Source of the DNA: an uncultured Piscirickettsiaceae bacterium | GTDB taxonomy: Bacteria; Pseudomonadota; Gammaproteobacteria; GCF-002020875 | Length of the DNA: 61,499 nt | Reading direction: 5' to 3' | Assembly (NCBI GenBank): GCA_964551545.1 | Contig: CAZKCT010000006.1 | Location: 1 to 61,499 of the forward strand | Shown here: in pieces, positions 1-61,499 of the stretch | Layout of the letters: each line of letters opens with the position of its first letter | How positions within the stretch are numbered: position 1 is the stretch's first letter | Translations under genes and position numbers: made by a program | Notes under the pieces: generated by a model | Database searches by the model: none | The model's input: only the letters and a program-made list of their open reading frames with translations | Told to the model about the DNA's origin: nothing

Positions 1-19
1 AGTCGATCAATGAAATGGA

Positions 20-1213
20 ATGAGGAGTAGTTTGATGAATCGCATGATTGGAAAAGCATTGGGAGTGGCGGCACTACTCCTCTCTACGGTAGCCTGGAGT
101 GCCCCCATTCAGGTTGGACTGGATGCAGACCTCTCTTCAGGGTCTGCCCGCTCAGGGGAGTCGATTCGACGTGGCGTACTACTGGCGATGGAGGAGATCA
201 ACCAGCAAGGGGGCGTGTTGGGGCGGCCGCTGCAGCTGATTGCCAAAGATCACCGAGGTAACCCCTCGCGCGGGATCGATAACATTGAGGCGTTTTCGCA
301 GATGGACGATGTGGTCGCGGTGATGGGAGGACTCCATACGCCGGTTGCGATGAAAGAGCTGAAGACAGTACACAACAATCAGATCCCCTTTCTGGTGCCC
401 TGGGCAGCGGGAACCCCGGTGATTGCCAATGGCTACACCCCCAACTACGCCTTCCGGGTTTCAGTACGAGATCAGTATGCTGGAGAGTTTCTGGTCAAGC
501 AGGCGACACGGCAGGGGCATCAGAAAATAGGGCTACTGCTGGAGCGCACGGGCTGGGGGCGCTCAAATCAGAAGGCGATGACCACAGCGCTGGCCAAGCG
601 TGAGCTGGAGCCCGTTGCGGTGGAGTGGTTTCACTGGGGGGATAAGGCATTCCTGCCAATTCTCAAGGGTATGCAGCAGGCGGGTGCAGAGGCGGTGCTG
701 CTGGTAGCCAATGCACCAGAAGGGAAGGCGGTGATTCGTGGTGTGAGTGAGATGCCACCGACGATTCGGCCAAAGGTTTTCTCTCACTGGGGGATTACCG
801 GTGGAGACTTTTTTGAGTCAGTGGGAGGGGCTCTGAGTGAGGTTGATCTGCAATTCCTGCAGACCTACTCCTTTATCAATCCCCATAATCCCGATCGTGC
901 GGCGGCACTGGTGGAGCAGTACTGCCAGCAGTTTGGGTGTGATAACACTACAACTCCAGCACGCTCAATTTTCGCGCCAGTCGGGACCGCGCATGCCTAT
1001 GATTTGATTCACCTGTTGGCGATGGCGATTGAGCGGGCAGGCACTGTTGAGCGTCAAGCGGTACGTGACGCTCTGGAGCAGATTCCAGAGTATCAGGGGT
1101 TGGTTCGGAACTATAAACCACCATTCACGGCTGATCATCATGACGCACTGAGCGGTGTCGACTTTCGTCTTGCCCGTTATGATGAGAGTGGTGCCATCGT
1201 CCCTGTAGAGTAG
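20..1213 (+). CDS. Periplasmic solute-binding protein, type-1 PBP (Leu/Ile/Val-binding-like) family
   Basis: 397-aa ORF with an N-terminal signal peptide (ALGVAALLLSTVAWSAP). The family-typical opening is present (IQVGLDADLSSGSA..GESIRRGVLLAMEEINQQGGVLGRPLQL). It lies directly upstream of a sensor kinase. The true start may be the internal ATG (MNRMIGK). Confidence 0.7.
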   Translation: MRSSLMNRMIGKALGVAALLLSTVAWSAPIQVGLDADLSSGSARSGESIRRGVLLAMEEINQQGGVLGRPLQLIAKDHRGNPSRGIDNIEAFSQMDDVVAVMGGLHTPVAMKELKTVHNNQIPFLVPWAAGTPVIANGYTPNYAFRVSVRDQYAGEFLVKQATRQGHQKIGLLLERTGWGRSNQKAMTTALAKRELEPVAVEWFHWGDKAFLPILKGMQQAGAEAVLLVANAPEGKAVIRGVSEMPPTIRPKVFSHWGITGGDFFESVGGALSEVDLQFLQTYSFINPHNPDRAAALVEQYCQQFGCDNTTTPARSIFAPVGTAHAYDLIHLLAMAIERAGTVERQAVRDALEQIPEYQGLVRNYKPPFTADHHDALSGVDFRLARYDESGAIVPVE

Positions 1214-1223
1214 ACTGCTCACA

Positions 1224-3419
1224 GTGGAGCGCTATGCCAACAGAGAGAGGAACCGGCCACTGCTGAGTACGGTATTGTGGCGCATTCTGCCGCTCTCTAT
1301 TTTGGTGTTGGTTGGGATCTGGATTTTGGTGATTCAGGTCTCGGAGCGCTCACTGGTCAAAGAGACCACCTCCCGTATCGACCAGAAGGTTGCAGGGCTG
1401 GCGGTAACCACGGATAGCCGCTTGGTCAATATCCTTTCGGTGATTCGCAATCTCGCCTCCAATAGCTTGATGGTCAAGGCGCTGATAGATCAGGAGGGGG
1501 AGGATCAGGAGTATATGGAGGCCTTCTTCCGCTCATTGCAGATTGCCGACTTGAGATCGGCGTCGATCTCACTGCTCGACTATCGAGGCAGAACTATTAT
1601 TGGACCTCAAGAGAGCCATATCAATGCGGAAGCGGTTGGGCGATTGATGAGTGGGGAGGAATTACTGGAAATTCAGCCAGCATCGCGCGTTTTTCACTTC
1701 GCAACACCGGTCTACTACCATGGCAGGCCAGAGGGGATCCTGGTGCTGGATGTCGAGCGCAGAGCACTTATGGAATATCTTGGAAGACATTTGCCGGCTG
1801 AGGCATCGTTGGTTCGCACCCAAGATCAGGCTGTTCTCTATTCAGGGCGCTGGGGCGTTGATGATGACCTTGGGACGGTGGCTGATCTTGATGATAGGAT
1901 GATGATTGGGGCTGAGGAGGTGTTGACGACACTCCCGGCGATGGGGGTCTACTATGCAGAGGAGCGCGCGATCGCCTTTGCCGCACTTGAGCATCTGCAT
2001 CAGACCTTGCTGGTGGTATTGATGCTCGATCTGGTGGCATTGATGGCCGGTATCGTGATGGCAGGGCGTGCGGTTGTGTTGCCCGTCAATCGATTTACCC
2101 AACAGTTGGAATCGCTGGAGCGAGACGGCTCCCTTGATCGGATGGTTAAATATGGGGATACGCGTGAGATCAATACGCTGGTGGATGCCTTCAACCAGCT
2201 ACAGCAGGCCAAGCAGCAGTTGACTCGAGACCTTCGTAAGCAGTACGAGGATATGGACCAGATCTTCTCCTCGATGGCAGAGCCACTGCTGATTCTTGAT
2301 ATTGGGCAGAAGATTGTGCAGATGAATCCTGCCGCAGAGTCACTGATCGGATGTGGGGTTCAGCAGCTCAAGGGGCGCCCCATTGCAGAGCTGGTTGATC
2401 AAGAAAAAGAGGATGAGGTGATCGTGCGTGCAGTTGATGGAGAGAAGATACCAGTGATTCGTTCTACCTCAACCCTCTCTTCATTCTCCTCCTCTCCGCA
2501 GCAATCGGTCTGGGTGCTGCATGATCTGAGAGAGCGCCTGAAAATGGAGCAGCAAGAGCAGTACGCCTCATTCCAGGCGGGGATTGTGGAGATGGGGGCC
2601 TCCGTGCTTCATAATGTTGGAAATGCGGTCACTGGAATGACGGGTTATGTGCTTGGGATTGGACAGCAGGTCCGCATGATTGAGCGTATTGTTCCGTTGT
2701 TGATCGAGCAGGGAAACCAGTGTAAACGACTGGCCCAATCCCTTTCTGACGCATCGGAAGTGGCGGACAAGATTGATCATAGCGGTGAGGCCTTTATCCG
2801 TAGTGGAAAGGTTCTGGAAAAGATTGTCGGTGAGGCCGGAATTGGTGATTACCTCGAGAAGTTGCAGCATGGCGTTCATCATGTCGGGGAAATTATTTCC
2901 ATCCAACAGAGTGCAGCGCGGCCAGTGGTTCAGCCAAGTCGTTTTATGCTGGAATCTGTGGTGACGGATATGTTGAGTCTGATCCAGGACAGTCTGGAGA
3001 AATACCGGGTTACGGTTGAGATGAATCTTGATTCTCAGGTGACCATGCTCCATCTTCCGCGAAACCCGATGATTCAACTTCTGCTCAATCTATTTAAAAA
3101 CAGCATTGAATCGATTGGGGAGGTGATGGTGCGCCAGATTGAACATGCCGGTAAAATCGTGATCACCTCCAAACGACTTAATGAGAACCGGTTCGAGCTG
3201 ATGATTGAGGATAATGGTGAAGGAGTTTCTCCTGATCACCAGCATTTTATTTTCCAGGCTGGGCACAGTACCAAAGAGCGGGGGAGCGGTTTTGGGCTCC
3301 ACTCCGCAGCGAATTTCGTCAATAGCCTTGGTGGAGAGATCTCTCTGCAGAGTGATGGCGTTGATCAAGGCGCAATCTTGCGAATTGAGTTACCCATGAT
3401 GGTGGAAGAACATGAGTGA
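1224..3419 (+). CDS. Membrane sensor histidine kinase (two TM segments, periplasmic domain, PAS, DHp, HATPase_c)
   Basis: GTG start. TM1 is LPLSILVLVGIWILVIQV and TM2 is LLVVLMLDLVALMAGIVMAG. A PAS-like segment is present (MAEPLLILDIGQKIVQMNPAAESLIG). The H-box-like motif is ASVLHNVGNAVTG. ATPase N and G boxes are present (LLNLFKNSIES; EDNGEGVS; GSGFGLHS). Confidence 0.8.
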   Translation: MERYANRERNRPLLSTVLWRILPLSILVLVGIWILVIQVSERSLVKETTSRIDQKVAGLAVTTDSRLVNILSVIRNLASNSLMVKALIDQEGEDQEYMEAFFRSLQIADLRSASISLLDYRGRTIIGPQESHINAEAVGRLMSGEELLEIQPASRVFHFATPVYYHGRPEGILVLDVERRALMEYLGRHLPAEASLVRTQDQAVLYSGRWGVDDDLGTVADLDDRMMIGAEEVLTTLPAMGVYYAEERAIAFAALEHLHQTLLVVLMLDLVALMAGIVMAGRAVVLPVNRFTQQLESLERDGSLDRMVKYGDTREINTLVDAFNQLQQAKQQLTRDLRKQYEDMDQIFSSMAEPLLILDIGQKIVQMNPAAESLIGCGVQQLKGRPIAELVDQEKEDEVIVRAVDGEKIPVIRSTSTLSSFSSSPQQSVWVLHDLRERLKMEQQEQYASFQAGIVEMGASVLHNVGNAVTGMTGYVLGIGQQVRMIERIVPLLIEQGNQCKRLAQSLSDASEVADKIDHSGEAFIRSGKVLEKIVGEAGIGDYLEKLQHGVHHVGEIISIQQSAARPVVQPSRFMLESVVTDMLSLIQDSLEKYRVTVEMNLDSQVTMLHLPRNPMIQLLLNLFKNSIESIGEVMVRQIEHAGKIVITSKRLNENRFELMIEDNGEGVSPDHQHFIFQAGHSTKERGSGFGLHSAANFVNSLGGEISLQSDGVDQGAILRIELPMMVEEHE

Positions 3420-3900
3420 TCAACAGAATAAGGACGGTGCTGAAAAGCGGGTTTTGGTGTTGGATGATGATCCTCAGGTGTTGGACCACTATCGGGTCAT
3501 TTTCAATCTGCCTGATGAGCGTCATCAAGTCATGGATGAGATTGATGACCTGTTTGACCTGGTTGGCCTGGAGAATCATCAGCAAGAAGGGGTGGAGGGA
3601 TACCAGGTGACACTGCTTTCCCAAGGGGTAGAGGGTATCCAAGAGGTCAGCCGTACAATCGATGCTGGGCAGCAACGTTATACCCATGCATTGATTGATA
3701 TGAGAATGCCACCTGGCATTAATGGCTTTAGGACGGCGCAGCGGTTGCGAGAGATTGATCCGGGGTTGAAAATCATTTTTGTGACCGCATATATGGATTA
3801 CAGTGAAGAGCAGTTGACGGAGCGGTTGCCGGATGGTTACCGACTGTTGCGTAAACCGTTTGAGGCAGAGGATATCTGGATGTTGTTGCATGCCTCCTGA
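3412..3900 (+). CDS. Single-domain response regulator (receiver) with an internal insertion
   Basis: It overlaps the kinase stop by 8 nt. Receiver motifs are VLVLDDD, ALIDMRMPPGINGF and IIFVTAY...RLLRKPF. An extra stretch of about 40 aa lies between the DD pocket and the phospho-acceptor Asp. Confidence 0.7.
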   Translation: MSDQQNKDGAEKRVLVLDDDPQVLDHYRVIFNLPDERHQVMDEIDDLFDLVGLENHQQEGVEGYQVTLLSQGVEGIQEVSRTIDAGQQRYTHALIDMRMPPGINGFRTAQRLREIDPGLKIIFVTAYMDYSEEQLTERLPDGYRLLRKPFEAEDIWMLLHAS

Positions 3901-4006
3901 TTGCCCCTGATGATTTTGTGGCTATTCCATGCTTTAGCCGCATTCTGTTTTTCGATAAACTAGACGATTCCACCACGAATTTTTTCAAGGATAGATATTG
4001 AATCCC

Positions 4007-5944
4007 ATGGCCAAAAATATTCTCCTCTGGGCGGTCATTGCCACCGTCCTGATGTCGGTCTTCAACAGCTTTGGACCACGCAACTCCAACTCACAGAGTA
4101 TGGAGTACTCACAGTTCATCAGCGATGTTCGTCAAGGCCGGGTCAGCCGGGTTGAGATCGAGGGACGCCTGATCAAGGGGGTGAGCAGTTCTGGCCACTC
4201 TTTCACCACGTATGATCCGGGCGATCGAGGACTGATTGGTGATCTGATTGAAAATGGGGTAGCGATTGAGGCGCAGGCCCCAGAGCAGCAGGGGATGTTG
4301 ATGCAGATCTTCATCTCCTGGTTCCCGATGCTGTTGTTGATTGCCGTCTGGGTCTTCTTCATGCGTCAGATGCAAGGCGGCATGGGCGGCGGTAAAGGTG
4401 GCCCCATGTCCTTTGGAAAAAGCAAGGCTCGATTGTTGAATGAGGACCAGGTTCAGGTCACCTTTGCGGATGTGGCTGGCGTAGAAGAGGCCAAGGATGA
4501 GGTCTCTGAATTGGTCGATTTTCTGCAAGACCCAGGGAAATTTCAGAAGCTGGGCGGAAAGATTCCACGTGGTGTGCTGCTAACCGGCTCTCCGGGTACC
4601 GGCAAGACTCTGTTGGCCAAGGCGATTGCGGGAGAGGCAAAAGTGCCCTTCTTTACCATCTCCGGTTCCGACTTTGTGGAGATGTTCGTCGGTGTCGGCG
4701 CCTCTCGTGTGCGAGACATGTTTGAGCAGGCGAAGAAGAACGCGCCATGCATCATCTTCATTGATGAGATCGATGCAGTGGGGCGTCATCGTGGTGCAGG
4801 TCTGGGTGGGGGGCATGATGAGCGCGAACAGACCCTCAACCAGCTCCTGGTCGAGATGGATGGTTTTGAGGCCAATGATGGGGTGATTGTGATTGCAGCC
4901 ACCAACCGTCCTGATGTGCTCGACCCCGCACTGCTGCGTCCTGGGCGCTTTGATCGACAAGTGGTGGTGCCACTGCCGGATGTGCGTGGACGTGAACAAA
5001 TTTTAAAGGTGCATATGAATAAAGTGCCTGTGGCAAAGAATGTCAAACCCAAGGTTTTGGCACGGGGTACGCCCGGTTTCTCTGGTGCAGATCTGGCCAA
5101 CCTGGTCAATGAGGCTGCACTGTTTGCTGCCAAGGGCGGAAAACGCTTGGTGAACATGACCGAGTTTGAGAAGGCTAAGGACAAGATCATGATGGGGGCG
5201 GAGCGCCGCTCGATGGTGATGAGTGATGACGAGAAGTCGTTAACCGCCTTCCATGAGGCGGGCCATGCGATTGTGGGGCTACTGGTTCCAGAACATGATC
5301 CGGTCTATAAGGTGACCATTATCCCGCGTGGTCGTGCATTGGGGGTCACCATGTTCCTGCCGGAAGAGGATCGCTATAGCCACAGCAAGAAGCGACTGGA
5401 GAGCCAGATCTCCAGCCTGTTTGGCGGACGCATTGCTGAGGAAATTGTCTTCGGAGCCGATGCGGTGACCACAGGAGCCTCGAACGATATCGAACGCGCC
5501 ACTGAGCTGGCGCGCAATATGGTGACCAAGTGGGGGCTGTCTCAGAAGTTGGGACCACTCAGTTATGCGGAAGAGGAGGGAGAGGTCTTTCTCGGTCGTT
5601 CGGTGACCAAGCATAAAGAGGTTTCTGATGAGACTTCTCATCTGATTGATGAAGAGATTCGCTACCTGATTGATCAGAATTATGAGCGCGCAGAGCAGAT
5701 CCTCACAGAAAACCGTGAGAAACTCGATATGATGGCGGACGCGTTGATTCGTTACGAGACGATTGATGAGGGACAGATCAAAGATGTTATGGAAGGGCGC
5801 CCCCCGCAGCCCCCTGAAGATTGGAATGATCTGGATGAAGATGATGGCGCAGGCCGTTCTGCATCTGCGGAAACAGAGGCAGATGATGATGCCCCCGAGG
5901 ATCCTGAATCACCATCGGTTGGTGATCCTGCTAACCAGCATTAA
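4007..5944 (+). CDS. ftsH: ATP-dependent zinc metalloprotease FtsH
   Basis: N-terminus [24 protein letters not shown]. Walker A GSPGTGKT, Walker B IIFIDEID, and zinc site HEAGHA. I prefer the ATG at 4007 over the TTG at 3998 given in the ORF track. Confidence 0.97.
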
Positions 5945-5956
5945 TTGCCGTTACGA

Positions 5957-6757
5957 ATGAGCGGTCGTCGCTCTCCCCGAATCATGGGGATTCTTAATGT
6001 CACCCCCGACTCCTTTTCGGACGGGGGTGATTTTATTGAGCGAGAGGCCGCGGTTGAGCACGCACTGCAGATGGTTGAAGCGGGTGCCTCAATTGTGGAT
6101 ATTGGGGGAGAGTCCACGCGCCCCGGTGCCAGCTCTGTGACAGCAGAGGAGGAGCTGCAGCGCGTGATGCCGGTGATCGAGGCAATTCGTCAACATAGCG
6201 AGGTGGAAATCTCGATTGATAGCAGCAAGCCGGAGGTAATGCGAGAGGCTGTCTCTGCTGGCGCGTCGATTATTAATGATGTGCGCGCCTTGCAAGAGGA
6301 TGGAGCCGTCAAAGCTGCTGCGATACTCAATGTCCCCGTCTGCCTGATGCATATGCAGGGGCAGCCGCGCACCATGCAGCAGAACCCTCACTACGATGAT
6401 GTGACCGATGATGTGATCCAGTTTCTTCAGCGGCGCATTGATGCGTCTGTCAGCGGCGGCATCCGCCGAGAGAATCTCTGGGTAGATCCCGGTTTTGGTT
6501 TTGGAAAAACGTTGGATCACAACCTGCAGCTGTTGAGTGAGCTGGAGCAGTTTCAGCGGTTGAGCGCACCGCTGCTGGTGGGTATCTCCAGAAAATCGAT
6601 GATTGGTACCCTGTTGGGCGATGTCCCGGTAGAGCAGCGCCTTTTTGGTAGCGTTGGGGCAGCTGTGGTTGCAGTGGCGCGTGGCGCAGAGATTGTGCGC
6701 GTTCATGATGTGAGGGAGACCAAGGAAGCGCTACAGGGTGCCGGCCTGATAGATTGA
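5957..6757 (+). CDS. folP: Dihydropteroate synthase
   Basis: Motifs GILNVTPDSFSDGG and DIGGESTRPG. ftsH-folP-glmM synteny supports the call. The start is either ATG 5957 or TTG 5945. Confidence 0.93.
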   Translation: MSGRRSPRIMGILNVTPDSFSDGGDFIEREAAVEHALQMVEAGASIVDIGGESTRPGASSVTAEEELQRVMPVIEAIRQHSEVEISIDSSKPEVMREAVSAGASIINDVRALQEDGAVKAAAILNVPVCLMHMQGQPRTMQQNPHYDDVTDDVIQFLQRRIDASVSGGIRRENLWVDPGFGFGKTLDHNLQLLSELEQFQRLSAPLLVGISRKSMIGTLLGDVPVEQRLFGSVGAAVVAVARGAEIVRVHDVRETKEALQGAGLID

Positions 6758-6767
6758 TGGGAAAATC

Positions 6768-8105
6768 ATGAGCAGAAAATATTTTGGTACCGACGGGGTG
6801 CGCGGGCGTGTTGGAGAGCATCCAGTCACCCCTGATTTTGCAATGCGGCTCGGTTATGCGGCGGGCAGTGTCCTGGCCCAAGAGGGGCGAGGCGCGGTGT
6901 TGATCGGTAAGGATACGCGGGCGTCCGGTTATATGTTTGAGTCGGCACTGGCGGCGGGATTTTCTGCAGCGGGGATGGATATTGGCTTGCTGGGCCCGAT
7001 GCCGACACCTGCGGTGGCCTATCTGACACGTACCCTGCGCGCTGTTGCCGGTGTGGTGATTAGTGCTTCACATAACCCACACCACGATAATGGGTTCAAG
7101 TTTTTCTCTGCCGAGGGCAAAAAGCTACCGGACCGATGGGAGTTAGCGGTCGAGACGCAACTGGAGCAGCCGATTGAGATGGTTGATTCTGAGTTGCTTG
7201 GAAAGGCGCTGCAGATTGATGATGCGGCGGAGCGTTATATCGAATTTTGCAAAAGTAGTGTGCCGACAGGGTTCACACTTCGCGGGATGCGGGTGGTCCT
7301 GGATTGCGCCAATGGTGCCGCTTACGCCACAGCGCCCCATGTATTTGAGGCGTTGGGGGCAGAGGTGATATCGATCGGGATTGAGCCGGATGGATTGAAT
7401 ATCAATCAGGGGTGTGGCTCGACTGATCTGCAACAGTTGAAGCGTGCGGTGGTCGAGCGGCAGGCAGATCTGGGTGTGGCGCTGGATGGGGATGGGGATC
7501 GTTGCATTCTGGTGGATGGCGCGGGTGCCGAGGTGGACGGGGATCTGCTGCTCTATATTATTGCGCGCTCCCGCCAGCTGCGTGGCCAGCTTCAAGGCCC
7601 AGTGGTTGGTACTTTGATGACCAATCTGGGGCTGGAGCATGCATTTGAGGCGCACCAGATCCCATTCCTGCGTGCAGCGGTTGGAGATCGTTATGTGCTG
7701 GAGCAGTTGCAGCTTCACGACGGGTTGATTGGTGGAGAGTCCTCCGGGCACCTGCTCTGTCTTGATCGCACCACCACGGGGGATGGGATCATCAGTGCGC
7801 TGCAGGTGTTGTATGAGGTGGCGGAGAGCGAAAAAAGCCTGGCGCAATGGTGTGGTGAGGTCGAGCGTTATCCGCAGGTGATGATCAATGTGCCGCTACG
7901 ACAGCGAGGTGTCTCCAGCTCTGCAGCGATTGATCGAGCCGTTGTGGCGGTAGAACAGCAACTTGGAGATCGTGGGCGGGTGCTATTGCGCCCGTCAGGG
8001 ACAGAGCCGCTGGTGCGCGTGATGGTTGAAGGGCGTGACCAGGAAGAGGTGCGCAGTACGGCAGAGTCGCTGGCCGAGGTAGTGCGCCAAGAGGTCGGGG
8101 AATAG
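6768..8105 (+). CDS. glmM: Phosphoglucosamine mutase
   Basis: N-terminus YFGTDGVRG, active-site SASHNPHHDNGFKFF, and GDGDR motif. Confidence 0.95.
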   Translation: MSRKYFGTDGVRGRVGEHPVTPDFAMRLGYAAGSVLAQEGRGAVLIGKDTRASGYMFESALAAGFSAAGMDIGLLGPMPTPAVAYLTRTLRAVAGVVISASHNPHHDNGFKFFSAEGKKLPDRWELAVETQLEQPIEMVDSELLGKALQIDDAAERYIEFCKSSVPTGFTLRGMRVVLDCANGAAYATAPHVFEALGAEVISIGIEPDGLNINQGCGSTDLQQLKRAVVERQADLGVALDGDGDRCILVDGAGAEVDGDLLLYIIARSRQLRGQLQGPVVGTLMTNLGLEHAFEAHQIPFLRAAVGDRYVLEQLQLHDGLIGGESSGHLLCLDRTTTGDGIISALQVLYEVAESEKSLAQWCGEVERYPQVMINVPLRQRGVSSSAAIDRAVVAVEQQLGDRGRVLLRPSGTEPLVRVMVEGRDQEEVRSTAESLAEVVRQEVGE

Positions 8106-8222
8106 TTGTCGATATCGATTGATTTATTGAGGCGGAATCGCTAAGATTCGGCGCTGCAATTTGGCCACTCAGCAGGATGAATGGCCGTACAGAAATAGAG
8201 TTCAAGATAGAGGGAGTGGTCA

Positions 8223-8975
8223 ATGCGTCAGCCAATCGTAGCCGGAAACTGGAAAATGAATGGATCTCTGGAGAGCATCCGTGAGCTGGTTGCCGGGCTA
8301 AAGGCAGGAGTGGGTGAGGTCAACGCGGCTGAGGTTGTGGTCTGTGCACCCTCCATCTATCTGGCGGAGGTCTCCTCTCTGATTGACGGTACTGCGATCA
8401 AGATGGGGTCTCAGGATATTAGCAATGCAGCGTCCGGAGCCTATACGGGTGAGATTTCTGGCGCTATGTTGAATGACTTCGGTACACAATATGCGATTGT
8501 GGGTCACTCTGAGCGTCGCCATGGTCGCGGAGAGAGTGATGAGCTGGTTGCCGAGAAGTTCAAAGCGGCACAAGATGCTGGTTTGACACCAATCCTCTGT
8601 ATTGGTGAGTTGCTCGAAGAGCGCGAAGAGGGTGTGACAGAAGAGGTCTGTTCCCGCCAGATTGATGCGGTGATCAATGCGTATGGGGTTGGTTCGTTGC
8701 AAAACTCCGTGGTTGCCTATGAGCCTGTTTGGGCGATTGGTACAGGTAAAACTGCATCTCCGGAGCAAGCCCAAGAAGTTCATGCTTTTGTTCGCTCTCA
8801 CGTTGCCAAGCAGAGTGCTGACGTGGCTGCGGGACTTCGTATTCAGTATGGCGGCAGCATGAATGCCGGGAATGCAGCAGAGCTTCTGGCTCAAGAAGAT
8901 ATTGATGGTGGTCTGATTGGTGGTGCCTCGCTCAAGGCTGAGGATTTCCTGACCATCTGCCGGGCTGCAGGATAA
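8223..8975 (+). CDS. tpiA: Triosephosphate isomerase
   Basis: Motifs AGNWKMNG, VGHSERR and AYEPVWAIGTG. Confidence 0.95.
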   Translation: MRQPIVAGNWKMNGSLESIRELVAGLKAGVGEVNAAEVVVCAPSIYLAEVSSLIDGTAIKMGSQDISNAASGAYTGEISGAMLNDFGTQYAIVGHSERRHGRGESDELVAEKFKAAQDAGLTPILCIGELLEEREEGVTEEVCSRQIDAVINAYGVGSLQNSVVAYEPVWAIGTGKTASPEQAQEVHAFVRSHVAKQSADVAAGLRIQYGGSMNAGNAAELLAQEDIDGGLIGGASLKAEDFLTICRAAG

Positions 8976-9000
8976 CGAAAGAACAAATTAGGTTAGCCCG

Positions 9001-9372
9001 ATGCAGACAGCACTATTACTCATCCATGTTCTCGCCGCGATTGCGATGGTGGGATTGATCCTGATGCAACAGGGAAAAGGTGCCGATGCGGGTGCAGCAT
9101 TTGGTAGCGGAGCCTCAGCAACAGTCTTTGGATCGCAAGGTTCCTCCTCGTTCGTGACCCGCCTGACCGCAGGTCTGGCAACCCTGTTTTTTGTTACCAG
9201 TCTTTCATTGGCCTATTTTGCGGGGCAAGGAAAGGAAGAGGCGACCAGTGTCGTAGATCGTATTGAGTTGCCTCAGCAGAGTGAGATTCCTGCCCCTGTT
9301 GTTGAAGAGTCGCTCTTCAATGGTGAGGGTGGACAAGCAGATGCCGGAATTCCGGTGCCTGCCGAGCAGTAA
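9001..9372 (+). CDS. secG: Preprotein translocase subunit SecG
   Basis: Small membrane protein with the LILMQQGKGADAGAAFG motif. It is followed by tRNA-Leu, as in the E. coli secG-leuU arrangement. Confidence 0.9.
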   Translation: MQTALLLIHVLAAIAMVGLILMQQGKGADAGAAFGSGASATVFGSQGSSSFVTRLTAGLATLFFVTSLSLAYFAGQGKEEATSVVDRIELPQQSEIPAPVVEESLFNGEGGQADAGIPVPAEQ

Positions 9373-9380
9373 AAAGTTTA

Positions 9381-9465
9381 GCCGAAGTGGTGGAATTGGT
9401 AGACACGCTATCTTGAGGGGGTAGTGGCGTAAGCCGTGCCGGTTCAAGTCCGGCCTTCGGCACCA
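9381..9465 (+). tRNA. leuU: tRNA-Leu (anticodon GAG), class II with long variable arm
   Basis: Acceptor stem gccgaag / cttcggc plus ACCA. The anticodon arm is ctatc-ttGAGgg-ggtag. The T-loop is ggttcaagtcc. The 3' CCA is encoded. Confidence 0.9.
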
Positions 9466-9596
9466 TATTTTTTCAATCCGGGAAGAGAAAAATTGATTTG
9501 TCTCTCGGATCAGGGGAGGTACACTAGGTGCCCAAAATAAGGGTTACCTAAGTTCTCAATTTTCTGGGGGCGTGGGGTAAGATCGATACAATAACA

Positions 9597-9953
9597 ATGC
9601 TAGATCACTATCTACCGGTATTACTATTCATCATGGTCGGCCTCGGTGTTGGGGTAGGACCTATTCTCATTGGTTTCCTGTTGGGGGAGCACCGCCCGGA
9701 TCGGGAGAAAAACTCTCCTTACGAGTGTGGATTCGAGGCATTTGAAGATTCGCGCATGAAATTTGATGTGCGCTTCTATCTGGTCGCCATCCTCTTCATT
9801 ATTTTCGATCTTGAGATCGCCTTCCTCTTCCCGTGGGCCGTCGTGCTCGACAAGGTTGGGGTGTTTGGGCTGGCGTCGATGGGGATCTTCCTGCTGGTGT
9901 TGGTGATCGGCTTTATCTATGAGTGGAAGAAAGGGGCGCTGGAATGGGAATAG
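9597..9953 (+). CDS. nuoA: NADH-quinone oxidoreductase subunit A
   Basis: 118-aa membrane protein with the PYECGF motif. It is the first gene of the nuo operon. Confidence 0.93.
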
Positions 9954-10420
9954 AGGGCATTCTCGAAGAGGGTGTGGTCACCACCAGTGCGGACAAGCTG
10001 ATCAATTGGGCGCGTACCGGATCGATGTGGCCAATGACCTTTGGTCTTGCTTGTTGTGCCGTAGAGATGATGCACTCCGCTGCTGCCCGTTATGATCTTG
10101 ATCGTTTTGGAATGATTTTCCGCCCCAGTCCACGACAGTCTGATGTGATGATTGTTGCAGGGACGTTGGTCAACAAGATGGCGCCCGCGTTGCGCAAGGT
10201 TTATGACCAGATGTCTGAGCCACGTTGGGTGATCTCCATGGGCTCCTGTGCCAATGGTGGTGGCTATTATCACTACTCCTATGCTGTGGTGCGTGGCTGT
10301 GACCGGGTTGTTCCGGTTGATGTCTATGTGCCAGGGTGTCCGCCAACTGCGGAGGCGCTGGTCTATGGAATTCTGCAACTGCACGATAAGATTCGTCGCA
10401 CTAACACCATTGCGCGGTAG
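9944..10420 (+). CDS. nuoB: NADH-quinone oxidoreductase subunit B
   Basis: N2-cluster cysteines in [18 protein letters not shown] and GCPP. I prefer the ATG at 9944, which overlaps the nuoA stop, over the GTG at 9923. Confidence 0.93.
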
Positions 10421-10426
10421 AGCATC

Positions 10427-11032
10427 ATGGCACTGACTGACGATACACTACAAGAGCGCCTGGAAGAGCAGTTTGAAGCGCTGGATCTCACCATTGTTGA
10501 TGAATTGGGTGAGTTAACGGTTGAGGTCCCTGCGGCTAACTATTTAGAGTTTTGTTTGGCGTTGCGGGACAAACCGCAATTCCAGATGGAGCAGGCGATT
10601 GATCTTTGTGGTGTCGACTATTCCAGTTATGGCGATGATGCGGGTCAACCATGGGAAGGCAAGCGTTACGCTGTCGTCCTTCATCTCATCTCCTATCGAT
10701 TGAATGAACGCCTGCGAGTGCGGGCCTTTGTTGAGGATGATGATTTTCCGGTCATTCCATCGGTTGTGGAAGTTTGGAAATCGGTGAACTGGTATGAGCG
10801 TGAGGCGTTCGACCTGCTCGGAATTGTCTTTGACGGACACCCTGACCTGAGAAGAATTTTGACCGACTACGGTTTTGTTGGCCACCCGCTGCGTAAGGAT
10901 TTCCCAATGGTGGGGCATGTCGAGATGCGGTATGACGACCTTCAGGGGCGTGTGGTCTATGAACCTGTGACTGTTGATGAGCGGGTCAATACTCAGCGCG
11001 TGGTGAGAAAGGATAATCGTTATGTCCAGTAA
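10427..11032 (+). CDS. nuoC: NADH-quinone oxidoreductase subunit C
   Basis: Motif [25 protein letters not shown]. It is a separate ORF, not fused to nuoD. Confidence 0.93.
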
Positions 11033-12299
11033 TGCAGACAACAGTGCGTCTGAGATTCGTAACTTTACCCTGAATTTTGGTCCTCAGCATCCGGCGGCGC
11101 ATGGTGTATTGCGCCTGATCCTGGAGATGGATGGTGAGACCATCGATCGTGCAGACCCCCATATCGGCCTACTTCACCGGGCGACCGAGAAGCTGGCTGA
11201 GCAGCGCATGTTCAATCAGTCCATCCCCTACATGGATCGCCTCGATTATGTCTCAATGATGTGTAATGAGCATGCCTACTGCATGACCATTGAGAAAATG
11301 TTGGGGCTGGAGGTGCCGGAGCGCGCCCAATATATCCGGGTGATGTATGACGAGATTACCCGCATCCTCAACCATCTGATGTGGTTGGGAACCCATGCGT
11401 TGGATGTGGGTGCAATGACAGTTTTCCTCTACTGCTTCCGTGAGCGTGAGGACTTGATGGATCTCTATGAGGCGGTCTCTGGTGCACGGATGCACGCGGC
11501 CTACTATCGTCCAGGTGGGGTCTATCGTGATCTGCCGGACGAGATGCCGAAACATAAGCCGAACCAGTGGCGTAGTGAGAAAGATCTGGCGCGACAGAAT
11601 ATTGGACGAGATGGCTCTGTGCTCGATTTCATCGAGAACTTCACGGAGCGTTTTCCAAAACTGGTCGATGAGTATGAGACTCTGCTGACCGATAATCGGA
11701 TCTGGAAGCAGCGTACTGTGGATATCGGTGTCATTGATGCCGATATGGCCAAGCAGCTCGGCTTTACTGGTCCGATGCTGCGTGGTTCAGGCGTTGCCTG
11801 GGACTTGCGTCGCAAAGAGCCTTACGAGGTCTACGACAAGCTCGATTTCGAAATTCCGGTTGGGGTCAATGGTGATTGCTATGACCGTTATCTGGTCCGC
11901 ATTGAAGAGATGCGCCAGTCCAACCGCATCATCAAGCAGTGCGTCGATTGGCTGAGACAGAATCCAGGCTTGGTGATGGCGGAAGATCACAAGGTGACAC
12001 CACCGCCGCGCCAGGAGATGAAAGAGGGGATGGAATCCCTGATCCACCACTTCAAATACTTCACCGAAGGGTACAGCGTGCCAGCGGGTGAGGCCTACGC
12101 TGCAGTGGAGCACCCGAAAGGGGAGTTTGGTACTTATATCCTCTCGGATGGCGCCAATAAGCCCTATCGACTGAAGATTCGAGCCCCCGGCTTCGCTCAC
12201 CTCTCTGCCATGGATGACATGGTGAAGGGACATATGCTCGCGGATGTGGTGGCGGTGATCGGTACCATGGATGTGGTCTTTGGTGAAATTGACAGATAA
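11022..12299 (+). CDS. nuoD: NADH-quinone oxidoreductase subunit D
   Basis: Motifs [15 protein letters not shown] and HRATEKL. The C-terminus is VFGEIDR. Confidence 0.95.
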
Positions 12300-12322
12300 G
12301 TCAAAACAGTACAAAAGAATTA

Positions 12323-12817
12323 ATGATGCCAGAAATGATTTCAGACGAATCCAGAGCCGATATTGATCGCTGGGTTGCCAAATATCCAGATGAGCAGAAG
12401 CAGTCTGCGGTGATGGCTGCACTGCGTATCGTTCAGGATCAGAACGGCGGATATCTGACGCAGGAGCTGATGGACGCGGTTGCAGGGTATCTGGAGATGC
12501 CGCCAATCAGTGTTTATGAGGTGGCGACCTTCTATTCGATGTATGAGCACAAGCCACAGGGTAAACACAAGCTCTGTGTCTGCACCAACATCTCTTGTAT
12601 GTTGCGAAACTCCAAACAGGTAGTCGACCATCTGCAAGAGAAGCTGGAGATCGGTTTTGGTGAGGTGACGGAGGACGGGATGTTCTCGCTCAAAGAGGTC
12701 GAGTGCCTCGGCGCTTGTGTCAACGCACCGGTAATGCAGGTCGGGGAGCACTATCATGAGCACCTTGATCCTGCAAAAATTGATGAACTGCTTGAGACGC
12801 TGAGGAAGGAGGGATAA
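12323..12817 (+). CDS. nuoE: NADH-quinone oxidoreductase subunit E
   Basis: 2Fe-2S ligand cysteines are present (CVCTNISC ... CLGACVNAP). Confidence 0.93.
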
Positions 12818-12819
12818 CC

Positions 12820-14097
12820 ATGGCGAATCAGGTCTGTTTCCGTAATAACCATCTCGAGAATTCCTGGACACTGGAGGCCTACCAGAGTAATGGTGGCTAT
12901 GAGGTTCTGAAGAAGATCTTGAGTGAGAAGCGCCCGGCTGAGGATCTGATTGAAGAGATCAAGACCTCTGGACTGCGTGGGCGTGGCGGTGCCGGTTTTC
13001 CTACGGGCTTGAAGTGGAGCTTCATGCCGCGCAATGCACCTGGACAGAAGTACATTGTCTGCAACTCGGATGAGGGTGAGCCTGGAACCTGCAAGGATCG
13101 GGATATTCTCCGCTATAACCCGCATCAGTTGATTGAGGGGATGATCATTGCGGGCTACTGCATTGGTGCATCTGCAGGTTATAACTATATTCGTGGTGAA
13201 TTCTGGGAGCCGTATAGTCGCTTCCAGGGCGCGCTGGAAGAGGCTCGCGCAGCGGGCATTCTGGGTGACAATATCTTTGGAAGTGGCTTCGGTTTTACGC
13301 TGGATGCGCACCTCGGTGCAGGTGCTTATGTCTGTGGTGAGGAGACGGCGCTACTCAACTCCATTGAGGGGAAGAAAGGGCAGCCTCGCTTCAAGCCACC
13401 GTTCCCGGCTGGTTTTGGTCTCTATGGCCGCCCAACCACCATTAACAATACGGAGAGCCTCGCCTCGATCCCGGCGATTCTCGCCAACGGCGGACAGTGG
13501 TTTGCCGATTTGGGTGTTCCCAATGCGGGGGGCGAAAAACTATATTCAGTCTCTGGGCATGTTAATAAGCCTGGCAACTATGAGGTGCCGATGGGGACCC
13601 CATTTTCTGAGTTGCTAGAAATGGCGGGTGGTGTACGTGATGGTCACAAGCTGAAGGCGGTGATTCCCGGCGGCTCATCCACTCCGGTGGTTCCTGGTGA
13701 GGTGATGATGGATGTCAATATGGATTATGACTCCATCTCTGCGGCAGGCTCCATGCTGGGTGCTGGTTCGGTGATTGTCATTGATGACTCTGCCTGTATG
13801 CCACGCATTCTGGAACGACTCTCCTATTTTTATTACGAAGAGTCATGCGGCCAGTGTACCCCGTGTCGTGAGGGGACTGGCTGGCTCTATCGTGTATTGA
13901 AGCGGATTGAGGCAGGTGAAGGGACTCTTGAGGACCTTGAGCTGCTGGATAACGTGGCTGGAAATATTGAGGGGAATACCATCTGTGCATTGGGTGATGC
14001 AGCGGCCATGCCGGTACGCAGTTTCCTTAAGCACTACCGTGATGAGTTCCAGTACCACATCGATCATAAAACCTGCATGGTGAAATCGGATTGGTAG
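12820..14097 (+). CDS. nuoF: NADH-quinone oxidoreductase subunit F
   Basis: FMN/NADH motifs [10 protein letters not shown] and [14 protein letters not shown]. The 4Fe-4S motif is [12 protein letters not shown]. Confidence 0.95.
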
Positions 14098-14110
14098 GAG
14101 AAGATCAGCA

Positions 14111-16222
14111 ATGAGTCAACAAGAGTCAAGCTCTCTTACAATTCAGGTCAATGACATCGAGCTCTCTGCGGAGCAGGGGCAGATGTTGATCGAGGTGGCC
14201 GATGCCAATGGCATCGAGATTCCCCGTTTCTGCTACCACAAGAAATTATCCGTCTCTGCTAACTGCCGTATGTGTCTGGTTGAGGTGGAGAATGCACCCA
14301 AGATGCTTCCCGCCTGTGCAACCCCAGTCACTGACGGGATGAAGGCATGGACTAAATCTCCCAAGGCGATTGCGGCACAGAAGAGTGTCATGGAATTCTT
14401 GCTGATTAACCATCCGCTCGACTGCCCGGTCTGTGATCAGGGTGGAGAGTGTGACCTGCAGGAGATTGCGGTCGGTTATGGTGGTGATCAGGCGCGCTAT
14501 CAAGAGAAGAAACGCATCGTCAAAGACAAAGAGTATGGTCCGCTGGTCTCTACTGAGATGACTCGCTGTATCCACTGTACCCGCTGTGTCCGCTTTGGTG
14601 TCGAGATTGCCGGAATTCCAGAGATTGGTGGTACCGGTCGTGGCGACCATATGGAGATCGGGACCTACGTACAGAAGTCCCTGAGCTCTGAGCTTTCCGG
14701 AAATATCATTGATCTCTGTCCTGTGGGGGCACTGCTCTCCAAGCCGTTCCTCTATACCGCACGCAGCTGGGAGATGAAGAGTTATCCCGGTGTGGCACCG
14801 CATGATGCGGTGGGCTCTAACGTACAGATTCAGGTGAGGAATGGCGAAGTGATGCGAGTCATTCCACAAGAGAATGAGGCAATCAACGAGATCTGGATCT
14901 CGGATCGTGACCGTTTCAGCTATCTCGGACTAAATGAGGATCGTTGCACGCAGCCGATGGTTCGCAACAGCAAAGGCGTGTTGGTAGAGAGCGACTGGCA
15001 AGGGGCATTGGATGCCGCAGTGAAGGGGCTACAGGCTGCAGGGAACGGCTCAGCAGCGCTGGTATCGCCCAGCAGTACGGTGGAAGAGCTCTATCTATTG
15101 AAACAGTTGATGGGTGGGCTAGGGTCCGCCAATGTTGATCATCGTCTCGGACAGCAAGATTTCTCTGGCGTAGCGAGCGCCCCACAACTCAATCTCTCTC
15201 TGCAGGCAGTTGAGCAACAGAATGCAATTTTGGTGGTGGGTTCTAATCTCCGTCACGAGCAACCGCTGCTGGCGCACCGTGTGCGTAAGGCGGCCCTTGC
15301 GGGTGCGGCAGTGAGTGCGATCAATCCGGATGGCGTTCCATTCACATTTGATCTGACCGCAGAGGTGGTCAGTGATCAATTCACCTCAATACTGGCTGGC
15401 GTCGCCAAGGCGATGCTAGAGATGGGGAGAGGCGATACACTCTCTGGCCTGCAGGCACTGGTCGATGGTGTCACGGTTGAAGAAACGCAGCGTGCAATGG
15501 CCAATAGCCTGATTGAGGGAGAGACCTCGATGGTGCTGTTGGGCGGCCTGGTTTATCGTGATCAGAATCGTGCTGTTCTGGAGCAGCTGGCGACGGCAAT
15601 CTGTGAGATGTCTGGAGCAACGCTCGGTTGTGTCACGGAAGGGGCCAATGCGGTGGGTGCTGTTGCTGTTGGCGCAATGCCTGCAGCGGGTGGCATGAAT
15701 GCCTCAGAGATCATGGCAGGTTCGCATGCAGCAATGTTGTTGTTGGGTATTGAGGGAGAGGATCTCTCAAACCGTCATGCGGTAGAGAATAGTGAATTCG
15801 TGGTTGCAGTCAGCGCCTTTGAGGATGAGTTGATTCGTCAGCATGCTGATGTCATTCTGCCAATGGCTGCATTTACCGAGACCTCCGGTACTTTCGTCAA
15901 TATGGAAGGCTGTTGGCAAAGCTTCCAGGGTGTGGTTGCCCCAAAAGGGGAAGCGCGTCCTGGATGGAAGATTTTACGTGTGCTCGGCACCATGGCAAAC
16001 CTCGATGGGTTTGAGCTGGATAGCTCTGAAGCGGTACTGGAAGCAGCGAAAGGGACGGCACAGGAGGCAGCAGCTATCAGCTGGAGTGCGCCTGCAGACC
16101 TGGGACAGATTGATGCGACTGCATCATCGGGTCACTCGATCTATCGGGTTGATCCACTGGTGCGTCGCTCCGGGCCACTGCAGCAAAGTCCACTGGGTGG
16201 GGCTAGAGAGGAGGTTGCATAA
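14111..16222 (+). CDS. nuoG: NADH-quinone oxidoreductase subunit G
   Basis: N-terminal 2Fe-2S and 4Fe-4S motifs are present ([32 protein letters not shown]), followed by a molybdopterin-like domain. Confidence 0.93.
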
Positions 16223-17277
16223 TGTTTGAATTCTCCGATCAACTGATTGAGGTGCTCTGGACACTGCTCAAAATTGTGGTGATTGTTGCGCCGCTGATGC
16301 TTGGCGTCGCTTATCTCACCTACGCCGAACGCAAGATTATCGGTTTCATGCAGGTCCGCGTCGGACCGCAGCGTGTTGGTTATAAGGGGTTGTTGCAGCC
16401 CATCGCTGATGCACTCAAGCTGATGCTGAAGGAGATTATCCTTCCAACCGGTGCCAACAAGATTCTTTTTGTGGTCGCGCCAATTCTGTCGATTGCCCCA
16501 GCGCTGGCGGCGTGGGCGGTGATTCCGTTTGATGATGGCATGGTGCTCTCTGATCTGGATGCAGGGTTACTCTATATTCTCGCGCTTACCTCAGTGGGTG
16601 TCTATGGTGTGATCATTGCGGGCTGGGCCTCCAACTCCAAGTATGCCTTCCTCGGTGCTATGCGCTCGGCGGCGCAGGTGGTCTCCTACGAGATTGCGAT
16701 GGGCTTCGCACTGGTAGGCGTGTTGATGGCTGCCGGCAGCCTCAATCTAGGCGACATCGTGCGGGCGCAGGATGGAAATATCCTCACCTGGTACTGGTTG
16801 CCGTTGTTGCCGCTGTTTGTGGTCTATTTCCTCTCCGGGGTTGCAGAGACCAACCGTGCGCCATTTGACGTGGCTGAGGGTGAGTCTGAGATCGTTGCCG
16901 GCTTCCATGTTGAGTACTCGGGCATGACCTTTGCGATCTTCTTCCTCGCCGAGTATGCCAATATGATTTTGATTGCGGCGCTGACCAGCATTCTGTTCCT
17001 CGGTGGATGGCTCTCTCCATTCCAGGGAATTCCAGTACTGGATGAGATGACCGCCTGGATTCCAGGACTGTTCTGGCTGTTGGCGAAGATGTCGATTTTC
17101 CTCTTCCTCTTTCTCTGGTTCCGTGCCACTTTCCCTCGTTATCGTTATGACCAGATTATGCGCCTGGGGTGGAAGGCCTTCCTTCCGGTCACCATTGTCT
17201 GGCTCTTTGTTGAAGGTGTCGCGATCTATGCGGAACTCGGTCCCTGGTTTGATGGAGTATTGGGAGCGGCATCATGA
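16222..17277 (+). CDS. nuoH: NADH-quinone oxidoreductase subunit H
   Basis: Polytopic membrane protein with [15 protein letters not shown] and [15 protein letters not shown] motifs. Confidence 0.95.
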
Positions 17278-17807
17278 TGAAAAAAATGAAAAAGCTCTTC
17301 CAGACCTGGACACTGCTGGAACTCTTCCAAGGGCTGAGCGTGACCGGAAAATATTTTTTCCGTAAAAAATTCACCCTCAACTACCCAGAAGAGAAGGCTC
17401 CTCAATCCCCCCGTTTCCGCGGATTGCACGCACTGCGTCGTTATGAGGATGGGGAAGAGCGCTGTATCGCCTGTAAACTGTGTGAGGCAGTTTGCCCAGC
17501 GATGGCCATTACCATTGAGGCAGCACCTCGTAATGAGGATGCTCCTGAGATCAATGGGGCAGGGCGTTCAAGCAACTACGGCAACCGTCGTACCACCCGT
17601 TATGACATTGACTTGTTCAAATGTATCTTCTGCGGTTACTGCGAAGAGGCATGTCCGGTGGATGCAATTGTCGAGACCCGAATTTATGAATACAGCTTTG
17701 AGTCCCGTAAAGGCTCGGTGATTACCAAGGAGGAGCTGTTGAGGATTGGTGACCAGAATGAGGCCCAGTTGGCGGCAGACCTTGCTGTCGATGGGAAATA
17801 CCGATGA
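17274..17807 (+). CDS. nuoI: NADH-quinone oxidoreductase subunit I
   Basis: Two ferredoxin motifs, [12 protein letters not shown] and [12 protein letters not shown]. Extra residues lie between them (see findings). Confidence 0.93.
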
Positions 17808-18409
17808 CCACGATTCTATTCTATCTATTTAGCGCCATTCTGCTGGTTGCCGGCTTCAAGGTGATCACTGCAAAGAATGCGGTGCATGCAGCAATGTTTC
17901 TGATTCTCGCCTTCTTTACCACTGCGGCACTTTGGCTGTTGTTGGAGGCGGAGTTCCTCGCCATTACCCTGGTCTTAGTCTATGTGGGGGCGGTGATGGT
18001 GCTGTTCCTGTTCGTGGTGATGATGCTGGATGTCAATATGGAGCCACTGCGTGAGGGCTTTACCCGTTACTTCCCTGCGGGTGCATTGGTTGCGGCCACC
18101 ATCGTGGTGGAAATGGGGCTGGTATTGGGGGGGCGCTACTTTGGCACAGACAACTTCCCGGCACCGGTGCCACATGGCCCTGACTACAGTAATACCAAAG
18201 AGCTGGGAGAGCAGCTCTACACAACTCATGTGTTCTCATTTGAAGTGGCGGCAGCGATTCTGTTGATTGCGATTGTGGCGGCCATTGGACTCACTTTCCG
18301 CAAGCGTCCTGATAGTGAGAGTCGCAAGCAAGATATTCCACATCAGCATCGTGTTGATCGCGAGGATCGTGTACGACTACTCGATATCCGAGAGGAGGGT
18401 GAGGCATGA
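17804..18409 (+). CDS. nuoJ: NADH-quinone oxidoreductase subunit J
   Basis: Membrane protein in the operon position between nuoI and nuoK. It contains the [17 protein letters not shown] segment. Confidence 0.9.
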
Positions 18410-18711
18410 TTGAACTATCGGATTGGTTGATGTTGGCGGCACTGCTGTTCACCATGAGTATGGCCGGAATCTTCCTCAACCGGAAAAATGTGATCATTCT
18501 ATTGATGGCAATCGAATTGATGTTGCTCTCAATTAATATCAATTTTGTCGCCTTCTCTCACTACCTGGGGGACCCCAACGGACAGATCTTCGTCTTCTTT
18601 ATTCTCACGGTCGCTGCAGCCGAGGCCGCTATTGGGTTGGCCATTTTGGTGCTACTGTTCCGTAACCGCCGAACCATTAATGTCGATGATCTCGACACGT
18701 TGAAGGGGTAG
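18406..18711 (+). CDS. nuoK: NADH-quinone oxidoreductase subunit K
   Basis: 101-aa protein with three TM segments and the [13 protein letters not shown] motif. Confidence 0.92.
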
Positions 18712-18715
18712 AGCT

Positions 18716-20710
18716 ATGGAGATGAAATCAGTCTACCTGGGAATTATTTTGGCACCGTTGGTGGGTGCGATTCTGGCGGGTGTCTTCGGTCACTGGATGG
18801 AACGAAAGGTGGCACACATTGTCACCATTACCGGTGTGGCAGTGGCCTTTGTGCTTTCGCTGATTGTATTCCAGGATACTGCGATCAACGGCAACACCTT
18901 TAATGGGAATGTCTATACCTGGATGGTGAGTGGGGGGGTGAGCTTCCATGTAGGCCTCCTGGTGGATCAACTGACTGCCATGATGTTGGTGGTGGTGAGC
19001 TTTGTTTCATTGATGGTTCACATCTATACCATCGGTTACATGCAGGAAGATCCAGGCTATAAGCGCTTCTTCAGCTACATTTCGCTCTTCACCTTCTCCA
19101 TGTTTATGTTGGTGATGTCGAACAACTTCATGCAGCTCTTCTTCGGCTGGGAGGCAGTGGGTGTTGTCTCTTATCTGTTGATCGGTTTCTGGTTCAATAA
19201 AGAGACAGCGATCTACGCCAATCTCAAGGCATTCCTGGTCAACCGTGTCGGTGACTTTGGCTTCCTGCTCGGTATTGCGGGCGTGTTGCTCTACTTTGGC
19301 TCCCTCGATTATGCAGAGGTCTTTGCCGGTACCGATAGTGTGGTCGGGCAGACTATTAATGTCTGGGGAGAGAGCGAATGGTCGGTGATGACGCTGATCT
19401 GTATTTTGCTCTTTATCGGTGCAATGGGTAAATCAGCACAAGTGCCACTGCATGTCTGGCTGCCTGACTCAATGGAGGGCCCAACCCCGATCTCTGCATT
19501 GATCCACGCCGCAACCATGGTGACTGCGGGTATCTTTATGGTAGCGCGGATGTCTCCACTGTTTGAGCTCTCCGAGACTGCGCTCTCAGTGGTATTGGTG
19601 ATTGGTGCCATTACGGCACTCTTTATGGGCTTCCTGGGTCTGGTGCAGCACGACATCAAACGTGTGGTGGCCTATTCAACGCTCTCTCAGCTCGGTTATA
19701 TGACGGTGGCGCTCGGTGCTTCCGCCTATGCGGCGGGCGTCTTCCATCTGATGACCCACGCCTTCTTCAAGGCGCTGCTCTTCCTCGCGGCTGGTTCGGT
19801 GATTATTGCGATGCACCATGAGCAGGATATGCGCAACATGGGTGGGCTGAAGAAGTACATGCCAATCACCTACTGGACCTCACTGGTTGGTTCGCTGGCA
19901 CTGATTGGATTCCCCGGTTTTGCTGGCTTCTTCTCCAAGGATGCGATTATCGAGGCCGTTCACGCCTCGACCACAGCGGGTGCTAGTTTCGCTTACATTG
20001 CCGTACTGATGGGGGTCTTCATCACGGCACTTTACAGTTTCCGTATGTTCTTCCTGGTCTTCCATGGCAAGGAGCGCTTCCAGAGTGGAGGAGATGGTCA
20101 TGATGATCATGGGGATGACCACCACGGTCATGGCGGCACACCGCATGAGACGCCATGGGTGGTGACCGGTCCGTTGGTTGCGTTGGCGATCCCCTCGGTC
20201 ATTATAGGTGCACTTTACGTGGAGCCGATGCTGTTTGCCGGATTCTTCGGTGATGCGATTCAGGTCAAGCCTGAGCATGATGTACTGGCGCAACTGGCGG
20301 CTGGTTACCATGGAGTGATGGGCTTTGTCCTTCACGGCATGATGATGCCGCCGTTCTGGTTGGCGATGGCGGGTGTCGGTACGGCTTACTATTTCTATAT
20401 GGTACGCCCCGATATTCCCGAGGCGATCAAGCAACGCTTCTCGGGTATCCACGCGTTACTGGAAAACAAGTACGGCTTTGACAGCTTTAATGAAGTGGTT
20501 TTTGCAGGGGGCTCTCGCGGAATCGGTGGGTTGCTCTGGAAAATTGGTGACATGAAGTTGATCGACGGATTGATTGTGAATGGCTCAGCCTATGGCGTTG
20601 GAAAGATTGCCGCCTTGGTTCGTCATCTGCAGAGCGGATATCTCTACCACTACGCCTTCGCAATGATTATCGGTCTGCTGGTGATGCTGGCCTGGGTACT
20701 TTACCGATAG
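18716..20710 (+). CDS. nuoL: NADH-quinone oxidoreductase subunit L
   Basis: Antiporter-like subunit with WEAVGVVSYLLIGFW and SAQVPLHVWLPDSMEGPTP motifs. Confidence 0.95.
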   Translation: MEMKSVYLGIILAPLVGAILAGVFGHWMERKVAHIVTITGVAVAFVLSLIVFQDTAINGNTFNGNVYTWMVSGGVSFHVGLLVDQLTAMMLVVVSFVSLMVHIYTIGYMQEDPGYKRFFSYISLFTFSMFMLVMSNNFMQLFFGWEAVGVVSYLLIGFWFNKETAIYANLKAFLVNRVGDFGFLLGIAGVLLYFGSLDYAEVFAGTDSVVGQTINVWGESEWSVMTLICILLFIGAMGKSAQVPLHVWLPDSMEGPTPISALIHAATMVTAGIFMVARMSPLFELSETALSVVLVIGAITALFMGFLGLVQHDIKRVVAYSTLSQLGYMTVALGASAYAAGVFHLMTHAFFKALLFLAAGSVIIAMHHEQDMRNMGGLKKYMPITYWTSLVGSLALIGFPGFAGFFSKDAIIEAVHASTTAGASFAYIAVLMGVFITALYSFRMFFLVFHGKERFQSGGDGHDDHGDDHHGHGGTPHETPWVVTGPLVALAIPSVIIGALYVEPMLFAGFFGDAIQVKPEHDVLAQLAAGYHGVMGFVLHGMMMPPFWLAMAGVGTAYYFYMVRPDIPEAIKQRFSGIHALLENKYGFDSFNEVVFAGGSRGIGGLLWKIGDMKLIDGLIVNGSAYGVGKIAALVRHLQSGYLYHYAFAMIIGLLVMLAWVLYR

Positions 20711-20725
20711 GGATTACGGAATATC

Positions 20726-22240
20726 ATGGATTCAACTAGCAACATTCTAAGCCTGCTGATCTGGATGCCCATCGTGGGTGGTCTGCTAACGCTGGCGGCT
20801 GGAGATCGACGTGGTGTGCTGGGACGTGTTACAGCACTGGCTTTTGCTATCATCACTTTGTTGATCTCGCTCTCCCTATGGAACGGCTTTGATCGCTCCA
20901 CCCACCTGATGCAGTTTGTCGAGCTGATCCCCTGGATTGAGCCATTCAACATCAACTACCACTTGGGTGTGGATGGTATCTCCATGCCGTTCATTGTCCT
21001 CACCAGCTTTATTACAGTGATTGTGGTGATTGCTGGTTGGGAAGTGATTCAGGATCGCAACTCGCAGTATATGGCAGCATTCTTGATGATGACCGGGCTG
21101 ATGAACGGTGTTTTTGCAGCACTGGACGCAATCCTCTTCTACATCTTCTGGGAGGCGATGCTGATTCCGATGTTTATCATCATCGGTGTCTGGGGTGGTC
21201 CAAACCGCGTTTACGCAACCATCAAGTTCTTCCTCTACACCTTCCTTGGATCAGTCTTCATGCTGATCTCTCTACTCTGGCTCTACAGCGAGAGTGGCAC
21301 CTTCTCGATCCTGGCCTACCATGATCTGAAGATTGGTATGACAGCGCAGATGTTGATCTTCTTTGCTTTCCTACTTGCCTTTGCGGTCAAGGTGCCGATG
21401 TGGCCGGTCCACACCTGGTTGCCGGATGCCCACGTAGAGGCGCCAACCGGTGGTTCGGTGGTGCTGGCGGCAATCATGCTGAAGATGGGTGCCTACGGCT
21501 TCCTCCGCTTCAGTCTGCCGATTGTGCCGGATGCGAGCAGTGAGCTGGATACCTTCATGATCACGCTGTCGCTGATTGCAGTGGTCTACATTGGATTTGT
21601 GGCACTGGTACAGCAGGATATGAAGAAGCTGATCGCCTATTCATCGATCTCCCATATGGGCTTTGTAACCTTGGGCTTCTTTATTCCGTTCCTGATCTTC
21701 AAGCAGAGCGGTAGCATGGAAGGGGCCGCGATTGGTGTCGAGGGTGCACTGGCACAGATGATCTCGCACGGATTTATTTCAGGGGCAATGTTCCTCAGCG
21801 TTGGTGTGCTTTATGACCGTCTCCACTCCCGTCAGATTGGGGATTATGGTGGTGTTGCCAATACCATGCCAGCGTTTGCTGCCTTCATGCTCTTCTTCTC
21901 GATGGCCAATGCGGGGTTGCCCGGCACTTCAGGCTTCGTTGGCGAATTCATGGTGATTCTCGGGGCCTTCCGTGCCAACTTCTGGATCGCATTCCTTGCC
22001 GCAACAACGTTGATTCTTGGTGCCGCCTATACCCTGTGGATGTACAAGCGTGTGGTCTACGGCAAGGTCGGCAATGAGAAGGTCGCTGGTCTGAGTGATA
22101 TGAACAAGCGTGAATTCCTGATGATGGCCATCTTGGCGGCAGCCGTGTTGGGGATGGGGCTCTATCCCGCACCGATCATCGATGTGATGCATGCCTCGGT
22201 CGACCACCTGCTGCAGCAGATGACGGTCTCGAAACTGTAG
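20726..22240 (+). CDS. nuoM: NADH-quinone oxidoreductase subunit M
   Basis: Antiporter-like subunit with the VKVPMWPVHTWLPDAHVEAPT motif. Confidence 0.95.
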   Translation: MDSTSNILSLLIWMPIVGGLLTLAAGDRRGVLGRVTALAFAIITLLISLSLWNGFDRSTHLMQFVELIPWIEPFNINYHLGVDGISMPFIVLTSFITVIVVIAGWEVIQDRNSQYMAAFLMMTGLMNGVFAALDAILFYIFWEAMLIPMFIIIGVWGGPNRVYATIKFFLYTFLGSVFMLISLLWLYSESGTFSILAYHDLKIGMTAQMLIFFAFLLAFAVKVPMWPVHTWLPDAHVEAPTGGSVVLAAIMLKMGAYGFLRFSLPIVPDASSELDTFMITLSLIAVVYIGFVALVQQDMKKLIAYSSISHMGFVTLGFFIPFLIFKQSGSMEGAAIGVEGALAQMISHGFISGAMFLSVGVLYDRLHSRQIGDYGGVANTMPAFAAFMLFFSMANAGLPGTSGFVGEFMVILGAFRANFWIAFLAATTLILGAAYTLWMYKRVVYGKVGNEKVAGLSDMNKREFLMMAILAAAVLGMGLYPAPIIDVMHASVDHLLQQMTVSKL

Positions 22241-22251
22241 GAGTGTAGAAA

Positions 22252-23709
22252 ATGAAATTTGATACTGCAGAACTGATTGCTGTTGCTCCTGAGCTAACAC
22301 TGCTGACACTGGCTTGTGCCGTGTTATTGGCGGATCTCTTCATTAAAGAGGAGAGCCGAATGATTACAGGTCTGCTGACCATCGGCTCGTTGCTGGCCAC
22401 TGCAGCGGTGGTGGCAGCTGGAATGGGGGGAGAGGCGCAGTTGCTCTTTAGTGGATCGATTGTCCGTGATCCAATGGGAGACGTACTGAAAATCGCAATG
22501 CTGCTGATTACGGTGATGGTCTTCCTCTATTCCGGGGAGTATCAGAAGTCGAGAGATCTCTATCGCGGAGAGTACTTCGTGCTGGGATTGTTTGGTGTGC
22601 TGGGCATGATGGTCTTGGTCTCCGCTCACTCTTTCTTGACGCTCTATCTGGGGCTGGAGCTGATGTCGCTGTCGATGTATGCGATGGTGGCTCTGCAGCG
22701 GGATGAGGCGCGTGCCTCTGAGGCGGCGATGAAATACTTTGTGCTGGGTGCGCTGGCCTCTGGAATGCTGCTTTATGGTATCTCCATGCTCTATGGGGCG
22801 ACCGGCACACTCAATATCGGTGAAGTGGCAAAAGCCATCCAACTGCAGAGTGGGAATGCCGATCTCAACCTGGTGTTGATCTTCGGACTGGTCTTTGTGG
22901 TCTCTGGGATCGCCTTCAAACTCGGTGCGGTGCCGTTCCATATGTGGGTGCCCGATGTTTACCATGGCGCACCAACCTCAGTGACCACCTATATCGCCAG
23001 TGCTCCCAAGATTGCGGCCTTTGCGATGGTGATGCGACTGCTGGTCGATGGTCTGGAGGGGATGGTTGTCGATTGGCAGCAGATGCTGATCATTTTGGCG
23101 CTGCTCTCCATGGGGTTGGGGAACGTGATTGCGATTGCGCAGACTAACCTTAAACGCATGTTGGCTTATTCGGGGATCTCTCATATTGGTTTCCTGTTGT
23201 TGGGGATTCTCAGTGGAACAGAGGCAGGGTATGAGTCGGCGATGTTCTATGCGATCACCTATGCGCTGACATCGGCAGGTGGTTTCGGCATGATTCTATT
23301 GATGAGTCGCCAGGGCTTTGAGGCGGAAGAGCTTTCCGACTATCAGGGGCTGGCTAAGCGCAACCCCTGGTATGCCCTGATGATGTTGATCCTGATGTTT
23401 TCGATGGCGGGTGTTCCGCCAACGGTCGGCTTCTATGCGAAGCTTTCTGTATTGCAGCAGGTGGTCAATGTTGAGCTGGTCTGGCTGGCGGTGGCTGCGG
23501 TCTTCTTCTCCATTATTGGCGCCTTCTACTATCTGCGTGTGATCAAGATGATCTACTTCGATGTGCCAGAAGGAGAGGGGAACTATATTGATACTTGCGA
23601 CATCAGCCCTGCTGGAATTACCCTCTCAGTGAATGCACTTTTGGTGCTGGCTCTTGGGCTTTTCCCCGGCGCATTGATGGTTGTCTGCCAGACTGCCATT
23701 GCGGGCTAA
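22252..23709 (+). CDS. nuoN: NADH-quinone oxidoreductase subunit N
   Basis: Antiporter-like subunit with the FKLGAVPFHMWVPDVYHGAPT motif. It is the last gene of the operon. Confidence 0.95.
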   Translation: MKFDTAELIAVAPELTLLTLACAVLLADLFIKEESRMITGLLTIGSLLATAAVVAAGMGGEAQLLFSGSIVRDPMGDVLKIAMLLITVMVFLYSGEYQKSRDLYRGEYFVLGLFGVLGMMVLVSAHSFLTLYLGLELMSLSMYAMVALQRDEARASEAAMKYFVLGALASGMLLYGISMLYGATGTLNIGEVAKAIQLQSGNADLNLVLIFGLVFVVSGIAFKLGAVPFHMWVPDVYHGAPTSVTTYIASAPKIAAFAMVMRLLVDGLEGMVVDWQQMLIILALLSMGLGNVIAIAQTNLKRMLAYSGISHIGFLLLGILSGTEAGYESAMFYAITYALTSAGGFGMILLMSRQGFEAEELSDYQGLAKRNPWYALMMLILMFSMAGVPPTVGFYAKLSVLQQVVNVELVWLAVAAVFFSIIGAFYYLRVIKMIYFDVPEGEGNYIDTCDISPAGITLSVNALLVLALGLFPGALMVVCQTAIAG

Positions 23710-23726
23710 TAAAGCAGAAAACAGGG

Positions 23727-23755
23727 TTGCAAAGATAGAGACTGCTCTGTAGTAT
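23727..23755 (+). promoter_or_regulatory. Candidate sigma-70 promoter for the initiator tRNA gene
   Basis: TTGCAA (23727-23732), a 17-nt spacer, then TAGTAT (23750-23755). It ends 14 nt upstream of the tRNA 5' end. Confidence 0.5.
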
Positions 23756-23769
23756 ACGCACCTCATTGA

Positions 23770-23846
<77 letters not shown>

Positions 23847-23857
23847 ATTCACAAAAA

Positions 23858-23890
23858 GGCCGATCTTTTTGATGAGATCGGCCTTTTTTT
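23858..23890 (+). terminator. Rho-independent terminator after metY
   Basis: 9-bp stem ggccgatct / agatcggcc with an 8-nt loop, followed by seven Ts. Confidence 0.8.
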
Positions 23891-23932
23891 GTTTGTAATG
23901 TTTAGGTTTGAGTGGCGCGATTGGAATAGGTA

Positions 23933-24391
23933 GTGGCAACAGTTCAAGACAAGTTGTACGAAATCATCACCCCTGTGGTTGAAGGGTTGAGCTATGAGCT
24001 GGTAGGGATTGAATATCTTCCTCAGGGGAAGCACTCTCTGCTTCGTATCTATATTGACCAAGAGAGCGGTATTACTCTGGACGACTGCGAGCAGGTCAGC
24101 CATCAGGTCAGTGCACTGTTGGATGTTGAAGACCCAGTTTCAAGCCACTATAACCTGGAGGTCTCTTCTCCAGGGGTCGATCGCCCACTGTTTTTTGAAG
24201 AGCACTATGTCCGCTTTTCTGGTAATCCCGTTTTTGTGCGGATGTCTATTCCAGTGGATGGGCGTCGTAAATTTGAGGGTACGCTCAAGGGCGTTGAGGC
24301 AGGGGATGTGTTGCTAGAGATCGACGATGAGCTATTCCGGCTGCCATTATCACAAGTTGATAAGGCGCACTTGGTTCCCGTATTTGATTGA
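23933..24391 (+). CDS. rimP: Ribosome maturation factor RimP
   Basis: GTG start. The 152-aa product opens with a RimP-like segment (LYEIITPVVEGLSYELVGIEY). Position between metY and nusA supports the call. Confidence 0.9.
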   Translation: MATVQDKLYEIITPVVEGLSYELVGIEYLPQGKHSLLRIYIDQESGITLDDCEQVSHQVSALLDVEDPVSSHYNLEVSSPGVDRPLFFEEHYVRFSGNPVFVRMSIPVDGRRKFEGTLKGVEAGDVLLEIDDELFRLPLSQVDKAHLVPVFD

Positions 24392-24438
24392 TTTTGATGT
24401 TATTAGTCTGAGAAACAGAGTTGATAGAGAGTAGAGGA

Positions 24439-25965
24439 ATGAACAAAGAGATTCTTCAGGTTGTAGAGGTAGTATCCAACGAGAAGGATGTGGATCGCGA
24501 TGTGATCTTCGAAGCGCTGGAGTCGGCATTGGCGATGGCGACAAAAAAGCGCTACAAAGAAGAGGTTGGTATTCGAGTTGCGATCGACCGCCAGACGGGT
24601 GAGTACGATACCTTTCAGACTTGGGAAGTACTGGATGGCGATGAGCCTGGAATCGAGATGGAATACCCCGATGCCCAGCTCTGGATGATCGACGCCGTTG
24701 AGATTAATCCTGAGATCAAGCCAGGAGAGTTCATTGAGGAGCCAGTCGACTCGGTCGCATTTGGCCGAATTGCTGCACAAGCCGCGAAGCAGGTGATCTT
24801 TCAGAAAATTCGTGAGGCAGAGCGCGCTAAAGTGGCTGCCGAATATGAAGACAAGGTGGGTGAGTTGCTGGGTGGCATCGTTAAGCGTGTGGATCGAGGC
24901 AATGTCATTATCGACCTGGGTGGAAATGCAGAGGCGGTTATCCCCAAAAATCAGCAGATTCCTCGAGACCCTATTCGCCCGGGAGATCGCGTGCGTGGCT
25001 ATCTGATGGAGATTCAGACCGAAGTGCGTGGTCCTCAGTTGATGATGAGCCGTATTGCGCCAGAGACCCTGGTCGAACTCTTCAAGCTGGAAGTTCCTGA
25101 GATTAGTGATGGTTTGATTGAGCTGAAAGGTGCAGCCCGTGACCCGGGTTCTCGCGCCAAGATTGCAGTGCTTAGTCTGGATCGTCGTGTAGATCCAGTC
25201 GGTGCCTGCGTCGGTATTCGTGGCTCTCGTGTACAGGCAGTCTCTAATGAGCTGGCTGGAGAGCGTGTCGATATTGTCCCTTGGGATGAGAATCCTGCGC
25301 AGTTTGTGATTAACGCCATGTCTCCCGCTGATGTGGTCTCCATTGTCGTGGATGAGGACAAACACTCCATGGATATCGCTGTGGAAGAGGAGCAACTCTC
25401 CCAGGCGATTGGCCGTGGTGGACAGAATATTCGACTGGCCAGTGAGCTGTCCGGTTGGAACCTCAACGTGATGAGCGAAGAGGAGTTTGACGAAAAATCT
25501 GAGGCAGAGGCTGTTGAAATCCAGAAGAAATTCATGGATCAGCTTGATGTTGATGAAGATGTTGCAGCCATCCTGATTCAGGAAGGGTTCAGTAATGTCG
25601 ATGAGGTCGCCTATGTTGATGAGACCGAAATGCTGGCGATTGAAGAGTTTGATGAAGAGATCGTTGCTGAGTTGCGTAACCGTGCTCGTGATTATCTGTT
25701 GACTCGTGCGATTGCCAATGAAGAGGTATTAGAGAGTGGCGAGCCTGCCCAGGATCTATTGGATCTGGAGGGAATGGATGAGACGCTGGCGCACCGCCTT
25801 GCAGCAGCAGGTGTAATCACCAGTGAGGATCTCGCAGAGCAGGCCGTTGATGAGTTGATGGAAATTGATGGCTTGGGCATCGATGAAGAGCGTGCCTCGA
25901 CGCTGATCATGAAAGCGAGAGAGCCGTGGTTTGCTGAAGAAGAACAGGCTGCCGAGCAGGCATAG
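24439..25965 (+). CDS. nusA: Transcription termination/antitermination factor NusA
   Basis: N-terminus MNKEILQVVEVVSNEK..IFEALESALAMATKK. S1 and KH domains are present, and the C-terminal region has acidic repeats. I prefer the ATG at 24439 over the TTG at 24421. Confidence 0.96.
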   Translation: MNKEILQVVEVVSNEKDVDRDVIFEALESALAMATKKRYKEEVGIRVAIDRQTGEYDTFQTWEVLDGDEPGIEMEYPDAQLWMIDAVEINPEIKPGEFIEEPVDSVAFGRIAAQAAKQVIFQKIREAERAKVAAEYEDKVGELLGGIVKRVDRGNVIIDLGGNAEAVIPKNQQIPRDPIRPGDRVRGYLMEIQTEVRGPQLMMSRIAPETLVELFKLEVPEISDGLIELKGAARDPGSRAKIAVLSLDRRVDPVGACVGIRGSRVQAVSNELAGERVDIVPWDENPAQFVINAMSPADVVSIVVDEDKHSMDIAVEEEQLSQAIGRGGQNIRLASELSGWNLNVMSEEEFDEKSEAEAVEIQKKFMDQLDVDEDVAAILIQEGFSNVDEVAYVDETEMLAIEEFDEEIVAELRNRARDYLLTRAIANEEVLESGEPAQDLLDLEGMDETLAHRLAAAGVITSEDLAEQAVDELMEIDGLGIDEERASTLIMKAREPWFAEEEQAAEQA

Positions 25966-25986
25966 CAGTAGCAAGGAGAGCACACC

Positions 25987-28515
25987 ATGTCAAAGGTTAC
26001 CATCGCCCAATTTGCCGAAGTGGTCGGCACCCCTGCAGATCGACTGCTAGAACAGCTTGCCAGTGCGGGCGTTGATAAGCAGGCGATTACAGATGAGATC
26101 TCCGAAGAGGAGAAGATGAAGCTGCTGGGCTTCCTGCGCCAATCGCATGGTGAGGGAAAATCCAGTGGTGGAAAGAAAAAAGTAACCCTCAAACGCAAAT
26201 CTACTTCTACATTGAAAGTAGGTGGTGGTGCGCGGGCTGCCGGTAAGAGTGTCAACGTTGAGGTCCGTAGAAAACGAGCCGTCGTTAAGCCGGTTGACCA
26301 GGCTGCCACTGAAGAGCAGCGCAAGTTGGCGGAAGATCAGCTTCGCAAAGAGCGAGAGAGTCGTGATGAAGAAGATCGTCAGCGCGTACAACAGGATGAG
26401 GAGCGCCGTCAGCATCAGTTAAAGATGCGTGAAGAGGAGGAGCGTACCCGTATTGAGGCTGAACGTCGCCAGAAGGAAGAGGCGGATCGCAAGGCGAGAG
26501 AGGAAGAGGAGCAGCGCATCCTCAAAGAGCAGGCGCGTCAGGTTGCTGAAAAAGCGGCGACCAAAAAGCGTGAAGAGGAGAAAACCTCAGAGGACCGTCG
26601 TGGCCGCAAGAAGGGCGCGAAGCCGGAGACTCGATACGGCCGCAAAGAGCTGCATGTCGCTGGAGGCATGGCGGGGCGCAGAAAGCCGAAGAAATCAAGA
26701 AAAGGTGGGCGTGGTCCCAAGATTGAGACGGAACACGGTTTCACCAAGCCAACAGCGCCTGTTGTTGTTGAGGTGCAAGTTCCAGAGACCATCACCATTG
26801 GTGACTTGGCGCAGAAGATGTCGGTTAAAGCTGCAGAGCTGATCAAGGTGATGATGAACCTTGGCACCATGGCGACCATCAACCAGATGATCGACCAAGA
26901 GACCGCTGCACTGCTGGTTGAAGAGATGGGCCATAAAGCGGTTCTGATGAAGGAGAACGCGATCGAAGAAGAGCTGATGGCGACCGAAGAGATTGAGGGT
27001 GAAGGAGAGTCCAGATCCCCAGTTGTTACCATCATGGGTCATGTCGACCATGGCAAGACCTCTCTGCTCGATTACATCCGCGAGTCACAGGTGACCAAGG
27101 GTGAGGCTGGTGGAATTACACAGCATATCGGTGCTTACCGAGTCTCTACCGAAAAAGGCGATATCGCCTTCTTGGATACTCCAGGACATGCCGCCTTTAC
27201 GGCCATGCGTGCGCGTGGTGCACAGGTGACGGATATTGTAATTTTGGTGGTGGCCGCAGATGACGGTGTCATGCCACAGACTGAAGAGGCGATTCAGCAC
27301 GCCAAGGCTGCAAAGGTCCCACTCATCGTTGCAGTGAACAAGATTGATAAGCCAGAGGCCGACCCTGATCGGGTGAAGAACGAGCTGGCGGCTAAAGAGG
27401 TTGTCCCCGATGACTGGGGTGGCGATGTGATGTTTGTCAATGTCTCTGCCCATACCGGTGAAGGGGTGAGTGATCTGCTCGACTCGGTACTGTTGCAGGC
27501 AGAGGTTCTGGAGTTGACTGCGGTTTCCGATGCCCCTGCCAAGGGTAATGTGGTGGAGTCTCGCGTCGACAAGGGGCGCGGTGCCGTTGCAACGGTGATG
27601 GTACAGAGCGGAACCCTGCGTAAAGGCGATATTCTGCTGGCAGGCCGTGAGTATGGTCGTGTCCGTGCAATGATTAATGAACATGGCGACCAACTCAGTG
27701 AAGCTGGCCCCTCGACACCTGTTGAGATTTTGGGTCTCTCTGGTGTGCCAGAGGCGGGTGAAGAGGCATTTGTGGTCCCTAACGAGCGAAAAGCGCGTGA
27801 GGTGGCCAACTTCCGCCAAGGGAAGTATCGTGATGTTCGTCTGGCGCAGCAGAAGCAGGCAAGCCTCGACCGCATGTTTGAGAACATGAAGGATGGTGAG
27901 GTTCATACTGTCAATATTCTGGTCAAGGCGGATGTACATGGCTCTGCCGAGGCATTGGCTGATGCGTTGCTGAAACTGGCGACAGAAGAGGTGAAGGTGA
28001 ATGTCGTCTCTTCAGGGGTTGGTGGCATCAACGAATCGGATGCCAATCTGGCTATCGCCTCCAATGCGATTGTGATCGGCTTCAATGTTCGTGCAGATGC
28101 CTCTGCCAAGAAGCTGATTGAGTCGGAAGGGATCGACCTTCACTACTACAGTGTGATCTATGATGCGATTGATGAGATCAAGCGCGCGATGGAAGGGATG
28201 CTGGCGCCAGAGTTCAAGGAAGAGATCATCGGCCTTGCCGAGGTGCGTGACGTCTTTCGTTCACCTAAGCTTGGTGCCATTGCCGGCTGTATGGTGTCAG
28301 AGGGTGTGGTCAAGCGGAACAACCCAATTCGCGTACTGCGTGACAACGTTGTGATCTATGAGGGTGAGCTGGAGTCACTGCGTCGTTTCAAGGATGACGT
28401 GAATGAGGTCCGCGCCGGAACCGAGTGTGGTATCGGTGTGAAGAACTACAACGACGTGCGCGAGGGTGATCAGATTGAGGTCTTCGAGCGGGTCGAGGTT
28501 GCCAGAACGCTGTAA
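25987..28515 (+). CDS. infB: Translation initiation factor IF-2
   Basis: The N-terminal region is charged (E/R/K-rich). GTPase motifs are [14 protein letters not shown] and NKID. Confidence 0.97.
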
Positions 28516-28521
28516 CCCACC

Positions 28522-28899
28522 ATGGCTGATAATGGGCGTTCCCGTAGAGTCGGGGAGCAGATTAAGCGCGGCATCGGTGAGCTGATTCAACGCGAACTTC
28601 GTGACCCACGTCTGCAGTGGGTGACGGTGACGGCTGTGCAGGTAACACCAGATTTCTCTCACGCTACCATCTACTTCACTATTTTGGGTGATAGCACCCC
28701 AGTGAATGAGGCGCTGCAGGGATTGGAGCGCTCATCCGGATTTCTGCGAACCAAGTTGGGTAAGCAGCTCAAAATGCGTATTGTGCCGCAACTCCATTTC
28801 AAACATGATGAATCGATCGAACGCGGAAGCTATATGGAGACGCTGATCGATGAGGTGGTCGCGGAAGACCATTCTCATCATGTTGACGACGAAGAGTAA
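28522..28899 (+). CDS. rbfA: Ribosome-binding factor A
   Basis: Motif RVGEQIKRGIGELIQRELRDPR. Operon position supports the call. Confidence 0.92.
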   Translation: MADNGRSRRVGEQIKRGIGELIQRELRDPRLQWVTVTAVQVTPDFSHATIYFTILGDSTPVNEALQGLERSSGFLRTKLGKQLKMRIVPQLHFKHDESIERGSYMETLIDEVVAEDHSHHVDDEE

Positions 28900-28913
28900 T
28901 CATCAGAACAGAT

Positions 28914-29831
28914 ATGGGAAGAAGAAAGAAAGGGCGTAATATCTCCGGGATTCTGCTGCTCGATAAGCCGGCCGGAATTACCTCCAATGGTGCGCTGCAG
29001 CGCGTGAAGTCTCTCTTTTTTGCACAGAAGGCGGGACACACAGGAAGTCTTGACCCGATTGCGACTGGAATCCTGCCAGTCTGTCTGGGAGAGGCGACCA
29101 AATTCTCTGGCTTCCTGTTGAATGCAGACAAAAGCTATCTTGCAGAGTGCCAGTTGGGTGTTGTGACTCGCTCTGGAGATATTGAGGGCGAAGTGGTGAG
29201 TGAGCGCCCGGTTGAGGGGATTACAGAAGAGAAGATCACGGCTGCACTGCCGCAGTTTGAAGGGGACATTGAGCAGATTCCCCCGATGCACTCCGCCATT
29301 AAAGTGAATGGACAGCCACTCTATAAGCTGGCGCACCAAGGTATTGAGGTGGAGCGAGAGCCTCGTGAAGTAACCATCTATGATCTCGAATTTGTGAGCT
29401 ACGATGCAGACCAAGAGAAGGTGGTGATTCGTGTGCACTGCTCCAAAGGGACTTATGTACGGACCTTGGTCGAGGATATTGGTGAGGTGCTGGGTTGTGG
29501 CGCACATGTGACGGCGTTGCGTCGTATCACTCTGGGCCCTTATCAGGAGCAGGACCTCTTCACTCTGGATCAGCTTGAGCAGATGTATGAGGTGGATAAG
29601 TTCTCAATGGATCAGCATCTGCTCACCCTGGATAGTGCGGTAGAAGAGTACGAGTCGGTCACACTGGATGCGGATAGTAGTTACTACGTGCGTCAGGGGC
29701 AGCCGGTTCAGATCTCGGGTGCGCCGGATGAGGGGTGGGTGCGGATCTATAACGAAAAAAGTGAATTTCTTGGTGTGGGCGAGATCGATCAGGATGGTCG
29801 AGTGGCTCCGCGAAGATTGGTTGCATCGTAA
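28914..29831 (+). CDS. truB: tRNA pseudouridine-55 synthase
   Basis: Motifs GILLLDKPAGITSN and AGHTGSLDPIATGILPV, which includes the catalytic Asp. Confidence 0.95.
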   Translation: MGRRKKGRNISGILLLDKPAGITSNGALQRVKSLFFAQKAGHTGSLDPIATGILPVCLGEATKFSGFLLNADKSYLAECQLGVVTRSGDIEGEVVSERPVEGITEEKITAALPQFEGDIEQIPPMHSAIKVNGQPLYKLAHQGIEVEREPREVTIYDLEFVSYDADQEKVVIRVHCSKGTYVRTLVEDIGEVLGCGAHVTALRRITLGPYQEQDLFTLDQLEQMYEVDKFSMDQHLLTLDSAVEEYESVTLDADSSYYVRQGQPVQISGAPDEGWVRIYNEKSEFLGVGEIDQDGRVAPRRLVAS

Positions 29832-30005
29832 CGGTCTGAATCCGTTATAATGCGCCGCTGTGGCAGGGCTTCATCCTAAAGAGGCTCTGGTGCATTGAGC
29901 TGACGTCAATGTCGGCCACCTGGTTGTGGATTGAAAATCTTTTCAATTTACTGATTTATTTAATGATTACGTCGCGATTGAGGCGGCGATTTAGGAGAAA
30001 GAGAA

Positions 30006-30275
30006 ATGTCTGTAACTGCAGAGCAGAAGAACGAAATCGTAAAGAAACACCAGCGTAGTGAGGGAGATACCGGATCCCCTGAGGTTCAGATTGCAATCCT
30101 CACTGCCCGTATCCAGGACTTGACTGGTCACTTCAAAGAGCACAATAAAGACCACCACTCTCGTCAGGGCCTGTTGAAGATGGTAAACCAGCGCCGCAAA
30201 CTGCTGGATTACCTCAAGCGCAAAGATGCCAGCCGCTATACATCACTGATTGCTGAGCTCGGTCTGCGCCGCTAA
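30006..30275 (+). CDS. rpsO: 30S ribosomal protein S15
   Basis: 89-aa product with [31 protein letters not shown]. Confidence 0.97.
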
Positions 30276-30299
30276 TTTAATCTATTTTTATCATCGATC

Positions 30300-30327
30300 C
30301 CGTTGCGGGGGATAGCTCCTGCAACGG
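30300..30327 (+). promoter_or_regulatory. Stem-loop in the rpsO-pnp intergenic region (attenuator / RNase III-type processing hairpin candidate)
   Basis: 7-bp stem ccgttgc / gcaacgg around a 14-nt loop. It lies 22 nt upstream of the pnp GTG. In E. coli the equivalent intergenic hairpin controls pnp expression. Confidence 0.45.
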
Positions 30328-30348
30328 CTACTGTCAGGAAGAGAAAAC

Positions 30349-32433
30349 GTGAAACCATATATCAAGAGTTTCGAGTACGGGAATCAGACGGTCACTTTGG
30401 AGACTGGTGAGGTTGCCCGTCAGGCATCAGGTGCAGTCAAAGTCAGCATGGGCGATACCGTTCTGCTGGTTACTGTGGTTGCAGAGAAAGAGGCTCGGGA
30501 GGGGCGCGATTTCTTCCCGTTGACAGTCAACTATCAGGAGAAGTTTTACGCAGCAGGCATTATCCCTGGTGGCTTCTTCCGTCGTGAAGGTCGCCCGACT
30601 GAGAAAGAGACGCTGACTTCTCGCCTGATCGATCGCCCAATTCGCCCACTGTTCCCTAAGGGGTTCATGAACGAAGTGCAGGTGATCGCGACTGTGATCT
30701 CTTCTGATAAAGATACCGACACTGAAATTCCTGCAATGATCGGCACCTCTGCCGCACTGGCGATCTCTGGTATCCCGTTCCAGGGTCCTATCGGTGCAGC
30801 TCGTGTCGGTTACCGCGATGGCGAGTACATCCTCAACCCTGCGTTGAGCGACAAAGAGGATTCGGATCTGGAGCTGAGTGTTGCCGGTACCTCTGATGCG
30901 GTACTGATGGTTGAGTCTCAGGCCAACGTCCTCTCTGAAGAGGTGATGCTGGGTGCGGTACTGTTCGGCCACGAGCAGCTGCAGGCGGTGATCAATGCGA
31001 TCAACGAGATGGTTGCCGATCTGGGTGTTGAGCAGTGGGCATGGGAGCCGGTCGCGGAAGATACTGCATTGACTGGGGCTGTGGCTCAGGCTGCTGGTGA
31101 CCAGATTACCGAGGTCTACCAAATCTCTGACAAGATGGCCCGTTATGGTCGTATGGACGAAGTACGTGCAGCGATCGTTGATGAGCTGGTGACGGAAGAG
31201 GGTGAGTGGGACAAGGACACGGTTAAGGCTGCAATCAGCAAGCTCGAGAAGAAAACAGTACGTGGTCGTATCATCGCGGGCGAGCCTCGTATCGATGGTC
31301 GTGATAGCAAGACGGTTCGTCCAATCTACGTCAAGACGGGCGTTCTACCTCGTGCACACGGTTCTGCGCTGTTTACTCGTGGTGAGACGCAGGCGCTGGT
31401 TGTGACTACCTTGGGTACCGAGCGTGATGCACAGATCATTGATGCGCTGGAAGGCAGCTTCAAGGATCCGTTCATGCTGCAGTACAACTTCCCGCCATTC
31501 TCTGTTGGTGAGACGGGCCGTGTTGGTAGCCCGGGTCGCCGTGAAGTGGGTCACGGTAAGTTGGCGAAGCGTGGTGTTCAGGCAGTGGTTCCTGGTATGG
31601 ACGAATTCCCATACACCATGCGCGTCGTTTCCGAGATCACAGAGTCAAATGGTTCCAGCTCCATGGCTTCGGTCTGCGGTAGCTCACTCTCGATGATGGA
31701 TGCAGGTGTACCACTGAAGGCGCCCGTTGCCGGTATCGCGATGGGTCTGGTGAAAGAGGAAGATGGTTTCGCTGTACTGACCGATATCCTCGGTGATGAG
31801 GATCACCTTGGTGATATGGACTTTAAGGTGGCTGGTACTGAGGCTGGTATCACTGCGCTGCAGATGGATATCAAGATCACCGGTATCACCCGTGAGATCA
31901 TGGAAATCGCTCTGGATCAGGCGCGTGATGCGCGTCTTCACATCCTGGATGAGATGAACACAGCGATCAGCACAGCGCGTGACGAGGTCTCTGAGTTTGC
32001 ACCACGTTATGTCACCATGAAGATCGATCCGGACAAGATCCGTGATGTGATCGGTAAGGGCGGTGTAGTGATTCGTTCCATTCAGGAAGAGACTGGCGTC
32101 AAGATCGACCTCGATGATGATGGTAACGTCAAGATTGCCGCCACGGATGGTGAAGCAGCCAATGAGGCGAAGCGCCGCATTGATGACATCGTTGCTGATG
32201 TTGAGGTCAACAAGATCTACGAAGGCAAGGTCGTCAAGCTGATGGACTTTGGTGCTTTCGTCAATATTCTGCCTGGAAAGGATGGGCTGGTTCATATCTC
32301 TCAGATCTCTGAAGAGCGTGTCGAGAAGGTAAGCGACAAGCTGAGTGAGGGAGACGTGATCAAGGTGAAGGTACTGGAGGTTGATCGTCAGGGCCGTATT
32401 CGTCTCAGCATGAAGGCGGTGAATGAAGGCTGA
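30349..32433 (+). CDS. pnp: Polyribonucleotide nucleotidyltransferase (PNPase)
   Basis: GTG start. Two RNase PH domains are followed by KH and S1 domains ([28 protein letters not shown]). Confidence 0.97.
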
Positions 32434-32460
32434 TTGAGATTAGTCTGATCAATAGAAAAA

Positions 32461-32484
32461 GGGGCCTCCGTGGCCCCTTTTTTC
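32461..32484 (+). terminator. Rho-independent terminator after pnp
   Basis: Hairpin ggggcc-tccgt-ggcccc followed by seven Ts. An A-run upstream could make it bidirectional. Confidence 0.8.
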
Positions 32485-32500
32485 TTGTAGAATTTTGTCC

Positions 32501-33247
32501 ATGAAAATCCTGCTGAGTAATGATGATGGTGTCCACGCGCCAGGGCTGCAAACCCTGAGGGATCGAATGGCGCAGATTGCTGAGGTGGTTGTGGTGGCGC
32601 CAGATCGTAATCGCAGTGGGGCCAGCAACTCGCTGACACTGGAGCATCCGCTTCACCTTTTTAGTCATCAGAATGGTGACTACTCTGTGGATGGCACTCC
32701 AACCGACTGTGTGCATCTGGCGATTACTGGTCTGTTGCAGGAAGATCCCGATCTAGTGATTTCCGGAATTAATGCTGGGGCCAATATGGCGGATGATGTG
32801 CTCTATTCGGGGACTGTTGCTGCAGCCATGGAGGGGCGATTCCTTGGGTTGCCAGCCATTGCGGTCTCTCTGGTCTGCAGAGATCAGCACTGTAACCACT
32901 TTGAGAGCGGTGCAATCGCGGTAGAGAAGATCTTGCAGCGTCTGGAGGCGCACCCGCTGGTACGAGATACAATTCTCAATATCAATGTCCCCGATCTGCC
33001 ATGGGATGAGATCAAGGGATTCAAGGTCACCCGGCTGGGTCGACGACACCGCTCCGAGCCAGTGGTCAAGATGCGAGATCCACGCGGCAAAGAGGTCTAC
33101 TGGGTGGGCGCAGCAGGTAAGGCAGAGGATGGTGAAGAGGGGACTGACTTTCATGCTGTGGAGCATGGTTGGATCTCTGTGACCCCAATTCATACCGATC
33201 TCACTCAGCATGATTCTCTGGGTGAGATGGAGCAGTGGCTCTCATGA
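32501..33247 (+). CDS. surE: 5'/3'-nucleotidase SurE
   Basis: N-terminus MKILLSNDDGVHAPGL. surE-pcm-nlpD-rpoS synteny supports the call. Confidence 0.95.
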   Translation: MKILLSNDDGVHAPGLQTLRDRMAQIAEVVVVAPDRNRSGASNSLTLEHPLHLFSHQNGDYSVDGTPTDCVHLAITGLLQEDPDLVISGINAGANMADDVLYSGTVAAAMEGRFLGLPAIAVSLVCRDQHCNHFESGAIAVEKILQRLEAHPLVRDTILNINVPDLPWDEIKGFKVTRLGRRHRSEPVVKMRDPRGKEVYWVGAAGKAEDGEEGTDFHAVEHGWISVTPIHTDLTQHDSLGEMEQWLS

Positions 33248-33897
33248 ATGCCGAAGTAGGCTTCATCTCCTCAAGGACCCGTGACCGGCTGATTACCCAG
33301 TTGCAGGAGAAAGGAATCAGCAACCATGCAGTGCTGAATGTTATCCGTTCTGTTCCGCGACACCTTTTTGTCGACAAGGCGTTGGAGCATCAAGCTTATG
33401 ATGACACCGCGTTGCCGATTGGCCATAAGCAGACTATCTCTCAGCCCTATGTGGTGGCACTGATGACCGAGGCGCTATTGAGAAACGGGGTGCCGCAGAA
33501 GGTGCTGGAGATTGGTACTGGTTCTGGGTATCAGACGGCAGTGCTCTCCAAATTGGTCCCTAAAATTTATACCGTGGAACGTATTGCTCCGCTGGTCCAT
33601 GCTACCCGGGAACGTTTTTCCGAGATGGGCATTCTCAATGTAGAGATGAAGCTGGATGATGGTCATATCGGTTGGGAAGAGAAAGCCCCATTTGATGCGA
33701 TCATTGTGACGGCAGCGCCATCGGGGGTTCCCAAGCGCCTGTTCCAACAGTTGGAGATTGGTGGTCGTATGGTGGTTCCGGTAGGGGCTGAAAATGAGGA
33801 GCAGCGCCTGTTGGAATTAACTCGTACTGAAGAGGGGTTTGAGCAAGTGGATCTTGGTTCTGTACGGTTTGTTCCAATGCGCAGTGGAGCACGCTAA
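33244..33897 (+). CDS. pcm: Protein-L-isoaspartate O-methyltransferase
   Basis: SAM-binding motif VLEIGTGSGYQTAVL. The ATG overlaps the surE stop (ATGA). Confidence 0.93.
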   Translation: MNAEVGFISSRTRDRLITQLQEKGISNHAVLNVIRSVPRHLFVDKALEHQAYDDTALPIGHKQTISQPYVVALMTEALLRNGVPQKVLEIGTGSGYQTAVLSKLVPKIYTVERIAPLVHATRERFSEMGILNVEMKLDDGHIGWEEKAPFDAIIVTAAPSGVPKRLFQQLEIGGRMVVPVGAENEEQRLLELTRTEEGFEQVDLGSVRFVPMRSGAR

Positions 33898-34475
33898 TGG
33901 AGTGGATGAGACGCATGAATCAGCGTGTTGCCACTTGGGCGGACCGTCCCAATGCCGAGCGAATTTTGGGTGGGCTCAGCTTTGCTGAATCGAGTTTCTT
34001 TCCGGTGCCTCCCGATGTGCTGCTGGCACCGATGACGCTGGCGCACCCCGATCGAGGTTGGCACTATGCCACCCTGGTGACCATTACATCGGTATTGGGT
34101 GGACTGTTTGGCTATCTGATTGGACTCTATGGGATCCATCTGGTTGAGCCAATGATCATTGAGTCCGGTTATGCCGACGCCTACCAGCAGGCACAACTGC
34201 TATTTGAGCAGCATGGGATCTGGGTCATATTTCTTGCTGGATTTTCTCCCATTCCCTATAAGCTCTTTACTATTACTGCAGGAGCACTGAGTATGTCACT
34301 GCCGCTGTTCCTGCTGGCTTCACTGGTGGGGCGAGGCGGGCGTTTCTTTCTGGTGGCGGCCTTTGTCATCTGGGGAGGAGAGCGCTTTCTCAGTATGGAG
34401 CGTGCATGGATGACCCGGATTGGCTGGATTGTGGTGCTGATGGCGGCCACCTACTATTTTCTGTCGGGCGGGTGA
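33897..34475 (+). CDS. YqaA/DedA-type inner-membrane protein
   Basis: Motif SFAESSFFPVPPDVLL plus multiple TM segments. The start overlaps the pcm stop (TAATG). Confidence 0.7.
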   Translation: MEWMRRMNQRVATWADRPNAERILGGLSFAESSFFPVPPDVLLAPMTLAHPDRGWHYATLVTITSVLGGLFGYLIGLYGIHLVEPMIIESGYADAYQQAQLLFEQHGIWVIFLAGFSPIPYKLFTITAGALSMSLPLFLLASLVGRGGRFFLVAAFVIWGGERFLSMERAWMTRIGWIVVLMAATYYFLSGG

Positions 34476-34488
34476 AGAGAGTCTATTG

Positions 34489-35421
34489 ATGGCGCCTATG
34501 GGACAGTTCTACCACGGTTGGAGAGGAGTGATTGTCGGTGGGCTAATCTTGCTGCTGCTTGCAGGCTGTACCAGCCAGCGTCCTCCAATCTCTCCGGTTG
34601 CCAACGAGACCCAACTGGCCGGTGCGATTCCAGACCGCTATACCGTTCGTACCGGGGATTCGCTCTATATGATCGCGATGGAGTTTGATCTTGATTATCG
34701 TGACCTTGCCGCCTGGAATGGAATCACCGCGCCCTATCTGATCTATCGTGGGCAGGTACTGCAACTGCACCCCACCATGCAGAACAAACGAGCGCGCGTT
34801 GCCACTTCCGGGGATTACTATACCGTTCAGTCTGGAGATACACTCAGCGGAATTGCGGCCCGCTTCGGAGTCAAGATGAGGCAGTTGGCGCAGTGGAACC
34901 AGCTCTCCAAGCCCTACCAGATCCATGTGGGTCAGAAATTGAGAGTTCGTGGTGGGGATGCGCGCAAGATCTCTACAAGAGACCAGGAGAAGGCGCGTAC
35001 TATGGAGAAAAAGAGCCATCGTAACACCAGTGGTGGCTCTTCCTCTGCAAAGGCCACTGCATTGAAGTGGCCCAGTTCTGGGAAGGTCGCCAAGAAATAT
35101 TCCAAATCTCGTGGCATGACAGGCGTTGAGTTTCATGGCAGGCGAGGAGACCCGATTCGAGCGGCAGGGAACGGGAAAGTGGTCTATAGCGGGAGTGGTC
35201 TGGTACGCTATGGAAAATTGTTGATTGTGAAGCATGACAATAATCTGTTGACGGCCTATGCCCACAACAGTGAATTACAAGTGGCTGAGGGTGATCTGGT
35301 GAAGGCGGGACAGCAGATCGCGAAGATGGGGAGTAGTGGTACCAATCAGGTGAAGCTCCACTTTGAGGTGAGAAAAAGTGGGAAGCCGATTGACCCAATG
35401 CGCTTTCTTTCAAGACGCTAG
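34489..35421 (+). CDS. nlpD: Murein hydrolase activator lipoprotein NlpD (LysM x2 + M23 peptidase domain)
   Basis: Lipobox LLLLAGC. Two LysM repeats are present (YTVRTGDSLYMIA.., YTVQSGDTLSGIA..). The C-terminal M23 domain contains LLIVKHDNNLLTAYAHN...LHFEVR. Confidence 0.9.
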   Translation: MAPMGQFYHGWRGVIVGGLILLLLAGCTSQRPPISPVANETQLAGAIPDRYTVRTGDSLYMIAMEFDLDYRDLAAWNGITAPYLIYRGQVLQLHPTMQNKRARVATSGDYYTVQSGDTLSGIAARFGVKMRQLAQWNQLSKPYQIHVGQKLRVRGGDARKISTRDQEKARTMEKKSHRNTSGGSSSAKATALKWPSSGKVAKKYSKSRGMTGVEFHGRRGDPIRAAGNGKVVYSGSGLVRYGKLLIVKHDNNLLTAYAHNSELQVAEGDLVKAGQQIAKMGSSGTNQVKLHFEVRKSGKPIDPMRFLSRR

Positions 35422-35585
35422 GAGTCTGTCGGATTTAGGATGCCGTAGCGAGAGAAATCTGATTTGAGGCAAATTTGTTCATCGTTTGAGGCGAATAGCC
35501 AAAGCTATTTAACGAAAAGGATGGGGAAATTTGACCAAATTCAGGTTTTTCGCAGTAGGTATTCATAAATCCGACAGACTCCTAG
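35418..35585. repeat. 168-bp near-symmetric palindromic (MITE-like) element with perfect 20-bp terminal inverted repeats
   Basis: ctaggagtctgtcggattta (35418-35437) is the exact reverse complement of 35566-35585. The next 39 nt inward on each side match at 25/39 positions. A central hairpin aatagc-caaa-gctatt lies at the symmetry centre (35494-35509). The left arm contains the nlpD TAG stop. Confidence 0.75.
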
Positions 35586-35608
35586 GCAGGGGATCAAAGG
35601 GGAGATGA

Positions 35609-36487
35609 GTGTCTGACTCAGAACAGAAAAAGTTTGCATCCAGCCCCTTGTCGGGGAAAAATCATGATGCGCTCCACCTCTATATGCAGGAGATTCAGGC
35701 GTTCTCCCTGCTTACGGCGGATGAGGAGAAATTCTGGGGGCGCAAAGTGCAGCAGGGGGATTTGGATGCACGGAATAGCCTGATTGAGGCTAACTTGCGA
35801 CTGGTGGTGAGTATCGCACGGCGTTATCAGCATCGCGGCGTAGCACTGATGGATTTGATAGAGGAGGGCAATCTGGGGCTGATGCGTGCAGTGGAGAAGT
35901 TTGACCCTGAGCGCGGCTTCCGCTTTTCAACGTATGCGACCTGGTGGATTCGGCAGAGCGTAGATCGGGCCATCATTAATCAGGCTCGAACAGTTCGCCT
36001 TCCAGTCCATATCATGCGGGAGATGAATCGCTACCTGCAGGCAGCTCGCCACCTCTCGCAGAGTGGTGGTCATGAGCCTAATTCTGCAGAGATTGCCAGT
36101 TTTCTGGAGGGGTCTGAGAAAGAGGTGGATCGCATTTTGGGGTTGCGTGACCAGGAAACATCAACCGACCTGCCCGCTGCCAAAGGATCCAATCGCACCA
36201 TCGGTGAGGGCATTGAGGATGCCTCGTTGCATAAACAGGATGAGATTTTGCTTCAGGAGGAGATATTCTCCCATCTGAGTGAGTGGCTGGATGGGCTGGA
36301 TGCCAGAGAGCGTAAGGTGGTGGTTCATCGCTTCGGCCTCCTCGACCAGGAAGAGATGACGTTGGAGAAGCTAGGGCAAGAGCTTGGGGTGACCCGGGAG
36401 CGTGTGCGTCAGATTCAGCTGGAGGCGTTACGCCATCTTCACGCCATTCTGGATCGAGCCGGTTATTCAGAAGAGACAGTTCTCTGA
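35609..36487 (+). CDS. rpoS: RNA polymerase sigma factor RpoS (sigma-38)
   Basis: GTG start with an upstream AAAGGGGAG Shine-Dalgarno sequence. Sigma-70 region 2 is present ([31 protein letters not shown]), as is region 4 ([12 protein letters not shown]). The position after nlpD is the canonical one for rpoS. Confidence 0.9.
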
Positions 36488-36870
36488 GGCGTTTGTTCAG
36501 TCTCAAGAATGAGTCCTGCAACCACGCGCCTGCCTTGAGAGAGCAGTAGATTGTAGGTGCGGCAGGCGGCATCGGTTGTCATGATCTCCATCCCGGGAAA
36601 GAGTTGAAGCCACTGCTGCTGTTCCGAGGTGTGCCAGTTGACGCGATTTTTTCCGCTGCCAATGATCACAATTTCGGGGGAGAGGGCGATGATCTGTTCC
36701 AGATGTGCTCGCTTTAGCTGTGTGGGAGCATCGGGTCCCCAAGTGGTGTCGATCTGATCGGGAGCGAGGAGCAGACTGCGCTCAAAGCGTTGCTCGCCAA
36801 TGGTGATGCCATCGGCCTCGTAACGGCGAATGGCATACCCCTCGGTCATTGATTCCTGTAGTAGATTCAT
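36463..36870 (-). CDS. Mth938-like (DUF498, NDUFAF3-like) domain protein
   Basis: 135-aa product with the family-typical layout I..Y....I.I....F..S.L.....I...W...... and the segment [11 protein letters not shown]. The family call comes from memory of the pattern and is not verified. Its 3' end overlaps the rpoS 3' end by 25 nt. Confidence 0.55.
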
Positions 36871-36895
36871 GGCTCTATTTTCATCCTTTTTCTAT

Positions 36896-37061
36896 TACCC
36901 GAATCCCCACTTAGAAAGTTGGCATATAGCACCACGCCCTGCTTCCAATAGGCTCACAAAAAATGCCCGCTTAACCGATGGGTGAAGCTAAGATTTTTTG
37001 CAGACCTCTTGAAAACAGGGCCCAGCACTCTATATCCAGTTTCTAAATAGGGATTCGGGTA
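36896..37061. repeat. 166-bp near-symmetric palindromic (MITE-like) element
   Basis: tacccgaatccccacttagaa (36896-36916) pairs with ttctaaatagggattcgggta (37041-37061) at 19/21 positions, and the outer 12 are perfect. A central hairpin gcttaacc / ggtgaagc lies at the symmetry centre (about 36978). Confidence 0.65.
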
Positions 37062-37133
37062 TCGTGCATTTTATCCTTGAGATATACTTTCATGCTCATT
37101 TTTATTGGTACCGAATGTTCGGAGTAAAAGGTC

Positions 37134-38345
37134 TTGATTGAAGATTTTCAGAGAATCAAACGTCTACCCCCCTACGTCTTCAATATCGTCAATGAACTGA
37201 AGGCAAAAGCGCGCAAGCGGGGGGAAGATATCATTGATTTTGGGATGGGCAACCCTGATCAGCCAACCCCACAACACATTGTGGACAAGTTGTCTGAGGC
37301 GGCGCAGCGCCCTGATACCCACCGCTACTCCATGTCCAAAGGGATTCCACGCCTGCGTCGTGCCATCACCAACTGGTATCGAGATCGCTATGAAGTGGAG
37401 CTGGATCCCGAGCGTGAGGCGATTGTCACCATCGGCTCCAAGGAGGGGTTGGCCCATCTGGCGCTGGCGACCGTTGGTCCTGGTGATAGTGTGTTGGTTC
37501 CCAATCCGGCTTATCCGATCCACCCTTACGGCTTCATTATTGCCGGTGCAGATATTCGACATGTTCCGCTGGTTGAGTCGGAAGAGGATTTCTTCATCGA
37601 GCTGGAAAAGGCGATCAAGGACTCTTGGCCACGCCCCAAAATGCTGGTGCTGAACTTTCCCGGAAACCCAACCACCCACTGTGTGGAGCTGGAGTTCTTC
37701 GAGCGCGTCGTGGCGTTGGCGAAAGAGCACAAGATCTGGGTGGTTCATGATCTGGCCTATGCCGATATTGTTTTTGATGGGTACAAGGCACCATCCATTC
37801 TTCAGGTCGAAGGGGCCAAGGATGTTGCGGTGGAGTTTTTTACCCTCTCCAAGAGTTACAACATGCCGGGTTGGCGAGTCGGCTTTATGGTGGGCAACCC
37901 AACACTGGTTGCTGCGTTGGCGAGAATGAAATCCTATCTCGACTATGGCATGTTTACCCCGATTCAGGTAGCGGCCATTGCGGCACTGGAGGGACCACAG
38001 GATTGTGTGCAGGAGATCTGCGATATGTACCGCAAGCGCCGGGATGCGCTCTGTAGTGGGCTGAATTCAGTCAGCTGGTTCGTAGAGCCTCCCAAGGCGA
38101 CGATGTTTGTCTGGGCACAGATCCCGGAGCACTATCGTGAGATGGGCTCGCTGGAATTTTCCAAAAAGCTGCTGAAAGAGGCCAGGGTAGCGGTCTCTCC
38201 AGGGATTGGATTTGGAGAATACGGCGATGAATATGTACGTTTCGGATTGATCGAGAATGAGCATCGCACGAAACAGGCGGTTCGCGGCATTCGTGAGATG
38301 TTCAAGAAAGATGGCATTCTTGAGAATGATGCATCGACGAATTAA
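37134..38345 (+). CDS. PLP-dependent class I aminotransferase (AlaC/alanine transaminase-like)
   Basis: N-terminus [17 protein letters not shown]. The PLP-lysine motif is [14 protein letters not shown]. An aminotransferase-hom-thrC arrangement is common. The TTG start in the ORF track is uncertain. Confidence 0.85.
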
Positions 38346-38397
38346 TGAGGCTCGACATCATAGAGCCGTCACAGATTGAAAGGGAAGTAGAGAAGGT

Positions 38398-39708
38398 ATG
38401 AAACCGGTAAAAGTGGGTATCCTCGGGCTAGGTACCGTGGGGTGTGGCAGTGTAAATGTCTTGACACGCAATGCAGAAGAGATCGCACGTCGTGCGGGGC
38501 GTCAGATTGAGGTCAGCATGGCAGCGGTGAGAGATCTTGATCGCCCAAGAATTTGTGGTACAGAGGGGATTCGCCTAACGACGGACCCTTTTGAGGTGGC
38601 CAACGATCCTGAGGTAGAGATTGTTCTTGAGCTGATGGGTGGTACCGAGTTTGCGCGTGAAGTGGTGCTGGCTGCGCTGGAGCAGGGTAAGCATGTGGTG
38701 ACTGCCAATAAGGCGCTGATTGCCACCCATGGTAATGAGCTATTTGAACTGGCGCAGAAGAAAGGGGTGATGGTTGCCTTTGAGGCAGCGGTTGCTGGCG
38801 GGATTCCGATCATCAAATCTGTGCGTGAAGGGCTCTCTGCGAACCAGATTCAGTGGCTTGCAGGCATCATTAACGGTACCGGTAACTTCATTTTGACTGA
38901 GATGCGCGACAAAGGGCGCGCTTTTGAGGATGTGCTCAAAGAGGCGCAGGAGCTGGGCTATGCCGAGGCAGATCCCACCTTTGATGTCGAGGGGATCGAT
39001 GCGGCACACAAACTGACGATTCTTGCCTCGATCGCCTTTGGGGTTCCGCTCAAGTTTGAGCAGGCAATGACCGAAGGAATCACCAAAGTGACTGCAGAGG
39101 ATGTTGCCTATGCAGAAGAGCTGGGTTATCGCATCAAACACCTTGGTGTGGCGCGTAAGACTGAGAATGGTGTTGAACTACGTGTTCACCCGACCCTGAT
39201 CCCGGAGCGCCAGCTGATTGCCAATGTGGATGGCGTGATGAATGCGGTGTTGGTGATGGGCGATGCAGTGGGGCCAACCCTCTACTATGGTGCCGGTGCG
39301 GGTGATGAGCCGACCGCCTCTGCGGTGGTTGCGGATACGGTCGATGTGGTTCGTGCCATGACGGCGGATCCGGAGAATCGCGTGCCCCATCTTGCCTTCC
39401 AGCCTGACTCACTGGAGGATCTGCCAATTCTACCGATTGAGCAGATCGAGACTGCCTATTACCTGCGCATCGCGGTGGAGGACAAGCCAGGTGTGCTGGC
39501 GGATATCACCCGCATTTTGGGTGAAAATGAGATCAGTATCGAGGCCTTTATGCAGAAGGACAATACCGATGGCAGTAGCCAAGTACCCATTGTGTTGCTG
39601 ACCCATAAGACTCAGGAAGGGAAGATGAATCAGGCGATCCGTGCAATTGAGGCACTGGACTGTGTAGACGGATCGGTCATGCGTATCCGTATGGAAACCT
39701 TAGATTAA
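38398..39708 (+). CDS. hom: Homoserine dehydrogenase
   Basis: NAD-binding VGILGLGTVG, the catalytic domain, and a C-terminal ACT domain. Confidence 0.93.
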   Translation: MKPVKVGILGLGTVGCGSVNVLTRNAEEIARRAGRQIEVSMAAVRDLDRPRICGTEGIRLTTDPFEVANDPEVEIVLELMGGTEFAREVVLAALEQGKHVVTANKALIATHGNELFELAQKKGVMVAFEAAVAGGIPIIKSVREGLSANQIQWLAGIINGTGNFILTEMRDKGRAFEDVLKEAQELGYAEADPTFDVEGIDAAHKLTILASIAFGVPLKFEQAMTEGITKVTAEDVAYAEELGYRIKHLGVARKTENGVELRVHPTLIPERQLIANVDGVMNAVLVMGDAVGPTLYYGAGAGDEPTASAVVADTVDVVRAMTADPENRVPHLAFQPDSLEDLPILPIEQIETAYYLRIAVEDKPGVLADITRILGENEISIEAFMQKDNTDGSSQVPIVLLTHKTQEGKMNQAIRAIEALDCVDGSVMRIRMETLD

Positions 39709-39720
39709 GAGAGAAGAGCA

Positions 39721-40797
39721 ATGACATTTCGTACCCGTTACACTGGATTGATTGAAAACTACCGCGACCGTCTTCCGGTGAGTGAAGAGACCAAAGTGAT
39801 CAGCCTGGGCGAGGGCAATACCCCGCTGATCCAGTTGCAGAATATCCCTGCCGATCAAGGAGTCGATGCGGATATCTACGTCAAGTATGAGGGGCTCAAT
39901 CCGACCGGATCGTTTAAGGATCGCGGCATGTGCATGGCAGTCACCAAGGCCGTGGAAGAGGGAAGCAAGGCAATTATCTGCGCCTCTACAGGTAATACCT
40001 CTGCAGCGGCAGCGGCTTATGCAGCACGCGCCGGGATTACCGCATTTGTACTGATTCCCGATGGCAAGATTGCATTGGGCAAGCTGGCGCAGGCGATGAT
40101 GCATGGTGCCGTAGTCATCCAGATCAAGGGCAACTTCGATGCGGGGATGCAGCTGGTCAAGGAGATTGGTGAGAATACGCCAGTCACCATTGTGAACTCC
40201 ATCAACCCCTTCCGTCTACAAGGACAGAAGACGGCAGCCTTCGAGATTGTAGAAGAGCTGGGTCAGGCGCCAGACTACCACTGTCTGCCGGTGGGTAATG
40301 CGGGCAATATCTCCGCGCACTGGATGGGCTACAAAGAGTATGCTGAAGATGGGATAGTTTCTAATCGTCCCAAGATGGTGGGTTATCAGGCGGCGGGCGC
40401 AGCACCCTTCATGCGTGGTGAGATGGTTGATGAACCAGAGACCGTCGCGACCGCGATCCGTATTGGCCATCCTCAGAGCTGGGACAAGGCGTGGAAGGTT
40501 AAAGAGGAGTCCGAAGGGTGGTTTGATGAGTGCAGTGATGAAGAGATTCTGGCCGCACAGAAACTGCTTGCTGAGAAGGAGGGCGTCTTCTGTGAACCTG
40601 CATCTGCCACCTCAGTGGCTGGTGCGCTACGTGACCTCAAGAGCGGCAAGATTCCAGCTGGTAGCAAGGTGGTCTGCACCTTGACCGGACATGGTCTGAA
40701 AGATCCGGATACCGCGATTAAGCAGAGCACACGTCCATTGATCACGGTTGATGCAACGCTGGATGAGGTCAAGGAAGTGATTCTGGATAATATGTAA
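39721..40797 (+). CDS. thrC: Threonine synthase
   Basis: PLP-lysine motif NPTGSFKDRG, plus SSGNT-like ASTGNTSAA. Confidence 0.93.
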   Translation: MTFRTRYTGLIENYRDRLPVSEETKVISLGEGNTPLIQLQNIPADQGVDADIYVKYEGLNPTGSFKDRGMCMAVTKAVEEGSKAIICASTGNTSAAAAAYAARAGITAFVLIPDGKIALGKLAQAMMHGAVVIQIKGNFDAGMQLVKEIGENTPVTIVNSINPFRLQGQKTAAFEIVEELGQAPDYHCLPVGNAGNISAHWMGYKEYAEDGIVSNRPKMVGYQAAGAAPFMRGEMVDEPETVATAIRIGHPQSWDKAWKVKEESEGWFDECSDEEILAAQKLLAEKEGVFCEPASATSVAGALRDLKSGKIPAGSKVVCTLTGHGLKDPDTAIKQSTRPLITVDATLDEVKEVILDNM

Positions 40798-40822
40798 CGG
40801 TTAACCGTAATGTTGATGAAAG

Positions 40823-40854
40823 GGCTATAGGGCATGGTTCTGTAGCCTTTTTTT
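40823..40854 (+). terminator. Rho-independent terminator after thrC
   Basis: 8-bp stem ggctatag / ctgtagcc (one G-U pair) with a 9-nt loop, followed by seven Ts. Confidence 0.75.
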
Positions 40855-40890
40855 GTGTAACAATTTGTAACGAAAAGGAAAAAAATAATT

Positions 40891-40899
40891 TGGTAATAT
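40891..40899 (+). promoter_or_regulatory. Candidate extended -10 element (TGgTAATAT) upstream of the island operon
   Basis: TG at 40891-40892 and TAATAT at 40894-40899, within a 170-bp AT-rich leader. I saw no good -35. Several alternative -10-like hexamers exist in this AT-rich stretch. Confidence 0.25.
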
Positions 40900-41026
40900 G
40901 AAGACGTTGAGCGGTTAACGTTATAAATTATACGGAATTTGTATAGTGCGGCCTCCATGCGGAAAGGCCAAGTTTCTCATAAATTTTCGTTTTGATTTGA
41001 TGTGGCAGTTGTTAGAAGGTTAAAAA

Positions 41027-44000
41027 ATGGCAGGCTTAAAGCGCATTATCTTAATCGATACAGGACTCTTTCCAGGGAGAGATACTTTTCTGGATGTCAG
41101 TGGCCATACAACTGCCACAGGGACAAACGGCTCTGGCAAGACTTCGCTGATTTTGCTGATTCCCTTCTTTTATGGTCATGAGCCCCGATCACTCTCAACC
41201 CATGCAGCGGATAAGCAGAGTTTTGTCGATTTCTACCTTCCTAGAGTCAGTAGCTTACTGATATTCGAGTATGAAAACCACCTGGGAGAAGGAGTATGTG
41301 TTGTTGCCTCTCGATCTGTCTCGGGGTCGAGTGTGGTATACCAGTTCGTTAATGCCGCTTATGCGCCAGAGCTCTTTGTCAACGATAATGACAACTGTTT
41401 TTTTAATCGAGATGAGGTCTCTCATCAATGGGATCGTCTTGATATAGAGCACTCACCCAAGATTCAGAATATCAGAGAGTATCGCTCGATCATCCAGCAT
41501 GACACCAAGGTGATCCGATATTCATCAGAACGCAAGAAGCTACAGAGAATTGCGCAAAGCTATGCTTTAGGAAGTCGGAAAGACCCATTGCAGCACATGG
41601 AGAAGGTGACCCACTCAATTCTTACTGGGGTTGGAAGCATCTCTGGTATCAAGTCCATTCTTGCATCCATCCTGGAGAAGAAAATCGAGATCCCTTCTGC
41701 TCCGAAGAATGATAAGGCTATTGGCTCCTTTCAGGGGGCTTTGAGCGATTTTGAAACCATACTCAAGAGGGGAAAAATACCTGAAGCAGTTCGGGAGATG
41801 AACAAGTACCACTCTATTCGAGAGGAGCTTCGAAATATCCGTTTTCTCCTTGAGCAGAAAATGGTGGAGGGCAGTGAAGAACTTGAGCTGAAAAAAGAGA
41901 AGCTTGATCAGCTGGTGCTGTCCAACAGTAAAGCAAAAGCCAAACGGGATGAGGCTATCGAAGAGCTTACTGAAAGTGAGATTAAGGCCAGGAAAGAGAG
42001 TGAGAGTGCGGGTAAGCTAGTGTCCCGCGTCCTGAAAAAGAAAGAAGAGTATGAAGAGAAGGATGCAGAACAGGCGAAGCGTAAGCTGGAAACAGTCAGT
42101 GAACTGCAGTCCAGAGAGAGTGTAGCTAAATCGAGATATGAAACACTAATCGGGGAGTTCAAGGAGCTTGAGGAAGAGCATAGTAAGCGTAAAGATAAAC
42201 TTCAATTGGCTCACGATGCCTTGGTACAGTCAAAGAAGGGTGAGATTGCTGAAATCAAATTGAGGTTGGTGCAGCTTAATAGTGACCAAAAAGTTGAAGA
42301 AAATAAGTTGGAGCAAGAGAAGCTGATTGATATCAGTCGTATTAACTCCCAGCGTGCGGAGAAAAGAACAGAGTTAGCACAGAACCTTGCTACGCTCGAA
42401 GAGCGACTGAAGCACTCTTTTAAAACACCTGAAGAAGATGCGATTATCTCCAGTCGAACAGACCAGCGGGATGGCTTGATAAATGAGCAAAATGGACAGC
42501 AGGAAGAGTTCAATCGTATCCGTCAAGAGAAGGGAGGGGCAAAAGGAAAGTTGGATGATCTTGTTCGTCAGTATGAAGATCAGCATGAATCGGTCAAGGG
42601 TTTAAAGAGTCGCAAGCAACAGCTACTTAAAGACTACAATCCTAAAGACAGCACTTTTCTTTCAGCGCTGAAACAGTCAGATCCTGCTTGGAGTGAAACG
42701 GTTTCCAAGGTGATTAGTGGGGAGCTATTGCATCGAACAGACCTATCGCCAGAATTGATTGAGCAGGCCGAAAAACTCCTGTACGGCTGGGATCTTGATC
42801 TATCCAGAATTGAGTTGCCAGATTTTGCACAATCTGATGAATGGCTCAGGGAGGCTATTGATAGGCTGGAGCGTAAGATCATCAATGAAAAGGAGGTGCG
42901 AGAAACCTGGAACCAAAGTGTTGAAAAGCAGCGTGCTGATTTGAAGGGGTTGGAGGAAGCGTATGAACTACAGAAAACTACTCTTGCTCAAGTCTCAGGA
43001 AATCTAACGGCAGCAAACGAAGCGCTTGCTATATACCTTAGTGATGTTGATGCCCTTGTTGCAGAACGGAAAAAGCAGGAAAAGCAAGAGGCGGATGACC
43101 TTGCATCCAAGATTGATAAATTCGATATCGAGACCAAATTGTTAATAAGTGCTGTTGCAGACCAGTACCGGGAGAGCCAGAACAATGTAATCGGTAACTT
43201 TGGAATCCAGATTGGAGATCAAGAAAGTCGAAAACAATCCATAACGGATGAGATTACAAGTGCTGAAAAACAGCACAAGCTGGATATCAGGCAAGCAGAG
43301 GATGACTATTTTCAGCTTCTCTCTGAAAATGGAGTAGACGAAGAGATAGTTAAAACTGCCGATAGTGAGCGACAAAAGCTGAAAGAGGAGCTTCAGTCTG
43401 TTGAAAATTCCAGGCCATTTGTCCGTGAATATACGGAGTGGCTGGAGGCGGTATGGAGCAACTTAAATCAGTACGAAAGTGATGCCAGAGATGCCAATTC
43501 AACTCATCAGGATTTCTACAGTCAATTAGAGCAGGCCAAAAAGGAGCATCGCAACAAGCGAACCAGAGAGAAGAAGAAGGTGTCTGCTGCACAGGAGGAG
43601 ATCAAAAGTCTGGCAGATTTGACCGAGGAGTTATCACGTATATCAGCTGCTTTAGAAAGGGAAAATGTGCCAGCTGAAGAGCCGATCAATCCCCTGGTTC
43701 AGGATGTCGATACATTGAAGCAACGTGTTGATACCTTGCTTCATGATAATCATAAGCAGTCCAGAAAGCTGGTTCAGCTCTCACGTGGCGCAACTTTGAT
43801 TATTAAAGAGTGCCAAACTAAAGCGATCAAAGATGCATGGAGTGCGCATAGCCGCGAGCTTCTTGCAGAATTGAACAAGACTGCGAAGGGTGATGTTACA
43901 GAATTTGATGAGCAGTATTTTCATCAGGCTCCCATTGCACTTTCACAGTTTATGGGTGAGGATCTTGAGAAAATTGAAGACCTCTTTTCTGAGCAGGTTG

Positions 44001-44710
44001 CAGAAACAGCAATGTCTCTGCATGAACTATTTGGAGGGTTAAAGCTCATCTCGGATGAGATTAAGGCGCAGTCATCGTCTCTCTCTGCGGCAATATCTGG
44101 AGATGTCGAGTTTAAGGCTTTGGAGGGGGTACGGGTGGAGTTGAAACCTCGCATTGATCAACAGGAGTTCTGGGGAATATTGAAGCAGTTCTCAAAGAAA
44201 TGGGAGCAACAGCAACAGAGTGACCGCCGTATTGCTACTCCAAAATTCAGTGAGTATGAGCCGCGCTTTATTGAGTTACTCTCTGAAACCCAGCGAATGA
44301 TTTCACAGGCCAAGATCAGTGACTCTCTGGATACTCATTTCGATCTGGTGATCCATCTTAAAGAGAATGGTCACGAGCGAGTGATACGGTCAGATGCAGA
44401 TATCAATGGTAGCTCCAGTAAAGGGATTACCTATCTGGCCCTTTGTGTTCTCTTTGCCGGCGTTGTGAGAATGATCCGAAAAGATATGGGGATTCGTATT
44501 CACTGGCCAGTAGACGAGATTGGTATTCTCCATTCCGATAATTTTAAGGCCCTTCTCAGAATGCTTGATAAAGAGGGCATTACGATGGTGGGTGCTTTTC
44601 CTGATCCAGATCCAGCGAAACTTCGTTACTTTGATCGGTTATATAATGTAATAACTGATTTTGGTGTTGAGATTCTGATTCCCAAGCCGATGCCAAGGAG
44701 TGATCTGTGA
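41027..44710 (+). CDS. SMC-type ABC ATPase, MukB/MksB/JetC-like (split head, long coiled coil, compact hinge-like insert)
   Basis: Walker A GTNGSGKT (aa 32-39). Signature-like GSSSKG (aa 1128-1133). Walker B IHWPVDE (D1163/E1164). The C-terminal layout (...VDEIGILHSDNFKALLRMLDKEGITMVGAFPD) parallels MukB (...[32 protein letters not shown]). About 1000 aa of E/K/Q/L-rich coiled-coil-like sequence lies in between, interrupted near aa 545-625. Confidence 0.8.
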   Translation: MAGLKRIILIDTGLFPGRDTFLDVSGHTTATGTNGSGKTSLILLIPFFYGHEPRSLSTHAADKQSFVDFYLPRVSSLLIFEYENHLGEGVCVVASRSVSGSSVVYQFVNAAYAPELFVNDNDNCFFNRDEVSHQWDRLDIEHSPKIQNIREYRSIIQHDTKVIRYSSERKKLQRIAQSYALGSRKDPLQHMEKVTHSILTGVGSISGIKSILASILEKKIEIPSAPKNDKAIGSFQGALSDFETILKRGKIPEAVREMNKYHSIREELRNIRFLLEQKMVEGSEELELKKEKLDQLVLSNSKAKAKRDEAIEELTESEIKARKESESAGKLVSRVLKKKEEYEEKDAEQAKRKLETVSELQSRESVAKSRYETLIGEFKELEEEHSKRKDKLQLAHDALVQSKKGEIAEIKLRLVQLNSDQKVEENKLEQEKLIDISRINSQRAEKRTELAQNLATLEERLKHSFKTPEEDAIISSRTDQRDGLINEQNGQQEEFNRIRQEKGGAKGKLDDLVRQYEDQHESVKGLKSRKQQLLKDYNPKDSTFLSALKQSDPAWSETVSKVISGELLHRTDLSPELIEQAEKLLYGWDLDLSRIELPDFAQSDEWLREAIDRLERKIINEKEVRETWNQSVEKQRADLKGLEEAYELQKTTLAQVSGNLTAANEALAIYLSDVDALVAERKKQEKQEADDLASKIDKFDIETKLLISAVADQYRESQNNVIGNFGIQIGDQESRKQSITDEITSAEKQHKLDIRQAEDDYFQLLSENGVDEEIVKTADSERQKLKEELQSVENSRPFVREYTEWLEAVWSNLNQYESDARDANSTHQDFYSQLEQAKKEHRNKRTREKKKVSAAQEEIKSLADLTEELSRISAALERENVPAEEPINPLVQDVDTLKQRVDTLLHDNHKQSRKLVQLSRGATLIIKECQTKAIKDAWSAHSRELLAELNKTAKGDVTEFDEQYFHQAPIALSQFMGEDLEKIEDLFSEQVAETAMSLHELFGGLKLISDEIKAQSSSLSAAISGDVEFKALEGVRVELKPRIDQQEFWGILKQFSKKWEQQQQSDRRIATPKFSEYEPRFIELLSETQRMISQAKISDSLDTHFDLVIHLKENGHERVIRSDADINGSSSKGITYLALCVLFAGVVRMIRKDMGIRIHWPVDEIGILHSDNFKALLRMLDKEGITMVGAFPDPDPAKLRYFDRLYNVITDFGVEILIPKPMPRSDL

Positions 44711-45351
44711 ACCACTCCACAACTTTCCCAGTCGTAATTAATCGCCTGTTGGCTGCTGAAGTGATTTGCGAGAGCTCAACTAAAGGGGAGGAGTTTCTGC
44801 TGCTGAAAACGGAGGCGTTTTTCAATGAGGTGGATCGTTATCTCAACAAGATCAATTTGAAGCTAAAAGAGACTCCAGACGGCAGTGGTTTTTATGCAGC
44901 TTATCTTGATGCTAGTGGTCATGAAATAGAGATTCGACGCTATTTCAGAGAGGATGTCATGCACTCTCTTCAGCCTTTGGTTGGTGTGCTGCAGTTTATC
45001 AAGAGTGCTCAACAGAAAGATCGCCCATTGCGTCCAGGAGATACATTGAACATCTCAGAGATTATTGAGGCGGTTGAGCGTTCTGGAGTGGTTCTGCAGG
45101 ATGAGTTGGATTACCTCTCCCGTTCTAACCTTTTCAAGAATACAAAGAAAAAGACCAGTGAGCAGGTAGAGGTAATTGTTAAGAGGTTGGTTCAGCATCA
45201 GTATCTGGTGGAGCGTAGTGGTAGACCAATTGTCTATATCGCTACAGGGAAGTGGTCACTGGTTTATGAAATGATCGCTTACATCAATGATCATCAGAAC
45301 AGTGAAGATTCAGATGCAGAATTGGAGGATGCTCAAGGGGAGTTCTTTTGA
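44707..45351 (+). CDS. MukE/MksE/JetB-like (KITE-type) accessory subunit candidate
   Basis: GTG start overlapping the upstream stop (GTGA). FNEVDRYLNKINLKLKETPDGSGFYAAYLD resembles, from memory, the MukE segment [22 protein letters not shown] and the JetB pattern around LGLEL..DE.EGYAFL. It has an acidic C-terminal tail. Confidence 0.55.
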   Translation: MNHSTTFPVVINRLLAAEVICESSTKGEEFLLLKTEAFFNEVDRYLNKINLKLKETPDGSGFYAAYLDASGHEIEIRRYFREDVMHSLQPLVGVLQFIKSAQQKDRPLRPGDTLNISEIIEAVERSGVVLQDELDYLSRSNLFKNTKKKTSEQVEVIVKRLVQHQYLVERSGRPIVYIATGKWSLVYEMIAYINDHQNSEDSDAELEDAQGEFF

Positions 45352-46571
45352 GTAAAAATCGCCAGGCCACAGAAGATCTGCTAAAGGCACTTTACAAGCA
45401 TAGAGCGCTGATTAGCCTGATTCACCAAAATGGTTATGCTATTGAAGATGGCGATAACAGTAGTGCGATCACAGAACTGCATAGTTACAGAACTTTATGG
45501 AGACCCAATACTGTAGATAGTGATGAGGTGCGTCTCACCCAGTCGTTGTCGAGCACACTTGGCCTTGCGGTCGAGGAGTATGTTGCACGTGATATTGATA
45601 AGGATATGGGAGGATATCTTGATCTAATCAAGCGTCAGATTGATGGCTATCAGGCGGCAAAGCGTAGTGCAGCCTATTCAGATAGTGAGACCTATCTCAA
45701 TCAACTATCGGAGACTGTATATAATCTGATTGAGCATCTGGCTCATGCAGTTAAGTCGACTTGGTACAACATAGACAGTCAGTTTCGTTATGTGCAGACG
45801 ATAGAGTCCAAAGAACGAGAGGCGCAATATTTGCTTGAGAGTATCAAGAAGCTGCGTAATGGTCTTTCTATCTTCAATACTACCGAGATGCAGCGGCTTG
45901 CTGGTAGTGATGCAAAGCTGTTCCGTCTATTGGTGAGTCGTTTACCCAATAATATTGCAATCTTCCGGTCTGAAATTGTTGAGGTCATCGAGCGCCTTAA
46001 GGATCTGCTGTTTGAAATGAAAGAGATTCAGATCCAATCCAGAGCACTGCAGTTTGTACATGACCTTTTCAGAAAAAAAGGTGATGAGAGTGAGGTAGAT
46101 GAGAAATTCTTTCCTATAGAAATGATTAACCGAATTGAGAATAGAGCAGTTCGGGCATATCCAGATGTTGATGCTGTCGTCGATCAACAGCTATTGGAGG
46201 GTATTGTAACCAAGCTTACCTCGCAGAGAAGAGAGGAGCATGAGAGAGAAGTTGAGTGTATCAAGGTTCAGTTGAGCGAAACGCCAACTTCAGAAATAGT
46301 TGAAAGCGCAGTCGGTCAAGCGGTCACTCTGTTCTTTGAGCGGGTCGCTAAGAAGGGTGAGGCAAGCGTTAGTGATAGCAGAGATTTGATTCCTGAAGAG
46401 GATGTGCCTATTTCCGCTGAGGTATGGATGTTTAGCGTAATGGCGCGCTATAACATTATGCAAGATGGTGATAGGAAGTGCTTTACGTTGCGTCGCATTG
46501 CTGAACAGGATCATTATTTTAATGGCGTCCACTATGTTGAAGATATCTTCTTTAAGGCAGTACAGGAGTAG
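45348..46571 (+). CDS. Hypothetical protein in the kleisin (MukF/MksF/JetA) slot of the operon
   Basis: TTG start overlapping the upstream stop (TTGA). The 407-aa product looks largely helical. I recognise no diagnostic motif, so the assignment rests on context only. Confidence 0.3.
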   Translation: MSKNRQATEDLLKALYKHRALISLIHQNGYAIEDGDNSSAITELHSYRTLWRPNTVDSDEVRLTQSLSSTLGLAVEEYVARDIDKDMGGYLDLIKRQIDGYQAAKRSAAYSDSETYLNQLSETVYNLIEHLAHAVKSTWYNIDSQFRYVQTIESKEREAQYLLESIKKLRNGLSIFNTTEMQRLAGSDAKLFRLLVSRLPNNIAIFRSEIVEVIERLKDLLFEMKEIQIQSRALQFVHDLFRKKGDESEVDEKFFPIEMINRIENRAVRAYPDVDAVVDQQLLEGIVTKLTSQRREEHEREVECIKVQLSETPTSEIVESAVGQAVTLFFERVAKKGEASVSDSRDLIPEEDVPISAEVWMFSVMARYNIMQDGDRKCFTLRRIAEQDHYFNGVHYVEDIFFKAVQE

Positions 46572-46574
46572 CTA

Positions 46575-47414
46575 TTGAATCAGCAGCTCTATAGTGCAAT
46601 GCGTAATCTGGTTATCCAGAACGAATCTAGATTGCGCCTTGGCAGGACATCAAGGCAGATTGTAGATCTGTTTGGTGTAGGCAAAGAAGCAGGAGGAAGC
46701 GTTCTGTTTTCAGAGGAGGATATCTCACGGCTCATCAGTAAGATAAAAGAGCAGTATGGTCATGATCTTAGATTCGATAGAGAATTTGAGGAACTCTCTC
46801 AAGGGCGTTATGAGATGAGCAAGGTTTCTGTAAATGAAAAAGAGAGTCCGAAAGCAGTTTTTGATCGATATATACAGGTCACCTCAAATGGTGAAATCCC
46901 TATGAGGCAGGGAGGTGTGCGAGTACCGAACAAAACGTTGTTGATGTGTGATCATGATGATGTGCTCTGGGAGCGGGTGGATGCAGTGGTTATAACTGAG
47001 AACGGAGTTGCTGCTCAGCGATGGCAGGAAGCTGAAGTTGATGGTCTTCCAGTAGTGACCGTTATGATTTATCGAGGGCATGACTATCTGGCTAAACATG
47101 TCCTGAACGCTGTTGAGTTAGCCAAGGAGTACCAGTGCAAGATATATGGATTTTTTGATGTTGACCCAAAAGGATTGGAGCTGGGGCTTTCCCTTGAGGC
47201 GGATGGGGTAGTGATTCCAGCAGTGCTGGACATTGAGGATCTTTCGTATAGAGATCGATATCAAGATCAGATTGGATACCTTGGTGGTCTTGAGAATAAA
47301 GTGCCTGAATCTCTTAGAGAGTATTACCATTGGATGACATCCGGTCGAGTGGCAATTAATCAGGAATTGTTGATATCAAGAAAGGTGAGTTTGGTGGTTC
47401 ATGAAGTGGCTTGA
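46575..47414 (+). CDS. Toprim-domain protein, JetD/MksG C-terminal-domain-like (DUF2220-like) nuclease candidate
   Basis: TTG start 3 nt after the upstream stop. The Toprim acidic set is VVITEN (E142) and FFDVDPKG (D195, D197), followed by a late INQE motif. At 279 aa it is shorter than the JetD length I recall. Confidence 0.6.
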   Translation: MNQQLYSAMRNLVIQNESRLRLGRTSRQIVDLFGVGKEAGGSVLFSEEDISRLISKIKEQYGHDLRFDREFEELSQGRYEMSKVSVNEKESPKAVFDRYIQVTSNGEIPMRQGGVRVPNKTLLMCDHDDVLWERVDAVVITENGVAAQRWQEAEVDGLPVVTVMIYRGHDYLAKHVLNAVELAKEYQCKIYGFFDVDPKGLELGLSLEADGVVIPAVLDIEDLSYRDRYQDQIGYLGGLENKVPESLREYYHWMTSGRVAINQELLISRKVSLVVHEVA

Positions 47415-47481
47415 GGTGTATAAGCAGGATCAGTAGGTAATGATATGATGAATATGTCAATGCTAGTTAATGAGGTGGTGT

Positions 47482-47706
47482 ATGAGGACAGTCGTAGATA
47501 TTCCAGATGAGCAGATTTCTCTCCTTAAACAGGTCGGAGAACGAGACCATCTCTCTCGTGCCGAGATGGTACGCCGTGCAGTTGCAGATTACATTGCCAA
47601 GTGTATGAATGTTACAAAGGAAGATGGCAGTTTTGGTCTCTGGAAAGATCGCAGGGAGGATGGGGTTGCCATGCAGCAGAGGTTGCGTAAGGAGTGGGAG
47701 CCTTGA
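47482..47706 (+). CDS. vapB: Ribbon-helix-helix (CopG/VapB-type) antitoxin
   Basis: MRTVVDIPDEQISLLKQ...SRAEMVRRAVADYI is a typical RHH N-terminus. A GAGGTGG Shine-Dalgarno sequence lies just upstream of ATG 47482. An alternative ATG is at 47470. Confidence 0.7.
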   Translation: MRTVVDIPDEQISLLKQVGERDHLSRAEMVRRAVADYIAKCMNVTKEDGSFGLWKDRREDGVAMQQRLRKEWEP

Positions 47707-48065
47707 AGGCGCTACTGGATAGTAATATTTTGATTGATTACCTCAATGGGATTGTAGATGCCAAGGTAGAGATTGAGCGGTATACCTCACCTATGATCAG
47801 TGCAATCAGCTGGATGGAAGTGATGGCGGGAGCAAGTCGGGATGAAGAGGGGGTTGTACGTAGATTTCTCTCTCGTTTTATTCAGGTGCCAGTCGATCAT
47901 CAGGTTGCCGAGTTGGCAGTAGAGATACGCAGGCGTACCAGAATTCGATTACCTGATGCGATTATCTGGGCCTCGGCTCAGTCGGAAGAGGCACTGTTGG
48001 TGAGCCGTAACAGTCGGGATTTTCCAGAGGATGATCCCGGTGTTCGCATTCCTTATTCTGTGTAG
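47694..48065 (+). CDS. vapC: PIN-domain toxin VapC
   Basis: PIN acidic residues are in LLDSNILIDYL, ISWMEVMAG and PDAIIWASA. It overlaps the antitoxin stop. The start is either GTG 47694 or TTG 47703. Confidence 0.8.
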   Translation: MGALKALLDSNILIDYLNGIVDAKVEIERYTSPMISAISWMEVMAGASRDEEGVVRRFLSRFIQVPVDHQVAELAVEIRRRTRIRLPDAIIWASAQSEEALLVSRNSRDFPEDDPGVRIPYSV

Positions 48066-48076
48066 CTTGATTTTGG

Positions 48077-48508
48077 ATGGAAAATTTTCATGTAGCCCCG
48101 GTTCATCTGGTGCCTGACTGGGATGTGCTGCGCCTGTTCCAGTTTGAGCCGGGAGAGATCCCGCAACAGACCCAGCAGCAGCTGATTGAGCTGTTGACCC
48201 CACTGTTTGCAGAGCATCAAATGGTGTTGAGTTACCAGAGTGATCTGCGTTGGCAGCTGCAGCTGCCAAAACGGGAACCAGTCTTGACCACCCCCATTGA
48301 TTGGGCAACCGGCCATAACCTCCATCAGGCAATGCCGCGAGGAGAGAGTGCACTGCGCTGGAAACAGATTCTCAATGAGGCACAGATGGTGCTGCATGGT
48401 GCGCCGATCAATCAACAACCGGATCAGTTGGCGGTTAACGGCATCTGGGTCTGGCGGGATCCCTCGCTGATGGATCGGCTGCGTCACCGCTGGAGTCAGC
48501 GTTCATGA
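48077..48508 (+). CDS. Hypothetical protein; possibly the 5'-truncated remnant of an RpfE-type (COG4255-like) gene that is commonly adjacent to recJ
   Basis: The 143-aa ORF overlaps the recJ start by 4 nt. The segments APVHLVPDWD, NEAQMVLHGAPINQQ and VNGIWVW recall, from memory, the family pattern ADPVHL..D / EAQM.LH..P.N / N..W.WG. The first few codons lie in AT-rich island-type sequence. Confidence 0.4.
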   Translation: MENFHVAPVHLVPDWDVLRLFQFEPGEIPQQTQQQLIELLTPLFAEHQMVLSYQSDLRWQLQLPKREPVLTTPIDWATGHNLHQAMPRGESALRWKQILNEAQMVLHGAPINQQPDQLAVNGIWVWRDPSLMDRLRHRWSQRS

Positions 48509-50211
48509 GGGTGGTCGAGCGCAGTGTGCCAGAAGGTGAGCCACTGCAGGGGCTCTCGCCACTGCTTGATCGGATCTACCGTGCTCGCGGGGTGACTCAC
48601 TCTGATCATCTGGATCACGCCCTGAAGCGGCTGTTGCCGATCTCCTCGTTGATGAATGTCGAGCGTGCAGCAGAAGTCGTAGCAACCTCGATTCATAACC
48701 GAGAATCGATGGTTGTGGTGGGGGATTATGATGCCGATGGGGCAACGGCCTGCAGTGTCTGTATGCGGGGGCTGGGGGCGATGGGTGCCAATATTCGCTA
48801 CATCGTGCCCGACCGGAAAAAACATGGCTATGGCCTCTCTCCACAGCTGGTTGAGTTGGCGTTGCAGCATGAACCACAACTGCTGATCACGGTGGATAAC
48901 GGTATCTCCAGTGTTGAGGGGGTGGCTGCTGCAAAGGCGTACGGGATGAAGGTGGTGGTGACGGATCACCATCTGCCGGGTGAGATGTTGCCGGATGCCG
49001 ATGTGATCGTGAACCCCAATCAGCCAGGCGATAATTTTGCCAGCCCTCATCTGGCGGGGGTCGGGGTCGCCTTCTATCTTGTCTGTGCAGTAAAGCAGAC
49101 GTTGCAGCATGATTTTAATCCAGCCACCCTGCTTGATCTGGTGGTAGTAGGGACGGTGGCTGATGTGGTGCAACTGGATCAGAACAACCGGATTCTGGTG
49201 CAACAGGGTATCGAGCGCATTCGGCGTGGCCTCTGCTCACCCGGCATCTCCGCGCTGCTGGAGGTATCCAAACGGGAGCAGGCGCGTGTTGTCGCCACCG
49301 ATTTCGGCTTTGGTGTGGGGCCGAGGATCAATGCCGCTGGAAGAATGACAGAGATGGGGGCGGGGATTGAGTGCCTCCTTGCTGAAACACTGCAGCAGGC
49401 ACAGCTGCAGGCGCAGGCCCTTGACCAGATTAATCGTCAGCGGCGAGAGGTGGAGGGGGAGATCCGCGAAGAGGCGGAGCAGATCATCGCCTCATTGCAT
49501 ATGGAACGCAGCCAGCACGCCGCCGGGATTGCCCTCTATCAGCCCCACTGGCATGAGGGGGTGATCGGAATTGTTGCGGGAAGAATCAAGGAGCAGATGC
49601 ACCGCCCGACGGTGGTCTTCGCCAGAGGGGAGGATGGGGTGCTCAAGGGGTCGGCGCGATCCATTTCGGGTCTTCATCTGCGAGATCTGCTGGATGCACT
49701 GGCCAAACAGCAGCCGGGGCTGATCCTCAAGTTTGGAGGACATGCCATGGCGGCAGGATTGTCGATTGAAGCGGTCGATTTTGACCGTTTTCGACTCGCC
49801 TTTGAGCAGCTGGTGGCGGAGACTGTGAGTGAGGATCTGCTGGAAGAGGTGCTGTTGGTCGACGGTGCGCTTGATGCTGATGAGTGTTCGCTGGAGAGCG
49901 CAGCGATGTTGCAACAGGCCGGGCCGTGGGGGCAGGGATTCCCGGAGCCCTGCTTCCGTAACCAGTTTCTGCTGGAGCGTTGGCGAATCGTCGGTGAGCG
50001 CCATCTCAAGCTCTGGGTGAGAGCCCCAGGAAGTGGTGAGGTACTGGATGCGATTGCTTTCAATCAGGCAGAGATTCCACTGCCGGAGGCAGGCGGTCTG
50101 TTGGATCTGGTCTATCGCCTCGATATCAATCGCTGGCAGGGGAGAGAGACGCTTCAATTGATGGTTGAGGCGGTGATTCAGGCGGATGAGCGCACAACAG
50201 AGCGTGTATAA
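48505..50211 (+). CDS. recJ: Single-stranded-DNA-specific exonuclease RecJ
   Basis: DHH-family motifs VVVGDYDADGATA, ITVDNG and VVVTDHH, plus the DHHA1 motif GGHAMAAG. Confidence 0.95.
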   Translation: MRVVERSVPEGEPLQGLSPLLDRIYRARGVTHSDHLDHALKRLLPISSLMNVERAAEVVATSIHNRESMVVVGDYDADGATACSVCMRGLGAMGANIRYIVPDRKKHGYGLSPQLVELALQHEPQLLITVDNGISSVEGVAAAKAYGMKVVVTDHHLPGEMLPDADVIVNPNQPGDNFASPHLAGVGVAFYLVCAVKQTLQHDFNPATLLDLVVVGTVADVVQLDQNNRILVQQGIERIRRGLCSPGISALLEVSKREQARVVATDFGFGVGPRINAAGRMTEMGAGIECLLAETLQQAQLQAQALDQINRQRREVEGEIREEAEQIIASLHMERSQHAAGIALYQPHWHEGVIGIVAGRIKEQMHRPTVVFARGEDGVLKGSARSISGLHLRDLLDALAKQQPGLILKFGGHAMAAGLSIEAVDFDRFRLAFEQLVAETVSEDLLEEVLLVDGALDADECSLESAAMLQQAGPWGQGFPEPCFRNQFLLERWRIVGERHLKLWVRAPGSGEVLDAIAFNQAEIPLPEAGGLLDLVYRLDINRWQGRETLQLMVEAVIQADERTTERV

Positions 50212-50253
50212 TCAGCCCCTATTTTTGGCACCCCCGATAACGGATATTGAGTG

Positions 50254-51352
50254 ATGATTGAGATCAATCCCATCTACAACCAGATCAAAGAGCTGCAAGG
50301 GCGTACCGAGTCCCTGAGGGGGTACCTTTGACTATGCTGAAAAGTCTGAACAGTTAATTGAAGTCAATCGGGAGCTGGAGTCTCCCGAGGTCTGGAATGA
50401 GCCGGAGCGGGCGCAGGCGCTGGGGCGCGAGCGTTCGATGCTGGAGAAGGTGGTCAATGGGCTGGATGAGCTGGCCTCTGGTGCCGATGATGCCCGTGAG
50501 CTGTTGGAGATGGCCGAGGCGGAGGATGATGAAGAGACCGTCAACGAGGTGGTCGCCGACCTTGAGAACCTGACCCGGCGCATTGAGACGCTGGAGTTTC
50601 AGCGCATGTTCTCCGGCCAGCAGGATAGCTCCAATGCCTATATCGATATTCAATCTGGCTCGGGTGGTACTGAGGCACAGGACTGGGCCGAGATGCTACT
50701 GCGGATGTACCTGCGTTGGGGAGAGCGAAAGGGGTTTGATGTAGAGTTGATGGAGGCCTCAGCGGGTGAGGTTGCAGGGATCAAGTCGGCAACGGTTCAG
50801 CTCAAGGGGGAGTATGCCTTTGGCTGGTTGCGAACCGAGACGGGTGTGCATCGCCTAGTGCGTAAATCTCCATTCGATTCAGGCAATCGTCGCCACACCT
50901 CCTTCTCTTCGGTCTTTGTCTATCCCGAGGTGAATGAGGATATTGAGGTCGACATCAATCCAGCCGATCTACGGGTTGATACCTACCGTGCACAGGGTGC
51001 GGGCGGTCAGCACGTCAACACCACCGATTCGGCGGTACGCATTACCCATGAGCCCTCAGGAATTGTGGTGCAGTGCCAGAATGAGCGCTCACAGCACAAG
51101 AACAAGGCGACCGCAATGAGCATGCTGAAGGCGAAGCTCTACGAGATGGAGCTGATGAAGCAGAATGAAGAGAAGCAGGCGGCGGAAGATGCCAAGTCCG
51201 ATATCGGATGGGGTAGCCAGATCCGCTCCTACGTGCTCGACCAGTCACGAATCAAGGATCTCCGTACCGGCCATGAGACGGGTAATACCCAGGCGGTGCT
51301 GGACGGGGATCTCGATCCATTTATCGAAGAGAGCCTGAAGTCAGGCCTGTAG
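50254..51352 (+). CDS. prfB: Peptide chain release factor 2 (requires programmed +1 frameshift at 50326-50332)
   Basis: Frame 0 encodes [25 protein letters not shown] and stops at TGA 50329-50331. The +1 frame continues from 50330 with [17 protein letters not shown]... to 51352. SPF and GGQ (AGGQHVN) motifs are present. Confidence 0.93.
50317..50332 (+). promoter_or_regulatory. prfB +1 frameshift site (SD-like AGGGGG + CTT TGA C)
   Basis: AGGGGG TAC CTT TGA C matches the E. coli autoregulatory site AGGGGG TAT CTT TGA C at every position but one. Confidence 0.9.
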
Positions 51353-51366
51353 CAGAAGAGAGACCG

Positions 51367-52869
51367 ATGTCAAAAGAAGAGAGTGTCGCGGTTGATGAGA
51401 ACCGCCTGATTGCTGAACGTCGCCAGAAACTGGATGCACTGCGTGAAGAGGGTAACGCCTTCCCTAACGATTTCCGTCGCAATGTGATGGCGGGTGAGCT
51501 TCATGCCGAGTATGAGTCGATGGATGGCGAGGCGCTGGAGTCGGAAGGAATTCGGGTTGCTGTGGCTGGCCGGATGATGGCGAAGCGGGTGATGGGCAAA
51601 GCCGCCTTTACCCATGTGAAGGACATGAGTGGCAAGATCCAGCTCTTCATCCAGCGCGATGCATTGCCAGAGGGTGTCTATGCCGCCTTCAAGAAGTGGG
51701 ATCTCGGCGACATTATCGGTGCCGAGGGGGTGATGTTTCGCACCAAGACCGGGGAGCTCTCGGTCAAGGTCGATAGTCTGCGCCTGCTGACCAAATCGGT
51801 TCGACCACTGCCGGAGAAGTTCCATGGCCTGACCGATACCGAGGCGCGCTATCGTCAGCGCTATATTGACCTGATCATGAATGATGCCTCACGCGAGGTG
51901 TTCAAGACACGTGTGCAGGTGATTCAGTACATTCGTAATTTCCTCAATGATCGCGGCTTCATGGAGGTGGAGACGCCGATGATGCAGGCGATTCCTGGTG
52001 GCGCGACGGCACGCCCCTTTGCGACTCACCACAACGCACTGGATATGGATCTCTTTTTGCGCATTGCACCGGAGCTCTACCTCAAGCGATTGGTGGTCGG
52101 TGGCTTTGAGCGGGTTTACGAAATTAATAGAAATTTCCGGAATGAGGGGCTCTCCACGCGCCACAATCCCGAGTTCACCATGATCGAGTTCTATGAGGCC
52201 TATGCCGATTACCGTGACCTGATGGATATCACCGAGGCGATGCTGCGCGGGATTACCGAAGAGGTACTGGGCTCAACAGAGGTTCATTATCAGGGTGATA
52301 CGTATGACTTTGGCCGCCCCTTCGCGCGGATGACAGTGAAAGAGTCGATTCTTCACTTCAACTCGGATCTGACTGAAGCGGACCTGGATGATCTCGACAA
52401 AGCGCGTGCAGTGGCCGAGAAGCTGGAGATTCCGCTGAAAGCGTCTTATGGACTGGGCAAGGTGCAGATTGAGATCTTTGAGAAGACCGTGGAGCATCGT
52501 TTGATGCACCCAACATTCATTACCGCCTACCCAACTGAGGTCTCCCCGCTGGCGCGGCGCAGCGATGAAGACCCATTTGTGACCGATCGTTTTGAGTTCT
52601 TTGTGGGGGGGCGTGAGATCGCCAACGGCTTCTCGGAGCTGAATGACTATGAAGATCAGGCGGAGCGTTTCCGTGCCCAGGTTGCAGAGAAGGAGGCCGG
52701 GGATGATGAGGCGATGCACTATGACGAAGATTACGTCACGGCGCTGGAGCACGGAATGCCCCCAACTGCAGGAGAGGGGATTGGTATTGATCGCCTGGTG
52801 ATGCTCTTCACTGACTCACCATCGATTCGTGATGTGCTGCTCTTCCCTCACATGAGACCAGCGGGTTAG
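51367..52869 (+). CDS. lysS: Lysine--tRNA ligase (class II)
   Basis: Class II motifs are present (FMEVETPMM; [11 protein letters not shown]; [11 protein letters not shown]). It is paired with prfB as in E. coli. Confidence 0.96.
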
Positions 52870-52877
52870 GGTTAACA

Positions 52878-53408
52878 ATGCCCCCGATTGTTGAACAGAG
52901 TGGGCTCAACTGGGTCGATCTGATTATTCTTGGGATCGTTGTGCTCTCATCTGGAATCAGTCTGTTGCGAGGGTTTTTTAAAGAAGCAATTTCACTCACC
53001 AGTTGGATTATCGCCTTCTGGGTGGCCGTCCGCTTTGCGAGCGAACAGGCGGCACTGTTGGAGCCACTCATTGAGACCCCATCCCTTCGAACTGGTGTCG
53101 CATTTGCTGTATTGATGTTGATCACACTGATTATCGGCTCGCTGGTCAACCATGCGATACAGGGGCTGATCGACTTTACCGGTCTTGGTGGGCTTGATCA
53201 CCTGATGGGAATGGTGTTTGGGGCGGTAAAAGGGGGACTGATTGTGATGGTGCTGGTGACGCTTGCAGGGTTGACTGCGTTGCCTCAGGATCCGTGGTGG
53301 AGGGAATCCATGTTCCTCGTCTATTTTCAAGAAGCCTCTTTCTGGTTACAGAACTATTTTCCAGAACACCTGAGAGGCTATTTTTCGTATTATACTGCCT
53401 CGCTATAG
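52878..53408 (+). CDS. cvpA: Colicin V production protein CvpA family membrane protein
   Basis: N-terminus NWVDLIILGIVVLSSGISLLRGFFKE, followed by four TM segments. The position upstream of purF supports the call. Confidence 0.85.
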   Translation: MPPIVEQSGLNWVDLIILGIVVLSSGISLLRGFFKEAISLTSWIIAFWVAVRFASEQAALLEPLIETPSLRTGVAFAVLMLITLIIGSLVNHAIQGLIDFTGLGGLDHLMGMVFGAVKGGLIVMVLVTLAGLTALPQDPWWRESMFLVYFQEASFWLQNYFPEHLRGYFSYYTASL

Positions 53409-53429
53409 CAGAAGATTGGTTGAACCCCT

Positions 53430-54947
53430 ATGTGTGGAATCATTGGTATCGTATCAAGTGCCCCCGTCAATCAGGCGCTCTATGATGGACTGACGGTATT
53501 GCAGCATCGTGGTCAGGATGCTGCAGGCATCATGACTTGTGACCAGAGCAAGGTCTTTCTCAGAAAGGCCAACGGGCTGGCCAAGGATGTTTTTCATACC
53601 CGTCACATGCTGCGTCTGCAGGGAAACATGGGGATTGGTCATGTTCGCTATCCGACGGCAGGGTGTGCCTCTTCCGCAGAGGCGCAACCCTTCTATGTCA
53701 ACTCACCCCATGGAATCGCACTGGCCCATAACGGGAACCTAACCAATGCGGCACAGATCCGGCGTGACCTCTATTTGGAGGATCTGCGCCATATCAATAC
53801 CGAGTCTGATTCAGAGATCTTGCTGAATGTCTTTGCGCATGAGCTGCAACATATGGGCAAGCTACGGTTGGAAGTGGAAGATGTCTTCTCTGCTGTCGCC
53901 GGAGTGCACCGTCGCTGCGAAGGGGGATACAGTGCTGTGGCACTGGTCACTGGTTATGGTGTGGTCGCCTTCCGTGATCCTTTTGGGATTCGTCCGCTCT
54001 GCATAGGAGAGCGTGAGGATGAGCACGGTCGCAAGGAACATATCGTCGCTTCCGAGAGTGTGGCGATCGATACGCTGGGTTACCGGCTGATTCGTGAGGT
54101 CGATCCAGGTGAGGCGATCTATATCAGTGCAGATGGAGAGATGCACAGTAAACAGTGTGCAGAAAACCCAACACTCTCCCCCTGCATTTTTGAGCATGTC
54201 TATTTTGCCCGTCCGGACTCGATTCTGGATAACGTCCATGTCCACAAGGCACGATTGCGGATGGGGGAACGGTTGGCGACCAAGATTTTACGGGAGTGGC
54301 CCGACCACGATATTGACGTGGTGATTCCGATCCCGGATACCAGCAGAACAGCAGCCTCGCAGCTCGCCTATTCGCTGGATGTGGTTTATCGTGAGGGGTT
54401 CATCAAGAACCGCTATATTGGTCGCACCTTCATTATGCCTGGACAGAAGTTGCGCAAGAAGTCGGTCCGGCAGAAGCTCAACCCACTTGGGCTGGAGTTC
54501 AAGGGGAAGAATGTGCTGCTGGTGGACGACTCCATTGTGCGTGGCACTACCTCGGCCCAGATTATTGAGATGGCTCGCAATGCGGGTGCCAATAAGGTCT
54601 ATTTTGCCTCTGCGGCGCCGCCGGTGCGCTATCCCAATGTCTATGGGATCGATATGCCGGTTGCATCGGAGCTGATTGCTCATGGACGCACGGAAGAAGA
54701 GGTTGCCGAGTGGATTGGCGCCGACCGCCTGATCTTCCAGGATCTACAGGACCTGATTGATGCGGTACAGGAGGGCAATCCGCAGATCCGGCAGTTTGAT
54801 ACCTCTGTGTTTGATGCCAACTATGTCGCCGGAAATATTGATGACGCCTATCTGGACGAGCTTGAGGCAACGCGCTGTGATGCAGAGAAGAGCAATCGTG
54901 ATAGAGAGGATGATGGTGAGGTGCTGGGCGTCTACAACTCGAACTAG
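53430..54947 (+). CDS. purF: Amidophosphoribosyltransferase
   Basis: N-terminal nucleophile MCGIIGI. The PRPP-binding loop is [13 protein letters not shown]. Confidence 0.96.
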
Positions 54948-54975
54948 AAACATCTTGGAGTGGGGGAGGTAAACG

Positions 54976-56151
54976 ATGATTGATCCGAAGAAGTACGGTT
55001 TCTCCACCCTTGCCGTTCGTGCGGGGCATGAGCGCACCCAAGAAGGGGAGCATGGTGAGCCAATCTTTCCCACCTCCAGTTTTGTCTTTGACTCTGCTGA
55101 GCAGGCTGCCGCCCGCTTCTCAGGAGAGGAAGAGGGAAATATCTACGCTCGCTTCACCAATCCGACCGTCAAGATTTTTGAACAGCGTCTCGCCGCTCTG
55201 GAGGGGGGAGAGCGTGCAGTAGCCACCTCATCAGGAATGGCTGCAATTCTTGCAACTTGTATGGGCGTACTGAAGTCTGGAGACCATATTGTGGTCTCTC
55301 GCAGTGTGTTTGGTACGACTGTTGTGCTCTTCAACCAATTCCTCTCCAAGTTTGGAGTAGATGTGACGTTTGTCTCCCTGACCGACCTTAAGCAGTGGGA
55401 GCAGGCCATTCGACCCAATACCAAGCTCCTGTTTCTGGAGACACCAGCCAACCCCTTAACTCAGATCGGAGATATCCGGGCTCTGGCCGATTTGGCCCAT
55501 CAGCATGGTGCACTATTGGCGGTGGATAATGTTTTCTGCACGCCTGCACTACAGCAGCCGTTGGCGCTGGGGGCGGATATTGTGACTCACTCGGCGACCA
55601 AATATCTGGATGGTCAGGGGCGTGCCGTGGGTGGTGCTGTGGTCGGCTCTGAGGCACTGATTGGCGGGGATGTTTATAGTTTCTTGCGCACTGCGGGACC
55701 GACCATGAGCCCGTTCAATGCATGGATCTTCCTCAAAGGACTAGAGACTTTGAAGTTGCGTATGGAGGCACACACCCGGAATGCCACTGCGCTCGCTGAT
55801 TGGCTGCAGCAGCAGTCTCAGGTGAGTCAGGTCCACTATCCAGGGCTGGAGAGCCATCCCCAGTACGATCTTGCAGCGGCGCAGCAGCAAGGGGCGGGCG
55901 GCATTCTATCCTTTGAGTTGGAAGGGGGAAAAAAGGCGGCCTGGGCGCTGATCAATGCCACAGAGATGATCTCCATTACGGCTAACCTCGGGGATACCAA
56001 GAGCACCATTACCCATCCAGCTACTACCACGCATGGGCGCCTTAGTCTTGAAGAGAAGACGCTGGCGGGGATCAGTGATGGATTGATTCGAGTTGCGGTT
56101 GGACTAGAGGAAATTGAGGATCTGAAGCGGGATCTCGGGCGTGGGCTCTGA
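54976..56151 (+). CDS. metZ: O-succinylhomoserine sulfhydrylase (Cys/Met-metabolism PLP enzyme)
   Basis: PLP-lysine motif HSATKYLDGQGR. cvpA-purF-metZ synteny, as in pseudomonads, supports the call. Confidence 0.8.
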   Translation: MIDPKKYGFSTLAVRAGHERTQEGEHGEPIFPTSSFVFDSAEQAAARFSGEEEGNIYARFTNPTVKIFEQRLAALEGGERAVATSSGMAAILATCMGVLKSGDHIVVSRSVFGTTVVLFNQFLSKFGVDVTFVSLTDLKQWEQAIRPNTKLLFLETPANPLTQIGDIRALADLAHQHGALLAVDNVFCTPALQQPLALGADIVTHSATKYLDGQGRAVGGAVVGSEALIGGDVYSFLRTAGPTMSPFNAWIFLKGLETLKLRMEAHTRNATALADWLQQQSQVSQVHYPGLESHPQYDLAAAQQQGAGGILSFELEGGKKAAWALINATEMISITANLGDTKSTITHPATTTHGRLSLEEKTLAGISDGLIRVAVGLEEIEDLKRDLGRGL

Positions 56152-56989
56152 CCCAAGAGAAAACCTATTCGAAGAGGCAGGCCGAGTGCTTGCGCTCTCT
56201 GATCTGTCGCAGAAATTAATTGAGACGGAGCAGCTCTATCTGCGCTGGAAATCTGACCGGCTCTCTCAAGAGGTGCTCTCTCCACCAGCACCGATCCAAC
56301 AAGAGGCGGGGCGTCCCGAGAAACCGGAGCTGGTGCCACCACGCAAACTGAAGCGGCGACGATTGGGGAGCCCAACCGGACATGCATCAATGATCCATGC
56401 CATCGCCCATATTGAGTTCAATGCGATCAATCTTGCGCTGGATGCAGTCTACCGTTTTCGTGATATGCCTGCGGAGTATTACGATGATTGGCTGCGGATT
56501 GCCGATGAAGAGCGCTACCATTTTCAACTGGTGCAGGGGCGGCTCAATCGATTGGGTTTTGAGTATGGGGACTTTCCTGCTCATAACGGCCTCTGGGAGA
56601 CCGCGCAGCAGACTGCGGAGGATGTGTTGCTACGGATGGGACTGGTCCCACGCATTCTGGAGGCGAGAGGACTTGATGTGAATCCTGGCATTATGGAGAA
56701 GCTGCGAGAGATTGGGGATGAGGAGAGTCAACCGATTCTAGAGGTGATCCTACAAGATGAGGTAGGGCATGTGAAGGCAGGAACCCGCTGGTTCCGTTAT
56801 CTCTGTGAGCAGCGCGACCTAGATGCCGATGAAACCTTTGAAGAGATGGTGAGAGACTATTTGCCACATACCATTCGAGGTCCCTTCTATGAACCGGGCC
56901 GGAGAGCGGCGGGCTTTAGTGACCGAGAGATGAGCTTTCTACAGCAGCTCGACCAGGAGAATCGTGGGATTACCAGCTCTGCTGGCTGA
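56141..56989 (+). CDS. Ferritin-like DUF455 family protein
   Basis: GTG start overlapping metZ by 11 nt. Di-iron-type motifs are present (IAHIEFNAINLALD; DEERYHF; VPRILEARGLDV; DEVGHV). Confidence 0.75.
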   Translation: MGSDPRENLFEEAGRVLALSDLSQKLIETEQLYLRWKSDRLSQEVLSPPAPIQQEAGRPEKPELVPPRKLKRRRLGSPTGHASMIHAIAHIEFNAINLALDAVYRFRDMPAEYYDDWLRIADEERYHFQLVQGRLNRLGFEYGDFPAHNGLWETAQQTAEDVLLRMGLVPRILEARGLDVNPGIMEKLREIGDEESQPILEVILQDEVGHVKAGTRWFRYLCEQRDLDADETFEEMVRDYLPHTIRGPFYEPGRRAAGFSDREMSFLQQLDQENRGITSSAG

Positions 56990-57686
56990 ACGCCCCATTG
57001 CTATAAATCAAGACATTGTCTGTGGAGTCCCAATCTCCAAGTACCATCCGTTGCGCATGCTTCCCATTCAGGTCAAAAGAGTGAATGGCCGGGCGGTGGG
57101 TGTGGCCATGAATCAGTAGGGTGCTGTTTCCGCGTTTCATTAGTGACTCTACAGCGCTCTGTGTCACATCCATGATGGCCATGCTCTTCCGCTGCTTGTC
57201 CATGGTGCTGCGTTGACGCAGCCCTTTCCCAATCTTCCTGCGTACCCCCTGTGAGAGATGACGTAACAGCCATGTTATGACGGGGTGTCGGATCCATGCA
57301 CGGTATCGCTGATAGCTGATGTCCTCCGTGCAGAGTTGATCCCCGTGCGTTAACAGGAGTGGGCCACCGTCCAGCTCAATGGTGTAAGGGTCGCGAATAA
57401 TTTGGGTGCCACTCAGTTGCTCAAAATGCTTTCCAAGAAGGAAGTCGCGATTGCCATGCTGAATGCGGATAGCGATCCCTTTCTGACTCAGTGTCTGTAG
57501 CTGCTGGAGGATGACTTTAAAGGCATCAGGAATCAGATCGTCACCAATCCAGGTCTCGAACAGGTCACCAAGAATATAGAGTGTCTGGTGGTTAGGTGCC
57601 TCTTCCCGGAGGAAGTGCAAAAAGCGCTCGGTGACCTCCGGAGTGGATTCTGAGAGGTGGAGGTCAGCGATGAAGCAGGTGGACAT
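56970..57686 (-). CDS. lpxH: UDP-2,3-diacylglucosamine diphosphatase
   Basis: N-terminus MSTCFIADLHLS (E. coli MATLFIADLHL), plus GDLFE, GNRDF and HGHTH motifs. I prefer the start at 57686 over the track's 57728. Confidence 0.9.
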   Translation of the reverse strand: MSTCFIADLHLSESTPEVTERFLHFLREEAPNHQTLYILGDLFETWIGDDLIPDAFKVILQQLQTLSQKGIAIRIQHGNRDFLLGKHFEQLSGTQIIRDPYTIELDGGPLLLTHGDQLCTEDISYQRYRAWIRHPVITWLLRHLSQGVRRKIGKGLRQRSTMDKQRKSMAIMDVTQSAVESLMKRGNSTLLIHGHTHRPAIHSFDLNGKHAQRMVLGDWDSTDNVLIYSNGAFSQQSW

Positions 57687-57728
57687 CGGCGTGTTGGCCC
57701 GGAGCGTACCCCGGACCATGAGATTCAA

Positions 57729-58226
57729 TTACTCCTGAACCTCAACCTTTTCGATGACGACGTCATCTTTCGGCACATCATCATGGAAGCCACGGCTGTC
57801 CGTCTCGACTTTCTCGATTTCACGGACTACGTCCATCCCTTCTGTGATCTCGCCAAAGACACAGTAGCCCCAGCCATCCTGTCCAGGGTAGTTGAGGAAG
57901 CCATTGCTGTTGGTGTTGATGAAGAACTGCGCGGTTGCAGAGTGGGGGTCCATGGTGCGTGCCATCGCCAGTGTGCCGACGTTATTCTCTAGTCCATTGT
58001 TGGCCTCGTTTTCGATCGGCTCATTGGTCGGTTTCTCTGCCATACCAGGTTCCATGCCGCCACCCTGGACCATGAATCCGGGAATCACACGATGGAAGAT
58101 GGTGCCATCGTAGAAGCCAGCACGGCAGTAGTCGAGGAAGTTCTCTACAGTTTGTGGCGCCTTCTCGGCGTTGAGTTCGATTGTGACCTCTCCGTGTGAG
58201 GTAGTCATCTTGACGATCATGTTCAA
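57729..58226 (-). CDS. ppiB: Peptidyl-prolyl cis-trans isomerase B (cytoplasmic cyclophilin)
   Basis: 165-aa product with [14 protein letters not shown] and no signal peptide. It is adjacent to lpxH and cysS, as in E. coli. Confidence 0.92.
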
Positions 58227-58256
58227 TGGTTCCTTGCGGTTAAATATTGGAAATTG

Positions 58257-58883
58257 TTATTCAGAGATAATGCGGGCCGACTCGATGATCACCATCTGCT
58301 GTGGGGCATCCTTTCGGAAGGGGCCACCTGCGCCCGTTTCAATTTGCTCGATCTTGCGCACCACCTCAAGCCCCTGGGTCACCTGCCCGAAGACGGTATA
58401 GCCCCAACCGCGTTGGCTTTTCTGGGTATGGTTGAGGAAGCGGTTGTTGGCGGCGTTGATGAAGAACTGAGCGGTCGCTGAGTGTGGGTCACTGGTGCGA
58501 GCCATGGCAATGGTGCCGTGCAGATTCTTGAGGCCGTTGTCTGCCTCGTTGGGGATCATGTCCAGTGTCGGCTTCTTCTCATAGTCGGTGGTGAAACCGC
58601 CGCCCTGAATCATGAATCCGGCAATCACGCGGTGAAAGATGGTGCCGTCATAGTGACCGTTCTTCACATAGGTGAGGAAGTTGGCAACGCTGAAGGGGGC
58701 GCGTTCCCGGTCGAGCTGGATGGTCATGGTGCCTTGATTTGTGGCCAGTTCCACAATGGGCGCGTCTGCTGCAATGGCTGGATTTTTCTCTGTAGCAATG
58801 GCTGGCTCTGTAGGAACAACAGCAAATAGCAGGGCGCCAAGCAGTGCAATGACGGATCCAAAAATAGTCAGATTTTTCTTCAT
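58257..58883 (-). CDS. ppiA: Peptidyl-prolyl cis-trans isomerase A (periplasmic cyclophilin)
   Basis: Signal peptide MKKNLTIFGSVIALLGALLFAV, and FHRVIAGFMIQGGG. Confidence 0.88.
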   Translation of the reverse strand: MKKNLTIFGSVIALLGALLFAVVPTEPAIATEKNPAIAADAPIVELATNQGTMTIQLDRERAPFSVANFLTYVKNGHYDGTIFHRVIAGFMIQGGGFTTDYEKKPTLDMIPNEADNGLKNLHGTIAMARTSDPHSATAQFFINAANNRFLNHTQKSQRGWGYTVFGQVTQGLEVVRKIEQIETGAGGPFRKDAPQQMVIIESARIISE

Positions 58884-59009
58884 GGCTTAGGTCTGGTAAT
58901 CGATTGGGAGGGGAATCATACCATCATGTGATTCCCCTTGAGGAGTGGCGGCTGCGGTATAATTTGGCGCTGTTATTCACCACGTTTAATGACCGAACCC
59001 GGAAAAGTC

Positions 59010-60398
59010 ATGTTGCAGATCTACAATACCCAGAGCCGTTCCAAAGAGGTGTTCAAGCCGATTCACGAGGGAGAGGTCAGCCTCTACGTCTGTGGGATGA
59101 CGGTCTATGACTACTGTCACGTTGGGCATGCCCGAGTGATGGTTTTCTTCGATGTGATGGTGCGCTATCTGCGTGCACGGGGCTGGAAGGTCCACTATGT
59201 GCGTAATATCACCGATATTGATGACAAAATCATCAATCGCGCCAATGAGAATGGCGAGGCATTTACAGTGCTGGTGGACCGTTTTGTTGATGCGCTGCAT
59301 GAGGATTCCGAGGCGTTGGGGATTGCGCCGCCAGACCAAGAGCCTCGTGCAACTCACTCAATGGAGGAGATTTTGTCGATGACGCAACAGTTGATCGACA
59401 ACACCAAGGCCTATGTGGCAGATAATGGCGATGTCTATTGTGATGTCTCCGCGATTGCTGAGTATGGCAAGCTCTCCGGTAAAAATCTGGAGGATCTGCA
59501 GGCGGGTGCGCGAGTTGAGGTTGGTGAGGTGAAACGGGCACCGATGGACTTTGCGTTGTGGAAATCGACTAAGCCCAATGAGCCAAGCTGGGACTCTCCT
59601 TGGGGTAAGGGGCGCCCGGGTTGGCATATCGAGTGTTCGGCCATGTCGACCCAGTGCCTGGGGAACCACTTTGATATTCATGGTGGTGGAATGGATCTGA
59701 TCTTCCCGCACCATGAAAATGAGATTGCGCAATCGGAAGGGGCTACCGGAGAGCACTTCGTCAACTACTGGATGCACGCCGGGTTTGTGCGGGTCGATGA
59801 TGAGAAGATGTCGAAGTCCCTCGGGAACTTCTTCACCATTCGTGAAGTGCTGCAAAAATATCCAGCAGAGGTGGTGCGCTATTTTCTGCTGACCAGCCAC
59901 TACCGCAGCCCACTCAACTATACCGAAGAGAACCTGCAGAATGCGCAGGCGGCCCTGACCCGCTTATACACCGCGTTACGTGGCATTGAGAGCGAAGCGG
60001 TGGAGGCGGTTGCCGATAGTGATTGGGAGCAGCGCTTTGATGTGGCGATGGAGGATGACTTCAATACCCCAGAGGCGCTCTCTGTGCTCTTTGATTTGGT
60101 GCGGGAGGTCAACCGTCTCAATGATAGTGGAGATATCGCAACCGAGGCACATGCCCAGTTGTTGAAAATATTGGGGGAGATTTTGGGGCTGTTGCAGAGT
60201 GACCCCGAGCAGTTCCTCAAGGGTGAGAGTGGGGACGATGGTCTCAGTGATACTGAGATTGAGCAGTTGATTGAGGCGAGAGCAGCGGCCCGTGCCAATA
60301 AGGATTGGGCGGAGTCGGATCGGATCCGTGACCTCTTTGCGGAACAGGGGATTGTGTTGGAGGATGGCGCCAGCGGTACCACCTGGCGTAGAGGATAG
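59010..60398 (+). CDS. cysS: Cysteine--tRNA ligase
   Basis: N-terminus [17 protein letters not shown] (E. coli MLKIFNTLTRQKEEFKP). HIGH-type motif HVGH and the KMSKS motif are present. The track's 24-codon N-terminal extension is rejected. Confidence 0.95.
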
Positions 60399-60477
60399 AA
60401 CGTTCCCCTTCCGCCTCTTGGTGGAGGGGGGTTTACTGGCCTTTGGCCGGGGATAAAATCTTTAGCGGTTTGAACGT

Positions 60478-61335
60478 TTAGGCGTTATGAAAAACTTCTG
60501 CTGCCTTTAGTGTGTTCTGCAACAGGGTAGCGATGGTCATCGGACCTACTCCTCCCGGTACAGGAGTAATCCACGAGGCGTGTTGGCAAGCCCCTTCATA
60601 CTCCACATCTCCAGTCAGCGTGCCATCTTCTAGACGATTGATGCCGACATCAATCACCACAGCACCCTTCTGAACCCACTCCCCAGGAATAAAGTTGGGG
60701 ATTCCAACTCCGACGACCAGTACTTCGGCGCGACGCACATGAGCCTCCAGATCAGCGGTCTTGCTGTGGCAGGTGGTTGTGGTGCAGCGGGCGGAGAGCA
60801 GTTCCAGTGTCATCGGGCGCCCCACAATATTGGAGGCACCGACGATCACCGCCTCTTTTCCCTCCAGAGGGATTCCAGTCCGTTCCAGCAGCGTCATCAC
60901 CCCTTTGGGGGTGCAAGAACGCAGTAGCGGCATCTTCAGTGCCAGTCGCCCCATGTTATAAGGATGGAAGCCATCCACATCCTTGTCCGGATGGATGCGC
61001 TCAATCACCGTCTCCGGGTCGATGTGGGACGGGAGAGGAAGCTGTACCAGAATGCCATCGACCGATGGGTCATCATTGAGCTGATCGACCAGCTCCAACA
61101 GGGCTGCCTCAGAGGTCTCTTCGGGGAGCTCATGCTTGAAAGAGAGAATGCCAGCCTTGTCGCAGGCGTTATGCTTATTGCGCACATAGACACTGGAGGC
61201 GGGGTCACTCCCAACCTGAACCACGGCCAACCCCGGCTGGCGGTGGCCGTTTTGCAGGAGCTGGTTGACCTCCTGATGGATCTGTTCCCGAATATCTGCT
61301 GCGATCTTCTTGCCGTCGAGGATTTGTGCGCTCAT
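60478..61335 (-). CDS. folD: Bifunctional methylenetetrahydrofolate dehydrogenase/cyclohydrolase
   Basis: N-terminus ILDGKKIA, plus GRPMTLELL and PGGVGPMT motifs. Confidence 0.95.
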
Positions 61336-61389
61336 CTCTCTGGTTTCTCAAAAATGGATAAAAAAGTTGCGGGATTATAGCACTCGTTA

Positions 61390-61417
61390 TTGACGTGAGA
61401 GATCGGAATGGTATGAT
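61390..61417 (+). promoter_or_regulatory. Candidate sigma-70 promoter for tRNA-Pro
   Basis: TTGACG (61390-61395), a 16-nt spacer, then TATGAT (61412-61417). It ends 28 nt upstream of the tRNA. Confidence 0.5.
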
Positions 61418-61445
61418 TCGCGCTCGCTGATTTTGAATCAGTTGT

Positions 61446-61499
61446 CGGGGTGTAGCGCAGCCTGGTAGCGCGTCTGCTTTGGGAGCAGAATGTCGGGGG
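61446..61499 (+). tRNA. tRNA-Pro (anticodon TGG), 3' end cut off by the window edge
   Basis: The 5' part reads cggggtgtagcgcagcctggtagcgc. The anticodon arm is tctgc-ttTGGga-gcaga. The layout is similar to E. coli proM. Confidence 0.8.

Follow-up and report, generated by a model that had tools for sequence, protein, structure and literature searches.

A divergent operon of the gene-order-permuted branch of the Wadjet/MksBEFG family in an uncultured Piscirickettsiaceae bacterium

The reference case of a loop-extruding SMC motor put to use as a sensor of DNA shape is provided by the Wadjet systems. To our knowledge, the mechanistic work on these systems to date has all been carried out on type I, together with one structure of a type II complex. 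The canonical gene order is mksFEBG (Weiss et al. 2023, PMC10123090), and MksG/JetD, the effector that cuts plasmids, is a homolog of the A subunit of topoisomerase VI (Topo VI-A; PMC10123090; PMC10586767). Bürmann et al. 2025 (Cell, Data S1; PMC7617805) define the Wadjet group by co-directional, consecutive MksB-, MksE-, and MksF-like genes with an optional flanking MksG, and their catalog of 869 operon clusters contains the orders FEBG (609), GFEB (155), FEB (93), BEFG (11), and BEF (1). The 12 MksB proteins of the BEF(G) operons form a single clade with 100% support inside the Wadjet group, and one of these operons, on a plasmid of Acinetobacter indicus (CP044456.1, positions 100873–107379), is listed as BEFG with MksB, MksE, MksF, and MksG roles (Bürmann et al. 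2025 Data S1). The BEFG arrangement, cataloged in Data S1, goes unmentioned in the main text of that paper, and our literature search turned up no published experiment with a BEFG operon of the four-gene form.

The window analyzed here, a stretch of 61,499 nucleotides from contig CAZKCT010000006.1, contains four co-directional open reading frames that constitute a genuine four-gene operon encoding an SMC motor of the DNA-clamping kind, its pair of helper subunits, and an enzyme that cuts DNA. The genes, taken from the ORF listing, and the sites referred to below are as follows.

41027–44710, + strand: ORF1, 1227 aa, ATG start, SMC-like ATPase
41120–41143, + strand: ORF1 Walker A motif GTNGSGKT, residues 32–39, with K38
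42644–42826, + strand: ORF1 conserved central domain, residues about 540–600, presumed dimerization hinge
44405–44518, + strand: ORF1 signature-like NGSSSKG (residues 1127–1133) to Walker B HWPVDE (residues 1159–1164)
44707–45351, + strand: ORF2, 214 aa, GTG start, KITE subunit
45348–46571, + strand: ORF3, 407 aa, TTG start, probable kleisin
46575–47414, + strand: ORF4, 279 aa, TTG start, compact nuclease subunit
46998–47165, + strand: ORF4 Toprim metal-binding residues E142 (46998–47000) and D195-x-D197 (47157–47165)

ORF1 and ORF2 overlap by the tetranucleotide GTGA (44707–44710) and ORF2 and ORF3 by TTGA (45348–45351), and ORF3 is separated from ORF4 by a gap of 3 nt (46572–46574). Each of the three non-ATG starts is preceded at 5–7 nt by a Shine-Dalgarno sequence (AAGGAG, GGGGAG, and AGGAG), and these start codons are credible because the N-termini align in position with those of the homologs. 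GC content is 0.44–0.47 over 41–48 kb of the window versus 0.51–0.60 in the flanks. The resulting island is chromosomal and located between thrC and recJ, with a VapBC pair that includes a PIN-domain VapC adjoining the operon downstream; neither an integrase nor a tRNA gene was found at this copy, and no repeats flank it. A first-pass annotation of the window had described four coupled genes, three of them with non-ATG starts, in an AT-richer island beside a toxin-antitoxin pair; its coordinates, overlaps, and 3-nt gap were reproduced exactly, and the motifs that it quoted from ORF1 and ORF4 are those conserved in the respective family alignments.

ORF1 is an SMC-like ABC ATPase, the equivalent of MksB/JetC, and is covered end to end by Pfam DUF3584 (residues 8–1207, E 6e-150). 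Its relatives at E<=1e-30 comprise 370 clusters (50% identity), all of about 1220–1250 aa, with the closest non-self cluster representative only 28–29% identical. The conservation profile places the heads at residues 1–230 and about 1000–1227 and, between them, a central peak of conservation flanked by two poorly conserved helical, coiled-coil arms of about 300–350 aa each. Within this central domain, which we presume from the profile to be the dimerization hinge, L548, W555, L568, L573, P575, and G587 are invariant or nearly so, and neither the family alignment nor the profile contains a CxxC zinc hook there. N34, G37, and K38 of Walker A, S1131 and G1133 of the signature, and D1163 and E1164 of Walker B are invariant among 44 family sequences. 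When aligned by hhalign, the signature/Walker B stretch matched the corresponding region of both MukB and SbcC, to which the C-terminal head was about equally similar (E 1.7e-5 and 2.1e-5, respectively). The JetC models of PADLOC matched one homolog marginally (8.6e-5) and did not match ORF1 itself; one homolog also gave a weak match to LmuB (5e-4) in its coiled-coil region. With its 1227 residues, Walker motifs, arms, and presumed hinge, ORF1 shows the features that mark Wadjet-group ATPases (length above 890 aa, and the same motifs and layout).

ORF2 is a KITE subunit, the equivalent of MksE/JetB/MukE, an assignment that comes from its homologs together with a weak match of its own. That weak match to MksE was found for ORF2 in precomputed Pfam annotation, and MksE was not listed in our own hmmscan of the window protein. 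The homolog from locus L003 matches PF21980 (MksE) at 1e-12 with 49 bits against a curated cut-off of 27, others match MksE at 1e-4 to 1e-6 with faint matches to MukE and DUF4194, and NCBI names the Marinobacter homolog "condensin complex protein MksE". The likeness to MukE/JetB noted in the first-pass annotation is thus borne out through the family, and comparison of ORF2 with MukE yielded no significant sequence match. The C-terminal tail of ORF2 is acidic and ends in a conserved Q-G-x-L/F-L/F.

ORF3, which had been assigned to the kleisin slot without any recognized motif, has no match in Pfam, NCBIfam, or PADLOC, nor have nine of its homologs, and hhalign found nothing between it and E. 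coli MukF. Its predicted structure points to what the protein may be. The AlphaFold2 model (mean pLDDT 62.5) has the domain order of a kleisin: an N-terminal winged helix (about 1–70), a helical bundle (87–244) predicted with a pLDDT of 84–90, a low-confidence and poorly conserved linker (about 250–320), and a C-terminal domain of helices plus a hairpin (321–407). When the model was searched against the PDB by Foldseek, the first-ranked match was 9gm7_C (E 0.013), chain C of a MukBEF entry, whose 440 residues equal the length of MukF; MukF(1–287) in 1t98_A was matched with a probability of 0.94, and nine of the 23 top matches were MukF or MukBEF entries. The E values of the MukF matches ranged from 0.013 to 0.18, and no match of this model reached E<=1e-3. 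On the strength of this medium-confidence model and of the MksF role given in Data S1 to its homolog in the A. indicus operon, ORF3 is probably the kleisin, equivalent to MksF/JetA/MukF.

ORF4 is a compact nuclease subunit, the equivalent of MksG/JetD. It matches Pfam DUF7281 (E 4.5e-28), and its AlphaFold2 model (mean pLDDT 84.7) retrieved Topo VI-A entries as all seven top Foldseek matches, with alignments that span the entire protein (1d3y, E 2.2e-4, probability 0.99); Topo VI-A sequences were also the only matches of the family profile among PDB sequences. Homologs match the Toprim part of the PADLOC JetD1, JetD2, and JetD3 models (best 6e-9) as well as the Pfam families DUF2399, JetD_C, and TOP6A Toprim, in agreement with the JetD/MksG-like Toprim domain proposed in the first-pass annotation. 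A winged-helix/CAP-like domain (about 1–85) is followed by a linker in which R78 and E88-K89 are invariant and by the Toprim domain (about 100–279). In the family alignment (n=17), E142-N143, D195-x-D197-P198, and Q263 are invariant, and there is no invariant tyrosine, so cleavage is expected to be hydrolytic and not to follow the covalent topoisomerase mechanism. Compared with Topo VI-A/Spo11, ORF4 shares the winged-helix-plus-Toprim alignment and the Toprim acidic residues but differs in the missing tyrosine, the lack of a B subunit, and a length of only 279 aa; being encoded with an SMC complex, it would be expected to cut DNA hydrolytically in the manner of MksG/JetD, with which it shares the CAP-like domain, the Toprim domain, and the absence of a catalytic tyrosine. 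As had been suspected, ORF4 is also shorter than JetD (PADLOC models of 345–430 positions). The JetD matches are confined to the Toprim part, and therefore the difference lies in the N-terminal part, where about 85 residues precede the linker versus about 250 positions in the JetD models. In type I Wadjet, the IFDR motif of JetB contacts the aCAP domain of JetD (PMC10586767); given the short N-terminus of ORF4, its coupling to the motor may differ.

Taken together, the operon is a divergent member of the gene-order-permuted branch of the Wadjet/MksBEFG family, a branch that has been cataloged and carries no name. The four coupled genes conform to the operational definition of the Wadjet group, and all four roles are assigned in a homologous locus, L005, which is the cataloged A. 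indicus operon. ORF1, ORF2, and ORF4 match their counterparts in L005 directly (E 2.9e-37, 1.2e-20, and 1.1e-12, respectively), and ORF3 is linked to its counterpart via the family alignment. The operon has the order, the four protein families, and the sizes (about 1230, 210, 410, and 285 aa) of the cataloged BEFG/BEF operons, from which it differs in the high divergence of its proteins (ORF1 at most 29% identical to non-self cluster representatives); and the 12 cataloged clusters, with their one BEF, contrast with the 370 clusters of ORF1 relatives and with the common occurrence of three-gene forms.

With Wadjet types I–III (JetABCD/MksBEFG/EptABCD), the operon shares an SMC-like ATPase, an MksE-type KITE, a probable kleisin, and a Topo VI-A-like CAP-plus-Toprim nuclease without catalytic tyrosine, as well as translational coupling, a mobile or defense context, and nuclease-less derivatives. 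It is unlike them in running B-E-F-G rather than F-E-B-G or G-F-E-B, in an ATPase that matches DUF3584 end to end and no JetC model, in a probable kleisin that matches no sequence model of MukF, JetA, or MksF, and in its short DUF7281 nuclease. At E<=1 the four window proteins had no match to any Jet/Wadjet model of PADLOC-DB 2.0, and among the homologs only the JetD models matched significantly, JetC being marginal and JetA and JetB without a match. By the PADLOC-DB 2.0 implementation of types I–III (Doron et al. 2018), the proteins of the operon therefore fall outside the type-specific models, and its order of SMC, KITE, kleisin, and nuclease is neither jetABCD/mksFEBG nor nuclease-first. 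The first-pass annotation had read the locus as an SMC operon of the Wadjet/Mks kind with a permuted gene order, both of which hold, and as possibly undescribed. This last claim stands insofar as the operon falls outside types I–III and is unnamed, but it is only partly right, since BEFG and BEF operons are listed in Data S1.

We surveyed 96 related loci (10 from plasmids, six from genomes, and 80 from metagenomes), and none of them departs from the order SMC-KITE-kleisin(-nuclease). Thirty-five loci have four genes and 39 have three, the remainder being too short to judge; the 57 scorable metagenome loci divide into 23 and 34, and the plasmid loci all have the four-gene set, disrupted in two. 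Overlaps of 4 nt dominate in the metagenome set, at 53 ORF1/ORF2 and 49 ORF2/ORF3 junctions. In a neighbor-joining tree of ORF3, four-gene forms occur throughout and three-gene forms within one derived clade. All inspected four-gene copies lie in low-GC islands, plasmids, or defense neighborhoods and none in a conserved core position. The three-gene forms sit amid housekeeping genes. One copy (L004) adjoins a CBASS-like operon, and another (L003) has a RES toxin and a helicase/methyltransferase pair nearby. Homologous copies are carried by conjugative IncC, IncP, and MOBH plasmids, the plasmid records with inspected four-gene loci spanning 107–925 kb, and by one plasmid (H13) of only 40 kb; homolog clusters occur in V. 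cholerae, Salmonella, Providencia, and Acinetobacter, and copies were also found in marine bacteria.

By analogy with the described systems, Wadjet-like restriction of plasmids and other mobile elements is the likely function, and we consider it probable that the operon, a member of the permuted BEFG clade, encodes an SMC nuclease complex that acts in this way. In such a complex, ORF1 would dimerize through its central hinge, with heads that bind and hydrolyze ATP (K38, S1131, D1163/E1164); ORF3 would bridge the heads and, by means of the winged helix at its N-terminus and the bundle that follows, probably pair two rings into a dimer of dimers, and an ORF2 dimer would be seated on ORF3. ORF4 would contribute the small winged-helix-plus-Toprim nuclease, with a metal site formed by E142, D195, and D197. 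[quoted passage not shown] Counting against this reading, many copies lie on plasmids, and under the type I size rule the 40-kb H13 plasmid would be attacked by the very system that it carries; the failure of the JetC models to recognize ORF1 and the Shewanella phenotypes described below also weigh against it.

The main competitor outside defense is a role in chromosome maintenance or DNA repair, in which ORF1–3 would organize or repair host DNA and ORF4 process lesions or crosslinks. Price et al. (bioRxiv 10.1101/072470) report a specific importance of DUF3584 for motility and for resistance to cisplatin in three Shewanella species, with cofitness of its two hypothetical neighboring genes. 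This result suggests that the core has a chromosomal or repair role, as do the housekeeping surroundings of the three-gene forms and the equal similarity of ORF1 to SbcC and MukB. Compared with MukBEF/MksBEF condensins, the operon shares the probable SMC-KITE-kleisin core, the MukF-like model of ORF3, and the existence of three-gene relatives without nuclease, but it differs in order (B-E-F versus F-E-B), in the length of its ATPase (1227 aa versus 1486 aa for MukB), and in having a nuclease and lying in an island. The phenotype data are limited to the nuclease-less form, the window and inspected four-gene copies lie in islands, plasmids, and defense neighborhoods, and the nuclease belongs to the JetD/MksG type, which is known for cleaving plasmids; we regard this explanation as unlikely. 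Less likely again is a weapon that serves large plasmids or integrative and conjugative elements by destroying smaller competitor plasmids or phage DNA. The four-gene set on all 10 plasmid loci, the conjugative plasmids among its carriers, the occurrence of homolog clusters in the taxa listed above, and the reported existence of plasmid-encoded Wadjet operons (PMC10586767) would suit it; the window copy, however, is chromosomal, with none of the integrase, tRNA gene, or repeats sought around it, and one carrier plasmid, H13, has only 40 kb. Such a weapon would be a variant of the favored explanation, with the same mechanism. It may also select its targets by a rule other than the type I rule of size and circularity.

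A Rad50/SbcC- or Lamassu-like sensor, in which ORF1 would detect DNA ends or replication intermediates and activate ORF4 in abortive infection without extrusion, appears very improbable. It could draw on the SbcC-like head and the weak LmuB match of one homolog, but KITE and MukF-like partners are the hallmark of MukBEF-type rings and do not occur in Rad50 or Lamassu systems, and in the tree of Bürmann et al. 2025 the clade falls within the Wadjet group. Rad50/SbcC and LmuB are characterized by a zinc hook or short coiled coil and by Mre11/SbcD or LmuA/LmuC partners; the central domain of ORF1 has no CxxC, and its partners here are a KITE and a MukF-like protein.

Within the favored reading of a BEFG restriction complex, it is conceivable, though we doubt it, that the clade is a mechanistically distinct fourth Wadjet type, with a minimal nuclease coupled in a new way, perhaps another target, and domesticated nuclease-less descendants. 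Coupling might then run through the invariant R78 and E88-K89 of the linker or the conserved ORF2 tail, and targets could include damaged or crosslinked DNA, phage DNA, or competitors of large carrier plasmids; descendants domesticated for chromosome repair would explain the cisplatin phenotype in Shewanella.

The BEFG clade is much commoner than its sole catalog suggests, as the 370 clusters of ATPase relatives indicate, and it differs from described systems in its stripped-down nuclease and in that PADLOC-DB 2.0 does not match this operon. The nuclease could help to identify the portions of JetD that activation requires, and the clade offers natural pairs with and without nuclease, one nuclease-less form having a fitness phenotype. 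For annotation, quartets labeled [quoted passage not shown] are to be read as Wadjet-group systems.

Four co-directional ORFs make up the operon and lie at precisely the coordinates that the first-pass annotation had claimed, within a low-GC island that ends in a toxin-antitoxin pair.

Features of the island and its 3' flank
41027-44710, + strand: ORF1, SMC-like ATPase of 1227 aa, ATG start
44707-45351, + strand: ORF2, KITE protein of 214 aa, GTG start
45348-46571, + strand: ORF3, probable kleisin of 407 aa, TTG start
46575-47414, + strand: ORF4, Toprim protein of 279 aa, TTG start
47470-48065: VapB-like antitoxin and PIN-domain VapC, directly 3' of ORF4, the final genes of the low-GC island
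48077-48508: ORF of 143 aa between the island and recJ, with a 4-nt overlap with the recJ start

The genes are coupled, and the junctions are those that the first-pass annotation gave: GTGA between ORF1 and ORF2, TTGA between ORF2 and ORF3, and a 3-nt gap between ORF3 and ORF4. Every non-ATG start (ORF2, ORF3 and ORF4) is preceded at 5-7 nt by a Shine-Dalgarno site, and the N-termini line up with those of homologues. GC content is 0.44-0.47 over 41-48 kb and 0.51-0.60 in the flanks, the island being positioned between hom-thrC and recJ-prfB-lysS of the metagenome contig. An integrase, a tRNA gene and a flanking repeat were all looked for at its boundaries and none was found; a consensus scan of 40700-48600 identified neither a promoter-like site 5' of ORF1 nor a terminator-like site on the + strand. 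VapC matches the PIN domain with an E of 4.1e-15. The VapB-like ORF (78 aa by ORF listing, 74 aa by contig annotation) and the 143-aa ORF, whose GC content is host-like, have no Pfam match. A second vapBC pair lies near the Acinetobacter johnsonii copy of the operon (L017).

Pfam DUF3584 covers ORF1 end to end (E 6e-150). Clustered at 50% identity, the ORF1 family numbers 835 clusters at E≤1e-3 and 370 at E≤1e-30; almost all are 1220-1250 aa long, and none shares more than 29% identity with the window protein. Its catalytic residues are intact, with no variation in the family at K38 (Walker A), at S1131 and G1133 of the signature-like motif, or at D1163-E1164 (Walker B). The conservation profile resolves two head halves, two arms of ~300-350 residues each, and a conserved central domain of ~60 residues, which contains no CxxC and which we read as a putative hinge. 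The sequence methods used here do not place the ATPase: a single-sequence search of the PDB with ORF1 returned nothing, a search with the family profile returned just coiled-coil noise and generic ABC P-loops, and hhalign scored the C-terminal head much the same against MukB (1.7e-5) as against SbcC (2.1e-5). PADLOC labels its own JetC1 and JetC2 models "DUF3584 domain; MukB-like"; the JetC models barely match a homologue of this ATPase, and Pfam DUF3584 spans the window protein from end to end. It seems that DUF3584 serves as a loose label for Wadjet ATPases.

By family membership, ORF2 is a KITE protein. Its homologues match Pfam MksE, one of them (1e-12, 49 bits) clearly over the curated cut-off, and give faint matches to MukE and DUF4194; the window protein has a weak MksE match in precomputed annotation, and the Marinobacter homologue is named "condensin complex protein MksE" by NCBI. 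A PDB search with the ORF2 profile returned noise, and hhalign of the family against MukE was not significant (E 0.055), a single-sequence template being too weak for this comparison. At the C-terminus (window 45300-45348), an acidic stretch runs into a conserved Q-G/Q-x-L/F-L/F tail, an arrangement shared by 15 of 15 homologues. Because this tail is found alike in operons with ORF4 (four-gene forms) and without it (three-gene forms), its probable partner is the core complex or DNA, not the nuclease.

For ORF3, the evidence that it is a kleisin is structural and suggestive, not proof. Neither it nor nine homologues have a Pfam match, and no NCBIfam or PADLOC model matched ORF3 or the homologues tested. 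Its AlphaFold2 model, of limited confidence because the underlying shallow alignment comprised 7 sequences (mean pLDDT 62.5; 84-90 in the bundle), begins with a winged helix and continues with a long helical bundle; a linker of low confidence then leads to a C-terminal domain made of helices and a hairpin. When this model was searched by Foldseek, no match reached E≤1e-3; the top-ranked hit was 9gm7_C (E 0.013), which is chain C of a MukBEF entry and, at 440 residues, has the length of MukF; MukF(1-287) was matched with prob 0.94, and MukF or MukBEF entries accounted for 9 of the top 23. A PDB search with the ORF3 profile gave noise, and hhalign of the family against E. coli MukF was not significant (prob 0.2%), again with a single-sequence template too weak for the purpose. 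Many homologues of ~400 aa (L007, L009, L010, L011, L016) are named "phosphoenolpyruvate carboxylase" in RefSeq/UniProt, in Shewanella, Stutzerimonas, Alteromonas, Agarivorans, and Aromatoleum. The enzyme in question is far longer than these proteins, and no Pfam or NCBIfam model backs the name, which looks like a propagated misannotation of a kleisin.

ORF4 matches Pfam DUF7281 and was modelled with confidence (mean pLDDT 84.7). All of the top 7 Foldseek matches are topoisomerase VI subunit A, aligned over the whole protein (best E 2.2e-4, prob 0.99) and spanning the winged-helix/CAP domain and Toprim; Topo VI-A also provides the sole PDB sequence matches of the family profile, a single-sequence PDB search having returned nothing. 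Homologues match the Toprim part of the PADLOC JetD1, JetD2, and JetD3 models (best 6e-9), as well as Pfam DUF2399, JetD_C, and TOP6A Toprim. E142-N143, D195-x-D197-P198, and Q263 are invariant in the family alignment, which contains no invariant tyrosine; hence ORF4 appears to be a nuclease that cuts by hydrolysis, in line with descriptions of MksG/JetD (PMC10586767, PMC10123090). In contrast to the PADLOC JetD models, which have ~250 residues ahead of the linker and Toprim, ORF4 has ~85, a difference that we count as a doubt. Within residues 78-89 (window 46806-46841), R78 and E88-K89 (in an N-E-K motif) are invariant; they lie in the low-confidence linker joining the winged-helix and Toprim domains and could form a regulatory or docking element replacing the long N-terminal part of JetD.

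The ORF1-ORF2-ORF3 order is kept in 10 of 10 plasmid loci, in 6 of 6 genome loci among the matches listed (at least 6 were found with a 12-sequence ORF1 alignment as query), and in 80 of 80 metagenome loci found with the ORF1 C-terminus; within each locus the genes all share one direction, and their junctions are mostly 4-nt overlaps. ORF4 directly follows ORF3 in all 10 plasmid loci, 1 of the 6 genome loci listed, and 23 metagenome loci, and is replaced by housekeeping genes in the other 5 genome loci listed and in 34 metagenome loci. In a neighbor-joining tree of ORF3, on which the window protein sits alone on a long branch, four-gene forms occur throughout and three-gene forms fall in a single derived clade comprising Alteromonas, Shewanella, Agarivorans, and Thiocystis. 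This distribution fits loss of the nuclease and parallels the published idea that MksBEF derived from JetABCD through loss of JetD (PMC10586767). Two plasmid copies are decaying.

Decaying plasmid copies
L004, 970-5942: Enterobacter IncC plasmid, ORF1 cut by ISSod4
L006, 2278-7872: Vibrio campbellii plasmid, ORF1 and ORF3 split

L004 adjoins a CBASS-like operon encoding a nucleotidyltransferase, a ThiF-family adenylyltransferase, an MPN-family protein, and a SAVED-domain protein. The L004-type system recurs, nearly identical, in Vibrio cholerae, Salmonella enterica, Providencia stuartii, and Shewanella baltica, and the L017-type system occurs in hundreds of Acinetobacter contigs. The occurrences suggest spread via IncC or SXT-like elements and Acinetobacter plasmids.

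The first-pass annotation had proposed a Wadjet-like system that might be undescribed. The operon at first looked like an undescribed type because its order departs from the canonical mksFEBG/jetABCD (Weiss et al. 2023, PMC10123090), three Wadjet types are recognised (PMC10586767), and none of ORF1-ORF4 was matched by the PADLOC-DB 2.0 Wadjet models. A survey of the Wadjet group, with profile searches and operon inference repeated over six rounds, however, already lists the permuted order in its Data S1 (FEBG 609, GFEB 155, FEB 93, BEFG 11, BEF 1; Bürmann et al. 2025, PMC7617805), and we dropped the candidate fourth type. The BEFG row for the Acinetobacter indicus plasmid CP044456.1 (mksB 100873-104592, mksE 104603-105256, mksF 105253-106503, mksG 106516-107379; PMC7617805) comprises exactly the genes of L005, a homologue of the window operon. 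The head-plus-hinge tree of that study groups the twelve BEF(G) MksB proteins in a single clade (support 100%) within the Wadjet group (PMC7617805); the study's main text mentions the arrangement nowhere. The window operon is thus a divergent member of a catalogued permuted BEFG clade, which is untyped and uncharacterised.

The Wadjet-like part of the proposal was correct, and a Wadjet-like complex is the reading with the best support. In our literature search on DUF3584, PF12128, DUF7281, and related families, the one characterisation retrieved was that of the three-gene form by Price et al. (bioRxiv 10.1101/072470), who found that three Shewanella species need DUF3584 and its two neighbours to resist cisplatin and to be motile. 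This repair-type phenotype of the core complex is a doubt on the Wadjet reading, and a rival is that the operon serves repair or chromosome maintenance. Plasmids carry many of the copies, in one case a plasmid of 40 kb, which is likewise counted as a doubt. Another rival is a weapon serving the mobile element, and a further one is a Rad50/Lamassu-like end sensor.

The analysis establishes the components with their families or folds, the intact catalytic residues, the coupling, and the clade; how the complex assembles, extrusion, its target and the phenotype are inferred. In the Wadjet-like complex that we favor, an ORF1 dimer would be closed by the probable kleisin ORF3 bearing an ORF2 KITE dimer, and the ORF3 N-terminal domains would probably pair two such rings, with the ORF4 Toprim nuclease as the effector. 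By analogy to type I Wadjet, loop extrusion completed on small circular DNA would license its cleavage.
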